Part shown: positions 1-64,000 of the stretch, piece by piece
Position numbering within the stretch: position 1 is the first letter of the stretch
Layout: every line of letters begins with the position of its first letter
Source: Escherichia coli
GTDB lineage: Bacteria; Pseudomonadota; Gammaproteobacteria; Enterobacterales; Enterobacteriaceae
Direction: 5' to 3' (one strand)
Assembly: GCF_050920415.1 (NCBI RefSeq)
Contig: NZ_CP169309.1
DNA: 64,000 bases
Notes under the pieces: model-generated
What the model was told of the DNA's origin: nothing
Databases searched by the model: none
Seen by the model: the letters and a program-made list of their open reading frames with translations, nothing else
Made by a program: the position numbers and the translations under genes

Positions 1-71
1 GTCCTGACTCTACTGGCTATGTGCCGGGTAGCATGAAATAATTAGCGCCAACAATTTAGCAGGAGTTAACA

Positions 72-251
72 ATGTTTGCAGGTTTACCTTCACTCACCCA
101 TGAACAGCAGCAAAAAGCCGTCGAGCGGATCCAGGAACTGATGGCACAAGGGATGAGCAGCGGCCAGGCAATCGCGTTGGTGGCAGAAGAGCTGCGTGCC
201 AACCATTCCGGCGAGCGAATCGTGGCGCGTTTTGAGGATGAAGACGAGTAA
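72..251 (+). CDS. yoaH: YoaH, UPF0181 small protein (59 aa)
   Basis: ATG at 72 with AGGAG RBS 7 nt upstream. Translation [59 protein letters not shown] matches my memory of YoaH. It is 59 aa, just below the 60-aa cutoff of the ORF track, so it is not listed there. Confidence 0.85.
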
Positions 252-370
252 CACACTAATCCGTATCGCTTTCGTTATAGAAGCCGATGGTTATTTGATT
301 GTGAGAAAAAGGACGCTTTTCATATGTGATTAAAAGCGTCCTGACCCATTTATGCTGATGTAAATTTAAC

Positions 371-670
371 TTAGACCAGTGCTTTTAGTTCTTCCTGCAT
401 ATATGTTGAAAAGTATTCAGGATTTTTAATCACAATGCGTTCACCAGACTCCATTTTTTTTGCCCATCCAACCATTTTTTCCGTGAACCCCGGGTTCCAG
501 CCTTCCTGGTCAGCTCGCGCCGTAATATCAGCGGCACTCGCGGGTACTCCCAGTTCTTTCAAATATTTAAAGATTCCCTTCGCCGTGCTTTCATTCATCG
601 AACTTGGTGTTGGCGCTGATACATCCATGGCACCAATGAAATCCAGGGCTTTATCTATTACAGCAGGCAT
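371..670 (-). CDS. yoaC: YoaC, DUF1889 family protein
   Basis: ORF 371..730 on the minus strand. The likely true start is the internal Met (MPAVIDKALDFIG...), giving about 99 aa. The 20 codons upstream are of uncertain status. Synteny next to yoaB and yoaH. Confidence 0.75.
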   Translation of the reverse strand: MPAVIDKALDFIGAMDVSAPTPSSMNESTAKGIFKYLKELGVPASAADITARADQEGWNPGFTEKMVGWAKKMESGERIVIKNPEYFSTYMQEELKALV

Positions 671-1091
671 ATTCTTATCCTTAAAATTAACCATGTTATC
701 GATAAGGCTATATATGACCTTAATTTGCATCTAATATCAAAGGGATTATAACGATATGGCACGAGTTAACCTGTTGACATTCAGGTGTTTTAAAGGTAGC
801 AGCTCATGGTGTGTTATCCAGTAAGAGGGAGAAAATTAACGGTCAGTTCTCACGCTATAACCAGATTGTTCAGCTAAGAAAGAAAACCAGAGATGCTAAT
901 CGAAGGGCGAACACAACGGCATTGTTATGTTTATTTATATAGTTAGTTTTATAGCTAAAATTGAAATTATAAAAATAAATAATGAATTAGCAGGAGCATC
1001 AACAGTAATATCTTAATCTCTGGTCGATTTATGTAAAACCGACCAGTATTATCGATAAATTATCGTCTGACTTATTTTGCTTCGATAAAGC

Positions 1092-1436
1092 TTACACCGC
1101 AGCCACAATCTTAATTTCAACTTTATACTTCGGGTTCATCAAACCCGCTTGTACCGTGCAGCGCACCGGCGCATGACCCGCGACAACCCAGGCATCCCAC
1201 GCTTTATTCATCGCCGCGAAGTCGTTTTTATCAGCCAGGAAAATGGTGGCATCCAGAATGCTCGATTTATTGCTGCCCTGTTTTTCCAGCACGGCGTCAA
1301 TCTGCGCCAGCGTGTTGGCGGTTTGCTCAAAGGCATTGGCGTCAAGGTTTTCCGGCACACCCGTATAGTAGAGAGTGTTGTTGTGGATCACGACATCAGA
1401 CCAGCGGGCTTCGGCGTCGATACGAACGATAGTCAT
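1092..1436 (-). CDS. yoaB: YoaB, RidA/YjgF-family protein (114 aa)
   Basis: MTIVRIDAEARWSDVVIHNNTLYYTGVPENLD... The RidA-like sequence begins at the second in-frame Met. Confidence 0.85.
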   Translation of the reverse strand: MTIVRIDAEARWSDVVIHNNTLYYTGVPENLDANAFEQTANTLAQIDAVLEKQGSNKSSILDATIFLADKNDFAAMNKAWDAWVVAGHAPVRCTVQAGLMNPKYKVEIKIVAAV

Positions 1437-1567
1437 CATTTTGTCCTCATTATACTTCCATTTTCGTGCTGCAAAGACTGCCACAATGTGAGGTCGCCGT
1501 CACCACTTCAACTGGCGAAAGCGCCCTCATCCTGACATAATCCCTGTTCAAATCAACAGGGGGTAGT

Positions 1568-3478
1568 GTGACGGACGATTTTGCACCAGATGGTCAGCTG
1601 GCGAAAGCAATACCAGGCTTTAAGCCGCGAGAACCACAGCGACAGATGGCGGTAGCCGTCACCCAGGCGATAGAAAAAAGCCAGCCGCTGGTGGTGGAAG
1701 CCGGAACCGGTACGGGCAAAACCTACGCTTACCTGGCCCCTGCGCTGCGGGCGAAAAAGAAAGTCATTATCTCGACCGGCTCAAAAGCGTTGCAGGATCA
1801 GCTCTACAGCCGCGATTTGCCAACGGTCTCAAAGGCGTTGAAATACACGGGCAACGTGGCGTTGCTGAAAGGGCGCTCAAACTATCTCTGCCTCGAACGA
1901 CTGGAACAGCAGGCGCTGGCGGGCGGCGATTTGCCGGTACAAATCTTAAGCGATGTGATCCTGCTGCGCTCCTGGTCCAATCAGACGGTAGATGGCGATA
2001 TCAGCACCTGCGTCAGCGTGGCGGAAGATTCGCAGGCGTGGCCGTTGGTCACCAGCACCAACGACAACTGTCTTGGCAGCGATTGCCCGATGTATAAAGA
2101 TTGCTTTGTGGTTAAAGCACGCAAAAAAGCGATGGACGCCGATGTGGTGGTGGTAAACCATCATCTGTTTCTGGCGGATATGGTGGTGAAAGAGAGTGGA
2201 TTTGGCGAACTGATCCCGGAAGCTGACGTGATGATCTTCGACGAAGCCCACCAACTGCCTGACATTGCCAGCCAGTATTTTGGTCAGTCATTCTCCAGTC
2301 GACAACTGCTCGACCTGGCAAAAGACATCACCATCGCCTACCGCACCGAATTAAAAGACACCCAGCAGTTACAAAAGTGCGCCGACCGCCTTGCCCAGAG
2401 CGCGCAGGATTTTCGCCTTCAATTAGGTGAGCCAGGTTATCGTGGCAACCTGCGCGAACTGTTAGCTAATCCGCAAATTCAGCGAGCATTTTTACTGCTC
2501 GATGACACCCTGGAACTTTGTTATGACGTGGCGAAACTGTCGCTGGGGCGTTCCGCCTTGCTGGATGCGGCATTTGAGCGCGCCACGTTGTATCGTACGC
2601 GGCTGAAACGGCTAAAAGAGATCAATCAGCCGGGCTACAGCTACTGGTACGAATGCACTTCGCGCCATTTTACTCTGGCACTCACGCCGCTCAGCGTGGC
2701 GGATAAATTCAAAGAATTAATGGCGCTAAAACCAGGTAGCTGGATCTTTACCTCAGCAACGCTGTCGGTGAATGACGATCTGCATCATTTTACCTCGCGG
2801 CTTGGCATTGAACAGGCAGAGTCGTTGCTGTTACCCAGCCCGTTTGATTACAGCCGCCAGGCGTTACTCTGTGTGCCGCGCAACCTGCCGCAAACCAATC
2901 AACCGGGCTCCGCACGGCAACTGGCGGCAATGTTGCGACCGATCATCGAAGCTAACAACGGTCGTTGTTTTATGCTTTGTACCTCGCACGCCATGATGCG
3001 CGATCTGGCCGAGCAGTTCCGCGCTACCATGACGCTTCCCGTTTTGTTGCAGGGGGAAACCAGCAAAGGGCAACTGTTGCAGCAATTTGTCAGCGCCGGT
3101 AACGCGCTGCTTGTGGCAACCAGCAGCTTCTGGGAAGGGGTGGATGTGCGTGGCGATACATTGTCATTGGTGATTATCGACAAGTTGCCGTTTACCTCAC
3201 CGGATGATCCACTATTAAAAGCGCGCATGGAAGATTGCCGTTTGCGCGGAGGCGACCCGTTCGATGAAGTACAGCTGCCGGATGCGGTCATTACTCTCAA
3301 GCAGGGGGTAGGGCGACTGATTCGCGACGCCGACGATCGAGGGGTTTTGGTGATTTGCGACAATCGGCTGGTGATGCGCCCTTACGGCGCGACGTTTCTC
3401 GCCAGTCTGCCGCCAGCGCCGCGCACCCGTGACATTGCCCGTGCGGTTCGTTTCCTTGCGATACCATCCTCCAGGTAA
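1568..3478 (+). CDS. yoaA: YoaA, DinG-family ATP-dependent helicase
   Basis: 636 aa. Walker A motif EAGTGTGKT, DEAH-type motif FDEAHQL and the Cys cluster of an Fe-S helicase domain (CLGSDCPMYKDC). Confidence 0.92.
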   Translation: MTDDFAPDGQLAKAIPGFKPREPQRQMAVAVTQAIEKSQPLVVEAGTGTGKTYAYLAPALRAKKKVIISTGSKALQDQLYSRDLPTVSKALKYTGNVALLKGRSNYLCLERLEQQALAGGDLPVQILSDVILLRSWSNQTVDGDISTCVSVAEDSQAWPLVTSTNDNCLGSDCPMYKDCFVVKARKKAMDADVVVVNHHLFLADMVVKESGFGELIPEADVMIFDEAHQLPDIASQYFGQSFSSRQLLDLAKDITIAYRTELKDTQQLQKCADRLAQSAQDFRLQLGEPGYRGNLRELLANPQIQRAFLLLDDTLELCYDVAKLSLGRSALLDAAFERATLYRTRLKRLKEINQPGYSYWYECTSRHFTLALTPLSVADKFKELMALKPGSWIFTSATLSVNDDLHHFTSRLGIEQAESLLLPSPFDYSRQALLCVPRNLPQTNQPGSARQLAAMLRPIIEANNGRCFMLCTSHAMMRDLAEQFRATMTLPVLLQGETSKGQLLQQFVSAGNALLVATSSFWEGVDVRGDTLSLVIIDKLPFTSPDDPLLKARMEDCRLRGGDPFDEVQLPDAVITLKQGVGRLIRDADDRGVLVICDNRLVMRPYGATFLASLPPAPRTRDIARAVRFLAIPSSR

Positions 3479-3535
3479 TTTGTGATGGAGTATGGTATGA
3501 TGCGCGCCTTTTTATTGATCTAAGCACGAAGACCC

Positions 3536-4231
3536 ATGCGAATTCTGGCTATCGATACCGCGACAGAGGCCTGCTCTGTCGCCCTGTGGAACGACGGTAC
3601 TGTCAACGCTCATTTTGAGCTTTGCCCTCGTGAACATACTCAACGAATCTTACCGATGGTGCAGGATATCCTGACCACCAGCGGAACTTCCCTGACGGAC
3701 ATAAATGCTCTGGCTTACGGGCGCGGCCCCGGTAGCTTTACCGGCGTGCGCATTGGTATTGGCATTGCGCAAGGGCTGGCGCTTGGCGCGGAATTACCGA
3801 TGATTGGCGTCTCCACGCTAATGACGATGGCGCAAGGGGCGTGGCGCAAAAACGGCGCAACCCGCGTGCTGGCAGCCATTGACGCGCGAATGGGCGAAGT
3901 TTACTGGGCCGAATATCAGCGTGATGAAAATGGTATCTGGCACGGTGAAGAAACCGAAGCCGTACTCAAACCTGAACTCGTTCATGAACGGATGCAACAG
4001 CTTTCCGGCGAATGGGTGACGGTAGGGACGGGCTGGCAAGCCTGGCCGGATCTCGGTAAAGAGAACGGTTTGGCCCTGCGCGATGGCGAAGTGTTACTGC
4101 CCGCTGCAGAAGATATGCTGCCGATTGCTTGTCAGATGTTTGCCGAGGGTAAAACGGTGGCGGTGGAACATGCCGAACCGGTTTATTTACGTAACAACGT
4201 CGCATGGAAGAAACTTCCGGGCAAAGAATGA
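3536..4231 (+). CDS. tsaB: TsaB (YeaZ), tRNA t6A37 threonylcarbamoyladenosine biosynthesis protein
   Basis: 231 aa, [18 protein letters not shown]... Kae1/YgjD-family inactive paralog. Synteny with yoaA and yeaY. Confidence 0.92.
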
Positions 4232-4269
4232 ATCTTAAGAGTATGCCCTGAGAAAAAAGGAGTCGCATC

Positions 4270-4851
4270 ATGGCGGTTCAAAAGAATGTTATCAAAGGCA
4301 TACTGGCAGGTACGTTTGCGCTAATGCTGAGCGGTTGTGTTACTGTGCCGGATGCCATTAAAGGCAGCAGTCCCACGCCGCAACAAGATTTAGTTCGGGT
4401 GATGAGTGCGCCGCAGCTGTACGTTGGTCAGGAGGCACGCTTTGGCGGCAAAGTGGTTGCGGTACAAAACCAGCAAGGGAAAACCCGCCTGGAAATTGCT
4501 ACCGTACCGCTCGACAGCGGAGCCAGACCAACTTTGGGAGAACCTTCTCGCGGTCGCATTTATGCCGATGTGAACGGTTTTCTGGATCCGGTAGATTTTC
4601 GTGGACAATTGGTCACGGTAGTTGGACCAATCACCGGTGCGGTTGACGGCAAAATCGGCAACACGCCCTATAAATTTATGGTGATGCAGGTAACGGGTTA
4701 CAAACGTTGGCATTTAACCCAGCAGGTGATTATGCCGCCTCAGCCGATTGATCCATGGTTTTATGGCGGTCGTGGCTGGCCCTATGGCTACGGTGGATGG
4801 GGCTGGTATAATCCCGGCCCCGCGAGAGTACAAACTGTTGTAACTGAATAA
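4270..4851 (+). CDS. yeaY: YeaY, Slp-family outer membrane lipoprotein
   Basis: 193 aa. Signal peptide with lipobox (LMLSGC). Slp-like sequence. Confidence 0.88.
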
Positions 4852-4878
4852 TTGCTTGTTTTTAAAGAAAAAGAAACA

Positions 4879-4897
4879 GCGGCTGGTCCGCTGTTTC
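4879..4897 (+). promoter_or_regulatory. Distal FadR operator of fadD, overlapping the yeaY terminator hairpin
   Basis: AAACAGCGGCTGGTCCGCTGTTTC matches the FadR consensus core CTGGTCNGAC..TGTT. It lies about 86 bp upstream of the proximal site. The same inverted repeat (aaacagcgg/ccgctgttt) is a plausible yeaY terminator stem. Confidence 0.6.
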
Positions 4898-4966
4898 TGC
4901 ATTCTTACGGTAAAGATAAAAATAAATAGTGACGCGCTTCGCAACCTTTTCGTTGGGTAATCATCA

Positions 4967-4983
4967 AGCTGGTATGATGAGTT
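4967..4983 (+). promoter_or_regulatory. Proximal FadR operator of fadD
   Basis: AGCTGGTATGATGAGTT against the FadR consensus ANCTGGTCNGANNTGTT. It sits just upstream of fadD, consistent with the known two-site arrangement. Confidence 0.65.
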
Positions 4984-5055
4984 AATATTATGTTAACGGC
5001 ATGTATATCATTTGGGGTTGCGATGACGACGAACACGCATTTTAGAGGTGAAGAA

Positions 5056-6741
5056 TTGAAGAAGGTTTGGCTTAACCGTTATCCCGCGGACGTTCCGACG
5101 GAGATCAACCCTGACCGTTATCAATCTCTGGTAGATATGTTTGAGCAGTCGGTCGCGCGCTACGCCGATCAACCCGCGTTTGTGAATATGGGGGAGGTGA
5201 TGACCTTCCGCAAACTGGAAGAACGCAGTCGCGCGTTTGCCGCTTATTTGCAACAAGGGTTGGGACTGAAGAAAGGCGATCGCGTTGCGTTGATGATGCC
5301 TAATTTATTGCAATATCCGGTGGCGCTGTTTGGCATTTTGCGTGCCGGGATGATTGTCGTAAACGTTAACCCGTTGTATACCCCGCGTGAACTTGAGCAT
5401 CAGCTTAACGATAGCGGCGCATCGGCGATTGTTATCGTGTCTAACTTTGCCCACACTCTGGAAAAAGTGGTTGATAAAACCGCCGTTCAGCACGTAATTC
5501 TGACCCGTATGGGCGATCAGCTATCTACGGCAAAAGGCACGGTAGTCAATTTCGTTGTTAAATACATCAAGCGTCTGGTGCCGAAATACCATCTGCCAGA
5601 TGCCATCTCATTTCGTAGCGCCCTGCACAACGGCTACCGGATGCAGTACGTCAAACCCGAACTGGTGCCGGAAGATTTAGCTTTCCTGCAATACACCGGC
5701 GGTACCACTGGTGTGGCGAAAGGCGCGATGCTGACTCACCGCAATATGCTGGCGAACCTGGAACAGGTTAACGCGACTTATGGGCCGCTGTTGCATCCGG
5801 GCAAAGAGCTGGTGGTGACGGCGCTGCCGCTGTATCACATTTTTGCACTGACCATTAACTGCCTGCTGTTTATTGAACTGGGTGGGCAGAACTTGCTTAT
5901 CACTAACCCGCGCGATATTCCGGGGTTGGTAAAAGAGTTAGCGAAATATCCGTTTACCGCGATAACCGGCGTTAACACCTTGTTCAATGCGTTGCTGAAC
6001 AATAAAGAGTTCCAGCAGCTGGATTTCTCCAGTCTGCATCTTTCTGCAGGCGGTGGTATGCCTGTTCAACAAGTGGTGGCTGAACGTTGGGTGAAACTGA
6101 CCGGACAGTATCTGCTGGAAGGTTATGGCCTGACCGAGTGTGCGCCGCTGGTCAGCGTTAACCCGTATGATATTGATTATCATAGTGGTAGCATCGGTTT
6201 GCCGGTGCCGTCGACGGAAGCCAAACTGGTGGATGATGATGATAACGAAGTACCACCGGGTCAACCGGGTGAGCTTTGTGTCAAAGGACCGCAGGTGATG
6301 CTGGGCTACTGGCAGCGTCCGGATGCCACTGATGAAATCATCAAAAACGGTTGGCTACACACTGGCGACATTGCCGTAATGGACGAAGAAGGTTTCTTAC
6401 GCATCGTTGATCGCAAAAAAGACATGATTCTGGTTTCCGGTTTTAACGTCTATCCCAACGAGATTGAAGATGTCGTCATGCAGCATCCTGGCGTACAGGA
6501 AGTCGCGGCTGTTGGCGTACCTTCCGGCTCAAGTGGTGAAGCGGTGAAAATCTTCGTTGTGAAAAAAGATCCATCGCTTACCGAAGAGTCACTGGTGACT
6601 TTTTGCCGCCGTCAGCTCACGGGCTACAAAGTACCGAAGCTGGTGGAGTTTCGTGATGAGTTACCGAAATCTAACGTCGGAAAAATTTTGCGACGAGAAT
6701 TACGTGACGAAGCGCGCGGCAAAGTGGACAATAAAGCCTGA
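5056..6741 (+). CDS. fadD: Long-chain fatty acyl-CoA synthetase FadD (561 aa)
   Basis: TTG start at 5056 ([14 protein letters not shown]...). This matches my recollection of the FadD sequence and its non-AUG start. AMP-binding motif [11 protein letters not shown]. The ORF track's longer ORF (4990) includes 22 spurious codons. Confidence 0.93.
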
Positions 6742-6761
6742 GCGTTAAGTCAGTCGTCAGA

Positions 6762-6787
6762 CGCCGGTTAATCCGGCGTTTTTTTTG
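6762..6787 (+). terminator. Intrinsic terminator of fadD
   Basis: Hairpin cgccggttaatccggcg followed by TTTTTTTT. Confidence 0.8.
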
Positions 6788-6810
6788 ACGCCCACTAAAG
6801 AGAATACAAT

Positions 6811-7938
6811 TTGAATTACCAAATGATTACCACGGACGATGCGCTGGCTTCTTTGTGTGAAGCTGTCCGTGCCTTTCCGGCGATAGCCCTGGATACTGAA
6901 TTTGTTCGTACGCGCACCTATTACCCGCAGCTGGGTCTAATTCAACTTTTCGATGGCGAGCATCTGGCGCTAATTGATCCTCTCGTGATCACCGACTGGT
7001 CACCGCTGAAAGCGATCCTGCGCGATCCGTCCATCACAAAATTTCTCCATGCAGGCAGTGAAGATCTGGAAGTGTTCCTCAATGTCTTTGGCGAATTACC
7101 ACAACCCCTGATTGACACGCAAATCCTTGCTGCCTTCTGCGGACGCCCGATGTCATGGGGTTTTGCTTCCATGGTGGAAGAGTATTCCGGCGTTACGCTG
7201 GACAAGAGTGAATCGCGCACCGACTGGCTGGCCAGACCGCTGACTGAACGTCAGTGTGAATACGCAGCGGCGGATGTCTGGTATCTGTTACCGATCACCG
7301 CAAAGCTTATGGTAGAAACGGAGGCCTCCGGCTGGCTACCTGCGGCGCTGGATGAATGCCGCCTGATGCAAATGCGTCGTCAGGAAGTCGTTGCGCCGGA
7401 AGATGCCTGGCGTGATATCACCAATGCCTGGCAGTTACGCACACGCCAACTGGCCTGTCTGCAACTGTTAGCCGATTGGCGACTGCGTAAGGCGCGGGAG
7501 CGCGATCTGGCGGTGAACTTTGTCGTGCGTGAAGAGCATTTGTGGTCGGTAGCGCGTTATATGCCGGGAAGTTTAGGCGAACTGGACAGCCTGGGCTTAT
7601 CCGGTAGCGAAATCCGCTTTCACGGTAAAACGCTGCTGGCGCTGGTGGAAAAAGCGCAGACATTGCCGGAAGAGGCCTTACCGCAGCCGATGCTTAACCT
7701 GATGGACATGCCGGGTTATCGTAAAGCGTTTAAAGCGATTAAGTCGCTGATTACTGACGTGAGCGAAACACACAAGATCAGCGTCGAATTGCTGGCATCG
7801 CGTCGGCAAATCAACCAGCTGCTGAACTGGCACTGGAAACTGAAACCGCAGAACAATTTGCCGGAGCTGATTTCCGGCTGGCGTGGTGAGCTGATGGCGG
7901 AAGCATTACACAATTTATTGCAGGAATATCCACAGTAA
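6811..7938 (+). CDS. rnd: Ribonuclease D (375 aa)
   Basis: TTG start at 6811 (NYQMITTDDALASL...), consistent with the known UUG initiation of rnd. DEDDy 3'-5' exonuclease domain plus HRDC domain. Confidence 0.92.
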   Translation: MNYQMITTDDALASLCEAVRAFPAIALDTEFVRTRTYYPQLGLIQLFDGEHLALIDPLVITDWSPLKAILRDPSITKFLHAGSEDLEVFLNVFGELPQPLIDTQILAAFCGRPMSWGFASMVEEYSGVTLDKSESRTDWLARPLTERQCEYAAADVWYLLPITAKLMVETEASGWLPAALDECRLMQMRRQEVVAPEDAWRDITNAWQLRTRQLACLQLLADWRLRKARERDLAVNFVVREEHLWSVARYMPGSLGELDSLGLSGSEIRFHGKTLLALVEKAQTLPEEALPQPMLNLMDMPGYRKAFKAIKSLITDVSETHKISVELLASRRQINQLLNWHWKLKPQNNLPELISGWRGELMAEALHNLLQEYPQ

Positions 7939-7944
7939 AATCTT

Positions 7945-7986
7945 CCGAAGCCGGACTGGGCGCGCTCAGCGCCACATCCGGCTTCG
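7945..7986. terminator. Bidirectional stem-loop between convergent rnd and yeaX
   Basis: 11-bp perfect inverted repeat ccgaagccgga ... tccggcttcgg. Confidence 0.6.
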
Positions 7987-7991
7987 GCAAA

Positions 7992-8957
7992 CTACAAATC
8001 CAACACCAGGCGTTTACCCTTCGCGCGTGAACAACAGATCAACATACTTTGCTGGCTGGCACGCTCTTCATCGCTAAAATACTGATCCCGATGGTCAGCT
8101 TCACCTTCCAGTATTGCCGTTTCGCAGGTTCCGCATACCCCTTCACGACATAAACATTCCACTTTCGCTGCTTTATTATTTTCAATAACCTGCAAAATAG
8201 TCATCTCTTCCGGCACCACAAACTCTTTACCGGAACGGGCAAGCACCAGCGTAAATGCATCGCCGGTTTTGTCTTCGATAGCAAATTGCTCAAAGTGCAG
8301 CGTATCGGTGACGATGTCCAGACGCCCAGCTTCACTTCTTACCGCCTCATTTAGCGCCTCGGGGCCACAGGTATAAACATGTGTGCCAGGTTCGATATCC
8401 GCCAATAATCGCGCTAATTCCAGTCGTGTTCCGGTTGATGAATGATGCAAATGGACTTTCTCGGCCTGCGGATGCTGGACTAGCTCATCACGAAATGCGC
8501 AACTTTCTGGATTTCGCGAGCAGTAATGTAACTGCCAGTCGACGTCGCTGTATTGCAACTCTGCCATGTGCGACAGGAAAGGGGTGATACCAATACCGCC
8601 CGCGATAAACAGATGCTTTCTGGCCGAGGGAATTAGCGCAAACAGGTTATTCGGCGTTGAAATCGTTAACCGATCGCCAGCCTTCACTTTCTGATGTAAA
8701 AAACGCGAACCACCGCGCGAATTTTCTTCCAGTCGAACGGCAATCTGATAACGAGACGTATCGAGTGGCGAACTCAGCAGTGAGTACGCATTGCTGTACT
8801 GGTTATCACCATCGGCCATCTGCACAATGATGTGACTTCCGCCGTTGAACGCAGGCAGCGGTTTGCCCTCAGTTGCCACCAGCGTGAAGCGTTTCACCTG
8901 TTCGGTAAGCGGTTCAACCTGGCTCACCTGTACTTCAAACATTTGGTAGTTTGACAT
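7992..8957 (-). CDS. yeaX: YeaX, carnitine monooxygenase reductase subunit (ferredoxin-NAD(P) reductase type, CntB-like)
   Basis: 321 aa. FAD/NAD-binding and C-terminal 2Fe-2S Cys motifs (CREGVCGTCE). Confidence 0.9.
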   Translation of the reverse strand: MSNYQMFEVQVSQVEPLTEQVKRFTLVATEGKPLPAFNGGSHIIVQMADGDNQYSNAYSLLSSPLDTSRYQIAVRLEENSRGGSRFLHQKVKAGDRLTISTPNNLFALIPSARKHLFIAGGIGITPFLSHMAELQYSDVDWQLHYCSRNPESCAFRDELVQHPQAEKVHLHHSSTGTRLELARLLADIEPGTHVYTCGPEALNEAVRSEAGRLDIVTDTLHFEQFAIEDKTGDAFTLVLARSGKEFVVPEEMTILQVIENNKAAKVECLCREGVCGTCETAILEGEADHRDQYFSDEERASQQSMLICCSRAKGKRLVLDL

Positions 8958-9012
8958 TGCTGTACTCCATCAAAAATCAGCCCGGCGGCGGAAAATACCG
9001 CCGCCGATGTCA

Positions 9013-10137
9013 TTAGTCCTTAAACACCTGCGCCAGCAGATTATGGAAATGGGCGATACCGTGTTCGGAAATTCCGCTACCGCTACTGTCGGCCATGATG
9101 CGCCCCTGACCACGATAGCCACGCGATTTCAGCCCTTTCTGTACGCTTTCAACCAGACGTAAATCTTCCGGACGGAACACGTCGCGATACCACTCAATCA
9201 GTGATTTTTGCTCGTCGGTTAACTCTTCATTGGTGAAGTAAATATCGTAGTTTTGCAGGGTAGTTTCAGAATCCACCGGGAATTCATAAATGACCGTCAT
9301 CATCCCTTTGATAGGCGTAACGTTCAGCATTGTGCACGGCCACAGCCAGAAACCGTGGAATGCCGCATCCGTACCCTCTTCAAATTTGAAAGACTGTTCG
9401 GACGGTTTGGCGAAACCGTATTGCAGCGTCCAGTTACCGTGCATGGTGTGCCAGTAACGATCAACCTGAACGGAGTCGGAGAAACCTGGATGCACCGGAC
9501 CACAGTGATAGCACTCGAGATAGTTATCGACAATGTTCTTCCAGTTGGCAGGCGTGCGGGTGGTAAAACGGGCCGCCAGTTTCAGGTCATGGACTTCCGG
9601 GCAGGCTTCCAGCACTTTCTCTCCCAGACCGGGTAACTGATCTTCTACGCTGGTGGCGTTGGGGTCCATGTTGATGAAGACGAATCCGGCATATTCTTCC
9701 AGACGCACCGGAACCAGTTGCGCTTTGTCACTATCGAAATTGGCGACGTTTTCGCAGTTACGCGCATGGGCCAGGTTGCCATCGAGTTTGAATGCCCAGG
9801 CGTGATACGGACAGGTAATTACATTTTTCGCTTTCCCTTCGCCGCTCAATAACTGATGACCACGGTGTGGACAAACGTTATAGAACGCGCGCAAAACCTT
9901 ATCACGACCGCGTACCAGCACGATGCTTTCACCAATGATCTCACGGGTCACGTAATCATTGGCATTCGCCAGTTCGCTGCTGTGAGCGACACAAATCCAG
10001 CTTTTGGCGAAGACGTTCTCTTTTTCGTGTTCAAAGGCATTCTGATCAGTATAAAAACGGGCAGGAATGGTCCACGCCTCTTGCGGGTTAGCGCAAAAAT
10101 TTTCGGGTAGTACAAAGTCAGGGCTCAGATTGCTCAT
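9013..10137 (-). CDS. yeaW: YeaW, Rieske-type carnitine monooxygenase oxygenase subunit (CntA-like), 374 aa
   Basis: Starts MSNLSPDFVLPENF... Rieske motif CPHRGH...CPYHAW. The ORF-track version (414 aa) is a 5' over-extension into the yeaV 3' end. Confidence 0.9.
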   Translation of the reverse strand: MSNLSPDFVLPENFCANPQEAWTIPARFYTDQNAFEHEKENVFAKSWICVAHSSELANANDYVTREIIGESIVLVRGRDKVLRAFYNVCPHRGHQLLSGEGKAKNVITCPYHAWAFKLDGNLAHARNCENVANFDSDKAQLVPVRLEEYAGFVFINMDPNATSVEDQLPGLGEKVLEACPEVHDLKLAARFTTRTPANWKNIVDNYLECYHCGPVHPGFSDSVQVDRYWHTMHGNWTLQYGFAKPSEQSFKFEEGTDAAFHGFWLWPCTMLNVTPIKGMMTVIYEFPVDSETTLQNYDIYFTNEELTDEQKSLIEWYRDVFRPEDLRLVESVQKGLKSRGYRGQGRIMADSSGSGISEHGIAHFHNLLAQVFKD

Positions 10138-10168
10138 AGGGATACCTTTATCGTTAGGATGATGGCGT

Positions 10169-11779
10169 TCAGTTGTCGCCTTTGAATACGGTTCCAGCAG
10201 GAAGCACTGGCGCTTTTCCCGGGGCTTCAACCGGTGTCTGCGGGAGATAATGTTCAACTTGATGAGCTGGAATGTCGGCGTAATCCTGTTTCAGCCAGCG
10301 AATAAATCCGCCGACTTTCACCAGTAAAATGGCGAGGAAGGGAAGGGCAGTGAGGACGACGGTAGTTTTCATTGTTTCCAGCGAAGCACCGGTAAACAAG
10401 ATGGAAAGCGGGATCAGAGTGATCACTACGCACCAGAACAGACGCAGCCCACGGTCAGGATCGTCACCTTCCTGGAGATTACGCGTGCTGGTCGCCGCCA
10501 TGGTGTAAGCCACCGCATCCATATGCGAGGCGAGGAAGATAATCATCACGCCCAGGTATGCGGCGAGGAACAATTTACCGGCTGGCAACGACATCAGAAC
10601 TTGCTGCACAGCTGTTTCGCCGCCCAGTGTTTCCAGCACCTGTGGGACGTTGATTACGCCATTGATAAACTGATGAATGGCATAGCTTTCCATTACACCG
10701 AAGAAGAACCAGCAACCGACAGTGCTGCCGAGGATCAGTCCCCAGATAACTTCTTTAATCTTTCGACCGCGCGAAACGCGGGTGACAAACATTGCTACGC
10801 CAGGGGTGTATGAGATCCACCACAGCCAGTAGAAAACGGTCCAGTTGCGGGTAAATGAACCATCGCCAAGCGGATCGGTGAATAAGCTCATTTGCAGGAA
10901 GTTTTGCGTGGTCAGGCCGATGGCATTGATGATGCTGTTGGTAATAAATTCGGTTGGACCGACAATCAGCACCAGTAATGGCAGCAGGAATGCGCCCCAG
11001 CCAACCATTTTGCTTAGACGTTGCAAACCGTTGTTGATACCAATCCACGAGCTTAGGCAAAAAATGCCGCCGGAAAGCAGGATCACAAATGCCTGTACGG
11101 TAAAGTTATCGGGTAAACCGGTCAGCGCGGAAAGCCCACGGGTAAAGGTTGCTGCGGTGACAACAAGGGAAATGGTCAGTGCGCCGACAGTGGCGATCAG
11201 GAACATCAAATCGACCAGTTTCCCCCACGGGCCTTGCGGGCGAACGCCGGTAATAGCAGCAATAATGCCGGAAAGGCTCAGCCCTTTATTTTTCCGCACA
11301 TGAAAGTGATAAGCCATGATTAATGAGGCCAGCGTATAAGTTGCCCAGGCGCTGATGCCCCAGTGGAAGAAGGAGTAGGGAACGCTAAATTCGAGTGCCT
11401 GTTGTGAACGCGGTGCGATATTTAATCCAGGCGTTTGATAATAATAGGCCCATTCAGCAACCCCCCAATAAAGCGTAGAAGAACCTAAACCTGCACAAAT
11501 AAACATAAACAGCCAGGAGAGCGTGCTGTATTCCGGTTTTCCTTCGCCAAGACGAATATTGCCGTATTTACTGGTGGCTAAATAAATCACCAGTCCCATT
11601 GCCAGCAAAACCAATACCTGTACGGCGGAACCTAACGTACGCGTGACAAAAGTGTATATAGCGTTTGCCGCGTCGGCCGATTGTTGTGGGAAAAGGCTTA
11701 ATGCAGCTGCGATGAAAAGAATGGCCACCAGGCTGATGCTTATCAACGGCACATCTTTTTTCTTAACATTGCTCATCAT
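10169..11779 (-). CDS. yeaV: YeaV, BCCT-family (betaine/carnitine/choline) transporter
   Basis: Membrane protein with CaiT/BetT-like conserved stretches ([21 protein letters not shown]). The start is uncertain. The full ORF is 536 aa, whereas I recall the reference annotation as shorter (about 481 aa). Confidence 0.85.
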
Positions 11780-11982
11780 GAGTCATCTCCTGGGCATAAA
11801 AGCCCGCCTCTGGCTTTTGCCAGTTGTAATTATTTGCAGGGTATGAGTTGTATGTTGTGTTTAACAAATTGATTATTTACATGTTACATAAATTAAACAA
11901 TTAAGAATACGGAAAGCCATAAAACACGAAACGGAAACAATAAAAGGTGAAATGACGCAGGTTATTTACTGCAAAGAACGAA

Positions 11983-12009
11983 TAAAAAAACCGCGTCAGT
12001 GACGCGGTT
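11983..12009 (-). terminator. Intrinsic terminator of dmlA
   Basis: Minus strand reads aaccgcgtcactgacgcggtt followed by TTTTTTT. Confidence 0.8.
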
Positions 12010-12028
12010 CAAATAAACTGGTTTGACC

Positions 12029-13114
12029 TTAACGCAAAATAATTTTGCAAATCGCGTCGGCAACCTGTGGCGTGGTGGCATTGCCTTTCATATCAGGTGT
12101 TTTCGGCCCGTGAGCAATCACTTCTTCAATCGCGGCCAGAATACCGTTATGCGCTTGCTGGAAACGCTCATCGCCATTGCCGAGAAAATCGAGCATCATT
12201 GCACCGGCCCAAATCGTGGCGATAGGGTTAGCAATATTTTTCCCGTAGATATCCGGCGCGGAACCGTGGACTGGCTCGAAGAGCGACGGGAAAGTGCGTT
12301 CCGGATTCAGGTTGGCGGATGGGGCAATGCCAATGGTGCCGGTGCAGGCCGGGCCAAGATCGGAAAGGATATCGCCAAACAAATTGGACGCCACTACCAC
12401 ATCGAAGCGTTCCGGCTGCATCACAAAACGTGCGCAGAGAATGTCAATATGCTGCTTGTCCCAGCGGATCTCCGGGTAATTCTCAGCCATTGCTTCCACT
12501 CGCTCATCCCAATACGGCATGCTGATGGCTAAACCGTTCGATTTAGTGGCAGAAGTTAGCGTCTTACGTGGGCGGCTTTGCGCAAGTTCAAAGGCATAGC
12601 GCAAAATACGATCGACACCACGACGAGTAAATACCGATTCCTGAATGACGACTTCATGCTCTGTACCTTCATTCACTCTACCGCCGAGCGAGGAATATTC
12701 GCCTTCGGTGTTTTCCCTGACCACGTAAAAATCGATGTCGCCAGGCTGTTTTCCCGCCAGCGGGCAGGGAACGCCAGGAAAGAGACGAACCGGGCGCAGG
12801 TTGACGTACTGGTCGAACTCACGACGAAATTTCAGCAGCGAACCCCACAACGAAATATGGTCCGGAACGGTATCCGGCCAGCCGGCGGCACCAAAATAGA
12901 TGGCGTCGAAACGGCTAAGTTGCTCATGCCAGTCGTCCGGCATCATTTTACCGTGATGGCTGTAATACTCGCAGCTCGCCCACTCCATTTGCTCAAAACT
13001 CAAGGCGAAGCCCCAGCGCTCAGCGGCAGCCTGTAACACGCGAATCCCTTCAGGAAGGACTTCTTTGCCAATCCCGTCTCCCGGGATCGCAGCAATACGC
13101 ATCGTTTTCATCAT
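12029..13114 (-). CDS. dmlA: D-malate dehydrogenase (decarboxylating), DmlA/YeaU
   Basis: 361 aa. Isocitrate/isopropylmalate dehydrogenase family (MMKTMRIAAIPGDGIGKEV...). Confidence 0.92.
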   Translation of the reverse strand: MMKTMRIAAIPGDGIGKEVLPEGIRVLQAAAERWGFALSFEQMEWASCEYYSHHGKMMPDDWHEQLSRFDAIYFGAAGWPDTVPDHISLWGSLLKFRREFDQYVNLRPVRLFPGVPCPLAGKQPGDIDFYVVRENTEGEYSSLGGRVNEGTEHEVVIQESVFTRRGVDRILRYAFELAQSRPRKTLTSATKSNGLAISMPYWDERVEAMAENYPEIRWDKQHIDILCARFVMQPERFDVVVASNLFGDILSDLGPACTGTIGIAPSANLNPERTFPSLFEPVHGSAPDIYGKNIANPIATIWAGAMMLDFLGNGDERFQQAHNGILAAIEEVIAHGPKTPDMKGNATTPQVADAICKIILR

Positions 13115-13216
13115 TGGGTTCTCACTTCCTGACCATCAAAATTGACAACCTCACCATCCTATAATTGACTGAAAAGGAATTAATCCCCGCAACTGGTGAA
13201 ACATAAAACACGAATC

Positions 13217-14140
13217 ATGAATAATTTACCGCTGCTGAACGATTTGCGCGTCTTTATGCTGGTGGCTCGCCGGGCTGGTTTTGCCGCTGTGGCGGAAGAA
13301 TTGGGTGTTTCACCGGCTTTTGTCAGCAAACGCATTGCCTTGCTGGAACAAACGCTAAATGTGGTGTTGTTACACCGTACCACCCGCCGCGTCACCATTA
13401 CCGAAGAAGGAGAGCGGATTTATGAATGGGCGCAGCGGATTTTGCAGGATGTCGGCCAGATGATGGACGAACTTTCTGACGTGCGTCAGGTGCCGCAGGG
13501 GATGCTGCGTATTATCAGCAGCTTTGGTTTTGGACGACAGGTAGTGGCTCCGGCGTTATCAGCGCTGGCGAAAGCGTATCCGCAACTGGAATTACGTTTT
13601 GATGTGGAAGACCGGTTGGTCGATTTGGTCAATGAAGGTGTCGATCTCGACATTCGCATTGGCGATGACATCGCCCCTAATTTAATCGCCCGCAAACTGG
13701 CGACCAATTACCGTATTCTCTGCGCATCGCCGGAATTTATTGCGCAATATGGCACGCCGAAACATTTAACCGACCTTTCTGCATTGCCGTGCCTGGTCAT
13801 TAAAGAGCGCGATCATCCTTTTGGTATCTGGCAATTACGCAATAAAGAAGGCCACCATGCGATTAAAGTCACCGGCCCGCTGTCGTCTAATCATGGAGAA
13901 ATTGTTCATCAGTGGTGTCTTGATGGTCAGGGGATTGCGCTACGCTCCTGGTGGGATGTCAGCGAAAATATTGCCAGTGGTCATTTAGTGCAAGTGCTAC
14001 CGGAGTATTACCAGCCAGCAAATGTCTGGGCCGTTTATGTTTCAAGGCTGGCGACGTCAGCGAAAGTGCGGATAACGGTAGAATTTTTACGCCAGTATTT
14101 TGCCGAGCACTACCCGAATTTTTCACTGGAGCATGCCTGA
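13217..14140 (+). CDS. dmlR: LysR-family regulator DmlR/YeaT (307 aa)
   Basis: MNNLPLLNDLRVFMLVARR... HTH domain. Divergent from dmlA. Confidence 0.9.
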   Translation: MNNLPLLNDLRVFMLVARRAGFAAVAEELGVSPAFVSKRIALLEQTLNVVLLHRTTRRVTITEEGERIYEWAQRILQDVGQMMDELSDVRQVPQGMLRIISSFGFGRQVVAPALSALAKAYPQLELRFDVEDRLVDLVNEGVDLDIRIGDDIAPNLIARKLATNYRILCASPEFIAQYGTPKHLTDLSALPCLVIKERDHPFGIWQLRNKEGHHAIKVTGPLSSNHGEIVHQWCLDGQGIALRSWWDVSENIASGHLVQVLPEYYQPANVWAVYVSRLATSAKVRITVEFLRQYFAEHYPNFSLEHA

Positions 14141-14197
14141 TTAATGATTCAATTATCGGGTTGATATCGGGTTAAAACCTGATTTTCTCCTTTCTAA

Positions 14198-14905
<708 letters not shown>

Positions 14906-14911
14906 TGCTTT

Positions 14912-14945
14912 CAGCCCGCGTTATCGCGGGCTTCCTGCCTGTAAT
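14912..14945 (+). terminator. Stem-loop terminator after leuE
   Basis: agcccgcgttatcgcgggct hairpin followed by a T-containing tail. Weaker U-tract. Confidence 0.5.
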
Positions 14946-14988
14946 CTTTCCTTATTCATCGCTGATACGGTGCTAAAAAGTAACCAAT

Positions 14989-15011
14989 AAATGGTATTTA
15001 AAATGCAAATT
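14989..15011 (+). promoter_or_regulatory. NsrR operator (11-1-11 inverted repeat) in the yeaR-yoaG promoter
   Basis: AAATGGTATTT-A-AAATGCAAATT, compared with the NsrR consensus AAnATGCATTT-n-AAATGCATnTT as I recall it. Located about 65 bp upstream of yeaR, a known NsrR/NO-responsive operon. Confidence 0.6.
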
Positions 15012-15077
15012 ATCAGGCGTACCCTGAAACGGCTGAAATAAACTGTTTTCAGCACATTCATCGAAGGAGGGAAAAGG

Positions 15078-15437
15078 ATGCTGCAAATCCCACAGAATTA
15101 TATTCATACGCGCTCAACGCCTTTCTGGAATAAACAAACTGCGCCTGCCGGAATATTCGAACGTCATCTTGATAAAGGAACGCGCCCGGGGGTATACCCA
15201 CGCCTTTCCGTTATGCATGGGGCGGTCAAATATCTCGGCTACGCTGATGAACACAGTGCAGAACCTGATCAGGTGATCCTTATCGAAGCGGGGCAGTTTG
15301 CGGTGTTTCCGCCAGAAAAGTGGCACAACATTGAAACCATGACTGACGATACTTATTTCAACATTGACTTCTTCGTTGCTCCTGAAGTCCTGATGGAAGG
15401 CGCGCAACAACGGAAAGTCATTCATAACGGGAAATGA
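15078..15437 (+). CDS. yeaR: YeaR, DUF1971 protein (NO/nitrate-induced)
   Basis: 119 aa. Synteny with yoaG. Confidence 0.9.
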   Translation: MLQIPQNYIHTRSTPFWNKQTAPAGIFERHLDKGTRPGVYPRLSVMHGAVKYLGYADEHSAEPDQVILIEAGQFAVFPPEKWHNIETMTDDTYFNIDFFVAPEVLMEGAQQRKVIHNGK

Positions 15438-15440
15438 ATC

Positions 15441-15623
15441 ATGGGCAAAGCAACGTATACCGTGACCGTTACCAATAACAGCAATGGTGTTTCTGTCGAT
15501 TATGAAACAGAGACGCCGATGACTTTGCTGGTGCCAGAAGTGGCGGCTGAAGTGATAAAAGATCTGGTGAATACCGTGCGTTCTTATGACACGGAAAACG
15601 AACATGATGTTTGTGGTTGGTAA
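15441..15623 (+). CDS. yoaG: YoaG, DUF1869 small protein (60 aa)
   Basis: MGKATYTVTVTNNSNGVSVDYETETP... Starts 4 nt after the yeaR stop. Confidence 0.88.
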   Translation: MGKATYTVTVTNNSNGVSVDYETETPMTLLVPEVAAEVIKDLVNTVRSYDTENEHDVCGW

Positions 15624-15770
15624 TTATCACTGATCGTAGATGGCGCAATTTCTGCGCCATCGCAAAAAAATCCTCCGTGATGCTTGTCACAAATCTTGCC
15701 CTCCTGATGTTGTGCTATGCTTTTTATCAGCGACTAACCCGCTAATGCAAAACAGATAAGTGAGGAAACA

Positions 15771-16019
15771 ATGGGCATTCTGTCATGGATTATTTTTGGG
15801 CTTATTGCCGGTATTCTGGCGAAGTGGATCATGCCAGGTAAAGATGGTGGTGGATTCTTTATGACTATCCTGCTGGGAATAGTCGGTGCCGTAGTCGGCG
15901 GATGGATCAGCACGCTGTTTGGCTTTGGTAAAGTCGATGGCTTCAATTTTGGCAGCTTCGTGGTTGCCGTTATTGGTGCGATTGTCGTGCTGTTTATCTA
16001 CAGAAAGATCAAAAGTTAA
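15771..16019 (+). CDS. yeaQ: YeaQ, GlsB/YeaQ/YmgE-family small membrane protein (82 aa)
   Basis: MGILSWIIFGLIAGILAKWIMPG... Glycine-zipper transmembrane helices. Confidence 0.9.
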   Translation: MGILSWIIFGLIAGILAKWIMPGKDGGGFFMTILLGIVGAVVGGWISTLFGFGKVDGFNFGSFVVAVIGAIVVLFIYRKIKS

Positions 16020-16032
16020 CGCGTAAATTGCA

Positions 16033-16067
16033 CAAAGGCTGCACACAGGCAGCCTTTGCTATTTTTT
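16033..16067 (+). terminator. Intrinsic terminator of yeaQ
   Basis: caaaggctgc-acacag-gcagcctttg hairpin followed by CTATTTTTT. Confidence 0.8.
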
Positions 16068-16077
16068 AGATGTGACG

Positions 16078-16152
16078 TTACCACCATCCCAACTCAGTGC
16101 CGAGAACGACAATAATCGCTACGCCCATCATAATAATCGTTGTTTTTTTCAT
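16078..16152 (-). CDS. yoaJ: YoaJ, 24-aa small membrane protein
   Basis: Minus-strand translation MKKTTIIMMGVAIIVVLGTELGWW*. Below the ORF-track size cutoff. Confidence 0.75.
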   Translation of the reverse strand: MKKTTIIMMGVAIIVVLGTELGWW

Positions 16153-16154
16153 CT

Positions 16155-16253
16155 TTATGCTCCCGGGGCAGCATAGCCGCCAATAAAAAACCATGCTAAA
16201 AATACGACCGCTGTAATAAAGATTACAACCGGAAAAATAATACCGATTCGCAT
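16155..16253 (-). CDS. yoaK: YoaK, 32-aa small membrane protein
   Basis: Minus-strand translation MRIGIIFPVVIFITAVVFLAWFFIGGYAAPGA*. Its stop lies 2 nt upstream of the yoaJ start. Confidence 0.75.
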   Translation of the reverse strand: MRIGIIFPVVIFITAVVFLAWFFIGGYAAPGA

Positions 16254-16285
16254 GTTATCACCAATCAAAAGGATGTGAATACGCC

Positions 16286-17311
16286 TCAGGAATGTAGCAC
16301 TGAATGCGCGACAAAAGGTGTTTTCTGTTTGTGTTTTTTCTCCTGATACATCGCGATATCGGCAGCATGCAGGGCGCTGTCTGCATCGGTCGTTTCAGGA
16401 TCGACTTCTACTATGCCAAGACTGGCACCAGGATAATACAAATCAACATCACCTAAGTGATATTCTCCGCGTATTTGCTGTTGAATACGTTCTCGCAGCG
16501 ATGGAATATCCGCATTCTCATTGTTCAGTGAAACAACCAAAAACTCATCACCGCCGAGACGACCAATAACTTCGCCATTTTGCTGGAGCGTATTAAGGCG
16601 CTCGCCAACCTGAATAAGAAACAGATCGCCACTATTATGACCAAAACGATCATTGATTAATTTGAAGTTATCCAGATCGATAAATGCGATCATTATCTTA
16701 TGGTTAAGATGCCGGGCGAGGGAAAACAGCGTCGTCAGATTTTCAAAAATCGCCCGCCGATTTGGTAACCCGGTTAACGAGTCGGTATACGATTGCGCAA
16801 TCAGCGCGGCATTGGCTTCGCGCAGCTGTTCTACCAGCGCCTCTTTTTGAATATATTGTGCAATCAGTCCGGCGAATAACTGCAAAACCTGTTCCGCGCG
16901 TTCACTCCACTGGCGCTTCTCACTGCTGGCGGCGCAAAGCGTGCCATAGAATGATCCATCCGGTAAGTGAATTGGCGTGCTCAGAAATGTGGTGATGCCA
17001 AGATTGCGTGCCGCAATACAGTCGCCCCAACGGTCGGGGACTTCATCGCTGAAAAAGCAGTTTTCATCAATGGCGCGTTTGCATAACGAGTAATCCCACG
17101 AGACGGTAAAATTCTCCGGGATGTGCATTTTCTGGCTGTTACGGGCAAACATTATATGCTGCAGGCGCGCTTCGACATCCACTTTGGTCAGGTAGGTTGA
17201 TTCCATATCAGTGACCATTTCCAGCATCTCCAGAAGCTGTCGGACCAGACTTTCCAGTGACTGTTCTTTGGCAAGGGATTGCGAGACGCGGGCGATAATC
17301 TGATCTGACAC
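16286..17311 (-). CDS. dgcP: Diguanylate cyclase DgcP/YeaP (GAF-GGDEF), 341 aa
   Basis: GTG start (VSDQIIARV...). Intact RLGGDEF motif. The ORF-track 5' extension is spurious. Confidence 0.88.
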   Translation of the reverse strand: MSDQIIARVSQSLAKEQSLESLVRQLLEMLEMVTDMESTYLTKVDVEARLQHIMFARNSQKMHIPENFTVSWDYSLCKRAIDENCFFSDEVPDRWGDCIAARNLGITTFLSTPIHLPDGSFYGTLCAASSEKRQWSERAEQVLQLFAGLIAQYIQKEALVEQLREANAALIAQSYTDSLTGLPNRRAIFENLTTLFSLARHLNHKIMIAFIDLDNFKLINDRFGHNSGDLFLIQVGERLNTLQQNGEVIGRLGGDEFLVVSLNNENADIPSLRERIQQQIRGEYHLGDVDLYYPGASLGIVEVDPETTDADSALHAADIAMYQEKKHKQKTPFVAHSVLHS

Positions 17312-17493
17312 GAAACAACTCCAGGATACGGCGGGTAAATGCTGATTATTTAATCTTTGCAGGCATGATAAAACATCATCAACAAAGATGAAACAAGGCG
17401 TAATATGATTTGAGTGAATGTAATAAAAATAGTGCTGCAAAACAAAACGATACCGCGATACTCTAAGCCTGGATAAATATGTGAGATCAATAA

Positions 17494-17748
17494 ATGAAAA
17501 TTATCAGTTTTGTTCTGCCTTGCTTGCTGGTCCTGGCTGGTTGTTCAACCCCTTCTCAGCCAGAAGCACCTAAACCGCCGCAGATTGGTATGGCAAATCC
17601 GGCGTCGGTCTATTGCCAGCAGAAGGGCGGGACGCTCATTCCTGTGCAGACAGCGCAAGGGGTCAGCAACAATTGCAAATTACCGGGCGGTGAAACGATT
17701 GATGAATGGGCATTGTGGCGACGGGACCATCCGGCTGGTGAAAAATAA
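17494..17748 (+). CDS. yoaF: YoaF, DUF333 lipoprotein (84 aa)
   Basis: Signal peptide with lipobox LLVLAGCS. Confidence 0.88.
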   Translation: MKIISFVLPCLLVLAGCSTPSQPEAPKPPQIGMANPASVYCQQKGGTLIPVQTAQGVSNNCKLPGGETIDEWALWRRDHPAGEK

Positions 17749-17769
17749 CCGCCGGATGCTGCACTAAAA

Positions 17770-18117
17770 TCACAAGCTACGTAGCCAGTCGGCCAGCACC
17801 AGCGCATGGTTCTGCGTGGTGTTTTTTGCTGAGTAGAGCAGGGTCAGCGGCTGTTTTTTGGCGATGTCTGCCAGCCGCTTTCCTTCTTGCTCGTGTTGCG
17901 TCAGTTCTGCAAGATATTGCTCGCGAAAGGTTGCAAAATCGACGACTTCGCCGTGAAAGGCTTTGCGCAGTTCCGTTGACGGCGTGATTTCTTTATCCCA
18001 CTCATCAAGGGCTAAATCGGTTTTTTTGATACCGCGTGGCCAGAGGCGGTCGACCAGTACGCGATAACCATCGCTCTGTTCAGCCGGATCATAAACGCGT
18101 TTGCACTGAATATTCAT
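17770..18117 (-). CDS. yeaO: YeaO, DUF488 protein (115 aa)
   Basis: MNIQCKRVYDPAEQSDGYRVLVDRLWPRGIKK... Confidence 0.88.
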   Translation of the reverse strand: MNIQCKRVYDPAEQSDGYRVLVDRLWPRGIKKTDLALDEWDKEITPSTELRKAFHGEVVDFATFREQYLAELTQHEQEGKRLADIAKKQPLTLLYSAKNTTQNHALVLADWLRSL

Positions 18118-18171
18118 CGTATTTGTTCTCCCTTTCACGCATGATTTGTCACGTCACTATAGCACCGGATA

Positions 18172-19353
18172 TTAGCGAATTTCTTTGTCTCTCCCGGCGC
18201 AAAGTCCGAAAATCGCCATCAGTAGTGAAAGTATTGCAACACCCATCAGTGGTACGGACCAGTCACCGTTAGCATCGTGTATTTTACCCATCAGTGGCGG
18301 CCCACAGGCTGCCAGCAAATACCCGACGGATTGTGCCATCCCCGAGAGTGCCGCCGCCTGATGCGCAGAACTTGCCCGCAGACCAATGAACGTCAACCCC
18401 AGTATCATTGTTGCGCCGGAACCAAAACCGAAAAGCAGAGTCCAGGTGATCGCGTGTGCTGGCATAAAGCAGAGCCCAACCGCGCCCACTGCGCACATCA
18501 AGGCAACGAACGCTGCAATACCACGCTGATCTTTCACATGATGTAAGAAAAGTGGGATCAGCAAGCCGGGAGCTGCTGTGGCTAGTTGCAGCAAACCATG
18601 CAGTGAACCCGCCTGTGCTTCGCTATAGCCGTGACTGATGAGGATCGCCGGAAGCCAGCCAATAATCACGTAATAGACCAGTGAGTTGATCCCAAGAAAC
18701 AATGTCACCTGCCAGGCAAGCGGCGAACGCCAGATACCCCGAGTATGTAAGGCGCGTGAGGTACTCAAATTTGCATGTTGTTGACTTCGCCACTGTGGCA
18801 GCCATAAAAAAAGAGCCAGCAGAGGAAAACACATCAGCATGAGCAACGCGCCTTGCCAGCCAAAACCGTTCAAAGCCAGCGGCACTACCATAGCCGATCC
18901 CAGTGCCGCCGCAGCTCCCATTGTCAGGGAATATGCGCCGGTAAGTCTGGCGACGGAATGAGGGAAATCGCGTTTAATTAATCCTGGCAGTAAGACATTG
19001 CCTAATGCAATCCCACCGCCAATGACCGCTGTACCGCCAAATAATAAGTAAGGCGAAGGGAGAGAGCGAATTGCAATACCAGCACAGATCAAAAGTAACG
19101 CGGCAAACAGGCTACGTTCCATACCAAAACGTCGCGCCACCGGGGCGGCCAGCGGTGAGATTAGCGCAAAGGCTAATAATGGCAGGGTGGTCAATAAGCC
19201 GGTTTGCGCCGTCGTTAGCGAGTAAGCGGAACGAATCGTATCCAGTAACGGTGCTGCGCCGGTAAAGGTGACGCGTAATGTTGTGGCAATCATCAGAATG
19301 CCAGCGATAAGGACAATCCTGTTTTTACCGCTTAATGAAGTTGAACAGGTCAT
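18172..19353 (-). CDS. yeaN: YeaN, MFS transporter (393 aa)
   Basis: 12-TM major facilitator family member. Divergent from yeaM. Confidence 0.9.
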   Translation of the reverse strand: MTCSTSLSGKNRIVLIAGILMIATTLRVTFTGAAPLLDTIRSAYSLTTAQTGLLTTLPLLAFALISPLAAPVARRFGMERSLFAALLLICAGIAIRSLPSPYLLFGGTAVIGGGIALGNVLLPGLIKRDFPHSVARLTGAYSLTMGAAAALGSAMVVPLALNGFGWQGALLMLMCFPLLALFLWLPQWRSQQHANLSTSRALHTRGIWRSPLAWQVTLFLGINSLVYYVIIGWLPAILISHGYSEAQAGSLHGLLQLATAAPGLLIPLFLHHVKDQRGIAAFVALMCAVGAVGLCFMPAHAITWTLLFGFGSGATMILGLTFIGLRASSAHQAAALSGMAQSVGYLLAACGPPLMGKIHDANGDWSVPLMGVAILSLLMAIFGLCAGRDKEIR

Positions 19354-19449
19354 ATGCTTCTCATTGTCACAAACGAGGCTGTACCTTACCGTTTTTATTG
19401 TTATGTTGAATCAAGCTAAAATGACAAAATATCGCTAAATTCTGACAAA

Positions 19450-20271
19450 ATGATGCACAGGTTGAATCTCAATGGCTATGAACCCGACCGACACCATGAA
19501 GCCGCGGTCGCATTTTGTATTCACGCCGGAACGGATGAGTTAACCAGTCCTGTACATCAGCACCGCAAAGGGCAGCTGATACTGGCGCTACATGGTGCAA
19601 TTACCTGTACGGTGGAAAATGCGTTGTGGATGGTGCCGCCGCAATATGCGGTTTGGATACCGGGAGGGGTGGAACATAGCAATCAAGTGACAGCTAACGC
19701 TGAACTCTGTTTTTTGTTTATAGAGCCCAGCGCAGTGACAATGCCGACAACATGTTGCACATTGAAAATATCGCCCTTATGCCGGGAATTAATTTTAACC
19801 CTGGCAAACAGGACGACGACTCAGCGTGCTGAGCCGATGACCCGCAGATTAATTCAGGTCCTGTTTGATGAACTCCCTCAGCAGCCACAACAACAGCTGC
19901 ACCTGCCCGTTTCTTCTCATCCTAAAATCCGCACGATGGTGGAGATGATGGCGAAAGAGCCCGTTGAGTGGGGCTCATTGGGGCAATGGGCTGGCTTTTT
20001 TGCGATGAGTGAACGCAATCTTGCCCGGCTGATAGTGAAAGAGACGGGGTTGAGTTTTCGCCAGTGGCGTCAGCAGTTACAGCTGATTATGGCGCTTCAG
20101 GGATTAGTGAAAGGCGATACTGTACAGAAAGTTGCTCATACGCTGGGGTATGATTCAACAACGGCCTTTATTACTATGTTTAAGAAAGGCCTGGGGCAAA
20201 CGCCAGGCCGATATATTGCGGGATTAACTACTGTTTCCCCACAATCAGCGAAACCAGACCCGCGGCAATAA
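19450..20271 (+). CDS. yeaM: YeaM, AraC-family transcriptional regulator (273 aa)
   Basis: Cupin-like N-terminus plus a C-terminal AraC HTH domain. Confidence 0.9.
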
Positions 20272-20674
20272 GCGGGCCAACCGGTACGCCGCGAAACAGC
20301 GCCACGCCCAAAACAGTGCCCACCAGCAGCCCGGCGACCAGTTGCGGCTGGCTGCCCATTAACGTCACGCCGCGCCCACCTAGCCAGGAGACAATAACGC
20401 CTACTGCAATTGCCACCAGCGATTTCCAGTTCAGAAACGAGTGAATCAGGGTTGAGGGCGGTAGCGTCCCGCTGGCGATGGGGGCCATAACGCCAATCGT
20501 CAGAATGATTATCCCGATACTTAGCCCCTGTTTTTCAATCCACGGGAAAAAGGTGCTTAACGGTGTGACGCGGACAATGATTAACACCAGAATTGAAACG
20601 GCCACAGTGGTGTTATGACTGATAAAGCCCAGCGCAGCTAACCCGAGCAGGATCAGCAAAGTGACATCAAACAT
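20228..20674 (-). CDS. yeaL: YeaL, UPF0756 membrane protein (148 aa)
   Basis: Hydrophobic 4-TM protein. Its 3' end overlaps the yeaM 3' end convergently. Confidence 0.88.
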
Positions 20675-20842
20675 CGTGGTTTCCTTGCCAAAAAATAATA
20701 AGCCTGCTTACTTTACGCTTGCTGCAGGAAGGAAGTAGAAAATCTTTACGTTTTTTGCATAAAAAATCAGGCGAACTGTCATCAAACTGCCATTTGTACA
20801 CGCTATCAATAACGTGAAAACAGTTATCTCCCGGGGCATACC

Positions 20843-20947
20843 ATGAACGATCAAATGTTCGTTGAGACACTGATTATCACGTCATCGTTTTTTGTTATTG
20901 CTGTTGTGCTGGTTTTGTCCGTTCTGCTTATTGAACGGACAGGCTAG
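20843..20947 (+). CDS. yoaI: YoaI, 34-aa small membrane protein
   Basis: [34 protein letters not shown]. Below the ORF-track size cutoff. Confidence 0.75.
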
Positions 20948-21451
20948 TTACGCAGTGCGGCGGAAATTGACCAGTTCTGGTTGCGCAATGCGCAAATAAT
21001 CCGCAGTTTTCAAAATAACGGATTTATTCAGCATGCCTGCATTAAAGGCGATTTCATCGAATCGCTCGAAGAGCAATGGGTCGGCGACCAGTTTGAGTTT
21101 TGGATGGAAGCTGAAAGGGGGGATCGCGCCGAAGACACAGCCTGTGAGTTCATCGACTTCCGCCGGGCTGGCCAACGAAGCGCGTAATCCGCCTATATGG
21201 CTGGCGAGTTGGCTCAGATCGGCCTGTTGATCGGCCGCGAGGATCGCCAGAACATGTTGATTTACACCATTGCCTTTGACTTTACATACCAGTGCCTTAG
21301 CCCCCTGGCCTAAAGCGGTGCCACGAATTTCTGACACCGCTTCACATTTACCTACCGCTTCATGGGTAACGACGCGGAAGTCAGCACCTTCTTGTGATAA
21401 TAAAGCGATTAACCGCTGATGCGTCACGCTTCCTTTAGCCATTTCAGTCAT
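20948..21451 (-). CDS. yeaK: YeaK, YbaK/ProX-family aminoacyl-tRNA deacylase (167 aa)
   Basis: MTEMAKGSVTHQRLIALLSQEGADFRVVTHEA... Confidence 0.88.
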   Translation of the reverse strand: MTEMAKGSVTHQRLIALLSQEGADFRVVTHEAVGKCEAVSEIRGTALGQGAKALVCKVKGNGVNQHVLAILAADQQADLSQLASHIGGLRASLASPAEVDELTGCVFGAIPPFSFHPKLKLVADPLLFERFDEIAFNAGMLNKSVILKTADYLRIAQPELVNFRRTA

Positions 21452-21493
21452 TTCATGCTCCTGAGATTACAAGCAAACAACCACAGAAGGTTA

Positions 21494-22984
21494 TCATGAA
21501 CGGCTGTTTTTGTTCTGCTTATTGACATATAAACGCTCATCGGAAGCTTTATATGCATCATGTAACGTATCGTTTTCTTTCATCGCGTAAATACCGGAAG
21601 AGAAGCCGATCTCTTTCTGAGGCGCGATATGTTGCAGACGTTTTTCGATACGTTCAGGCAGTTGTGCTGCAATTTGCGGCGTCGAATCGACAAGAATGAT
21701 GCAGAATTCATCGCCACCGAGTCGGATGGCATAATCACTTTTACGAATCGACTGTTTAATCGCCTGAGCTAATAACGTAATCGCTAAATCCCCCTCCTGA
21801 TGACCGAGGGTGTCATTTATTTGCTTTAACTTGTCCATGTCAATTGCAATAAACATCACCGAAGAACCGGATTGCACCAGTTTCTGCAACCGCTGCTCCA
21901 GTTCAGGGGTTAAAATTTTGCGATTATACAGTCCAGTCATCGCATCACTAATATTTTCTCGCGACACGTTTTGGTATAAACGGAAGTGCATCCGGACCAT
22001 ATTCAGCAAAATTAACGCCGTCAAAATCCAGAACAGAACGCTTTTCCACGAAGACGTGATAAAGTAAAGAATATCAATGGATAACGAGACACGAATACCG
22101 CCCGGTAAGTCATGGACGTAACTGACATACTGGAACAGATTATCTTCGCTCTGGTTGATGATAATGTCGCGCCCTGAATCTGTATCAGTTAGCGTGACAT
22201 TGAGAAAACGCCAGAGGAGAGGGCGGTCATGAGTGTAAAAGATATTCCGCAGATTGTTTTTGTTAATATCCAGCAGCACAATCCCTTTTAGCTGCCCTGC
22301 GACATATACCGGCGTCAGCAAACTCATCACGTTCTGTTTAGTACGCTGATCCTGGTAAATGCTCGATAATACGGTACGCCCGGTAAATACCTTTTCAATA
22401 TCTTTGCGATCGATGCCAATACTTCCTGACTGCAGGAAGGACCAGTTATTCATCGCAAAGTACTCAACATTAACCGGCTCATAAAAATAGACATAGCGGT
22501 CATTGAGATCGAGATAATAGTGAAATTTCTCTTCGGCCATTCCAAGACCTGAACCGTAATCATCCTGGTGGCGGTTGCCTTCCACTGCCTGATCAAAAGC
22601 GGGTAATAGTGCTGCAGCTTCCACAATTGTGTCGCAGTCAGTGGATGCGGTTTGTAGTGTGCCGCGTAAGCCCGGGTATTTATGGGCAGTCAGGTTTAAG
22701 CCATGGGTATTATTGGCAGACTCAAAAGCCTCGCAGATGGCGCGCCGCTGTTCTGGCGACACTTCCGACTGCTCAGCAGCGAGAGCGCGCATCACATGCG
22801 CGGCAATACTCTGATTCTGATACTTATCATAAAGAAAGGAGGAATCTGCTCTCTGCACGATATAGCGCAGATAGGCACTCATTGCTCTGTCGCTGGCGAC
22901 AAGTTCAAAAATAAGGAAGGAAGATGTCAGCACAATGACACTTGCGGCGATAAAATGCCGGAGCATTCTATGGTGCAATTTCAT
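21494..22984 (-). CDS. dgcJ: Diguanylate cyclase DgcJ/YeaJ (496 aa)
   Basis: Starts MKLHHRMLRHFIAASV... Periplasmic sensor plus TM plus GGDEF domain with an intact RLGGDEF motif. Confidence 0.88.
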   Translation of the reverse strand: MKLHHRMLRHFIAASVIVLTSSFLIFELVASDRAMSAYLRYIVQRADSSFLYDKYQNQSIAAHVMRALAAEQSEVSPEQRRAICEAFESANNTHGLNLTAHKYPGLRGTLQTASTDCDTIVEAAALLPAFDQAVEGNRHQDDYGSGLGMAEEKFHYYLDLNDRYVYFYEPVNVEYFAMNNWSFLQSGSIGIDRKDIEKVFTGRTVLSSIYQDQRTKQNVMSLLTPVYVAGQLKGIVLLDINKNNLRNIFYTHDRPLLWRFLNVTLTDTDSGRDIIINQSEDNLFQYVSYVHDLPGGIRVSLSIDILYFITSSWKSVLFWILTALILLNMVRMHFRLYQNVSRENISDAMTGLYNRKILTPELEQRLQKLVQSGSSVMFIAIDMDKLKQINDTLGHQEGDLAITLLAQAIKQSIRKSDYAIRLGGDEFCIILVDSTPQIAAQLPERIEKRLQHIAPQKEIGFSSGIYAMKENDTLHDAYKASDERLYVNKQNKNSRS

Positions 22985-23164
22985 GATAAATGGCACTCCT
23001 TCGGTTAGTGAAACGAGAAAACCAGATAAAGTTCGATTGCGGCCTGGCACAGGGGCGCTAATTATACTCATCTCTGCGCCGCTGGGGAGGGGAAATTTAG
23101 GGGTAATAGTAATAAATTGTATGCAAAAGCCACGCAAAAAGCATGGCTCTGAATATTTTTGCAC

Positions 23165-24640
23165 TTAAATATGATGAATAATCACTTTGTTGCCCCCCTC
23201 GCTTTTCGCTTCGCGTAAGGCTTTATCTGCTTCCGTCATGACAAGCGAGATATTACGCGTGTCACCCGTTGAAAAAACCGTGCCAATACTGATGGTCATT
23301 TGTTCAGGAACATCATATCTGTTACTAAAACCGGTCAGGAGTTCGACATTTTTACGCATACGTTCCGCAATGATTTTTGCCTGGGCACTATTGAGTTCGG
23401 TAAATAGCAAGCCAAACACCTCACCCTCCAGTCGCGCTAAAATATCATCGGGGCGGATGCTTTGCTGGATAATATCGACAATTGAAACCAGCACTTTATC
23501 ACCCACACGATGTCCCCATTGGGCATTGATGCGCTTGAACTGATTAATATCAACCAGCATGACACAAAAGTCCTTAACAACAGGTCGCGACAATAATGAC
23601 TCTACGCTGTTGAAAAAGTAGCGCCGATTATAAATATTGGTCAGTACATCATGAACTGCCAGTTTGCTGGAGAGTTGCAGTTCCTGAAAAATGTTATAAA
23701 TCAGAAAAGACACAACAAACAGTTTACTGGAAACTTCAATCCCGCGACTGATATACCAGATGGTGTAATTATACTCATCCAGAGTCAGTAGAAGTAAGTT
23801 GCAGCATAGCGATGCCAGACATAATAATGCTATTAACGGCCATAGTTCGCTGGCTAATCGTGTACGCATGATAATAAAGAACAGTAAAAATGCCCACAGA
23901 CAAACCAATATTTTTGTATAGTTGATTCCCCAGGTCGCAGTATGGTTGTCCGGACAGTAATCGACGACATACAAAGAATAGTCAGCGTTATAACTGCTCA
24001 GATTGTGTGCCAGAAGGGGAAAAAATAAAAAAGGAATCAGCGCCAGCAACAGAATGCCAGTTTTTTTCTTATTGTTGTCAAGGATGTTGTCTTTCCCATA
24101 ACAAAAGAGCGCCAGCGAGGTTAAACAAATGAAACTGAGTTGGCGGAAAATATAGAAAATAGAAACATCATTCGACTTTGTCTGGATCAGTGTACTGCCG
24201 TTGATTGGTTTATGGATAATTACAATGGTTTCAACTAAATAGATAAGGCCACTTAAAAATGCAAGGCTTAAAATGAGTGTTGGTAAAATTTGTTTGTTAG
24301 TGAAATACTTCATTAACATGAAAAGAAAAATGACGGCGTTAAGGAAAAACAAAGCCACAACAACCATCAGGTAATTCATCTGTGGGATGAGTTTTACATT
24401 CGTGTTTTCGTTATATAAGGTAGTAATGCAAAATAAAATTAACGTCAGCAATAAGCTGAAAATAAAAAAGCCTTGAGCTTTTAATTTTTGTGTACCCATA
24501 GAAGCCATAAAAAGGAGAGCAATGTGAGTGCTGGATTTTATTGATGGCAGAGATATATGGTTTTGACCAGGATCAATTTTCGTTGACGATAAAAAATAAT
24601 TAAAGAATAACCCCAGGGAAATACGTGTTGACCGAATCAT
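23165..24640 (-). CDS. cdgI: CdgI/YeaI, degenerate GGDEF-domain membrane protein (491 aa)
   Basis: Multi-TM N-terminus. The GGDEF domain has a degenerate active site (RLEGEVF instead of GGDEF), which fits a c-di-GMP binding/effector role. Confidence 0.88.
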   Translation of the reverse strand: MIRSTRISLGLFFNYFLSSTKIDPGQNHISLPSIKSSTHIALLFMASMGTQKLKAQGFFIFSLLLTLILFCITTLYNENTNVKLIPQMNYLMVVVALFFLNAVIFLFMLMKYFTNKQILPTLILSLAFLSGLIYLVETIVIIHKPINGSTLIQTKSNDVSIFYIFRQLSFICLTSLALFCYGKDNILDNNKKKTGILLLALIPFLFFPLLAHNLSSYNADYSLYVVDYCPDNHTATWGINYTKILVCLWAFLLFFIIMRTRLASELWPLIALLCLASLCCNLLLLTLDEYNYTIWYISRGIEVSSKLFVVSFLIYNIFQELQLSSKLAVHDVLTNIYNRRYFFNSVESLLSRPVVKDFCVMLVDINQFKRINAQWGHRVGDKVLVSIVDIIQQSIRPDDILARLEGEVFGLLFTELNSAQAKIIAERMRKNVELLTGFSNRYDVPEQMTISIGTVFSTGDTRNISLVMTEADKALREAKSEGGNKVIIHHI

Positions 24641-24786
24641 TTTTCCGAATGATTGTTTTCTGAAACTAAATTGTGTAAAGGTTATGCTGTCATATTTAAA
24701 GCGATTGTAAGCTAATGTATGTAATAAATGAGATAATTTACAGTGAGCTAAAAATCAGCCAGGCGATAATGACCCGGCTGACAGTT

Positions 24787-26082
<1,296 letters not shown>

Positions 26083-26150
26083 CTACATTTGCCAACTGTT
26101 TGCTACGCCTGTGTTGCCGCTTCTCTGGCCCACGGTTCGCTGTCGTTGTA

Positions 26151-26175
26151 GGCCCGGTAGCATGCGTACCGGGCC
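26151..26175 (-). other. Stable stem-loop in the yeaG-yeaH intercistronic region
   Basis: ggcccggta-gcatgcg-taccgggcc, 9-bp GC-rich arms. Confidence 0.5.
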
Positions 26176-26182
26176 ATGGTTG

Positions 26183-28117
26183 TTAAGACGATTTACGTAC
26201 GCGCAAATACCATTCGCACAGTAAACGCACCTGTTTACGGGTGTAGCCTTTTTCCATCATACGGTCGACAAAATCGTCGTGTTTCTTCTGCTCGTCGGTT
26301 GACGTTTTGGCGTTAAACGAAATAACTGGCAACAGCTCCTCGGTATTAGAGAACATTTTCTTCTCAATAACCGTGCGCAGTTTTTCATAGCTGGTCCAGT
26401 TCGGATTGCGTCCGCTGTTATTCGCTCTGGCGCGCAGTACGAAGTTGACAATCTCGTTGCGGAAATCTTTTGGATTACTGATCCCCGCCGGTTTCTCAAT
26501 TTTCTCCAGCTCAGCGTTGAGAGATTCGCGGTCAAATAGCTGCCCGGTATCCGGGTCGCGATACTCCTGATCCTGAATCCAGAAATCTGCATACGTGACA
26601 TAACGGTCAAAAATGTTTTGTCCATATTCAGAATAGGATTCAAGATACGCAGTCTGAATCTCTTTACCGATAAACTCAGCATATTTCGGAATCAAGTAAC
26701 CTTTCAGGAACTCGAGATAACGCTCAGCCTGCTCCTGAGGGAACTGCTCGCGCTCGATCTGCTGTTCCAGGACGTAGAACAGATGGACCGGGTTTGCCGC
26801 CACTTCTACATGATCGAAGTTGAACACGCGAGAGAGGATCTTAAACGCAAAACGCGTGGACAGACCGTTCATCCCTTCATCAACGCCTGCGTAGTCACGA
26901 TATTCCTGATACGACTTGGCTTTCGGATCGGTGTCTTTCAGACTTTCGCCATCATAAACCCGCATCTTCGAATAAATGCTGGAGTTTTCCGGCTCTTTCA
27001 GACGCGAAAGAATGGAAAAACGAGACAGCGTTTCCAGCGTGCCAGGTGCGCAGGGGGCGTGAGTCAGTTCACTGTGATTAAGCAATTTCTCGTAGATTTT
27101 GATCTCTTCGGAAATACGCAAGCAATATGGCACCTTCACGATATAAACACGATCGAGGAAGGCTTCGTTGTTCTTGTTATTACGGAAAGTGACCCATTCG
27201 GATTCGTTCGAATGGGCGAGAATAATCCCGTTAAACGGCAAGGCGGAGATACCTTCCGTCCCGTTGTAGTTACCTTCCTGAGTGGCGGTTAACAGGGGAT
27301 GCAGCACTTTAATCGGTGCTTTAAACATCTCGACAAACTCCATGATCCCCTGGTTGGCGCGGCATAGTGCACCGGAATATCCGTAGGCGTCTGGATCGTT
27401 CTGCGCGTAGTGTTCGAGTTTACGGATATCGACTTTCCCTACCAGCGCTGAGATGTCCTGGTTGTTCTCATCGCCAGGTTCCGTTTTGGCGATAGCAATT
27501 TGTTGCAGAATTGACGGCCAGACCTTTACCACCCGGAACTTAGTAATATCGCCACCAAATTCATGCAGGCGTTTTGCTGCCCACGGCGACATGATGGTGC
27601 CAAGATAGCGTCGAGGAATGCCATACTCTTTTTCCAGAATCTGCGCATCTTCTTGCGGATTGAAAAGACAGAACGGATGATCGTTGACCGGGCTCCGCTC
27701 ACCGTTAGCGCTTAATACATAGATCGGCACGAGCTGCATTAATGATTTCAGTCGCTCAGCAAGCGATGATTTACCCCCACCCACAGGCCCCAGCAGATAC
27801 AGGATTTGTTTCTTCTCCTCCAGCCCCTGAGCCGCGTGTTTCAGATAAGAGACAATCTGTTCAATCGCGTCTTCCATGCCGTAAAACTCTTCAAAGGCCG
27901 GGTAACGTGCAATGACCCGGTTAGAAAAGAGTCGAGAAAGTCTGGGTTCCTGGGCTGTATCGACCATGACAGGCTCACCGATAGCCATCAATAGCCGCTC
28001 AGCCGCGTTGGCATAAGCACTGCGATCTTGCCGACAAGTGGTAAGAAACTCCTGCAGTGTGAACTCTTCGTCCTTGGCAGCTTCATATCGCTGGCGATAG
28101 TGATCGAATATATTCAT
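26183..28117 (-). CDS. yeaG: YeaG, PrkA-family serine protein kinase (644 aa)
   Basis: Walker A motif GPVGGGKSS and PrkA-like AAA/kinase architecture. Confidence 0.92.
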   Translation of the reverse strand: MNIFDHYRQRYEAAKDEEFTLQEFLTTCRQDRSAYANAAERLLMAIGEPVMVDTAQEPRLSRLFSNRVIARYPAFEEFYGMEDAIEQIVSYLKHAAQGLEEKKQILYLLGPVGGGKSSLAERLKSLMQLVPIYVLSANGERSPVNDHPFCLFNPQEDAQILEKEYGIPRRYLGTIMSPWAAKRLHEFGGDITKFRVVKVWPSILQQIAIAKTEPGDENNQDISALVGKVDIRKLEHYAQNDPDAYGYSGALCRANQGIMEFVEMFKAPIKVLHPLLTATQEGNYNGTEGISALPFNGIILAHSNESEWVTFRNNKNNEAFLDRVYIVKVPYCLRISEEIKIYEKLLNHSELTHAPCAPGTLETLSRFSILSRLKEPENSSIYSKMRVYDGESLKDTDPKAKSYQEYRDYAGVDEGMNGLSTRFAFKILSRVFNFDHVEVAANPVHLFYVLEQQIEREQFPQEQAERYLEFLKGYLIPKYAEFIGKEIQTAYLESYSEYGQNIFDRYVTYADFWIQDQEYRDPDTGQLFDRESLNAELEKIEKPAGISNPKDFRNEIVNFVLRARANNSGRNPNWTSYEKLRTVIEKKMFSNTEELLPVISFNAKTSTDEQKKHDDFVDRMMEKGYTRKQVRLLCEWYLRVRKSS

Positions 28118-28552
28118 GGTATGCCGTCCTTTCGTTTTTTAGCACAGGTTAAGAGCCGTTCATATGAATAGTAGAGGCTCCCGGAAGAGGTAAACTGAAC
28201 GACGTCTCTTGCTAAAACACAGCAACTCTCATGCCATTTTATCGACGATGAGAACAACGTGCCCGGTGATACACCTTCAAAATTAAGCGTAGATGGCAAA
28301 TGGAAAACTTGCCTGCACGGCTTTCTTAATTTCAATGGCATATCAACAACTCATCCATAAAATTTGCATAATTAATGTAAAGACCAGGGTCGCCAGTAAC
28401 GCGTAATTCATTTGGCTGTAAGCGTGGTGTCATCTGCGTCAGGAAAATTAAACAGTTACTTTAAAAAATGAAAACGTAAAAAGGTTGGGTTTCGATGTAT
28501 TGACGGGTAAACTTTGTCGCCCGCTAAACATTTGTTTAAGGAATGATTAATT

Positions 28553-29299
28553 GTGACCAAACTCAAACTTCTGGCACTTGGAGTGCTTATCGCAACGTCT
28601 GCAGGCGTAGCGCACGCTGAAGGTAAATTTTCCCTGGGCGCAGGCGTAGGTGTCGTTGAACACCCATATAAAGATTACGATACCGATGTTTACCCAGTAC
28701 CGGTAATCAACTATGAAGGCGATAACTTCTGGTTCCGTGGCTTAGGTGGTGGTTACTACCTGTGGAATGACGCAACGGATAAACTTTCAATTACCGCTTA
28801 CTGGTCGCCGCTTTACTTCAAAGCTAAAGACAGTGGCGATCACCAAATGCGTCACCTGGATGACCGTAAGAGCACCATGATGGCTGGTCTGTCTTATGCT
28901 CACTTTACCCAGTACGGTTACCTGCGTACCACCCTGGCTGGCGATACCCTGGATAACAGCAACGGCATCGTCTGGGATATGGCCTGGTTGTATCGTTACA
29001 CCAACGGTGGCCTGACCGTGACTCCGGGTATTGGTGTGCAGTGGAACAGCGAAAACCAGAACGAATACTATTATGGCGTATCGCGCAAAGAGTCTGCGCG
29101 CAGCGGTCTGCGTGGCTATAACCCGAACGACAGCTGGAGCCCTTACCTGGAGCTAAGTGCCAGCTACAACTTCCTCGGTGACTGGAGTGTTTACGGTACC
29201 GCGCGCTACACCCGTCTGTCTGATGAAGTTACTGACAGCCCAATGGTGGATAAATCCTGGACTGGCCTGATTTCTACCGGGATCACCTACAAATTCTGA
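28553..29299 (+). CDS. mipA: MltA-interacting outer membrane protein MipA (248 aa)
   Basis: GTG start. Signal peptide. Beta-barrel outer membrane protein pattern ending in aromatic F. Confidence 0.92.
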   Translation: MTKLKLLALGVLIATSAGVAHAEGKFSLGAGVGVVEHPYKDYDTDVYPVPVINYEGDNFWFRGLGGGYYLWNDATDKLSITAYWSPLYFKAKDSGDHQMRHLDDRKSTMMAGLSYAHFTQYGYLRTTLAGDTLDNSNGIVWDMAWLYRYTNGGLTVTPGIGVQWNSENQNEYYYGVSRKESARSGLRGYNPNDSWSPYLELSASYNFLGDWSVYGTARYTRLSDEVTDSPMVDKSWTGLISTGITYKF

Positions 29300-29330
29300 T
29301 AATGCATCTTTCCAGGGCATTTTGTGCATA

Positions 29331-29356
29331 AAAACAGGGCGTAACGCCCTGTTTTG
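29331..29356 (+). terminator. Intrinsic terminator of mipA
   Basis: aaaacagggcgtaacgccctgtttt. Confidence 0.8.
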
Positions 29357-29388
29357 CATTACGGTGGTGCAATACCTGGGAGGAAACA

Positions 29389-30243
29389 ATGCAACAAAAA
29401 ATGATTCAATTTAGTGGCGATGTCGCACTGCCAGCCATAGGGCAGGGAACATGGTATATGGGCGAAGATGCCAGTCAGCGTAAAACAGAAGTTGCTGCAC
29501 TACGCGCGGGCATTGAACTCGGTTTAACCCTCATTGATACCGCCGAAATGTATGCCGATGGCGGTGCCGAAAAAGTGGTTGGGGAAGCATTAATCGGTCT
29601 GCGTGAGAACGTCTTTCTCGTCTCTAAAGTCTATCCGTGGAATGCTGGCGGGCAAAAAGCGATAAATGCATGCGAAGCCAGTTTACGCCGTCTCAATACT
29701 GATTATCTCGATCTCTACTTATTACACTGGTCTGGCAGTTTCGCTCTCGAAGAGACTGTCGCAGCGATGGAAAAATTGATCGCCCAGGGAAAAATCCGCC
29801 GCTGGGGCGTTTCTAACCTTGATTATGTCGATATGCAGGAACTCTGGCAGCTGCCGGGGGGAAATCAGTGTGCCACTAATCAGGTGCTTTACCATCTCGG
29901 TTCACGAGGGATTGAGTACGATTTACTTCCCTGGTGCCAGAAACAGCAGATGCCGGTGATGGCTTACAGTCCATTAGCCCAGGCCGGGCGGTTGCGCAAT
30001 GGACTGTTAAAAAATGCGGTAGTCAACGAAATTGCACATGCTCACAATATCAGTGCGGCACAAGTATTGTTGGCGTGGGTAATCAGCCATCAGGGTGTGA
30101 TGGCGATTCCAAAAGCGGCAACTGTCGCACATGTCCAACAAAATGCGGCTGTGCTTGAGGTTGAACTTTCGTCAGCGGAATTAGTTATGCTGGATAAAGC
30201 GTATCCGGCACCAAAAGGAAAAACTGCGCTGGATATGGTGTGA
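29389..30243 (+). CDS. yeaE: YeaE, aldo-keto reductase (methylglyoxal reductase), 284 aa
   Basis: Aldo-keto reductase family motifs. Confidence 0.9.
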   Translation: MQQKMIQFSGDVALPAIGQGTWYMGEDASQRKTEVAALRAGIELGLTLIDTAEMYADGGAEKVVGEALIGLRENVFLVSKVYPWNAGGQKAINACEASLRRLNTDYLDLYLLHWSGSFALEETVAAMEKLIAQGKIRRWGVSNLDYVDMQELWQLPGGNQCATNQVLYHLGSRGIEYDLLPWCQKQQMPVMAYSPLAQAGRLRNGLLKNAVVNEIAHAHNISAAQVLLAWVISHQGVMAIPKAATVAHVQQNAAVLEVELSSAELVMLDKAYPAPKGKTALDMV

Positions 30244-30253
30244 TGTTGATACG

Positions 30254-30277
30254 TGCCGGATGCATCGCACCCGGCAC
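30254..30277. terminator. Bidirectional hairpin between convergent yeaE and yeaD
   Basis: gtgccgg-atgcatcgcac-ccggcac. Confidence 0.55.
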
Positions 30278-30293
30278 ACAATATTAACGCAAA

Positions 30294-31178
30294 TTAACGT
30301 TTCGCAACGCGAATGGATTGCGCCAGATGTGCAGGTTTCTCTTTGGTGACTTTTTGCGTTTCTGAAGCGTATGCCGTTTCTACACAAACAAAGGTCTTGT
30401 AGCCATCATCCGGCATATCGCCCATGCTAACTGAAAGCGCCGGTCCTGGGTTCCAGCCTACAACGTTCAGATGATGCTGGTGGCCTACGGCGATAATACG
30501 ATTCAGCGCTTCGTCATTAATTACGCTGCAATCTTGCGGATTCAGATACACGCGATCGGTACGGTCAGGGAAGGTCTGAATACCGTCGGTCAGTACATCT
30601 TCTTTCGCGTCATTTACTTTATCAATGAAGCGATCGCCTAGTCCACTGACGCTTACCTTAGCGATATCACCCACGTTAAAGTAGGTATGCAGAGCAGAGG
30701 TAGTTTCAAATTCGCCGTGTGCTTCAAGATCGATTTCACAGGTTTTACCCACGTGGAAATGCGCTAACAGCGTAAAGTCGTGCGGCCAGAATTTTTTCGT
30801 CTCTTCGCTTTGTGTCAATTCAAAAGTCAGCGCTACACCATCAGCATCTTCACGATGTGATTTCAGCGTCCACGGCAGGTTGCGGGCAAAACCGTGCGCA
30901 GGCAGACCTTGTTGTGCAGCCGGACCAAACCACGGCCAGCAAACCGGTATGCCACCGCGAATGGCGACGCCATTTTTGAACGGTGTGTTGTTACTCAACC
31001 ACAGAACTTCTTCTTCACCCGCAGGTTTCCACGAGAGAAGGTGTGCGCCCTGTAATGCAAAAGAGGCTTTTACCTGGGGATGATCGACCACAATGAGGTC
31101 CAGTTCATCCAGTTTACGACGGGAGAGGACAGGGGAGATTTGTTCGATGACCGGAAGGGCAAAAATTTTCTTAATCAT
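30294..31178 (-). CDS. yeaD: YeaD, glucose-6-phosphate 1-epimerase (294 aa)
   Basis: Starts MIKKIFALPVIEQ... Aldose-1-epimerase-like family. Confidence 0.9.
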   Translation of the reverse strand: MIKKIFALPVIEQISPVLSRRKLDELDLIVVDHPQVKASFALQGAHLLSWKPAGEEEVLWLSNNTPFKNGVAIRGGIPVCWPWFGPAAQQGLPAHGFARNLPWTLKSHREDADGVALTFELTQSEETKKFWPHDFTLLAHFHVGKTCEIDLEAHGEFETTSALHTYFNVGDIAKVSVSGLGDRFIDKVNDAKEDVLTDGIQTFPDRTDRVYLNPQDCSVINDEALNRIIAVGHQHHLNVVGWNPGPALSVSMGDMPDDGYKTFVCVETAYASETQKVTKEKPAHLAQSIRVAKR

Positions 31179-31209
31179 GACGCAGTCCTTTAACTTCATT
31201 TTATCAGGT

Positions 31210-31240
31210 AAAAAAAAGAGCGACCGAAGTCGCTCTTTTT
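31210..31240 (-). terminator. Intrinsic terminator of gapA
   Basis: Minus strand reads aaaaagagcgacttcggtcgctcttttttttt. Confidence 0.85.
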
Positions 31241-31261
31241 AGATCACAGAGTCATCTCAAC

Positions 31262-32269
<1,008 letters not shown>

Positions 32270-32598
32270 CTATTTGTTAGTGAATAAAAGGTTGCCTGTA
32301 AAATTACAAAAACCTTACGCAGCGTCAAGCGGAATCGTGTCAATCATTGCGACAAATCAATCCTGTGCCTAAGCATTACGCGACTGACTCGCCTCACTCT
32401 TCCTTTGGGCTTGAGACCACATGGGGTCGGCGCCCCGAATTTTAAAGGGCAATTACGATAAAAATGTGATTTTCATCACGATTTAGGTGCAGCCATTTCG
32501 TCGAGATCAAGTTTAGGACAAAATTTTGCCAGTTGGTGTTAATGTTTTGTTAGAATCAGTCGCGTAATGTGAGCACGATTAAAGTGAGATGTGAGCAA

Positions 32599-33012
32599 AT
32601 GGCTAATAAACCTTCGGCAGAAGAACTGAAAAAAAATTTGTCCGAGATGCAGTTCTACGTGACGCAGAATCATGGGACAGAGCCGCCATTTACGGGTCGT
32701 TTACTGCATAACAAGCGTGACGGCGTATATCACTGTTTGATCTGCGATGCCCCGCTGTTTCATTCCCAAACCAAGTATGATTCCGGCTGTGGCTGGCCCA
32801 GTTTCTACGAACCGGTGAGTGAAGAATCCATTCGTTATATCAAAGACTTGTCACATGGAATGCAGCGCATAGAAATTCGTTGCGGTAACTGTGATGCCCA
32901 TCTGGGGCATGTCTTCCCCGACGGGCCGCAGCCAACGGGTGAACGTTATTGTGTTAACTCAGCCTCTTTACGCTTTACCGATGGCGAAAACGGCGAAGAA
33001 ATCAACGGTTGA
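32599..33012 (+). CDS. msrB: Peptide methionine sulfoxide reductase MsrB (137 aa)
   Basis: [23 protein letters not shown]... with two CxxC motifs (zinc site) and catalytic RYCVNSASL. Confidence 0.92.
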
Positions 33013-33053
33013 AAAAACGATTCAGCAACTTATTCCACAGGAGCGGAAAAATT

Positions 33054-33326
33054 ATGAATCTTGATGACATTATCAACAGCATGACGCCTGAGGTATACCA
33101 GCGTTTGTCGACTGCTGTTGAACTGGGAAAATGGCCCGATGGCGTTGCGCTGACCGAGGAACAAAAAGAGAACTGCCTACAGCTGGTGATGCTGTGGCAA
33201 GCCCGCCATAATACCGAAGCTCAGCATATGACAATTGACACACATGGTCAGATGGTCATGAAGAGCAAACAGCAGTTAAAAGAAGATTTTGGTATCTCAG
33301 CAAAGCCTATTGCCATGTTTAAGTAA
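33054..33326 (+). CDS. yeaC: YeaC, DUF1315 protein (90 aa)
   Basis: MNLDDIINSMTPEVYQRLSTAVELGKWPDGV... Confidence 0.88.
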   Translation: MNLDDIINSMTPEVYQRLSTAVELGKWPDGVALTEEQKENCLQLVMLWQARHNTEAQHMTIDTHGQMVMKSKQQLKEDFGISAKPIAMFK

Positions 33327-33695
33327 GTGGTTTGTCCCCTTTTTGCCGCGGTTATAAAGGGGATAGCCAACAATAACCCCACGACTCATCTCAATTATCT
33401 CGCCCCGACCTGGCTAAGTCCCAGCCCGGTCTCTTGCAGTCGCGTTCACGCCTGAATGACTTCTCCTGAACTTAAGTCTCAGACCTATTTGGCCGGTAAT
33501 CCCTCTCAAATTTGCTCATTTTGCGTTCCACCTTCCATCACCCTGTAACAGACCCAGCCATTTTCTGCGTAATTGTGATCTGAGTTGTAAAACGCAGATC
33601 ATTATCTGTGTTTTAAAGATTTAATGTTGACCTCAAAAATCATGTGGGTAAGTATGATGGCCATCTAAGCAAAACAAAACACAGAGGATGACGCA

Positions 33696-34772
33696 ATGAA
33701 AGCACTGGCTCGGTTTGGCAAAGCCTTTGGCGGCTACAAGATGATCGATGTCCCACAACCCATTTGTGGCCCGGAAGATGTGGTGATTGAAATTAAAGCT
33801 GCGGCAATCTGCGGCGCAGACATGAAGCACTACAATGTCGATAGCGGTTCTGATGAGTTTAACTCTATCCGCGGCCATGAGTTCGCAGGTTGTATTGCGC
33901 AGGTTGGTGAAAAAGTCAAAGACTGGAAAGTGGGGCAACGCGTCGTGTCGGATAACAGCGGTCACGTTTGCGGCGTTTGTCCGGCCTGTGAACAAGGTGA
34001 TTTTCTGTGTTGTACAGAAAAAGTAAACCTTGGTCTGGATAACAATACGTGGGGCGGTGGTTTTTCCAAATATTGTCTGGTTCCTGGTGAAATTCTCAAA
34101 ATTCATCGTCATGCGTTGTGGGAAATCCCTGATGGTGTTGATTATGAGGACGCAGCCGTACTTGACCCTATCTGCAATGCCTACAAATCCATCGCGCAGC
34201 AATCGAAATTCCTCCCTGGTCAGGATGTAGTCGTCATCGGCACTGGCCCACTCGGGCTGTTCTCCGTACAAATGGCGCGGATTATGGGGGCGGTAAATAT
34301 CGTCGTCGTTGGTCTACAAGAAGATGTGGCGGTCCGCTTCCCGGTTGCAAAAGAACTGGGTGCGACGGCTGTAGTAAATGGTTCTACCGAAGATGTGGTG
34401 GCGCGCTGCCAGCAAATTTGTGGTAAAGACAATCTGGGACTGGTGATTGAATGCTCCGGTGCCAATATCGCACTTAAACAAGCCATCGAAATGCTCCGTC
34501 CGAACGGGGAAGTGGTACGCGTTGGAATGGGCTTCAAGCCTCTTGATTTCTCGATTAATGACATTACCGCCTGGAACAAAAGAATCATTGGGCATATGGC
34601 CTATGACTCCACCTCATGGCGTAACGCTCTCCGGCTATTAGCCAGCGGCGCTATCAAAGTCAAACCGATGATCACGCATCGTATCGGCCTGTCGCAATGG
34701 CGCGAAGGGTTTGATGCGATGGTCGATAAAACCGCAATCAAAGTGATCATGACTTACGACTTTGATGAATAA
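33696..34772 (+). CDS. ydjL: YdjL, Zn-dependent MDR-family alcohol/polyol dehydrogenase (358 aa)
   Basis: GHEFAG Zn-binding signature and Cys cluster CGVCPACEQGDFLCC. Confidence 0.9.
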   Translation: MKALARFGKAFGGYKMIDVPQPICGPEDVVIEIKAAAICGADMKHYNVDSGSDEFNSIRGHEFAGCIAQVGEKVKDWKVGQRVVSDNSGHVCGVCPACEQGDFLCCTEKVNLGLDNNTWGGGFSKYCLVPGEILKIHRHALWEIPDGVDYEDAAVLDPICNAYKSIAQQSKFLPGQDVVVIGTGPLGLFSVQMARIMGAVNIVVVGLQEDVAVRFPVAKELGATAVVNGSTEDVVARCQQICGKDNLGLVIECSGANIALKQAIEMLRPNGEVVRVGMGFKPLDFSINDITAWNKRIIGHMAYDSTSWRNALRLLASGAIKVKPMITHRIGLSQWREGFDAMVDKTAIKVIMTYDFDE

Positions 34773-34798
34773 CTACTCTCCTGAAGGAACGTTATCGC

Positions 34799-36178
34799 AT
34801 GGAACAGATAACAAAACCGCATTGTGGTGCACGGCTGGATCGCTTACCGGATTGCCGCTGGCATTCGTCAATGTTTGCTATCGTCGCGTTTGGCTTGCTT
34901 GTCTGCTGGAGTAATGCCGTTGGTGGCTTGATCCTCGCGCAGCTGAAAGAGTTGGGCTGGACAGATAATTCCACCACTGCCACATTCTCAGCAATCACGA
35001 CCGCCGGGATGTTTCTCGGTGCGCTGGTTGGCGGCATCATCGGTGACAAAACCGGTCGCAGAAATGCGTTCATCCTCTATGAGGCCATTCATATTGCCTC
35101 GATGGTTGTCGGTGCTTTTTCACCGAATATGGATTTCCTTATTGCCTGCCGTTTTGTGATGGGCGTTGGGCTGGGAGCTTTACTGGTGACGCTGTTTGCT
35201 GGTTTCACCGAATATATGCCCGGTAGAAATCGCGGAACATGGTCCAGTCGGGTTTCCTTTATTGGCAACTGGTCATATCCGCTCTGTTCATTGATTGCGA
35301 TGGGACTCACGCCGCTGATTAGTGCAGAGTGGAACTGGCGAGTACAACTGCTTATCCCTGCAATATTGTCGCTTATCGCTACGGCGCTGGCCTGGCGCTA
35401 CTTTCCTGAATCCCCGCGCTGGCTGGAATCGCGCGGACGGTATCAGGAAGCCGAGAAAGTCATGCGGAGTATAGAAGAAGACGTCATACGCCAGACGGGT
35501 AAACCTTTGCCGCCCGTGGTTATTGCTGATGACGGTAAAGCGCCACAAGCGGTGCCGTATTCAGCCTTACTGACAGGAGTATTACTGAACCGCGTGATAT
35601 TAGGTTCTTGTGTGCTGATTGCCATGAACGTTGTGCAGTACACACTAATTAACTGGTTGCCAACGATATTCATGACCCAGGGGATTAATTTAAAAGACTC
35701 GATTGTTTTAAATACCATGAGTATGTTTGGCGCGCCATTTGGTATTTTTATTGCCATGCTGGTGATGGATAAAATTCCGCGTAAAACAATGGGTGTGGGG
35801 CTATTAATCCTGATTGCGGTGCTCGGATATATCTATTCACTGCAAACCAGTATGTTGCTCATAACGCTGATTGGTTTCTTCCTGATTACTTTCGTCTATA
35901 TGTACGTTTGCTATGCCTCGGCAGTGTATGTCCCTGAGATCTGGCCGACAGAGGCCAAATTACGTGGCTCCGGTCTGGCGAATGCAGTAGGGCGAATCAG
36001 TGGTATTGCCGCACCTTATGCCGTTGCAGTGCTGCTCAGTAGTTATGGCGTAACGGGAGTCTTTATTCTTCTGGGGGCGGTTTCAATTATTGTCGCAATT
36101 GCTATCGCCACCATTGGAATTGAAACCAAAGGTGTCTCCGTTGAAAGTTTAAGTATTGATGCAGTAGTCAATAAATAA
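34799..36178 (+). CDS. ydjK: YdjK, MFS sugar/metabolite transporter (459 aa)
   Basis: 12-TM MFS protein, paralogous to ydjE. Confidence 0.9.
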   Translation: MEQITKPHCGARLDRLPDCRWHSSMFAIVAFGLLVCWSNAVGGLILAQLKELGWTDNSTTATFSAITTAGMFLGALVGGIIGDKTGRRNAFILYEAIHIASMVVGAFSPNMDFLIACRFVMGVGLGALLVTLFAGFTEYMPGRNRGTWSSRVSFIGNWSYPLCSLIAMGLTPLISAEWNWRVQLLIPAILSLIATALAWRYFPESPRWLESRGRYQEAEKVMRSIEEDVIRQTGKPLPPVVIADDGKAPQAVPYSALLTGVLLNRVILGSCVLIAMNVVQYTLINWLPTIFMTQGINLKDSIVLNTMSMFGAPFGIFIAMLVMDKIPRKTMGVGLLILIAVLGYIYSLQTSMLLITLIGFFLITFVYMYVCYASAVYVPEIWPTEAKLRGSGLANAVGRISGIAAPYAVAVLLSSYGVTGVFILLGAVSIIVAIAIATIGIETKGVSVESLSIDAVVNK

Positions 36179-36194
36179 TACTGGTGGATTCAAA

Positions 36195-37238
36195 ATGAAA
36201 AATTCAAAAGCAATATTGCAGGTGCCGGGCACAATGAAAATTATTTCAGCAGAAATACCTGTGCCTAAAGAAGATGAAGTTTTGATTAAAGTAGAATATG
36301 TCGGTATTTGTGGTTCAGATGTACATGGTTTTGAATCAGGCCCGTTTATTCCGCCTAAAGACCCAAATCAAGAAATTGGCCTGGGTCATGAATGCGCCGG
36401 GACGGTTGTGGCTGTGGGAAGCCGTGTGCGCAAATTTAAAGCGGGGGATCGGGTAAATATCGAACCTGGCGTTCCTTGCGGTCACTGTCGTTACTGTCTG
36501 GAAGGCAAATATAACATCTGTCCGGACGTTGATTTTATGGCGACACAACCCAACTACCGCGGCGCATTAACGCACTATCTGTGTCATCCGGAGAGCTTTA
36601 CTTACAAACTGCCCGACAATATGGACACGATGGAAGGGGCGCTGGTGGAGCCTGCTGCAGTCGGTATGCATGCCGCGATGCTGGCAGATGTTAAACCGGG
36701 TAAGAAGATAATTATTCTGGGAGCGGGTTGTATTGGTTTGATGACGTTGCAAGCATGCAAATGCCTGGGAGCTACGGATATTGCCGTCGTTGATGTACTG
36801 GAAAAACGTCTGACAATGGCGGAACAGCTCGGCGCGACAGTGGTTATTAACGGCGCAAAAGAAGACACTATTGCACGTTGTCAGCAATTTACCGAAGAAA
36901 TGGGCGCAGATATTGTTTTCGAAACAGCGGGTTCTGCGGTCACCGTTAAACAGGCACCTTATCTGGTAATGCGCGGCGGTAAAATTATGATTGTTGGTAC
37001 TGTACCGGGCGATTCGGCAATCAATTTCCTCAAAATCAATCGCGAAGTCACTATCCAGACAGTATTCCGCTATGCCAATCGTTATCCGGTCACGATTGAA
37101 GCTATTTCCTCAGGGCGATTCGATGTGAAATCGATGGTGACACATATTTACGATTATCAGGATGTACAACAGGCATTTGAAGAGTCGGTTAACAACAAAC
37201 GCGACATTATTAAAGGCGTTATTAAAATTAGCGATTAA
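36195..37238 (+). CDS. ydjJ: YdjJ, Zn-dependent MDR-family dehydrogenase (347 aa)
   Basis: GHECAG motif and CGHCRYC. Confidence 0.9.
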   Translation: MKNSKAILQVPGTMKIISAEIPVPKEDEVLIKVEYVGICGSDVHGFESGPFIPPKDPNQEIGLGHECAGTVVAVGSRVRKFKAGDRVNIEPGVPCGHCRYCLEGKYNICPDVDFMATQPNYRGALTHYLCHPESFTYKLPDNMDTMEGALVEPAAVGMHAAMLADVKPGKKIIILGAGCIGLMTLQACKCLGATDIAVVDVLEKRLTMAEQLGATVVINGAKEDTIARCQQFTEEMGADIVFETAGSAVTVKQAPYLVMRGGKIMIVGTVPGDSAINFLKINREVTIQTVFRYANRYPVTIEAISSGRFDVKSMVTHIYDYQDVQQAFEESVNNKRDIIKGVIKISD

Positions 37239-37258
37239 TTAATACGGGAGAACAGAAT

Positions 37259-38095
37259 ATGCTCGCAGATATCAGATATTGGGAAAACGATGCCACAAAT
37301 AAACATTATGCAATTGCCCATTTTAATGTATGGAATGCAGAAATGTTGATGGGCGTTATCGACGCAGCCGAAGAAGCGAAATCACCGGTTATTATTTCTT
37401 TTGGTACAGGTTTTGTCGGGAACACCTCATTTGAAGATTTCTCTCACATGATGGTATCAATGGCAAAAAAAGCAACGGTGCCGGTAATAACTCATTGGGA
37501 TCATGGTCGGAGTATGGAAATTATTCATAACGCCTGGACTCATGGTATGAATTCATTAATGCGTGATGCTTCCGCATTTGATTTCGAAGAAAATATTCGT
37601 TTAACCAAAGAGGCTGTTGATTTCTTCCATCCGCTGGGTATTCCGGTAGAGGCAGAATTAGGGCATGTCGGTAATGAAACCGTTTATGAAGAAGCGCTGG
37701 CGGGCTATCACTATACCGATCCTGACCAGGCGGCTGAATTTGTTGAACGTACGGGCTGTGACTCATTGGCTGTCGCCATCGGCAACCAGCATGGGGTTTA
37801 TACGTCAGAGCCACAATTGAACTTTGAGGTCGTCAAACGCGTACGCGATGCCGTTTCTGTTCCGCTGGTTTTGCACGGCGCATCGGGGATCAGTGATGCC
37901 GACATTAAAACTGCAATTTCGTTGGGTATCGCGAAAATCAACATTCATACGGAGCTCTGTCAGGCCGCAATGGTAGCAGTGAAAGAAAACCAGGATCAGC
38001 CTTTCCTGCATTTAGAACGTGAAGTACGTAAAGCTGTAAAAGAACGGGCATTGGAAAAAATTAAACTGTTCGGTTCTGATGGCAAAGCGGAATAA
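37259..38095 (+). CDS. ydjI: YdjI, class II (FBA/tagatose-bisphosphate-type) aldolase (278 aa)
   Basis: Class II aldolase family. Confidence 0.9.
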   Translation: MLADIRYWENDATNKHYAIAHFNVWNAEMLMGVIDAAEEAKSPVIISFGTGFVGNTSFEDFSHMMVSMAKKATVPVITHWDHGRSMEIIHNAWTHGMNSLMRDASAFDFEENIRLTKEAVDFFHPLGIPVEAELGHVGNETVYEEALAGYHYTDPDQAAEFVERTGCDSLAVAIGNQHGVYTSEPQLNFEVVKRVRDAVSVPLVLHGASGISDADIKTAISLGIAKINIHTELCQAAMVAVKENQDQPFLHLEREVRKAVKERALEKIKLFGSDGKAE

Positions 38096-38099
38096 TGAT

Positions 38100-39047
38100 A
38101 TGGATAATCTCGACGTTATTTGTATAGGTGCCGCTATTGTTGATATTCCATTGCAACCGGTCAGTAAAAATATCTTTGATGTGGATTCTTATCCTCTTGA
38201 AAGAATCGCAATGACCACCGGGGGTGATGCAATAAATGAAGCAACAATTATTTCTCGCCTGGGCCATCGCACAGCATTAATGAGTCGTATTGGTAAAGAT
38301 GCCGCCGGGCAATTTATTCTCGACCATTGTCGCAAAGAGAATATTGATATTCAAAGCCTGAAGCAGGACGTCAGCATAGATACCTCTATTAACGTTGGAC
38401 TGGTGACGGAGGATGGCGAGCGGACGTTTGTCACAAACCGTAACGGCAGTCTGTGGAAATTGAATATTGACGATGTTGATTTTTCGCGGTTTTCTCAGGC
38501 GAAATTATTATCTCTGGCCAGTATTTTCAACAGTCCTCTATTGGATGGTAAAGCGCTAACAGAAATTTTTACGCAAGCTAAAGCCCGGCAGATGATTATC
38601 TGTGCCGATATGATCAAACCGCGGTTGAATGAAACGCTGGATGATATTTGCGAAGCATTGAGTTATGTCGATTATCTGTTTCCTAATTTTGCCGAGGCAA
38701 AATTACTCACTGGGAAAGAGACACTGGATGAAATTGCTGACTGCTTTCTTGCGTGCGGCGTAAAAACGGTGGTGATTAAAACGGGTAAAGACGGCTGCTT
38801 TATCAAGCGTGGTGACATGACGATGAAGGTGCCGGCGGTCGCAGGAATAACCGCCATCGACACTATTGGCGCAGGCGATAACTTTGCTTCTGGCTTTATA
38901 GCGGCTCTGTTAGAAGACAAAAATCTGCGTGAATGCGCACGCTTTGCCAATGCAACGGCGGCTATCTCGGTTCTAAGCGTCGGTGCCACCACCGGTGTAA
39001 AAAACAGAAAGCTGGTCGAACAATTGCTGGAAGAATACGAAGGATAA
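38100..39047 (+). CDS. ydjH: YdjH, PfkB-family sugar kinase (315 aa)
   Basis: Starts MDNLDVICIGAAIVD... Ribokinase-like GAGD motif (DTIGAGDNFASG). Confidence 0.9.
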   Translation: MDNLDVICIGAAIVDIPLQPVSKNIFDVDSYPLERIAMTTGGDAINEATIISRLGHRTALMSRIGKDAAGQFILDHCRKENIDIQSLKQDVSIDTSINVGLVTEDGERTFVTNRNGSLWKLNIDDVDFSRFSQAKLLSLASIFNSPLLDGKALTEIFTQAKARQMIICADMIKPRLNETLDDICEALSYVDYLFPNFAEAKLLTGKETLDEIADCFLACGVKTVVIKTGKDGCFIKRGDMTMKVPAVAGITAIDTIGAGDNFASGFIAALLEDKNLRECARFANATAAISVLSVGATTGVKNRKLVEQLLEEYEG

Positions 39048-39056
39048 TGAAGGCAA

Positions 39057-40037
39057 ATGAAAAAGATACCTTTAGGCACAACGGATATAACGCTTTCGCG
39101 AATGGGGTTGGGGACATGGGCCATTGGCGGCGGTCCTGCATGGAATGGCGATCTCGATCGGCAAATATGTATTGATACGATTCTTGAAGCCCATCGTTGC
39201 GGCATTAACCTGATTGATACTGCGCCAGGATATAACTTTGGCAATAGTGAGGTTATCGTCGGTCAGGCGTTAAAAAAACTGCCCCGTGAACAGGTTGTAG
39301 TAGAAACCAAATGCGGCATTGTCTGGGAACGAAAAGGGAGTTTATTCAACAAAGTTGGCGATCGGCAGTTGTATAAAAACCTTTCCCCGGAATCTATCCG
39401 CGAAGAGGTAGAAGCCAGCTTGCAACGTCTGGGTATTGATTACATCGATATCTACATGACGCACTGGCAGTCGGTGCCGCCATTTTTTACGCCGATAGCT
39501 GAAACTGTCGCAGTGCTCAATGAGTTAAAGGCCGAAGGGAAAATTCGCGCTATAGGCGCTGCTAACGTCGATGCTGACCATATCCGCGAGTATCTGCAAT
39601 ATGGTGAACTGGATATTATTCAGGCGAAATACAGTATCCTCGACCGGGCAATGGAAAGCGAACTGCTGCCGCTATGTCGTGATAATGGCATTGTGTTACA
39701 GGTTTATTCCCCGCTAGAGCAGGGATTGTTGACCGGTACCATCACTCGTGATTATGTTCCGGGCGGCGCTCGGGCAAATAAAGTCTGGTTCCAGCGTGAA
39801 AACATGCTGAAAGTGATTGATATGCTTGAACAGTGGCAGCCACTCTGTGCTCGTTATCAGTGCACAATTCCCACTCTGGCACTGGCGTGGATATTAAAAC
39901 AGAGTGATTTAATCTCCATTCTTAGTGGGGCTACTGCGCCGGAACAGGTACGTGAAAATGTCGCGGCACTGAATATCAACTTATCGGATGCAGACGCAAC
40001 ATTGATGAGGGAAATGGCAGAGGCTCTGGAGCGTTAA
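39057..40037 (+). CDS. ydjG: YdjG, aldo-keto reductase (326 aa)
   Basis: Aldo-keto reductase family. Confidence 0.9.
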   Translation: MKKIPLGTTDITLSRMGLGTWAIGGGPAWNGDLDRQICIDTILEAHRCGINLIDTAPGYNFGNSEVIVGQALKKLPREQVVVETKCGIVWERKGSLFNKVGDRQLYKNLSPESIREEVEASLQRLGIDYIDIYMTHWQSVPPFFTPIAETVAVLNELKAEGKIRAIGAANVDADHIREYLQYGELDIIQAKYSILDRAMESELLPLCRDNGIVLQVYSPLEQGLLTGTITRDYVPGGARANKVWFQRENMLKVIDMLEQWQPLCARYQCTIPTLALAWILKQSDLISILSGATAPEQVRENVAALNINLSDADATLMREMAEALER

Positions 40038-40173
40038 ATACTCAACACGATTCACCTCTGTTTCTGTGAAAACTGTGATGAAAATCTGTGATTCAAACAG
40101 GTTATTTTGAAAGTAAACATCGGTTATGCGATAATCGCGCTAATGTGATGTAAAAAGATACAGGGGTGTAATC

Positions 40174-40932
40174 GTGGCGGCAAAAGACAGGATTCAGGCA
40201 ATTAAGCAAATGGTTGCCAACGATAAAAAGGTGACAGTCTCAAATTTGAGTGGGATTTTTCAGGTAACCGAAGAAACCATTCGCCGCGATCTTGAGAAGC
40301 TGGAAGATGAAGGCTTTTTGACCAGAACCTATGGTGGTGCTGTTTTAAATACAGCGATGTTGACGGAGAATATCCATTTTTATAAGCGCGCTTCATCGTT
40401 TTATGAAGAGAAGCAGCTTATTGCACGCAAGGCACTACCCTTTATCGACAATAAAACCACTATGGCAGCCGATTCCAGTAGTACCGTTATGGAATTGCTC
40501 AAATTGTTGCAGGACCGTAGTGACCTGACGTTGCTAACTAACTCGGCGGAAGCGATTCATGTTCTGGCTCAATCAGAAATTAAAGTCGTTTCAACGGGGG
40601 GGGAACTAAACAAAAATACACTTTCCCTGCAAGGAAGAATTACTAAAGAGATCATCAGCCGCTACCATGTCGATATCATGGTAATGAGTTGTAAAGGTCT
40701 TGATATTAACAGCGGCGCGCTGGACTCTAACGAAGCGGAAGCTGAAATCAAAAAGACAATGATCCGTCAGGCGACAGAAGTTGCGTTATTGGTTGATCAC
40801 TCTAAGTTTGATCGCAAAGCTTTTGTCCAGTTAGCTGACTTTAGTCATATTAATTACATAATAACTGATAAATCACCGGGTGCAGAGTGGATAGCATTTT
40901 GCAAAGACAATAATATCCAGCTGGTGTGGTAA
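40174..40932 (+). CDS. ydjF: YdjF, DeoR-family transcriptional regulator (252 aa)
   Basis: GTG start. N-terminal HTH plus DeoR C-terminal sugar-phosphate binding domain. Confidence 0.9.
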   Translation: MAAKDRIQAIKQMVANDKKVTVSNLSGIFQVTEETIRRDLEKLEDEGFLTRTYGGAVLNTAMLTENIHFYKRASSFYEEKQLIARKALPFIDNKTTMAADSSSTVMELLKLLQDRSDLTLLTNSAEAIHVLAQSEIKVVSTGGELNKNTLSLQGRITKEIISRYHVDIMVMSCKGLDINSGALDSNEAEAEIKKTMIRQATEVALLVDHSKFDRKAFVQLADFSHINYIITDKSPGAEWIAFCKDNNIQLVW

Positions 40933-41049
40933 TTTAAGCACACGTTGTCAATATTATTTGTTCCTGCGCCTGGAAAATAAAATGATGATAAAGATGCGGC
41001 AAGTGAATTTGCCGCAATTGCTACCTTTTTAGCAAATCCGAGGCACCTA

Positions 41050-42408
41050 ATGGAACAATATGATCAAATTGGCGCAAGACTGGACCGCTTGCCTTTGGCC
41101 CGGTTTCATTATCGTATATTTGGTATTATAAGCTTTAGTCTGTTATTAACGGGTTTTTTGAGTTATTCAGGCAATGTTGTTTTAGCAAAGCTGGTAAGCA
41201 ATGGATGGTCAAATAATTTCCTCAATGCCGCCTTTACCTCGGCATTAATGTTTGGTTATTTCATCGGCTCTCTTACCGGTGGGTTCATCGGTGATTATTT
41301 TGGGCGGCGCAGGGCTTTTCGCATAAATCTTCTCATCGTCGGTATTGCGGCAACAGGGGCCGCTTTTGTCCCTGATATGTACTGGCTCATTTTCTTTCGC
41401 TTCCTGATGGGCACAGGAATGGGGGCGCTGATTATGGTTGGCTATGCTTCGTTTACGGAGTTTATCCCCGCGACGGTGCGTGGAAAATGGTCCGCGCGGC
41501 TGTCATTTGTCGGTAACTGGTCGCCCATGCTGTCTGCGGCGATAGGCGTGGTGGTTATCGCTTTTTTTAGTTGGCGGATAATGTTTCTGCTGGGTGGTAT
41601 TGGCATACTGTTAGCCTGGTTTCTCTCAGGTAAATACTTTATTGAGTCGCCTCGATGGTTGGCGGGGAAAGGACAAATCGCAGGTGCAGAAAGCCAACTT
41701 CGTGAAGTAGAGCAGCAAATTGAAAGAGAGAAGAGTGTTCGTTTACCCCCGCTTACTTTGAATCAGAGCAACAGCAAGGCTAACGTAATCAATGGTACTT
41801 TCTGGCTGCTGTTTAAAGGGGAAATGTTACGACGTACATTAGTTGCGATTACTGTTTTAATTGCAATGAACATTTCACTTTATACCATCACCGTATGGAT
41901 ACCGACCATATTTGTTAACTCCGGTATTGATGTTGATAAATCAATATTAATGACTGCTGTTATTATGATTGGCGCTCCGGTAGGTATATTTATTGCGGCA
42001 TTAATTATTGATCATTTTCCTCGTCGATTATTTGGCTCCGCCTTGCTTATTATTATTGCCATGTTAGGCTATATCTATTCAATTCAGACTACAGAGTGGG
42101 CGATTTTAATCTATGGCCTGGTGATGATCTTCTTTTTATACATGTATGTTTGCTTCGCGTCGGCGGTTTATATCCCGGAGCTTTGGCCAACGCATTTACG
42201 CCTGCGCGGTTCGGGTTTCGTTAATGCCGTCGGACGGATCGTCGCGGTCTTCACGCCTTATGGCGTTGCGGCACTATTAACGCATTATGGGTCAATCACG
42301 GTGTTTATGGTGCTTGGCGTGATGTTAGTGCTCTGTGCGCTGGTTCTCTCCATTTTTGGCATCGAAACGCGGAAGGTGTCGCTGGAAGAGATTTCTGAGG
42401 TGAATTAA
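41050..42408 (+). CDS. ydjE: YdjE, MFS transporter (452 aa)
   Basis: 12-TM MFS protein, paralog of ydjK. Confidence 0.9.
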   Translation: MEQYDQIGARLDRLPLARFHYRIFGIISFSLLLTGFLSYSGNVVLAKLVSNGWSNNFLNAAFTSALMFGYFIGSLTGGFIGDYFGRRRAFRINLLIVGIAATGAAFVPDMYWLIFFRFLMGTGMGALIMVGYASFTEFIPATVRGKWSARLSFVGNWSPMLSAAIGVVVIAFFSWRIMFLLGGIGILLAWFLSGKYFIESPRWLAGKGQIAGAESQLREVEQQIEREKSVRLPPLTLNQSNSKANVINGTFWLLFKGEMLRRTLVAITVLIAMNISLYTITVWIPTIFVNSGIDVDKSILMTAVIMIGAPVGIFIAALIIDHFPRRLFGSALLIIIAMLGYIYSIQTTEWAILIYGLVMIFFLYMYVCFASAVYIPELWPTHLRLRGSGFVNAVGRIVAVFTPYGVAALLTHYGSITVFMVLGVMLVLCALVLSIFGIETRKVSLEEISEVN

Positions 42409-42458
42409 ATCTTTCGTTGATGGCGTCAATTGCCAGATGTACCACTGACGTGTTTTAT

Positions 42459-42493
42459 CTGGCCTACAATGGCAGTACAGAATTGTAGGCCAG
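42459..42493. repeat. REP-like palindrome / bidirectional terminator between convergent ydjE and pncA
   Basis: 12-bp perfect inverted repeat ctggcctacaat ... attgtaggccag, with the GCCTAC motif typical of REP ends. Confidence 0.5.
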
Positions 42494-42500
42494 CATAAAA

Positions 42501-43142
42501 TTACTCCTGCGTCTCTTCCCAGTCTGCCAGCGTATATAGCGTTGCCCCAGCTGCTGACATCTCCATAAACGCGTGCGCACTGTCCTGTGGCTGGATATTC
42601 ACGCCACGACAACCATCGGTAATCACATTAACCTTATAACCTAACTGTAACGCGTCCAGCACGGTAAACTTCACGCAATAGTCAGTAGCCAGGCCCATAA
42701 TGATCAATTCATCGATTTCATGATCGCGTAACCAGTCATCGAGCGTGGTTTTCTGCCGACGGCCGTTATCAAAAAAGGCACTGTAACTGTCAACTAAAGG
42801 ATTTTCGCCTTTATGGAACACCGCTGCGATCGCTTTTTGGTTCAGTAACGGATGTAATTGTGCGCCTTCACTGTTCTGCACACAGTGATCTGGCCAGAAG
42901 GTTTGTGGCAAACCGTCGAGTTGGCCTGGCGTATAAGGCTCTACACCGTGCTGACTGGCAAAACTGCCGTGATTCGCCGGGTGCCAGTCTTGACTGGCGA
43001 TAACCGCTTCACCGCGCGACTGGCACCAGTCAATCAGGCGGTTAGCGACATCCACCGTACTGTCACCTTCCGGCACGGCGAGCGCGCCACCAGCACAGAA
43101 ATCATTTTGTAAATCGACCAGTAACAGGGCGCGAGGGGGCAT
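42501..43142 (-). CDS. pncA: Nicotinamidase/pyrazinamidase PncA (213 aa)
   Basis: MPPRALLLVDLQNDFCAGGALAV... Isochorismatase fold. Confidence 0.92.
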   Translation of the reverse strand: MPPRALLLVDLQNDFCAGGALAVPEGDSTVDVANRLIDWCQSRGEAVIASQDWHPANHGSFASQHGVEPYTPGQLDGLPQTFWPDHCVQNSEGAQLHPLLNQKAIAAVFHKGENPLVDSYSAFFDNGRRQKTTLDDWLRDHEIDELIIMGLATDYCVKFTVLDALQLGYKVNVITDGCRGVNIQPQDSAHAFMEMSAAGATLYTLADWEETQE

Positions 43143-43152
43143 TGCAGTCTCC

Positions 43153-44169
43153 TTAATCATCCGGCGTCAGTTCGCCGCGCAGGTTTTGGCTCATGGCCTT
43201 GCGAATGGTTTCAGTATCCAGTTCCTGGCTAAGCAGGTAATGCAGTTTTGTTAGCGTAGCTTCTACTGTCATATCAGCTCCACCAATGACGCCGGCATGG
43301 GCGAGGGCGTTACCGGTGGCATAACCCCCCATGTTCACTTTACCGGACATACATTGTGTCAGGTTGACTACCACAATTCCGCGATCGCTGGCTTCTTGTA
43401 ATTCTTGCAGGAAGGCTTTGTTTTGTGGCGCATTACCCACGCCATATGAGCGCAGAATCAATGCTTTCACCGGTTGGCGCAGAAAATTGCGCACGACGTC
43501 AGCAGAAATCCCCGGATAAATCGTCACTACGCCAATTGGTTGTGGGGTGATTGGATGAACGATCAATTCCCCTTCACCGTGCGGGGCGGGGGGCGTATTC
43601 AAACGACGAATATGGATACCTGCTTCCAGTAACGGAGGAAGGTTTGGAGAGGCAAACGCATCAAAACCATCGGCATGGGCTTTGGTGGTACGGTTGCCAC
43701 GATAAAGTCGATTATTAAAAAAGAGAGTTACTTCGTTGATAGGATAATTCGCCGCAACGTACAACGCATTCAGCAGATTAATTTGTCCGTCAGAGCGTAA
43801 CTCAGCCAGCGGGATTTGTGACCCTGTCACAATGACCGGTTTACCGAGATTCTCGAGCATGAACGACAGCGCAGAGGCGGTATACGCCATCGTGTCGGTG
43901 CCGTGCAGAATGACAAAACCATCATAGTCGTCATAATGCGCTTTAATATCTTCAGCAATATGCTGCCAGTCTTCTGGCGTCATATCTGAAGAGTCCATCA
44001 GCGGCGTATATTCATGAATGGTGAAATCTGGCATCTCCGGGCGATGGAATTCCGGCATCAGCGCCAGTTGGCGTTGTAGATGACCTGACACCGGAATATA
44101 ACCCTGCTCGGAACGCTGCATCCCGATGGTCCCGCCCGTGTAGGCGACGTAAATTGATTTCTTTTGCAT
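43153..44169 (-). CDS. ansA: Cytoplasmic L-asparaginase I AnsA (338 aa)
   Basis: MQKKSIYVAYTGGTIGMQRS... Asparaginase threonine active-site motif. Confidence 0.93.
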   Translation of the reverse strand: MQKKSIYVAYTGGTIGMQRSEQGYIPVSGHLQRQLALMPEFHRPEMPDFTIHEYTPLMDSSDMTPEDWQHIAEDIKAHYDDYDGFVILHGTDTMAYTASALSFMLENLGKPVIVTGSQIPLAELRSDGQINLLNALYVAANYPINEVTLFFNNRLYRGNRTTKAHADGFDAFASPNLPPLLEAGIHIRRLNTPPAPHGEGELIVHPITPQPIGVVTIYPGISADVVRNFLRQPVKALILRSYGVGNAPQNKAFLQELQEASDRGIVVVNLTQCMSGKVNMGGYATGNALAHAGVIGGADMTVEATLTKLHYLLSQELDTETIRKAMSQNLRGELTPDD

Positions 44170-44300
44170 GATATTGATATGAATGATATCGAAAGAGCAA
44201 AAGTATATACGTGAGGGGCAGCGAGCGCACCTGGATACTCTGTGGATATGAGAAAAGTCCGGCAGAACGGAGGGATTAGTGTCCCGCCGGAGAAAAGTGG

Positions 44301-45023
44301 TTAATCCTGCAACGCATAGGTTACGGTGGTGACTACGCGTACCGTTTTATTAATCGCCGTAGGATCATCTTCATCACTGCCACTGGCGAAGATCTGGAAC
44401 ACGCCTTGTGAGGCATCGCTAATTGACCCCACCTGGCTACCTGAGTCCGTTGCAAATTGTAATGCTGCGTTGCGTGCATCTTTGGTGGCGGCGGCAATCA
44501 TCTCAGCGCGCAGTGCGCCAATACCATTAAAGCGATAGGCGACTTTGCTCTCAGCGATAGCGCCCTCCGTAGCGACTTGCAGTTCGTTTAATTTCGCGAC
44601 GACTTTTTCGACAGCAGCAACATTATGGGTTTTTATCGTCACTGACCCGTCTGCGTTATAGCGTGGCATTGTGGGATCATCTTTCAGATAAAAGGAATCA
44701 GTTCGCTTGCTTGTCCATTGGCCCAGGGTTATCTCTTTCTCGTTAATCCCCTGAGCATTGAGTTCGGCAACAATTTTTTTCTGCGCGTCTTCCAGTTTCG
44801 GGAACAGTTCGCCGGGTATATTACCCTTAAAGTTAATCGCAATTGTTAATTCTGCCGTATCTGCGCGAACTTCTTTTTCAGAAAGCCCACGCACATTTAC
44901 ATAACGGTTATTGGTTTTTAAATGTTTAACACCATCGCCAACAAAATAACCACAGGCGCTAATCCCCAGTCCGAGGACGATAGCGGCAATTAAAGAGGGG
45001 GCCTTATTCACTGATGACTCCAT
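44301..45023 (-). CDS. SIMPL/DUF541-domain (YggE-like) protein with an N-terminal lipoprotein-type signal. Not a gene I recall at this locus in K-12.
   Basis: 240-aa ORF from ATG at 45023 (MESSVNKAPSLIAAIVLGLGISAC..., lipobox-like ISAC). The rest of the sequence has the SIMPL-family (PF04402-like) pattern ending ...TVRVVTTVTYALQD. A downstream hairpin plus T-tract closes the gene. The Shine-Dalgarno sequence is weak. An in-frame upstream GTG would give 270 aa. Confidence 0.6.
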   Translation of the reverse strand: MESSVNKAPSLIAAIVLGLGISACGYFVGDGVKHLKTNNRYVNVRGLSEKEVRADTAELTIAINFKGNIPGELFPKLEDAQKKIVAELNAQGINEKEITLGQWTSKRTDSFYLKDDPTMPRYNADGSVTIKTHNVAAVEKVVAKLNELQVATEGAIAESKVAYRFNGIGALRAEMIAAATKDARNAALQFATDSGSQVGSISDASQGVFQIFASGSDEDDPTAINKTVRVVTTVTYALQD

Positions 45024-45126
45024 ATCAGATGCTAAATGAGCAAGGGAATGTAGTGGAGAGAGGGAGTGAAAGACAGTCCGATTCAGGAGTGTGGCCGACA
45101 GCATATCGGCCACATTTTTGCAGGAT

Positions 45127-46983
45127 TTAACGCACGTTGGCGCAGGTCAGGCAAAACGCATAACGGTTTTGTGGGTCGTTAAACGCTGCCAGCTTGTCGC
45201 TTTCACTTTTAACGGTAGAGGCTACCGAGGCCAGCGGTGCAGGTAACATGGCCTGGAACGCATCTGGCAACATTGCCCGGACAGAACCAGACATATTGTC
45301 CATCACTTTGTCGAAGAAGGTCGGTTCATCAACGTAGTATTCCAGATGCCACTGTTTCACTTTTGCCAGCTCTGCTGCTTTGGCAACCGCATCATCGAAA
45401 TCCCCGAGACTATCGACCAGCCCGTTAGCTTTTGCATCCTGACCGGTCCAGACGTGGCCCTGGGCGATTTTATCAATCTGCTCCGGCGTCGAATGACGCG
45501 CATCAGCAACCAGCGTGATAAAGCGTTTATAGCCATTCTCAATGCTTAACTGCATCATCTGCTGCGCTTCCGGCGGCAGTGCCTTGGTGATAGAAACATC
45601 CGCCAGCGGTGAAGTTGAGACGCCATCGGTATGAACACCAATCGAATCCAAACTATTTTCTACGGTAGTGACCACGCCGAAGATACCGATAGAACCGGTC
45701 AGGGTGCTGGGGTTAGCCACAATGTAATTAGCTGGCGTGGAAATCCAGTAACCACCAGATGCCGCCATGCCGCCCATCGATACAACCACAGGCTTACCCG
45801 CTGCCCTGGCAGCTGCCAGTTCAGCGCGAATCACTTCAGAGGCGGTAACGCTGCCGCCAGGGCTATTAACACGCAGAACAATCGCTTTCACTTTCGGGTC
45901 AAGGCGAGCGTCGCGGATTTGTGCCGCAGTGGTATCACCGCCAACATTCCCCTGAGTTTCCTCGCCATCCATAATTGCGCCATTCGCGAAGACGACACCG
46001 ATGCTGTCACCGGTATCTGCCGGCGTTTTCAATGCGTAATCGTAATAACTGATGGCGCGATAATTTTTATCAGTCTTACTCCAGCCGAACTCTTTGGTCA
46101 GAGCTTTTTCGATTTCGGCACTTGATGCCAGTGCATCGACCAGCTTGTTTTCCAGCGCATATTTCGCGGTATCGCCACCGGTTTTGGTTAAACCCTCAAG
46201 CAACCCTTGCGCACCAGGGAATACCTGCTGAGCAGGGATCTGCCGGTTAGCGGCAACAGTATTCAGATAGTTTTGCCACAGCTCACCGATCCAGCGGCTG
46301 TCAGCTTCGCGGGCTGCCGGTGACATATCATCACGAATAAACGGTTCAACGGCAGATTTATACGTACCCACGCGGAACACATGGGTGGAAACTTTCAGCT
46401 TATCCAGTAACGATTTGTAGTACAGACCGTTGGTAGCAAAACCGTGCAGATCCACCACGCCTTGTGGAGATAGCCAAATTTTGTTGGCGAAACTGGCGAG
46501 ATAATATTGCCCCTGGCTGTAGTTCTCGCCTATGGCATAAACTGGTTTCCCGCTGTCACGAAACTCTTTCAGGGCTTTGCCGATGTACTGCATAGACGGC
46601 TGGTCGCCGCCTGCGAAGTTTTTCAGATCCATCACGATACCGGTGATATTGCGGTCATCCTTCGCCTGGCGAATGGTGTTGACGATATCAAACAGTGAGT
46701 TTTCCTGCAGACGATCGGAACTGGCACCAAGGAGCTGGCGGCTTAGCTTACTAAACCGCTGAGAACTGTCGGGTTTATCGACGATTACACCAGATATGTC
46801 CAGCAGCAGCGCGCCACGACTGGCCGTTTCTTTCGAATCACCACCACTGACCTGCATCCAGATCCCCACACCAACCAGTACGAGAAAAATAAAGAACAGG
46901 TTAAGTACCATTTCACGGACGAAATTCAGCAGACGCCACGTCCATTTAAAAAATCCGGCAATAAATCGCCAAAGGGTTCGCAT
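45127..46983 (-). CDS. sppA: Signal peptide peptidase A (protease IV), 618 aa
   Basis: Starts [18 protein letters not shown]... Tandem ClpP/crotonase-like S49 domains. The ORF-track 666-aa version is over-extended. Confidence 0.92.
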
Positions 46984-47143
46984 GTATTCTCCCAAATTAA
47001 GGTCACACCTGTCACAGGCGCAATAGATGTGGTTATCGTAATGACCCAACCGGCACTTGTCAGCAGGAATTGCGGACTGTGCTGTAACAAAATCCACTCT
47101 CGTGTTAATTTTGTGAATAAATATCATGACAGGAGTTAATCAA

Positions 47144-47695
47144 ATGGATGCACTCGAACTATTGATCAATCGCCGTAGCGCCTCCCGCCTGGCTGAACCT
47201 GCGCCAACGGGTGAACAACTGCAAAACATCCTGCGTGCGGGTATGCGTGCCCCGGACCATAAGTCCATGCAACCGTGGCATTTTTTTGTGATTGAAGGGG
47301 AAGGACGCGAGCGTTTCAGCGCATTATTGGAACAGGGGGCGATTGCTGCCGGTAGTGATGACAAAGCTATCGACAAAGCGCGTAATGCGCCGTTCCGCGC
47401 ACCGCTCATCATAACGGTGGTGGCAAAATGCGAAGAAAATCATAAAGTCCCGCGCTGGGAACAGGAAATGTCTGCGGGATGTGCGGTCATGGCGATGCAA
47501 ATGGCAGCAGTTGCCCAGGGGTTTGGCGGCATCTGGCGCAGTGGCGCATTAACTGAAAGTCCGGTAGTGCGTGAAGCATTCGGTTGCCGTGAGCAGGATA
47601 AAATTGTCGGTTTTCTCTACCTTGGTACGCCGCAGTTGAAAGCATCTACATCGATAAACGTTCCGGACCCGACGCCGTTTGTGACTTATTTCTGA
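47144..47695 (+). CDS. ydjA: YdjA, nitroreductase-family protein (183 aa)
   Basis: [16 protein letters not shown]... FMN-nitroreductase fold. Confidence 0.9.
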
Positions 47696-47811
47696 TAATT
47701 GTCGCGAAACTGTCTGGATTGTGAGCAAAGGCGCAGGAATTCAGACACTCTCACTTATCACTTCATGGAATGAGGGTTACCATACCCGGATTGCATTGAC
47801 AGGAGATGTCC

Positions 47812-48855
47812 ATGAGCGAGAACTCGATTCGTTTGACCCAATACAGCCACGGTGCAGGTTGCGGCTGTAAAATTTCCCCAAAAGTGTTGGAAACCATCCT
47901 GCACAGTGAGCAGGCGAAGTTTGTTGATCCGAATTTGCTTGTGGGTAATGAAACCCGCGACGATGCGGCGGTGTACGATCTGGGCAATGGCACCAGCGTT
48001 ATCAGTACCACCGACTTCTTTATGCCGATCGTTGATAATCCTTTCGATTTTGGCCGCATTGCGGCGACTAACGCCATCAGCGATATCTTCGCGATGGGTG
48101 GCAAACCGATTATGGCGATTGCGATCCTCGGCTGGCCTATTAACAAACTTTCCCCTGAAATTGCCCGCGAAGTAACCGAAGGTGGACGCTATGCATGCCG
48201 TCAGGCGGGTATTGCGCTGGCTGGCGGTCACTCCATCGATGCGCCGGAGCCGATTTTTGGTCTGGCGGTAACGGGGATCGTACCGACCGAGCGGGTGAAG
48301 AAAAACAGTACTGCACAAGCCGGATGCAAACTGTTCCTGACGAAACCGCTGGGAATTGGCGTTCTTACTACGGCTGAGAAAAAATCACTGCTGAAACCAG
48401 AACATCAGGGACTAGCGACGGAAGTGATGTGCCGGATGAACATCGCAGGCGCGTCCTTTGCCAACATCGAAGGCGTAAAAGCGATGACTGACGTGACTGG
48501 TTTTGGTCTGCTGGGGCATTTGAGCGAAATGTGTCAGGGTGCTGGTGTGCAGGCGCGAGTCGACTATGAAGCGATCCCGAAACTGCCAGGGGTTGAAGAG
48601 TACATTAAGTTGGGCGCAGTGCCTGGCGGCACCGAACGTAACTTTGCCAGCTATGGGCATCTGATGGGTGAAATGCCGCGTGAAGTGCGCGATCTGCTGT
48701 GCGATCCGCAAACTTCTGGCGGTCTGCTGCTGGCGGTCATGCCGGAAGCAGAAAATGAGGTCAAAGCTACAGCCGCCGAGTTTGGCATTGAACTGACGGC
48801 GATTGGCGAACTGGTGCCAGCGCGCGGCGGTCGTGCCATGGTTGAGATTCGTTAA
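47812..48855 (+). CDS. selD: Selenide, water dikinase (selenophosphate synthetase) SelD, 347 aa
   Basis: [23 protein letters not shown]... with Cys17 in the GCGCK motif. Confidence 0.93.
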
Positions 48856-48859
48856 GTCG

Positions 48860-50815
48860 ATGCGGTTGTTTATTGCCGAAAAACCGAGTCTGGCGCGCGC
48901 CATTGCTGATGTCCTGCCCAAACCGCACCGGAAAGGCGATGGCTTTATCGAGTGCGGTAATGGCCAGGTGGTGACCTGGTGTATCGGTCACCTGCTTGAG
49001 CAGGCGCAGCCAGACGCCTACGACAGTCGCTATGCGCGCTGGAACCTGGCCGATCTCCCCATTGTCCCGGAAAAGTGGCAATTACAGCCCCGACCCTCCG
49101 TGACTAAACAACTTAATGTCATCAAACGCTTTCTGCATGAAGCCAGCGAAATCGTTCACGCCGGTGACCCGGACCGTGAAGGGCAATTACTGGTAGATGA
49201 AGTGCTGGACTACCTGCAACTGGCACCGGAAAAGCGCCAGCAGGTGCAGCGTTGCTTGATCAACGACCTGAACCCGCAGGCGGTTGAACGGGCGATCGAT
49301 CGTCTTCGTTCCAATAGCGAGTTTGTACCGCTGTGCGTTTCCGCGCTGGCGCGAGCGCGTGCCGACTGGCTGTACGGCATCAATATGACCCGCGCGTACA
49401 CCATTCTCGGTCGTAATGCGGGTTATCAGGGCGTGCTTTCCGTGGGACGCGTGCAGACGCCCGTGCTCGGGCTGGTGGTGCGCCGCGATGAAGAGATTGA
49501 AAACTTCGTGGCGAAAGACTTCTTTGAAGTCAAAGCGCATATCGTGACACCTGCCGATGAGCGGTTTACCGCTATCTGGCAACCGAGCGAAGCGTGTGAA
49601 CCGTACCAGGATGAAGAAGGGCGCTTGTTACATCGTCCGCTGGCGGAGCATGTAGTTAACCGCATCAGCGGCCAACCGGCTATTGTCACCAGCTATAACG
49701 ATAAACGGGAATCAGAATCCGCACCGCTGCCGTTTTCGCTTTCGGCGTTGCAGATTGAAGCGGCTAAACGCTTTGGTCTGAGTGCGCAGAACGTGCTTGA
49801 TATCTGCCAGAAGTTGTACGAAACGCACAAGCTAATCACTTATCCGCGTTCCGATTGTCGCTATCTGCCAGAAGAGCATTTTGCCGGACGCCACGCAGTG
49901 ATGAATGCCATCAGCGTTCATGCACCGGGCTTGTTACCGCAGCCAGTGGTCGATCCAGATATACGCAACCGCTGCTGGGATGACAAAAAGGTCGATGCAC
50001 ACCACGCCATCATCCCGACCGCGAGGAGTTCTGCCATCAACCTGACGGAAAACGAGGCGAAGGTCTATAACCTGATTGCTCGTCAGTATTTGATGCAGTT
50101 CTGTCCGGACGCGGTGTTCCGCAAGTGTGTTATCGAACTGGACATTGCCAAAGGCAAATTTGTCGCTAAAGCCCGTTTTCTTGCTGAAGCAGGCTGGCGC
50201 ACACTGTTAGGCAGCAAAGAGCGCGATGAAGAAAACGACGGCACGCCGCTGCCTGTGGTGGCGAAAGGCGATGAGTTGCTGTGTGAAAAAGGTGAAGTGG
50301 TAGAGCGGCAAACCCAGCCGCCGCGCCATTTTACCGATGCAACACTGCTTTCGGCGATGACCGGGATCGCGCGCTTTGTTCAGGACAAAGATCTGAAAAA
50401 GATCCTTCGTGCCACCGATGGTCTGGGGACAGAAGCAACCCGTGCCGGGATTATTGAACTGTTGTTCAAGCGTGGCTTTCTGACCAAAAAAGGGCGCTAT
50501 ATCCACTCCACCGACGCCGGAAAAGCGTTATTCCATTCGCTGCCAGAAATGGCTACGCGACCGGACATGACCGCGCACTGGGAATCGGTGCTGACGCAAA
50601 TCAGCGAAAAGCAGTGTCGCTATCAGGACTTTATGCAACCGTTGGTGGGGACGCTGTATAAGTTGATTGATCAGGCCAAACGTACGCCGGTGCGGCAGTT
50701 TCGCGGCATAGTGGCTCCAGATGGAGGAGAAGGAAATAAAAAGACTTCACCCCGTAAGCGAGCAGCGAAAAAAAGCCCGCCAGCAGCAGAGGCGGGCAGT
50801 GGAGTGATAATGTAA
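48860..50815 (+). CDS. topB: DNA topoisomerase III TopB
   Basis: [21 protein letters not shown]... Toprim plus Topo IA domains. The ATG lies 4 nt after the selD stop. The length here is 651 aa, against my recollection of 653 aa for K-12. This is a possible allelic difference near the C-terminus. Confidence 0.9.
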
Positions 50816-50837
50816 TGCTCTGATGCAGTCAGTTTTC

Positions 50838-50872
50838 GTAGGCCAGATAAGGCGTTCACGCCGCATCTGGCA
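50838..50872. repeat. REP (repetitive extragenic palindromic) element between convergent topB and gdhA
   Basis: Reverse complement tgccagatgcggcgtgaacgccttatctggcctac matches the Y-type REP consensus (GCCGGATGCGGCGTGAACGCCTTATCCGGCCTAC). Confidence 0.8.
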
Positions 50873-50898
50873 TAAACGCCTGAAACGGCGCTAATGAC

Positions 50899-52242
50899 TT
50901 AAATCACACCCTGCGCCAGCATCGCATCGGCAACCTTCACAAAACCGGCAATGTTCGCGCCCTGCACGTAGTTGGTTTGCTCACCTTCACCACCATGCTC
51001 AACACAGGCATGGTGGATATCCAGCATGATGTGATGCAAACGTGCGTCAACTTTCTCGGCTTTCCAGCCCAGGCGCGCAGCGTTTTGCGCCATTTCCAGG
51101 CCGGATGTAGCTACGCCACCAGCATTAGCCGCTTTACCCGGTGCAAACAGTACGCCTGCCTGCTGGAACAGTTCAGTCGCTTCGATGGTGGTCGGCATAT
51201 TTGCCCCTTCGGCGACGGCTTTAACGCCATTGGCGATAAGCTGATGCGCGGCGTCTACATCCAGTTCGTTCTGGGTGGCGCAAGGCAGGGCGATATCAAC
51301 CGGTACAGACCACGGCTGTTGGCCTTCGAGATAGACCAGGCCAAATTTTTTGGCGTAATCTGCCACTCGACCATCGCGGCTGGCTTTGATTTCGATAAGA
51401 CGTGCCAGTTTCTCTTTAGTGAATCCGCTTTCATCAACGACAGTGCCACTGGAGTCTGACGCAGTAATCACACGGGCACCAAATTCCATCGCTTTTTCGA
51501 TAGCGTACTGAGCGACGTTGCCGGAGCCAGAAACGGAAACGCGCATCCCTTCAAAACCCATACCGTGGCGTTTTAGCATTGCCTCGGTGAAATAAACCAG
51601 ACCGTAGCCGGTTGCTTCCGGGCGAATAAGACTGCCGCCAAAAGAAAGCCCCTTACCGGTGAAGACGCAGGCGGTATTGTTGGAGAGCTTTTTCATCATC
51701 CCCGCCATAAAGCCGACTTCACGACCACCAACGCCGATATCACCTGCCGGAACGTCGGTATCTGCGCCCAGGTGGCGATACAGTTCAGTCATTAGCGCCT
51801 GGCAGAACCGCATCACTTCGCCTTCGCTTTTCCCTTTCGGGTCGAAATCGCTGCCGCCTTTACCACCGCCCATCGGCAGAGTTGTCAGGGCATTTTTGAA
51901 GGTTTGTTCAAAGCCGAGGAATTTGAGAATGGAGAGATTTACCGATGGATGGAAGCGCATACCACCTTTGTACGGGCCGATGGCGGAGCTGAACTGCACG
52001 CGCCATGCACGGTTGACCTGTACCTGGTTGCGATCGTCAACCCATACCACGCGAAACTGGATCACGCGCTCCGGTTCAACCAGACGCTCCAGTAATGACA
52101 TCTGACGATATTTTGGATTTTGTTCAAGAAAAGGCCAGAGTGTGGTCATTACTTCACGAACGGCTTGCGCGAACTCGGTTTGATTCGGGTCGCGCTTTTG
52201 GACATGGTTGAGGAATGACTCCAGAGAATATGTCTGATCCAT
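50899..52242 (-). CDS. gdhA: NADP-specific glutamate dehydrogenase GdhA (447 aa)
   Basis: MDQTYSLESFLNHVQKRDPNQTEFAQAV... with GGGKGG motif. Confidence 0.95.
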   Translation of the reverse strand: MDQTYSLESFLNHVQKRDPNQTEFAQAVREVMTTLWPFLEQNPKYRQMSLLERLVEPERVIQFRVVWVDDRNQVQVNRAWRVQFSSAIGPYKGGMRFHPSVNLSILKFLGFEQTFKNALTTLPMGGGKGGSDFDPKGKSEGEVMRFCQALMTELYRHLGADTDVPAGDIGVGGREVGFMAGMMKKLSNNTACVFTGKGLSFGGSLIRPEATGYGLVYFTEAMLKRHGMGFEGMRVSVSGSGNVAQYAIEKAMEFGARVITASDSSGTVVDESGFTKEKLARLIEIKASRDGRVADYAKKFGLVYLEGQQPWSVPVDIALPCATQNELDVDAAHQLIANGVKAVAEGANMPTTIEATELFQQAGVLFAPGKAANAGGVATSGLEMAQNAARLGWKAEKVDARLHHIMLDIHHACVEHGGEGEQTNYVQGANIAGFVKVADAMLAQGVI

Positions 52243-52477
52243 AGATATAAAACCCTTATATATTAATACGATTATGCTTATGTTGTTTATGTCATGTGCT
52301 TTTGCAGTTTTCGACTATACCATCAAGAATGTGACGGTAAGCAAGAAAAAAATGACTCACGAAAGCAAATTAATAACGGGAGAAATCTCATAACCAAAAG
52401 CGATAACTCAGACGCTAAAGTTTTGCCGCCAGGCTACCGTTATCAGTAGCAGAGACAAAAACGTTAAGGAGTTCCCT

Positions 52478-52750
52478 GTGAGTCGAGCATTGTTCGCCCT
52501 AGCATTGGCATTTCCATTCATTGCACTGGCTAACCCGCATTATCGTCCGGACGTGGAGGTAAACGTACCGCCTGAAGTATTCAGTTCAGGCGGGCAGTCA
52601 GCGCAGCCCTGTACTCAGTGCTGCGTCTATCAGGATCAAAACTATTCTGAAGGGGCGGTAATTAAAGCCGAAGGAATACTGCTGCAATGCCAGCGGGATG
52701 ACAAAACTCTTAGCACTAATCCGCTGGTCTGGCGGCGCGTAAAGCCATAA
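52478..52750 (+). CDS. ynjH: YnjH, DUF1496 secreted protein (90 aa)
   Basis: GTG start. Signal peptide. Cys-rich (CTQCC). Confidence 0.85.
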   Translation: MSRALFALALAFPFIALANPHYRPDVEVNVPPEVFSSGGQSAQPCTQCCVYQDQNYSEGAVIKAEGILLQCQRDDKTLSTNPLVWRRVKP

Positions 52751-53123
52751 ACGCCTCTAATAGTGGAATGTCAGCAGGGGCCAGCGGATATTGCAGCGCC
52801 TCTTCAGGTGAGCACCAGACCAGCGCCTGATGTTCATGTGCCTGTAACGTCCCGTGGAAGTCGGGTACGTGCCAGGCATGAAGATGGATAATCCGCCCCG
52901 ACACTTCTCGCTGATGGCTGGCAACATACTCACCCACAGTTGCTTCGATGCCCAATTCTTCGCGTAACTCACGCACCAGCGCCTGCCGCTGGCTTTCATC
53001 CGGCTCGACTTTACCACCGGCAAACTCCCATAATCCCGCCTGATCGCTATGGGCGGGGCGTTGAGCGAGTAAAATTTTGCCATCACGTTCGATGATGGCG
53101 GCAACAACTTCAATCATATTCAT
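52716..53123 (-). CDS. nudG: CTP/dCTP pyrophosphohydrolase NudG (135 aa)
   Basis: Nudix box GGKVEPDESQRQALVRELREELGIE. Its 3' end overlaps the ynjH 3' end by 35 bp (convergent). Confidence 0.9.
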   Translation of the reverse strand: MNMIEVVAAIIERDGKILLAQRPAHSDQAGLWEFAGGKVEPDESQRQALVRELREELGIEATVGEYVASHQREVSGRIIHLHAWHVPDFHGTLQAHEHQALVWCSPEEALQYPLAPADIPLLEAFMALRAARPAD

Positions 53124-53209
53124 AAATTACACACGGGCAGATAAGCGAAAAATGCCATAATATCCGCACTGTTGCTCAATCAGAAAGGCTTTATATTTAA
53201 GGAGTGCCT

Positions 53210-53830
53210 GTGTTAGACCGCCATCTTCATCCCCGAATTAAACCTTTGTTGCATCAGTGTGTGAAGGTTCTGGATAAACCTGGTATCACGCCAGATGGTT
53301 TAACGTTAGTGGGGTTTGCTATCGGCGTGTTGGCATTGCCGTTTCTGGCACTGAGCTGGTATCTGGCGGCGCTGATTGCCATTTTACTAAACAGATTGCT
53401 TGATGGTCTGGACGGCGCGCTGGCACGGCGTCGAGGCCTCACCGACGCAGGCGGCTTTCTCGATATCTCGTTGGATTTCCTTTTTTACGCGCTGGTGCCT
53501 TTTGGGTTTATCCTCGCCGCACCGGAGCAAAACGCGCTGGCAGGCGGCTGGCTGCTGTTTGCGTTTATCGGCACGGGCAGCAGTTTTCTCGCTTTTGCTG
53601 CGCTGGCGGCGAAACATCAGATTGATAATCCCGGTTATGCGCATAAATCGTTTTATTATCTGGGCGGGTTAACCGAAGGCAGCGAGACGATTTTGCTGTT
53701 TGTTCTGAGTTGTCTCTTGCCGGCTTATTTTCCGTGGTTTGCGTGGATATTTGGCGCGCTGTGCTGGATGACGACCTTTACGCGGGTGTGGAGTGGATAT
53801 CTGACGCTGAAGTCGCTCCAGCGTCAGTAG
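53210..53830 (+). CDS. ynjF: YnjF, CDP-alcohol phosphatidyltransferase-family membrane protein (206 aa)
   Basis: GTG start. Motif DGxxAR...G...D...D (DGLDGALARRRGLTDAGGFLDISLD). Confidence 0.85.
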   Translation: MLDRHLHPRIKPLLHQCVKVLDKPGITPDGLTLVGFAIGVLALPFLALSWYLAALIAILLNRLLDGLDGALARRRGLTDAGGFLDISLDFLFYALVPFGFILAAPEQNALAGGWLLFAFIGTGSSFLAFAALAAKHQIDNPGYAHKSFYYLGGLTEGSETILLFVLSCLLPAYFPWFAWIFGALCWMTTFTRVWSGYLTLKSLQRQ

Positions 53831-53838
53831 TTGCAATG

Positions 53839-55146
53839 TTATTTGCTGCTGTCCGGGCCGCGCTCACCGGTTGCTACGGGATTTTTCGGATCGCTGCTCC
53901 ATTCGTACCAGCCGCCGTCGTAAACGGAGACGTTATTCCAGCCCATTGCTCGTGCGTACATAAAGGTTTCGGACGCGCGCCAGCCGGTGCCGCAGTAGAA
54001 TGAAACTTGCTGATCTGGTTTGATATTCCATGCTTTCCACATAGCGGCAATATCATCGGCGCTACGCATGGTGCCATCCGGGTTATGGAAATCCTCCATA
54101 TGCGTCGAGTCGCTACCAGCGTGTCCCCAACGGGCTCCGGCTATTTCACCTTTTGGCTTAATATAGCTGTAACCACTGGTCGTACCGATAAATTCTGGCC
54201 ACGAACGAATGCTCACCAGCGATGCATCCTGGCGATGCAGCAGCCCACGGGCCTGTTCCATATCAAGCATCAACTGCGGTTGCGCCGGGATCTTCACGCC
54301 GAAATCCGGTTCAGCTTTCACTTTCGGTGGCGTTCCGCGCTCAACAGGCAGTCCCGCGTCGGACCAGGTTTGCCAGCCGCCGTCCAGCAGGCGCACATCT
54401 TTCACCCCTGCATAGAGCATAATCTGTGCTACACGCGCTGCTGCGTATACATCACGACCATATAGAATCACCGTGGTGTCATGACGAATGCCATGTTTTG
54501 CCAGCATCGCTTTCAGTTGTTCATCAGAGACTTTATTCCACAGCGGTTCGCTTTCCACTTCATTGGTATCGATGTAATCCGCGCCGGGAATATGGCTGAT
54601 AAGGTAAAGCTTAGGAGCGCCCCAGGCCGCTTCAATGACTTTCCAGTCACCGGCAGGTTTCGCTGTAACGTCTTTTCCTTGTTGCAGGTCATGCAGCCAT
54701 TGCGGATAAACCAGCTGCTCAAAGTGCGGCAGTTTTTGCAGACGGGAAGGTTCGCTTAGCGCGTCACTCAAAATGGAGATATGCGTAAAACCTGCTTTTT
54801 GCAGTCGCGTTTTGACGGCGTCGACATCTTTGTCATTACCGTACAGCGCCACCGGAGCGTCGGTTTTCAGGTTATGTTGCTTGATCCACGCGTTGAGCTG
54901 TTCGGTGCTCATTTTGTCGAGCCAGCTAGCAGAGAGGTTTAAGGCGGCAGGTTCATGACCAGAAGGGCCATTTAAGGTTTGTGGCCAGCCGTTATAAAAC
55001 GCGCTGGGGCGAGTATCTATCGCTTTGCCATTTTGTTGTTGAAGCTGGTCAAGTGTAAGAGGCTTCGCCAGTTCAGCGGCCCACGAAGAAGCGCAAGCCA
55101 GCCCTAAAGCCATTGCCAGCGCGGTCATTTGAGAAACACGTTTCAT
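53839..55146 (-). CDS. ynjE: YnjE, periplasmic three-rhodanese-domain thiosulfate sulfurtransferase (435 aa)
   Basis: Starts MKRVSQMTALAMALGLACASSWA (signal peptide). Rhodanese active-site Cys (CGTGWRA). Confidence 0.9.
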   Translation of the reverse strand: MKRVSQMTALAMALGLACASSWAAELAKPLTLDQLQQQNGKAIDTRPSAFYNGWPQTLNGPSGHEPAALNLSASWLDKMSTEQLNAWIKQHNLKTDAPVALYGNDKDVDAVKTRLQKAGFTHISILSDALSEPSRLQKLPHFEQLVYPQWLHDLQQGKDVTAKPAGDWKVIEAAWGAPKLYLISHIPGADYIDTNEVESEPLWNKVSDEQLKAMLAKHGIRHDTTVILYGRDVYAAARVAQIMLYAGVKDVRLLDGGWQTWSDAGLPVERGTPPKVKAEPDFGVKIPAQPQLMLDMEQARGLLHRQDASLVSIRSWPEFIGTTSGYSYIKPKGEIAGARWGHAGSDSTHMEDFHNPDGTMRSADDIAAMWKAWNIKPDQQVSFYCGTGWRASETFMYARAMGWNNVSVYDGGWYEWSSDPKNPVATGERGPDSSK

Positions 55147-55212
55147 CGAAAATCCCGACATTGTAGTTTTGAGTGCGCCATTCTGAACTGACGCATTGGG
55201 AAAAACTTTGCG

Positions 55213-55866
55213 TTATCGCAGTTTGTTGTAATTTTCTGACCACTGCGCCATATCCAGAACAGAACTATCAGCAGGAACATCCTGGATATCGTGCGTTACC
55301 TGAACGACGGGGATCGCCATGGCGCGAATTTCGCTGAACACCCACTGGCGAAAATTATCGCGCAGAGCCACATCAAGACGGCTGAACGGCTCATCCAGGA
55401 GTAACGCTCTTGGCTGGGCGAGAAGGGCGCGTAGCAGAGCAACGCGCGCTCGCTGACCGCCAGACAAAGTGGCAGGATCCTGATGGAAAGCTCCGTCAAG
55501 GCCTGAACGCTCAAGTGCATCATTCACGGCATTACGTCGGGCATTCCCCTTAAGTGTCTCCGGTAGCGCCAGCAGTAAATTTTGCCCGACGCTGAACTGG
55601 TCAAATAACAGTGCATCCTGGAAAAGAATGCCAATCTGACGCTGTGCGGTGGGTTGCATGTCAATCCGTTGCTCATTGAGCCATAGCTCACCTGCACAAG
55701 AAAACTGTCCGGCCAGCGCACCAATCATCCATGAAAACAGTGTAGATTTTCCACAGCCAGACGGCCCCATTAACGTGACAATGTCACCTTTATCCACCGT
55801 AAAGTTAACGTTTGTCAGCAAGCGGCTTTCTGGTAAACGTAGCGAAACATTTTTCACGCAGAGCAT
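55213..55866 (-). CDS. ynjD: YnjD, ABC transporter ATP-binding protein (217 aa)
   Basis: Walker A GPSGCGKST. ABC signature LSGGQRARV. Walker B LLLDEP. Confidence 0.9.
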   Translation of the reverse strand: MLCVKNVSLRLPESRLLTNVNFTVDKGDIVTLMGPSGCGKSTLFSWMIGALAGQFSCAGELWLNEQRIDMQPTAQRQIGILFQDALLFDQFSVGQNLLLALPETLKGNARRNAVNDALERSGLDGAFHQDPATLSGGQRARVALLRALLAQPRALLLDEPFSRLDVALRDNFRQWVFSEIRAMAIPVVQVTHDIQDVPADSSVLDMAQWSENYNKLR

Positions 55867-57401
55867 TAGCGGAGTCCTTGTCTGACATAACCTACCCATT
55901 TTGCGACTAACGCGGTCAGGGCAAAAATAATAAGCGGCAACAGTAGTTGCCATAAAGCCTGGGCGGCGAGAATGCCGTTGCTGCCGCCGCTGCTTAATGC
56001 CACCGCTTCAGTGGTGAGCGTCGGAAAACGCCCCGCGCCCAGCCACAGAGTCGGCATATACTGCGCAATACTGACTGAAAATCCTACCGCGAAGGCAATC
56101 AGCGCAGGGCGCAACATGAGTGGGCATTTCACGTAAAAGAAGATTTTGGCCCGCGACCAGCCCAGTGTTTGCGCAATCAAAATTAACCGTGAATCAATGC
56201 GCTGCCAGGCGGGTTGCAGGATAAACAGCATCCACGGCATTACCCACAGCAGATGCCCCCAGACCACCGCTGTCCAGCTCCCATCTATGTTCAGCCATAG
56301 CGCCAGCATGTACTGGCCCGCCACCAGCGGCAGAGCGGGTAATAAAATGGGCAACCAGAGCCACAACTGGCGACGCTTTGCCCCCCATTCCAGCCACAGC
56401 AGTAACAGGACCAAAGCGATAAACGTCGCCACCAGCCCCATTGTCAGGCTGTTGATGAGCGCTTCACTATTGATCGTCGACTGATCCGCGAGGATCGCCA
56501 GCAGAACCACACACAGCACACCGGTTAAGGGTAAAAAACTCGCCAGTGTATTGCCGGGTAATAAAGGCGTGGCGGGCTTACGAACGCCATCTACGCGGGG
56601 AATGGTGCACTGCCAGGCGCGCCAAAGTAAATAGCCCAGCAAAACGTAGACGGCGAGTAACAGCATCAGCAGCAGGCTGGCGAGTGCGCCTTTCATCTGT
56701 TGATCGGCGTCGCCTTGGGTTAACCACTGCCAGCTAATTACCGCCAGCGTCGGTGGATTACCCGGCCCGAGAATAATTGCCACATCCACGACCGACAACG
56801 ACCATGCCACAATAGCCAGCATCGCCATTGCCAGTGCAGGCGCGACGGAGGGCAACAACAACCAGTTCAGACATTGCCAGCGGCTGTAGCCCAGCGAATC
56901 CAGTACAATAACCTGCTGCAACAGCCGTTTCTCGCTCAATACTGCCGCTAAGATCCACAGCAGAAATGCGCTTTCTTTCACCGCCAGGGTAAGGCCCAGC
57001 CCAATACCCAATTTATCCATCGGCGGAGTGAGAAAAGGAAAAACCTGATAAACCAGGCCACCTTCAGCAAACAGCAACAGGGCGCTGGTGGCAAAAGCCA
57101 CATGGGGAATGGCGAGCAGCCACGGCAGACGGGCGCACATACGCTGCCATTTCGGCCCAGGCCACAGCGCCATAATTACCAGCAGGGCAATCGTCAATGC
57201 GCCGAGCGCCGCGATGGTTGTTGACACCAGTGTTGCCAGTAAGGCCTGCGGTAGCTGCGGATCGGCAAATAACGCCTGCCAGTGTGCCAACGACAAAGCA
57301 GGCGATATCAGCGTGAGAGCTGCCGGGATCAGCGGTGCATAAATCACCGCCACCATCGCCCACAGCAACAAGATTAATGCGTACCGTAACGGTGTAGCCA
57401 T
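55866..57401 (-). CDS. ynjC: YnjC, ABC transporter permease with fused double TM domain (511 aa)
   Basis: Polytopic membrane protein. Its stop overlaps the ynjD start. Confidence 0.88.
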   Translation of the reverse strand: MATPLRYALILLLWAMVAVIYAPLIPAALTLISPALSLAHWQALFADPQLPQALLATLVSTTIAALGALTIALLVIMALWPGPKWQRMCARLPWLLAIPHVAFATSALLLFAEGGLVYQVFPFLTPPMDKLGIGLGLTLAVKESAFLLWILAAVLSEKRLLQQVIVLDSLGYSRWQCLNWLLLPSVAPALAMAMLAIVAWSLSVVDVAIILGPGNPPTLAVISWQWLTQGDADQQMKGALASLLLMLLLAVYVLLGYLLWRAWQCTIPRVDGVRKPATPLLPGNTLASFLPLTGVLCVVLLAILADQSTINSEALINSLTMGLVATFIALVLLLLWLEWGAKRRQLWLWLPILLPALPLVAGQYMLALWLNIDGSWTAVVWGHLLWVMPWMLFILQPAWQRIDSRLILIAQTLGWSRAKIFFYVKCPLMLRPALIAFAVGFSVSIAQYMPTLWLGAGRFPTLTTEAVALSSGGSNGILAAQALWQLLLPLIIFALTALVAKWVGYVRQGLR

Positions 57402-58540
57402 TCTTGTTCCAGCGCATTTACCCAACCTGCGTGCGGTTCAGCCAGTACCGGCGGCAGATCCTGCGGCATTCTTGATTGCAATATTTCATGCTGCCCGTCA
57501 GGCAGTTTTTGCGGATCGAGAACCGATGGATCGCCCCAGACAGCAGGGTCTGCTTTACGTAGCTGTGCATCAGGTGAGAGCAGGAAATTGGCAACCACCT
57601 TCGCCGCAGCACTGGCATTCGCGTTAGCAGGAATGGTGACAAAATGCACGTTGCCAATCATCCCCTCGTTAAAACCAAAACTGTAACTGCTTGCCGGCAA
57701 ATCGCCACTGGCGATTTTTTGCTGGGCATGTGCAGGATTAAAGGTCAGCGACAGGCGCAATGTGCCAGCTTTCAGCAGAGCATCCATCCGCGCGGGCGAA
57801 GGTGGGAAATCCTTTCCTTCGCGCCATAAATACGGATGCAGCGCATCAAGATATTGCCACAAGGGCGCAGTGATACGGGCGAAAGTCGCATCGTTCGGCG
57901 CTTCTTTTAATGCTGCGGGATCTGGCGTCAGCATAATCAGTAACTGTTCAAGAAATGCGGTGCCAGTAAAGTCTGGCGGGCGCGGATAGGTAACCGTGCC
58001 AGGATTGGCTGTAGCAAATTCCAGTAAGGCTTGCGGTGTTTGTGGTGGCTGTGGCGTAACATCGCGGCGGGCGATAAACGTCAGTTGAGCGCCGCCCCAC
58101 GGCGATTCTGCGCCTTCGACAGGTACAGAAAAATCTTCCCGTACCGGCAGTTGTGTATCGACATAACGCCAGTTTGGCAGAGTCTCAGCCCAGCCGGTTT
58201 GCAGTAAATTGGCCTCTTTTAAAGTGCGGAAGTTTTCGCCGTTCACCCAGAGCAGATCCACCGAACCGCCTGTCTCGCGCCCGGCTGCGGCTTCGGTCTG
58301 AATGCGCTTCACCGCGTCTGCGGCATCCGCCAGGCGGACAATCTTCAGGTTTATATCATAATGGGTTTTCATCTCGCCGCTAACCCAGTCGAGATAGCGG
58401 TTAATTGCGGTATCGCCGCCCCAGGCGTTAAACCAGACGGTTTGCCCTTTGGCCTCATTTTTAACTTCCTGCCAGTCACTGGCATGTGTTGCCAGAGAAA
58501 ACAGCGATAACAATCCCAGCAACCACCCACAATGGCGCAT
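57374..58540 (-). CDS. ynjB: YnjB, ABC transporter periplasmic substrate-binding protein (388 aa)
   Basis: Signal peptide LLSLFSLATHA. Overlaps the ynjC start by 28 bp. Confidence 0.88.
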   Translation of the reverse strand: MRHCGWLLGLLSLFSLATHASDWQEVKNEAKGQTVWFNAWGGDTAINRYLDWVSGEMKTHYDINLKIVRLADAADAVKRIQTEAAAGRETGGSVDLLWVNGENFRTLKEANLLQTGWAETLPNWRYVDTQLPVREDFSVPVEGAESPWGGAQLTFIARRDVTPQPPQTPQALLEFATANPGTVTYPRPPDFTGTAFLEQLLIMLTPDPAALKEAPNDATFARITAPLWQYLDALHPYLWREGKDFPPSPARMDALLKAGTLRLSLTFNPAHAQQKIASGDLPASSYSFGFNEGMIGNVHFVTIPANANASAAAKVVANFLLSPDAQLRKADPAVWGDPSVLDPQKLPDGQHEILQSRMPQDLPPVLAEPHAGWVNALEQEWLHRYGTH

Positions 58541-58549
58541 CATCTCTCC

Positions 58550-59098
58550 TTAAGAACGTTTTTCAGGAATACGGCACAGCCCCTGAGCGGGAATGTCCAT
58601 GGCAGAATTAAAACGGGCTGACAGATTTTGCAGGCCGATCAATGCCGTCAGTTCGGTGAGCGCCTGGGCGTCAAAATGCGCAGCCAGTCGGGTACGCAGG
58701 GCATCATCGACCGTTGGCGGCGTTACGCTGGCGGCTTCGGCGTACTCCAGCGCCAGCCGTTCTTCATCGCTAAAGAGCGGGCTTTGCCGCCAGTCAGCCA
58801 CTGCCAGCAACTTATCGGTGCTGCCGGTACGCTCGGCGACTTTCATACTGGTGATATCCACGCAAAACTCACACAGGCACATTTGCGCAATGCGCGCGCT
58901 GACAAGCGATCGCACTACCGGATCGAGCGGTGAGCGTTTACGCTCCAGCCAACCGACAAACATCGACACCAGATAAAAGATAAACGGGATCCGTCCCCAC
59001 CAGCGAATTGGACTTAGCACCTCGCCGTAATGGCGACGATGCAGCCACGCCTGCGGACGTAAACTTAAAGGAATTTTGCTAAGCGGTGGTAAACCCAT
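58550..59098 (-). CDS. ynjA: YnjA, carboxymuconolactone decarboxylase (AhpD-like) family protein (182 aa)
   Basis: 182 aa. Syntenic position upstream of ynjB. Confidence 0.85.
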   Translation of the reverse strand: MGLPPLSKIPLSLRPQAWLHRRHYGEVLSPIRWWGRIPFIFYLVSMFVGWLERKRSPLDPVVRSLVSARIAQMCLCEFCVDITSMKVAERTGSTDKLLAVADWRQSPLFSDEERLALEYAEAASVTPPTVDDALRTRLAAHFDAQALTELTALIGLQNLSARFNSAMDIPAQGLCRIPEKRS

Positions 59099-59802
59099 CA
59101 GGCATTCCTCTTCTGGCGTTCAAGCCATATTTTTTTCGCCATAAAAATCACCACGGTCAGGGCAAACAGAATAAACAGTCCGGTGACAAACCAGAAGGTA
59201 CCGCCCGTTAACATACTGCCCGCCCAGGAATAAACAATAGTCGCCGGTAACTGACCAAGCCCGGTGGCGATAAAAAACGAGCGAAAACGTATTGACGTCA
59301 AACCGGCAGCATAGCTGATTGGATCGAAAGGGACAAAAGGCAATAACCGGCATACCAGGATAGTGTGTTTGCCGTAGCGAGTGAAAAAGCCGTCCATACT
59401 GTCAAGCATGGTTTTACCGGTTAATTTTTCCACCACTTCGCGGCCCATTACTCTGGCGATAAAAAAGCATAGCGCCGCGCCCGCCATAGAACTGGTCCAC
59501 GACAGCAAGCCGCCCCAGAACGCGCCAAACAGCGACGCATTGGCAAAGGTGATCAAAAATGCAGGCAGCGGTGCAGCAATGGCCTGTAAGATCATTAAAA
59601 AGAATGAGACCAGTGCAGCCTGCGTGCCGTAAGACGCAATAAAGCGTTCAATGCCTTGTTGATCCACGGCGGCAAAGGCTACAAGGCTGCTGTTAATAAA
59701 CTCATAAACGCCGGGAATCAGCGCCCATGCGAGCAGCGCAACAATTAACAAGATGATAATGACGCCACGCCAGAGCCACATTTTACGGTTTTTATCTCTC
59801 AT
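59098..59802 (-). CDS. ydjZ: YdjZ, DedA/TVP38/TMEM64-family inner membrane protein (234 aa)
   Basis: MRDKNRKMWLWRGVIIILLIVALL... Its stop overlaps the ynjA start (ATGA). Confidence 0.85.
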   Translation of the reverse strand: MRDKNRKMWLWRGVIIILLIVALLAWALIPGVYEFINSSLVAFAAVDQQGIERFIASYGTQAALVSFFLMILQAIAAPLPAFLITFANASLFGAFWGGLLSWTSSMAGAALCFFIARVMGREVVEKLTGKTMLDSMDGFFTRYGKHTILVCRLLPFVPFDPISYAAGLTSIRFRSFFIATGLGQLPATIVYSWAGSMLTGGTFWFVTGLFILFALTVVIFMAKKIWLERQKRNA

Positions 59803-59805
59803 CTT

Positions 59806-60510
59806 TCATCTTTGTTGTTCGGTTAAAGAGGTTTTATCAGAAGTGGTCAGTGCCACTTGTTTGTAACGGGCGTAGCATTTAGCAAGCTGAATAAGAATAA
59901 ACAGTATTAGCCCTGCCAGACAAAGTTTGAAAATAAATGATAATGTTATGCCTTCAGTAACAAGGTCGCTGGCCATAAAAGTATAAATAAAGATCCCCGG
60001 CAGAGTCGTGAATGCCGAAATAAAGGTATATGGCCAAAAGGCAATGGCGGTTAATCCGTAGGCGTAATTTTGAATATTGTAAGGAAATAGCGGAATTAAG
60101 CGGGTAAGAATAAGAAAATCGATACCGTTACGTGCAATCCCTTTCTCAATAGACTGAAAGACGGTGGTATCCCCAACATATTTCAGCACCAGTTCTCGCC
60201 CCATCCAGCGAGCAATCAAAAAGGAAACCGACGAAGCGAGCGTTGCTGCAACTAACGAAAGCAGAGTCCCCAAGAATGGACCAAAAATAATGCCACTGCC
60301 AATGACCAGGACACTACCGGGCAGCAGCAGAAGAGTGGCAATAACAAATAACAGAATATAAAGGCTGTAACCGAAAATACCACTCTGGCGAATAAGTGCC
60401 TGCAAGTGAGGAAGATCGCTAATGAAATTGAATATGCCTGAAGCATAAACAAGATAAATTGCCAGAGCAAAAGTCAGACTACCAACAACGAACTTACACT
60501 CAGCTTTCAT
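59806..60510 (-). CDS. ydjX: YdjX, DedA/TVP38/TMEM64-family inner membrane protein (234 aa)
   Basis: Paralog of ydjZ (GxxxVxxRLIPLFPYNIQNYAYGLT core). Ends 3 bp before the ydjZ start. Confidence 0.85.
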   Translation of the reverse strand: MKAECKFVVGSLTFALAIYLVYASGIFNFISDLPHLQALIRQSGIFGYSLYILLFVIATLLLLPGSVLVIGSGIIFGPFLGTLLSLVAATLASSVSFLIARWMGRELVLKYVGDTTVFQSIEKGIARNGIDFLILTRLIPLFPYNIQNYAYGLTAIAFWPYTFISAFTTLPGIFIYTFMASDLVTEGITLSFIFKLCLAGLILFILIQLAKCYARYKQVALTTSDKTSLTEQQR

Positions 60511-60630
60511 CGTGGAGATTTCCTATATCAAGCCTTGATAATAGAGAAGTGAAAAACGCGATGACGGTATAACAAACCTAAGCTGGTCACAAATCCTTAC
60601 TGCCAGTTTCTTGATTATCCTCAAGAATCG

Positions 60631-60659
60631 GCCTCCTGACCTGGAGGATGTCAGGAGGC
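60631..60659 (-). terminator. Stem-loop downstream of xthA
   Basis: gcctcctgac-ctggaggat-gtcaggaggc, 10-bp arms. Weak U-tract. Confidence 0.45.
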
Positions 60660-60666
60660 TGCGTCA

Positions 60667-61473
60667 TTAGCGGCGGAAGGTCGCCCACACAGGCGCGTGA
60701 TCGGACGGTTTTTCCATGCTGCGGATTTCATAGTCGATGCCGGTTTCTACGCAACAGTCTGCCAGCGGTTGGCTGGCGAGCAGCAGGTCGATACGCAGAC
60801 CACGGTTATCGTCAAAACCTTTTGAGCGGTAATCAAACCATGAGAAACGATCTGCTGTTTCCGGATTCGCATGGCGGAAGGTATCCACCAGCCCCCAACT
60901 TATCAGCCTGTCCATCCATTCACGTTCTTCAGGCAGGAAAGAACATTTACCAGTACGCAGCCAGCGTTTGCGGTTCTCTTCGCCAATGCCGATATCCAGG
61001 TCGGTGGGGCTGATATTCATATCGCCCATAATCAGCACCGGATTTTCACGCTTGAGTTCGGTTTCCAAATAATTTTGCAGATTCTGATAAAACTGCGCCT
61101 TCGCCGGGAATTTTATCGGATGGTCGCGGCTTTCACCCTGCGGGAAGTAACCGTTGATCACGGTGACATTGCCCAGCGGCGAGGGGATTTCCGCCATAAT
61201 AATTCGCCGCTGCGCCTCTTCGCCGTCGTCAGGGAAGCCGCGACGCACGGCAATCGGCGTCTCTTTGGTCAGCAGCGCCACGCCATAATGGCCTTTCTGC
61301 CCGTGATAAAACACGTTGTAGCCGAGCTTCGCCACCTCTTCGAGCGGAAACATATCGTCATGAACTTTTGTCTCCTGCAGGCCAATCACATCCGGTTGGT
61401 GCTTTTCGACGATGGCTTCAAGCTGGTGAGGTCTGGCGCGCAGGCCGTTGATATTAAAAGAGACAAATTTCAT
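60667..61473 (-). CDS. xthA: Exodeoxyribonuclease III XthA (268 aa)
   Basis: [36 protein letters not shown]... Matches the XthA sequence as I recall it. Confidence 0.95.
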
Positions 61474-61829
61474 AGTCGCTGCCATTTATTCAGATAAAGA
61501 GTGCGTGGATGGTAGCAGAATTTCGCTTTGCTTACCGCCTGTTGTTAAGTGATTTGATCGATGGTTGTTAATGATGTCAACGATGGCGCAAAAAATGCCC
61601 GCTTTTGGTGCGCGCTGCGTCAGAATGGCGCAGTAATTTCCAGTAAATTTCGTCAATGATCACAATTCCAGAATTATATTTTACTTCTGCATAACATTGC
61701 GTTTTTTATTCTTTTTATTCACCTGCATCGCAAACGTATTCACTTTATATGCACTTTAAATGCATATGGTTTGGTTATAACTCCTTGATTTCCAGTTAGC
61801 CACCGCGGTTTATGCACTTTTATCACTGG

Positions 61830-61846
61830 CTGGCACGAACCCTGCA
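61830..61846 (+). promoter_or_regulatory. σ54 (-24/-12) promoter of the astCADBE operon
   Basis: CTGGCACGAACCCTGCA fits TGGCAC-N5-TTGCA. It lies about 75 bp upstream of the astC ATG. An upstream AT-rich region has TGCA-containing half-sites consistent with NtrC/ArgR control of ast. Confidence 0.7.
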
Positions 61847-61882
61847 ATCTACATTTACAGCGCAAACATTACTTATTATTAA

Positions 61883-64000
<2,118 letters not shown>

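What the first reader, a model, noticed from the sequence alone, without database searches (positions are those of the whole stretch)
44170..45126. Extra SIMPL/DUF541 (YggE-like) putative lipoprotein gene between ansA and sppA
The ansA–sppA interval is 957 bp here. From memory of MG1655 it is roughly 0.2 kb with no annotated gene (sppA b1766 and ansA b1767 are consecutive). The extra DNA is a single 240-aa ORF (44301..45023, minus strand). It has a lipoprotein-like N-terminus (LGLGISAC) and a SIMPL-domain body ending ...TVRVVTTVTYALQD. That is the family of E. coli YggE, a periplasmic oxidative-stress-associated protein. Codon usage and GC content look native. The gene has its own downstream hairpin plus T-tract. 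On the + strand just upstream of the ORF start at 45023 there is a separate hairpin gtggccgacagcatatcggccac+TTTTT (45091..45118). It is oriented opposite to both neighbours and may be a relic of the insertion junction. The Shine-Dalgarno sequence is weak. This is the only clearly non-K-12 coding content in the window and has no assigned function.
Basis: partly seen in the sequence, partly recalled or inferred. Interest (0 to 1): 0.55.

Follow-up and report, generated by a model that had tools for sequence, protein, structure and literature searches.

The report
SIMPL envelope gene lost in K-12
The extra DNA between ansA and sppA is a real, conserved gene for a membrane-tethered periplasmic SIMPL/DUF541 protein; it is an old Escherichia gene that K-12 and most E. 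coli have deleted, it is already catalogued in public databases, and its function is still unknown.

Summary
The ansA–sppA spacer is 957 bp here and 166 bp in MG1655. It carries one intact minus-strand ORF that matches Pfam SIMPL over the full profile (E 2.7e-18).

Three details need correcting:
- **Start codon.** The conserved start is GTG at 45011, giving 236 aa, with a GGAG Shine-Dalgarno 6 nt upstream. The ATG at 45023 is not conserved.
- **Hairpin at 45091–45113.** It is the sppA terminator stem. K-12 and every Escherichia species have it, so it is not an insertion scar.

The "insertion" reading is reversed. The gene sits at this site in E. fergusonii, E. albertii, E. whittamii, cryptic clades and two unnamed enteric lineages. 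Its dS matches its neighbours and dN/dS is 0.05–0.12. Only 943 of 5426 complete E. coli genomes keep it, including ST131 and O157:H7. K-12 and CFT073 share one ~794-bp deletion allele.

The lipobox is Escherichia-specific; the wider subfamily has an uncleaved N-terminal membrane helix. The exact protein is already in RefSeq (WP_001030438.1). This is an ordinary, known gene of unknown function.

The parts
44301..45011 (-). Coding sequence of the SIMPL/DUF541 protein: 236 aa from the GTG start, stop codon at 44301-44303. It is identical to RefSeq WP_001030438.1.
   Evidence: ORF. RefSeq annotation of the 100%-identical locus. Pfam SIMPL E 2.7e-18. dN/dS 0.05-0.12. The exact sequence is in NCBI and UniProt, seen on >=1000 contigs.
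45012..45023 (-). Start region: GGAG Shine-Dalgarno at 45018-45021, 6 nt before the GTG.
   Evidence: In the alignment of seven Escherichia lineages the ATG reads AAG in four, while GGAG/AAGGAG and the GTG are invariant.
44922..45002 (-). N-terminal hydrophobic helix (residues 4-30). It contains the conserved G-[YFW]-x-[IV]-G-x-G motif (G21-G27) and is the membrane tether.
   Evidence: AlphaFold2 helix 4-30. The motif is nearly invariant in 38 homologues (G16, G21, G25). The C. jejuni full-length chain 10am_A aligns from query residue 9.
44952..44963 (-). Lipobox-like I-S-A-C (residues 17-20, Cys20).
   Evidence: A PROSITE PS51257-type pattern matches in E. coli, E. albertii and P0007 only. 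E. fergusonii has ITVC, and 33 of 38 members have no Cys.
44316..44900 (-). SIMPL domain (residues 38-232): a two-lobed alpha/beta fold. The most conserved blocks are RYVNVRGLSEKEV, LRAEMIAAATKDARNAALQFA, VGSIxxASQG and KTVRVVTTV.
44249..44291 (-). Terminator-like hairpin (stem 44258-44291) plus ACUUUUCUC tail, downstream of the SIMPL stop and just upstream of the ansA promoter region.
   Evidence: Fold -18.6 kcal/mol, z -3.4. The stem is kept by compensatory changes in E1V33 and E. whittamii and is destroyed in the gene-less allele. The consensus terminator scan did not call it.
45091..45113 (-). sppA 3' hairpin (GUGGCCGAUAUGCUGUCGGCCAC on the coding strand). A U-tract follows it in K-12 and E. 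fergusonii. In this allele ACUCCUGAAUC follows instead.
44297..45090 (.). The segment missing from the K-12/CFT073-type allele (~794 bp): the 79-nt leader plus the whole ORF. A 4-bp direct repeat CCAC (coding strand) sits at each edge.
   Evidence: Alignments. BLAST breakpoints 44249/45089 against MG1655 and 44255/45090 against CFT073. The K-12 and CFT073 spacers are both 166 bp with 5 mismatches.

Best explanation
Window 44301..45011 (minus strand) is a functional, vertically inherited chromosomal gene. It encodes a 236-aa envelope protein: an N-terminal hydrophobic helix followed by a SIMPL/DUF541 domain. It belongs to the membrane-anchored subfamily whose solved representative is the Campylobacter jejuni SIMPL-like 'periplasmic protein' (7C50, 10AM). 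It is not YggE.

Shown: the gene occupied the sppA-ansA site before the Escherichia lineages split. It has evolved under purifying selection. It was removed from the allele carried by K-12, CFT073 and about 83% of complete E. coli genomes by one ~794-bp deletion. That deletion joined the sppA terminator stem to a T-rich tract. The gene-less allele is shared across phylogroups.

Inferred (about 0.6): the protein is exported by Sec. It stays tethered to the inner membrane by its uncleaved helix, or in E. coli possibly by lipid on Cys20. The SIMPL domain faces the periplasm.

Inferred (about 0.35): it acts without catalysis, as a homo-oligomeric ring or scaffold. Brucella BP26 forms such an assembly, and the nine identical chains in the C. 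jejuni entry point the same way. In this reading it contributes to envelope robustness under stress and is dispensable in many niches.

For: Real gene: dN/dS is 0.05-0.12 in all pairs. All 60 sampled E. coli copies are full length and annotated as CDS. The GTG start and Shine-Dalgarno are conserved.

Ancestral, not inserted: synteny sppA-SIMPL-ansA holds in E. albertii, E. whittamii and Escherichia spp. MOD1-EC7003 and E1V33, in E. fergusonii, and on two Logan contigs whose SppA is 90% identical to E. coli's. dS is comparable with the flanks, for example 0.30 against 0.21 and 0.29, and 1.72 against 2.54 and 1.63.

Deletion allele: MG1655 and CFT073 have the same 166-bp spacer with 5 mismatches. 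It retains the sppA stem and recognisable DNA from just downstream of the SIMPL stop.

Distribution: 943 of 5426 genomes, always one chromosomal copy.

Membrane helix as the family trait.

Stand-alone gene: distant homologues share no conserved neighbours.
Against: No expression data could be consulted. No sigma-70-like promoter was found in the 79-nt leader. The sppA stem lacks a U-tract here, so transcription may depend on read-through from sppA, which is untested. The functional part rests on remote relatives whose own roles are poorly defined: BP26 is known as an antigen that binds extracellular matrix in vitro (PMC7697752). The oligomer inference rests only on the chain count of one PDB entry whose paper I could not find. 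Topology is not proven, because the flank after the helix carries more positive charge than the N-terminus. The 66 nt after the stop codon are only 65-68% identical between gene-bearing and gene-less alleles, against 83-86% between species. That does not fit a simple recent deletion. The state in Salmonella, Citrobacter and Klebsiella was not examined directly.
Confidence: 0.8

Rival explanations
1. One reading: a recently acquired accessory insertion present only in some E. coli phylogroups, with the 45091 hairpin as a junction relic.
For: The gene is absent from K-12 and from 83% of complete genomes. Its GC is slightly lower than its neighbours'. Its nearest non-Escherichia named relatives are in distant phyla at 47-54% identity. 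That suggests horizontal transfer at some much earlier time.
Against: The gene is at the same site in every other Escherichia species examined and in two unnamed enteric lineages. dS equals that of the flanks. There are no integrase, transposase, tRNA or flanking repeats beyond a 4-bp CCAC. The hairpin is present in K-12 itself.
Confidence: 0.04
2. In E. coli the protein is a true lipoprotein. It would be cleaved by LspA before Cys20, triacylated and, with Gly at +2, sorted by Lol to the outer membrane. It would not be an inner-membrane protein held by an uncleaved helix.
For: Residues 10-20 fit the PROSITE-type lipobox rule, with K3 in the n-region. The Cys is conserved in E. coli, E. albertii, E. 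fergusonii and P0007.
Against: E. fergusonii has Val at -1, which fails the rule. P0009, at the same locus in another enteric lineage, has Gly in place of the Cys. 33 of 38 subfamily members have no Cys. The conserved G-x-x-x-G-x-G motif lies after the putative cleavage site and inside the predicted helix 4-30. The C. jejuni homologue has no Cys there.
Confidence: 0.35
3. A second YggE: a soluble periplasmic oxidative-stress defence protein, functionally redundant with yggE, which would explain why it is dispensable.
For: Both proteins match Pfam SIMPL (YggE is annotated as DUF541). There is a weak hit to the YggE NCBIfam model (E 5e-4).
Against: The score is 19.5 bits against the 249-bit cut-off. 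BLASTP finds no similarity. hhalign gives 36% probability over 94 columns at 15% identity. The N-terminal architecture differs.
Confidence: 0.12
4. A decaying or non-functional ORF that merely persists in some lineages.
For: It has been lost from most E. coli. No promoter was detected. The protein evolves faster than SppA and AnsA: 66-70% against 86-99% identity among the deepest lineages.
Against: dN/dS is 0.05-0.12 over dS up to about 2. All 60 sampled genomes carry intact full-length copies. The start codon, Shine-Dalgarno and terminator stem are conserved, with compensatory changes in the stem.
Confidence: 0.03

Closest known systems
Campylobacter jejuni SIMPL-like protein (cjSLP; PDB 7C50/7C51 crystal of the soluble part; 10AM, full-length 'Periplasmic protein', nine chains)
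   Different: It comes from a different phylum-level lineage. It has no Cys in the helix. Its biological role was not found in the searchable literature, so it offers no functional transfer.
Brucella BP26/Omp28 (PDB 4HVZ)
   Different: Sequence identity is only 16-17%. BP26 has a cleavable signal peptide, not a conserved membrane helix. It is known as an immunodominant antigen that binds collagen and vitronectin in vitro (PMC7697752). The channel-like 16-mer is from my own knowledge of the 4HVZ paper and was not tested here.
E. coli YggE (b2922), NCBIfam NF008299 'oxidative stress defense protein'
   Same: Both match Pfam SIMPL/DUF541, and both are about 240-aa envelope proteins of E. coli.
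   Different: It is not an orthologue or a close paralogue: 19.5 bits against the 249-bit cut-off, BLASTP E 34, hhalign probability 36%. yggE lies at a different locus in K-12, which lacks the sppA-ansA gene.
Mammalian SIMPL / IRAK1BP1 (namesake of the Pfam family)
   Same: It shares the Pfam domain only (named from my own knowledge).
   Different: It is a cytosolic eukaryotic signalling adaptor. No meaningful functional parallel is expected, and it was not tested here.

Membership tests
Pfam SIMPL / DUF541 (PF04402) | HMM score above the gathering threshold over most of the profile | tested here: met
   67.4 bits against 25.2, E 2.7e-18, profile positions 1-205 of 205.
Pfam SIMPL / DUF541 (PF04402) | Two-lobed alpha/beta SIMPL fold as in solved members | tested here: met
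Membrane-anchored SIMPL subfamily (cjSLP type) | N-terminal hydrophobic helix with a G-[YFW]-x-[IV]-G-x-G motif directly preceding the domain, and end-to-end alignment with the full-length C. jejuni protein | tested here: met
   Helix 4-30. G16, G21 and G25 are conserved in >=90% of 38 homologues. 10am_A residues 8-231 align to query residues 9-236.
YggE equivalog (NCBIfam NF008299) | Score at or above the curated cut-off of 249 bits | tested here: not met
   19.5 bits. BLASTP against MG1655 YggE gives E 34. hhalign probability is 36%.
Bacterial lipoprotein | Lipobox [LVI][ASTVI][GAS]C / PROSITE PS51257-type pattern with a basic n-region | tested here: met
   The pattern matches at residues 10-20 (…LGLGISAC), with K3 in the n-region.
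Bacterial lipoprotein | Lipobox conserved among orthologues | tested here: not met
   Only 3 of 38 members pass. E. fergusonii has ITVC, the same-locus orthologue P0009 has ITAG, and most members have no Cys.
Bacterial lipoprotein | Lgt/LspA processing and acylation | not testable with these tools
   This needs SignalP/LipoP, globomycin treatment and palmitate labelling.
Horizontally acquired genomic islet | Absence from sister species at the site, mobility genes or target-site repeats, and divergence out of step with the flanks | tested here: not met
   The gene is syntenic in 5 named or cryptic Escherichia lineages plus 2 unnamed ones. dS is similar to the flanks. The only repeat is a 4-bp CCAC. 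GC is only about 3 points lower.
Intrinsic terminator (hairpin 45091-45113, as the sppA terminator) | GC-rich stem followed by a U-tract on the transcribed strand | tested here: inconclusive
   The stem is strong (-19.7 kcal/mol, z -5.1). In this allele ACUCCUGAAUC follows it. K-12 has AUUAUUUUUU and E. fergusonii has AUUUUUUUG. The consensus scan called no terminator.
Anti-phage defence systems (PADLOC) | Match to any defence-protein model | tested here: not met
   No families at E <= 0.1.
BP26-like ring oligomer | Homo-oligomeric ring or channel assembly | not testable with these tools
   The only hint is indirect: nine identical chains in entry 10am. No multimer prediction was available.

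The most novel reading that the evidence does not exclude
The membrane-anchored SIMPL subfamily forms a periplasmic homo-oligomeric ring on the inner membrane with a specific job in envelope or secretion quality control. That job would be hinted at by the gene's stable position immediately downstream of the signal-peptide peptidase gene sppA across Escherichia. It would also be hinted at by the loss of the sppA terminator U-tract in gene-bearing E. coli, which suggests co-transcription. Under this reading the presence/absence polymorphism (kept in ST131 and O157:H7, lost in K-12 and CFT073) would reflect niche-dependent selection rather than drift, and the oddly diverged gene-less spacer would mark an old, recombining, selectively maintained allele.
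Probability: 0.07. Interest if true: 0.45.

Novelty: already known. Interest (0 to 1): 0.15.

Why it matters
It matters little for discovery. The exact protein is a catalogued RefSeq and UniProt entry (WP_001030438.1, A0A061YFW5), and its family and fold are known.

There are three modest points of value:
- It is a clean example of K-12 being the derived, reduced state. A reader using K-12 as the reference will mistake ancestral genes for insertions.
- It identifies an uncharacterised envelope protein present in the clinically important ST131 and O157:H7 lineages and missing from the laboratory strain. That may explain why nobody has studied it.
- It places the protein in the C. jejuni cjSLP subfamily rather than with YggE, which redirects any functional hypothesis.

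Tried and rejected
- **Literature.** Seven searches found no functional study of this subfamily and no paper for PDB 10AM or 7C50 in the held library (SIMPL domain + E. coli; SIMPL/DUF541; SIMPL-like + C. jejuni; cjSLP and variants; SIMPL + Campylobacter + cryo-EM; YggE; DUF541). Most 'SIMPL' hits were unrelated acronyms. The mention of DUF541 in the Bacteroides LolB preprint is only a table row.
- **Defence system.** PADLOC gave no hit.
- **Structured RNA in the interval.** Rfam gave no hit at E <= 1.
- **Own promoter.** The sigma-70 scan found none in the leader. My reading by eye found only weak candidates and no convincing sigma-E-type site, so I rejected them as evidence.
- **Conserved operon partner.** Four distant homologues have unrelated neighbours.
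- **AlphaFold-database fold search.** The library was not available.
- **Longer 270-aa ORF from the GTG at 45113.** I rejected it because it runs through the sppA hairpin and its N-terminal extension is not conserved.
- **Gapped global alignment of the two spacers.** With cheap gap extension it scattered short K-12 pieces across the ORF and was discarded. I used the MAFFT alignment and the segment-wise alignment instead.
- **Phylogroup assignment.** I did not assign phylogroups to all 943 carriers. Only named examples were checked: ST131 and O157:H7/O145 carry the gene; MG1655, MC1061, CFT073 and O111 11128 do not.
Full report
**1. What is there**

Window 44170..45126 is the 957-bp interval between the ansA start codon and the sppA stop codon. 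Both genes are on the minus strand. The interval contains one long ORF on the same strand, 44301..45023 from the first ATG. The gene order ydjE, pncA, ansA, ORF, sppA, ydjA, selD is the K-12 order read in reverse. In MG1655 sppA ends at 1850693 and ansA starts at 1850860. A local BLAST of the whole window against MG1655 1826000-1900000 leaves window 44249..45089 unmatched. The ORF is the only complete extra gene relative to K-12 in the 64 kb.

**2. Gene model**

RefSeq annotates the 100%-identical locus of strain MFDS1022581 with a 236-aa product, WP_001030438.1, 'SIMPL domain-containing protein'. This corresponds to a GTG start at window 45011.

An alignment of the sppA–ORF leader from seven Escherichia lineages shows the following:
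- The ATG at 45023 reads AAG in Escherichia sp. E1V33, E. whittamii, E. albertii and E. fergusonii.
- The GTG and the (A)AGGAG located 6 nt upstream are invariant.

The protein is therefore 236 aa and has a good Shine-Dalgarno. The 'weak SD' came from choosing the wrong start codon.

**3. Family**

- Pfam SIMPL (PF04402, DUF541) matches at E 2.7e-18, 67.4 bits against a cut-off of 25.2, over the complete profile.
- The NCBIfam equivalog for YggE gives only 19.5 bits against a cut-off of 249.
- BLASTP against MG1655 YggE (fetched) finds nothing (E 34).
- A profile of 38 homologues aligns to YggE with only 36% probability over 94 columns at 15% identity.
- No PADLOC defence model matches, and no Rfam family matches the interval.

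The closest solved relatives are both from Campylobacter jejuni:
- 10am_A, a full-length 231-aa 'Periplasmic protein' with nine identical chains (E 1e-27). It aligns from query residue 9 to the last residue.
- 7c50/7c51, the crystal structure of the same protein's soluble part, described as a 'Simpl-like protein' (E 4e-26).

An AlphaFold2 model built on the 38-sequence alignment has mean pLDDT 90.9. It shows a helix at residues 4-30 followed by a two-lobed alpha/beta domain. Structure searches give:
- Foldseek: 7c50 at E 9e-17 and Brucella BP26 (4hvz) at E 5e-11.

'YggE-like' is therefore true only at Pfam level. The protein belongs to a distinct, membrane-anchored subfamily typified by the C. 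jejuni protein.

**4. N-terminus**

In E. coli the segment ...LGLGISAC fits a PROSITE-type lipobox rule, with K3 in the n-region. Among 38 subfamily members only three pass the rule: E. coli, E. albertii and the unnamed P0007. E. fergusonii has ITVC, with Val at -1. P0009, which sits at the same locus in another enteric lineage, has ITAG. Thirty-three members, and also the C. jejuni protein, have no Cys there at all.

What is conserved is a roughly 21-residue hydrophobic stretch that ends in G-[YFW]-x-[IV]-G-x-G. G16, G21 and G25 are conserved in at least 90% of members. The model predicts this stretch as one continuous helix.

The family trait is therefore an uncleaved membrane helix. Lipidation in E. 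coli is possible (I put it near 0.35), but it would be a lineage-specific addition.

**5. Is it a real gene?**

Nei-Gojobori estimates between the window, O157:H7, strain LCP22S3_I2, two cryptic clades, E. whittamii and E. fergusonii give dN/dS of 0.03-0.15, mostly 0.05-0.12. Pairwise dS ranges up to about 2. All 60 E. coli copies sampled evenly from the 943 hits are full length and annotated as CDS. The terminator stem downstream of the stop is kept by compensatory changes in E1V33 and E. whittamii. The exact protein has been seen on at least 1000 contigs. It carries the names 'MULTISPECIES: SIMPL domain-containing protein [Escherichia]' and 'DUF541 domain-containing protein' (A0A061YFW5).

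**6. Insertion or deletion?**

The gene lies between sppA and ansA in all of the following:
- E. albertii, E. whittamii, and Escherichia spp. MOD1-EC7003 and E1V33.
- E. fergusonii, at 70% aa identity.
- Two Logan contigs, L060 and L063, from unnamed enterobacteria. L060's SppA fragment is 90% identical to E. coli's, compared with 86% for E. coli against E. fergusonii over the same residues.

Its dS tracks its neighbours:

| Comparison with the window | SIMPL dS | ansA dS | sppA dS |
|---|---|---|---|
| MOD1-EC7003 | 0.30 | 0.21 | 0.29 |
| E1V33 | 0.56 | 0.37 | 0.41 |
| E. fergusonii | 1.72 | 2.54 | 1.63 |

There are no mobility genes and no repeats beyond a 4-bp CCAC at each edge. GC is only about 3 points below the flanks. 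Presence is therefore ancestral for Escherichia, and the K-12 state is a deletion.

Within E. coli, 943 of 5426 complete genomes (17%) carry the gene, always as one chromosomal copy at this site. Carriers include O25b:H4-ST131, O157:H7, O145 and Xuzhou21. MG1655, MC1061, O111:H- 11128 and the B2 strain CFT073 lack it.

K-12 and CFT073 share the same 166-bp spacer, with 5 mismatches. All gene-less hits span about 708-710 bp for the 1501-bp query. This points to a single deletion allele. CFT073's sppA is closer to K-12's than to the window's: 28 differences against 47. The allele has therefore probably moved between phylogroups by recombination; this is an inference.

Outside Escherichia and those two lineages, the best named relatives are MAGs of Phycisphaerales (54%) and Alphaproteobacteria (47-49%). 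An ancient horizontal origin for the enteric copy is possible but was not resolved.

**7. The hairpins**

The stem at 45091..45113 is conserved after the sppA stop codon in every Escherichia lineage, including K-12. It folds strongly on the sppA strand (-19.7 kcal/mol, z -5.1). What follows the stem differs between alleles:
- K-12: AUUAUUUUUU.
- E. fergusonii: AUUUUUUUG.
- Gene-bearing E. coli and the cryptic clades: ACUCCUGAAUC.

It is therefore the sppA terminator stem and not an insertion scar.

Two consequences follow:
- In this allele sppA termination may be leaky, and the SIMPL gene may be partly co-transcribed. This is consistent with the absence of any detectable sigma-70 promoter in the 79-nt leader, but it is untested.
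- In the gene-less allele the deletion places the stem next to a T-rich tract and so creates a canonical terminator.

L060 and L063 have canonical terminators after sppA and longer leaders. Operon membership is therefore not a general property of the gene.

**8. An unexplained detail**

The 66 nt after the SIMPL stop codon are 98% identical between the window and O157. They are 83-92% identical between the window and other Escherichia species. They are only 65-68% identical between the window and the gene-less K-12 and CFT073 alleles. The next 64 nt show 92% against 97-98%. The flanking coding sequences differ by only 2.5-3%.

A simple recent deletion followed by drift does not produce this pattern. 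I could not choose among three possibilities:
- a complex event, such as a deletion with patch repair;
- a long separate history confined to roughly 130 bp;
- selection reshaping the new sppA terminator.

**9. Function**

Distant homologues have no conserved neighbours. No catalytic motif emerges, and no paper on this subfamily was found. Its relatives offer only loose hints. BP26 is an envelope antigen that binds extracellular matrix in vitro (PMC7697752). YggE is annotated by NCBIfam as an oxidative stress defense protein. The C. jejuni homologue is deposited as nine identical full-length chains.

My best-supported mechanism is a Sec-exported, membrane-tethered, periplasm-facing, non-enzymatic oligomeric scaffold that contributes to envelope robustness. 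Natural loss shows that it is dispensable in many niches. I give topology and tethering about 0.6 and the oligomeric-scaffold role about 0.35.

**10. Verdict**

The feature is an already catalogued gene of a known family, so interest is low.

Noticed in passing
window 11652-11874 (and ORF 10169..11779, minus strand): A 223-bp segment absent from MG1655 carries the 5' end and upstream region of yeaV. The ORF here is 536 aa, against the 481-aa b1801 in MG1655. The K-12 yeaV therefore looks 5'-truncated by a small deletion.
   Followed up: partly
window 50816-50896; CFT073 locus L059 5566-10373: The gdhA-topB interval has three states. The window has an 81-bp spacer. MG1655 has ynjI (b1762) there. 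CFT073 has a J-domain protein, an Hsp70-family protein and a hypothetical protein.
   Followed up: partly
window 59758-59839 and 59840-63998: K-12 ydjY (b1751) has no counterpart here. Two 234-aa ORFs, the ydjZ and ydjX homologues, are adjacent. The DNA beyond them is only 90.7% identical to MG1655, compared with 94.6-97.5% in the rest of the window. This suggests a divergent or recombined segment.
   Followed up: no
window 44235-44300, compared with the MG1655/CFT073 spacers: The remnant downstream of the deletion is 65-68% identical between gene-bearing and gene-less E. coli alleles, but 83-86% identical between the window and other Escherichia species. This is far more divergence than in the flanking genes. 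It remains unexplained.
   Followed up: partly
window 45080-45113 (minus strand): In gene-bearing E. coli and the cryptic clades the sppA terminator stem has no U-tract after it. K-12 and E. fergusonii do have one. This implies possible sppA read-through into the SIMPL gene.
   Followed up: partly
loci L060 and L063 (Logan SRA assemblies): Two unnamed enterobacterial lineages carry SIMPL orthologues (about 67% aa identity) at the same sppA-ansA site. L060's SppA fragment is about 90% identical to E. coli's. They have canonical sppA terminators and longer leaders. No named genome in the searches matched them.
   Followed up: partly
CFT073 locus L059 against the window and K-12: CFT073 (B2) differs from the window by about 2.5-4.5% across this region. 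In sppA it is closer to K-12 than to the ST131-like window allele. The region therefore does not follow phylogroup boundaries.
   Followed up: no

Follow-up and report, generated by a model that had tools for sequence, protein, structure and literature searches.

A segment of about 11 kb, reaching from astA to ynjE, has very probably been replaced in a genuine Escherichia coli genome, via homologous recombination, by DNA of Escherichia fergusonii or of one of its close relatives. The segment lies in the window analysed here (the whole stretch of DNA, 64,000 nucleotides in length) and contains two DedA/VTT-family genes, ydjX' and ydjZ, which adjoin each other at the site where E. coli K-12 carries ydjY between its own pair. 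The absence of ydjY from the window would in this case reflect allelic replacement and not local deletion, the donor presumably having had the locus layout xthA-ydjX'-ydjZ-ynjA, without ydjY, that is seen in E. fergusonii. The mechanism is ordinary and belongs to a known kind of event; the two-form polymorphism at the locus is unexpectedly old. The features concerned are as follows:

59806..60510, minus strand: ydjX', an ORF of 234 aa (WP_000642617.1, 'MULTISPECIES [Escherichia]' in RefSeq)
59098..59802, minus strand: ydjZ, 234 aa, the second DedA/VTT-family gene (WP_001205126.1)
59799..59812: 7-bp tandem duplication, on the coding strand AAGATGA AAGATGA, then a partial third copy GAGAT
59792..59809, minus strand: putative out-of-frame 5-codon ORF MKDER*, read directly from the sequence
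59779..59781, minus strand: ATG at codon 8 of ydjZ, from the junction alignments
58550..59098, minus strand: ynjA (CMD/AhpD-like), which follows in the operon and whose start overlaps the ydjZ stop by 1 nt
60667..61473, minus strand: xthA (exonuclease III), the upstream flank, with the left edge of the hyper-divergent core at its 3' end
59700..60700: core hyper-divergent haplotype block (xthA-ydjX spacer, ydjX' and the 5' end of ydjZ)
53700..64000 and about 900 bp beyond the end of the window: E. fergusonii-like segment, very probably introgressed (astA/astC, xthA, ydjX', ydjZ, ynjA-ynjE)

At the junction of the two genes, the ydjX' stop codon (TGA, 59808..59806) is followed by the spacer AAG (59805..59803) and the ydjZ start codon (ATG, 59802..59800). 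The perfect 7+7 repeat TCATCTTTCATCTT begins at 59799, and the MKDER* frame opens with the ATG at 59809 and closes with the TAA at 59794..59792. The preliminary description of this DNA had reported two DedA/TVP38 genes 3 bp apart with a 7-bp tandem repeat between them. All its coordinates were reproduced, and the stop of the upstream gene and the start of ydjZ do each lie in one copy of the repeat. It had also given the K-12 gene order as ydjX-ydjY-ydjZ, correctly so according to the K-12 locus, and it is likewise borne out in that the window lacks ydjY: a tblastn search with YdjY (E <= 1) across the 64 kb found no YdjY-like sequence. The K-12 cluster ydjX-ydjY-ydjZ-ynjABCD (b1750-b1756) occupies the same site between xthA and ynjA, has the same downstream operon and encodes a YdjZ that is 90% identical (89.7% at the amino acid level). 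It differs from the window in that the lipoprotein gene ydjY, with the YdjY domain described by the profile NCBIfam NF040466 (Pfam counterpart PF27149), stands between the DedA genes, and in that the gene boundaries are gaps of 4 and 14 nt and do not overlap.

The host is E. coli, as 20 kb of the window outside the block are 97.4-98.1% identical to typical E. coli. Within the block, 500-bp windows are 96-100% identical to E. fergusonii loci, compared with 88-97% to K-12, and beyond it (window positions 53160-51000 and positions 69000-70400 of the source genome) the identity is 95-98% to K-12 and 70-87% to E. fergusonii. A donor-like block is hereby flanked on both sides by sequence of E. coli type, the changeovers falling near 64900 and near 53700, and this mosaic pattern is common to three related E. 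coli genomes. Compared with a type-strain-like E. fergusonii locus (L105), ydjX' is 99.6% identical at the nucleotide level, ydjZ is 97.6% identical, and the window aligns without gaps over 10.8 kb at 96.0%. With ydjX' above the 99% identity threshold and the junction sequence identical, the haplotype is that of E. fergusonii; the 99% protein matches carry the name E. fergusonii, and the NCBI label on the proteins of the window is 'MULTISPECIES [Escherichia]'. The E. fergusonii locus in GCA_900450565.1 (UGFW01000002.1), which encodes the ATCC 35469 YdjZ CAQ88838.1, shares with the window the gene order, the 3-bp gap and, letter for letter, the junction string, with both the 7-bp duplication and the ATG at codon 8. 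The window differs from this locus in its host, which is E. coli, in a block identity of 96% and not 100%, and in being of E. coli type from about 53700.

Along the block, identity is patchy, amounting to 96-99% to individual E. fergusonii genomes, with about 91% at 61110-60860 and 90-93% near 57100. Since it is patchy and below 100%, either none of the strains sampled was the donor or erosion of the block has followed the transfer. E. fergusonii is itself diverse at this locus, two of its loci (L087 and L088) being down to 86% in places. It was the protein collection that pointed to the donor; a search among the GTDB species representatives returned nothing closer than 75%, the E. fergusonii representative not being returned, probably owing to a masked stretch. 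As the haplotype is typical of E. fergusonii and occurs in only 1.3% of E. coli, the transfer would have run from E. fergusonii to E. coli. In general, E. fergusonii is reported not to recombine with E. coli (PMC9830988), and the import would therefore be an exception and not an expected event. Other interspecies introgressions, such as those of C. jejuni into C. coli (PMC3749442) and those covered by surveys (PMC9650840; PMC12615716), also present a core segment that is nearer to the sister species between flanks of conspecific type. In contrast to these, a single locus of about 11 kb is involved here and not the whole genome, in a species pair that is reported as generally non-recombining (PMC9830988).

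The contrast with K-12 is strongest in ydjX', which lies between xthA and ydjZ, as an ortholog of ydjX (K-12 b1750) should, and is 73% identical to K-12 ydjX at both the nucleotide and the protein level (27% divergent). Its dS to the K-12 gene is 1.36-1.54 (dN 0.16; dN/dS 0.12), compared with 0.16-0.29 in flanking genes and 0.12-0.31 over all comparisons of astC, xthA, ynjA and ynjB. Its divergence is thus not in line with that of its neighbours, i.e., ydjX' is not a vertically inherited conspecific allele. RefSeq gives ydjX' no gene name, which the import would explain. The first approximately 100 nt of ydjZ also fall within the hyper-divergent block, with 69% identity to K-12 at 59788-59716, and identity climbs to 91-98% past about 59600. 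In 100-bp sliding windows, identity to K-12 is 48-89% within the core block, which stands in place of K-12 ydjX-ydjY-5'ydjZ, and 91-100% outside it.

In a set of 5,426 complete E. coli genomes, 5353 have ydjY, 70 have the ydjY-less haplotype and 3 are without the locus. These counts sum exactly (5353 + 70 + 3 = 5426), and ydjY has therefore not been relocated in any of these genomes, which disposes of the possibility, raised in the preliminary description, that the gene had moved elsewhere in the genome. Not counted among the 70 are 15 genomes whose ydjX alleles are ordinary but contain a shared 28-nt word. The ydjY-less genomes comprise 3 with the duplication and 67 with a ydjX' that is 95-96% identical to that of the window; these single-copy carriers include EA2, D7, AW1.7 and ECONIH4/5. 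Their haplotype belongs to the same ydjX' clade (94-96% at the nucleotide level), lacks ydjY and has the same protein lengths, but carries one AAGATGA and an ATGA overlap (in those examined), and its YdjZ starts with MKDK, compared with MRDK in the window. In EA2, the strain that was mapped, the foreign segment consists of the core only, from about 60950 to 59300 (approximately 1.2-1.6 kb), and the flanks are mostly 98-100% K-12-like. Three sub-types, 4-5% apart, make up the ydjY-less clade. Furthermore, the two haplotypes do recombine with each other, as shown by a mosaic ydjX in which the window type prevails at first (107 of 115 informative sites), the K-12 type then takes over (74 of 74), and ydjY comes next.

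A recent and precise deletion of ydjY from a K-12-like locus in this lineage, perhaps via short direct repeats, was one of the two origins offered in the preliminary description. It would fit a clean junction with both flanking genes intact, and in-place loss of ydjY does occur elsewhere, since Pseudocitrobacter cyperus (E = 7e-10) as well as Citrobacter sp. NCU1 and Awk4 still contain degenerate traces of the gene. For the window it is nevertheless extremely improbable and, judged by the divergence of ydjX, already refuted: the adjoining ydjX is 27% off the K-12 allele with saturated dS, the first approximately 100 nt of ydjZ are divergent as well, a block of about 11 kb is 96-100% E. fergusonii-like, and trimmed YdjY proteins detected no ydjY remnant at the window junction. 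The preliminary description had proposed to look for AAGATGA on either side of the K-12 ydjY, and no exact AAGATGA occurs in that locus. A weak junction-like similarity on either side of ydjY in K-12 and E. ruysiae (p = 0.03-0.04) speaks for deletion; it fails to reach significance in E. albertii, E. whittamii and MOD1 (shuffle p 0.03-0.4 over the five Escherichia), and consists mainly of AAGGAT...ATG, i.e., the ribosome-binding site and the start codon. Direct repeats flanking ydjY, as a putative footprint of mobile-element-type insertion or excision, thus receive no clear support, their similarity being marginal, inconsistent and mostly made up of these two signals; three non-Escherichia ydjY+ loci have no ydjY-flanking repeat.

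An artefact, in the form of an assembly error or a mislabelled E. fergusonii genome, has a negligible probability and is already refuted. Only the initial surprise at a region that is 89% identical to most E. coli speaks for it, whereas three E. coli assemblies, complete and independent of one another, have the identical junction in common with at least nine E. fergusonii contigs of different projects, and ordinary E. coli sequence makes up the remaining window and borders the block on both sides. A further rival is a polymorphism that predates the species split and has been kept in both E. coli and E. fergusonii by incomplete sorting or balancing selection. Such a polymorphism would account for the coexistence in E. 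coli of two haplotypes of great age (dS about 1.4), for the three sub-types within the ydjY-less clade, and for the tiny block of EA2 with its K-12-like flanks, as expected after long recombination. We consider it very unlikely, given that the window type has a dS of 0.01 to E. fergusonii ydjX', with a likeness that spans about 11 kb of flanks, and that the haplotype reaches a frequency of only 1.3% in E. coli. Moreover, the dS of EA2 and D7 to E. fergusonii ydjX' (0.08-0.10) is smaller than the local species background of 0.16-0.29, which places coalescence after the species split. The 67 single-copy genomes, with their dS of 0.08-0.10, would be compatible with an old transfer and, at a lower probability, with a shared polymorphism of long standing.

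The 7-bp duplication has a history of its own. The single-copy E. coli relatives EA2 and D7 read ...CAAAGATGAAAGATAAAAAC at the junction, with one ATGA stop/start overlap and 7 bp less (1594 bp for the stretch compared, and 1601 bp in the duplicated form). In these relatives, the N-terminus of YdjZ is MKDKNRK and begins at the ATG that opens MKDER* in the window. The short frame, regarded in the preliminary description as a remnant, does not derive from ydjY, M-K-D being the original ydjZ start codons displaced out of frame by the 7-bp insertion. Every E. fergusonii locus examined (L087-L091 and L104-L107) has the expanded junction string of the window, and a 60-nt junction string is identical in 7 E. 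fergusonii-type loci; the stop/start overlap is also found in the ydjY-less loci of Citrobacter and Kluyvera. Perfect 7+7 tandem repeats number 8 in the window, compared with about 3.6 (range 0-9) expected from Markov-1 random sequence. Such a repeat alone is unremarkable, and what marks this one as a real duplication is not rarity but the comparison with relatives in which it is single-copy. Its two copies are exact and adjacent, while EA2, D7 and the outgroups have only one; it fits a slipped-strand origin, and the AAGATGA duplication is, on this comparison, the derived state.

In the older ydjY-less form, the ydjX' stop and the ydjZ start would have overlapped as ATGA, a form that persists in those other E. 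coli carriers that were examined and has the same layout as in Citrobacter and Kluyvera. A later slipped-strand duplication of AAGATGA, probably arising within the E. fergusonii lineage, would then have provided each gene with its own copy, the first holding the stop and the second the start, with 3 nt between these codons, leaving both frames intact. The former ydjZ start codon would thereby have been stranded upstream as a 5-codon out-of-frame ORF. A frame-breaking duplication of 7 bp would have been tolerated because its position is exactly on the stop/start overlap, where it regenerated both signals. Codon 8 of ydjZ is ATG only in the duplicated haplotype and ATC or ACC in all others, and this ATG is a possible alternative or compensatory start of ydjZ.

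The raw synonymous difference between the two haplotypes in ydjX is 0.64, compared with 0.67-0.76 between genera and 0.37 between E. coli and E. albertii; the E. fergusonii ydjX allele appears to have split from the other Escherichia ydjX at roughly genus-level depth. In a neighbour-joining tree, ydjX' is sister to the YdjX clade of ydjY+ Escherichia, with bootstraps of 81% (joint clade) and 100%. The GC3 of ydjX' is 0.38-0.40, compared with 0.57-0.62 in neighbouring genes and 0.45-0.53 in other Escherichia ydjX. This compositional shift (GC3 0.53 to 0.40) could supply part of the high dS, beside time. With less certainty than for the import, the stretch ydjX'-5'ydjZ was probably gained by the E. 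fergusonii lineage from an unsampled, lower-GC and ydjY-less enterobacterial lineage. All other Escherichia species representatives have ydjY, and the pS of ydjX between E. coli and E. albertii (0.37) equals that of the flanking genes (0.37), so that the ydjY+ haplotype has been vertically inherited since before the split of these two species. A gain of ydjY in K-12, the second origin offered in the preliminary description, fails for K-12 on both counts; at the family level the idea of an ancestral arrangement finds partial support in the direct ydjX-ydjZ adjacency, with overlapping stop and start, of Citrobacter, Kluyvera, Klebsiella and Raoultella. The absence of ydjY thus stands and the two histories proposed for it do not, the window carrying, in our reading, a recombined-in E. 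fergusonii haplotype. Across the Enterobacteriaceae, the site has switched repeatedly between having and lacking ydjY, and degenerate traces of the gene survive in two genera.

The same facts can be arranged into a different deep history, in which the E. fergusonii type is the original state of Escherichia and the ancestor of E. albertii, the cryptic clades and E. coli took up a foreign ydjX-ydjY-5'ydjZ cassette. It resembles the K-12 gain, shifted to the base of the genus. The adjacency with overlap in the four genera named above is in keeping with it, as are the placement of E. fergusonii outside E. coli and clades I-V in the literature, the existence of potential ydjX-ydjY-ydjZ donors (Pluralibacter lignolyticus, a C. 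freundii assembly and the metagenome contig L098), and the YdjY family being widespread and highly conserved beyond the enterics. We nonetheless regard this history as somewhat unlikely. The flanks place E. fergusonii nearer to E. coli (xthA pS 0.18) than E. albertii (0.37), and a replacement common to E. albertii and E. coli but not to E. fergusonii therefore misfits the local tree. In addition, the nearest outgroups in the YdjX tree carry ydjY or its remnant, the compositionally aberrant allele is ydjX' (GC3 0.40), and no sampled ydjX from a ydjY+ outgroup is especially near the K-12 type (dN 0.21-0.25 to all).

Both proteins match the domain PF09335 (VTT_dom), ydjX' with E = ~1e-24 (9.7e-25; 87.9 bits) and ydjZ with E = 2.5e-24 (86.5 bits), above the membership cut-off, which is the Pfam gathering score of 33.9 bits. 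This VTT/DedA domain is common to them and the transporters of the DedA superfamily, i.e., the UptA/PopT-type undecaprenyl-phosphate flippases and YqjA/YghB. In contrast, the equivalog models yield scores far below their cut-offs, with 35.7 bits for ydjZ and no match for ydjX' to UptA (NF052604; cut-off 250 bits), and 27.9 bits for ydjZ and no match for ydjX' to DedA (cut-off 236 bits), and therefore no substrate is assignable to either protein. We infer that ydjX' and ydjZ encode co-transcribed DedA/VTT inner-membrane proteins that head the ydjX-ydjZ-ynjABCD operon; a promoter and terminator scan of the pair gave nothing beyond shuffled expectation. A 4-nt ATGA overlap without a strong Shine-Dalgarno sequence is the classic geometry of translational coupling. 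Because ydjZ has no strong ribosome-binding site, its translation is probably coupled to that of ydjX' by termination-reinitiation. As in coupled overlapping pairs (ATGA or TGATG), the ancestral junction would have been a 4-nt ATGA overlap without a strong Shine-Dalgarno sequence. The window differs from these pairs in having a stop, 3 nt and a start, with the old start forming a decoy 5-codon ORF, and its putative coupling is predicted to be loosened, not abolished, by the duplication.

The locus thus provides a concrete and very probable case of an import of about 11 kb from E. fergusonii into E. coli, together with an apparently older one of approximately 1.2-1.6 kb in about 1.2% of complete genomes. 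It also cautions that the absence of a gene beside a short repeat need not mean local deletion. ydjY is dispensable in nature, having been lost several times and, in one species, through wholesale replacement. A further reading, which we regard as unlikely, is that of two ancient cassettes, functionally alternative to each other, a DedA pair with the YdjY lipoprotein and a co-adapted ydjX' and ydjZ N-terminus without YdjY, which are both maintained and exchanged by recombination across Escherichia species and other enterics. If it were true, YdjY would be an accessory subunit of a heteromeric YdjX-YdjZ transporter, and the haplotype boundaries, which enclose the whole of ydjX and the first approximately 30 codons of ydjZ, would delimit the parts that interact. 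The co-variation of ydjX and the YdjZ N-terminus with the presence of ydjY gives a lead for examining whether the proteins YdjX, YdjY and YdjZ function jointly.

Only the trinucleotide AAG separates the stop codon of the E. fergusonii-type ydjX allele of the window (hereafter ydjX') from the ATG of ydjZ, and both proteins contain a VTT/DedA domain (PF09335; E = 1e-24 and 2.5e-24). The features of the pair and its junction are as follows.

60510..59806, minus strand: first ORF (ydjX'), 234 codons, TGA stop at 59808..59806
59802..59098, minus strand: second ORF (ydjZ), 234 codons, ATG at 59802..59800
59812..59799, coding strand: tandem repeat AAGATGA AAGATGA, read from the sequence
59809, minus strand: ATG opening the short ORF MKDER*, read from the sequence
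59779-59781, minus strand: ATG at ydjZ codon 8, only in the duplication haplotype (ATC or ACC in all others)

The layout and the 7-bp repeat at the junction are thus as the preliminary description had them, in coordinates, stop, spacer and start, and the gene order given for K-12 is likewise correct: in MG1655, ydjX, ydjY and ydjZ follow one another between xthA and ynjA. A perfect 7+7 tandem repeat alone is unremarkable, because the window contains eight of them against a chance expectation of about 3.6. In RefSeq the downstream gene is called ydjZ and the upstream one has no name; the product of the upstream gene is only 73% identical to K-12 YdjX, and its assignment to ydjX is by position and phylogeny. 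Both genes form the head of the ydjX-ydjZ-ynjABCD operon; neither product scores high enough to pass the equivalog cut-off for UptA or DedA, and a search for functional literature on YdjY found none.

No YdjY-like sequence was found in the 64-kb window. Among 5,426 complete E. coli genomes, ydjY is present in 5,353, ydjX' in 70 and the locus is altogether missing in 3; since these counts add up to the total, the 70 ydjX' genomes lack ydjY altogether and do not have it at another site. By identity to the window, the ydjX' carriers fall into 3 at >=99%, 42 at 95.5-96% and 25 at 94.9%, while 15 further megablast matches at ~77% represent ordinary ydjX and were left out. In E. coli CX08 and CX12 (NZ_CP073718.1, NZ_CP073719.1), an IS1A is inserted in ydjX'.

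The history that had been attached to these facts, either a precise deletion of ydjY or its gain by K-12, is not borne out. Alignment to K-12 reveals a sharp-edged divergent block from ~60700 (the 3' end of xthA) to ~59700 (~100 nt into ydjZ), with an identity per 100 bp of 48-89% inside and 91-100% on either side. For ydjX of the K-12 and window types, Nei-Gojobori estimates are dS = 1.36-1.54, dN = 0.16 and dN/dS = 0.12, whereas dS is 0.12-0.31 in astC, xthA, ynjA and ynjB. This difference speaks against a precise deletion, and the values indicate that both alleles are functional and that their split is very old. Another part of the window, 20 kb long, is 97.4-98.1% identical to ordinary E. 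coli, which identifies the host as a genuine E. coli. The raw synonymous difference in ydjX is 0.64 when K-12 is compared with the E. fergusonii type; comparisons across genera give 0.67-0.76, and K-12 with E. albertii gives 0.37; in xthA, the values are 0.18 (K-12 and E. fergusonii), 0.51-0.65 and 0.37. The E. fergusonii allele thus appears to have diverged at about genus-level depth. The same comparison of both genes points to vertical inheritance of the haplotype with ydjY (ydjY+) in Escherichia since before the E. albertii split, which contradicts a gain of ydjY by K-12.

When each species was represented by a single genome, no match to ydjX' was closer than 75%; in a large protein collection, matches at 99% bear the name E. 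fergusonii. The NCBI entry for both window proteins reads 'MULTISPECIES [Escherichia]', and the ydjZ cluster contains the ATCC 35469 protein CAQ88838.1, which is encoded in a locus of xthA, ydjX' and ydjZ where the last two are likewise 3 bp apart. There the junction string equals that of the window, including the codon-8 ATG, the identity of ydjX' is 99.6%, and a gapless alignment extends over 10.8 kb at 96.0%; eight more E. fergusonii-type contigs have the identical junction. In 500-bp windows from ~64900 to ~53700, the window strain is 96-100% identical to E. fergusonii, versus 88-97% to K-12. The import ends on the left in astA/astD, just past the window end, and on the right in the ynjE/ynjF interval; beyond either boundary, the identity of the strain to K-12 is 95-98% and that to E. 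fergusonii only 70-87%. The E. coli strains N96 and 2017-02-2CC have the same boundaries, lack ynjI as it does, and match the window strain at 98-100% beyond the block; a single import into a common ancestor of the three is the simplest reading. In EA2, representing the carriers with a single-copy junction, the foreign segment covers only ~60950-59300, with flanks mostly 98-100% K-12-like. Within the ydjY-less clade, the ydjX' dS to E. fergusonii is 0.01 for the window and 0.08-0.10 for EA2 or D7 (a further single-copy carrier), the latter being below the local species background; this contrast indicates two transfers, one recent and one older.

Just outside the imported block, ynjI (DUF1266) is missing from the window strain, N96 and 2017-02-2CC (topB/gdhA gap, window ~50816-50898) and present between gdhA and topB in K-12, EA2 and E. 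fergusonii L087, a separate presence/absence polymorphism. Identity between E. coli and E. fergusonii drops to 65-87% at 53500-51000 (ynjF-nudG-ynjH-gdhA) and likewise in cho-ves-spy, ~5-6 kb past the window end, versus 92-99% in neighbouring genes; hyper-divergence in this neighbourhood is therefore not confined to the ydjX block.

The window-type junction is common to all three genomes at >=99%, namely the window strain, N96 and 2017-02-2CC. In the remaining carriers listed, the sequence is shorter by 7 bp, and two of these have an IS1 insertion as well. Read directly, the junctions of EA2 and D7 run ...CAAAGATGAAAGATAAAAAC; the ydjX' stop and ydjZ start overlap in ATGA, and YdjZ begins with MKDKNRK. 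The window differs by one additional copy of the 7-bp unit and one A-to-G change, so that the second copy now supplies the start of YdjZ (MRDKNRK) and the first-copy ATG, out of frame, opens MKDER*. This short ORF, previously taken for a remnant, is thus the original ydjZ start left stranded and no relic of ydjY. The stop/start overlap also occurs in ydjY-less Citrobacter and Kluyvera loci, and therefore predates the 3-nt gap, which is derived. The duplication is tolerated because it fell exactly on the shared stop/start and regenerated both signals. Direct reading found no strong ribosome-binding site before ydjZ in either junction form, which suggests translation of ydjZ by termination-reinitiation following that of ydjX'. 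At the duplicated junction, a terminating ribosome would first meet the old out-of-frame ATG and then the in-frame ATG 3 nt past the stop; the codon-8 ATG, 10 nt past the MKDER* stop, could serve as a back-up and is possibly a compensatory alternative start.

Across the family, ydjX-ydjY-ydjZ is found in E. coli, E. ruysiae, E. whittamii, E. albertii and two more species, that is, in all other Escherichia representatives, while ydjX is directly followed by ydjZ in representatives of Citrobacter, Kluyvera, Klebsiella, Raoultella and Pseudocitrobacter. Between ydjX and ydjZ, ydjY also occurs in [Enterobacter] lignolyticus, one C. freundii assembly and a further enteric contig (L098, from a metagenome). 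A bootstrapped NJ tree sorts YdjX by taxonomy and not according to the presence of ydjY: the ydjY+ contig L098, for example, pairs with ydjY-less P. cyperus (100%). The window-type clade (100%) joins its sister, the ydjY+ Escherichia clade (99%), at 81%. The ydjX/ydjZ spacer of P. cyperus (L017, 4701-4880) holds a decayed ydjY (E = 7e-10), in which the signal-peptide end runs directly into the final ~25 codons and an internal stop occurs, and that of Citrobacter sp. NCU1 and Awk4 (L016, L018; 4728-4811) keeps the first 28 ydjY codons; these remnants point to repeated, independent loss in place. GC3 is 0.38-0.40 in ydjX', 0.57-0.62 in its neighbours and 0.45-0.53 in other Escherichia ydjX. We favour, with moderate confidence, a replacement of ydjX-ydjY-5'ydjZ in the E. 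fergusonii lineage by a cassette without ydjY, its donor being an unsampled enteric of lower GC. The opposite course, acquisition of a ydjY+ cassette by the rest of the genus, hinges on the order in which E. fergusonii and E. albertii branched off and is considered less probable, though a serious alternative to such a replacement.

Several further loci deserve mention. Sulfurospirillum arcachonense (L100, 5001-5648) has a YdjY homolog (50% identity) beside ferredoxin-like and not DedA genes; the association of ydjY with the DedA pair is therefore not universal. A contig labelled 'Chryseobacterium sp. 18061' (L062, CACSKA010000006.1) carries an enterobacterial xthA-ydjX-ydjZ, whose xthA product shares 89% identity with that of E. 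coli, and is probably contamination or a mislabelled assembly. In Citrobacter murliniae, C. portucalensis and C. werkmanii (L025, L033, L034), the longest ydjX ORFs begin 130-165 nt downstream of the tblastn match start, which suggests a 5' truncation or internal stop in some Citrobacter ydjX genes.

The two haplotypes also recombine, for which a metagenome contig (L093, 10001-10711; ERZ773478) offers direct evidence: its mosaic ydjX, followed by ydjY, is of the E. fergusonii (window) type at 107/115 informative sites and then of the K-12 type at 74/74, so that the switch between types lies in the conserved core of ydjX. The same protein occurs in ERZ1304306.

Taken as a whole, the case is an undescribed yet mechanistically ordinary interspecies allelic replacement with a micro-duplication at the junction. 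Its main interest lies in the presence, side by side in E. coli, of two ydjX haplotypes of apparently genus-level age, and in the natural dispensability of ydjY.
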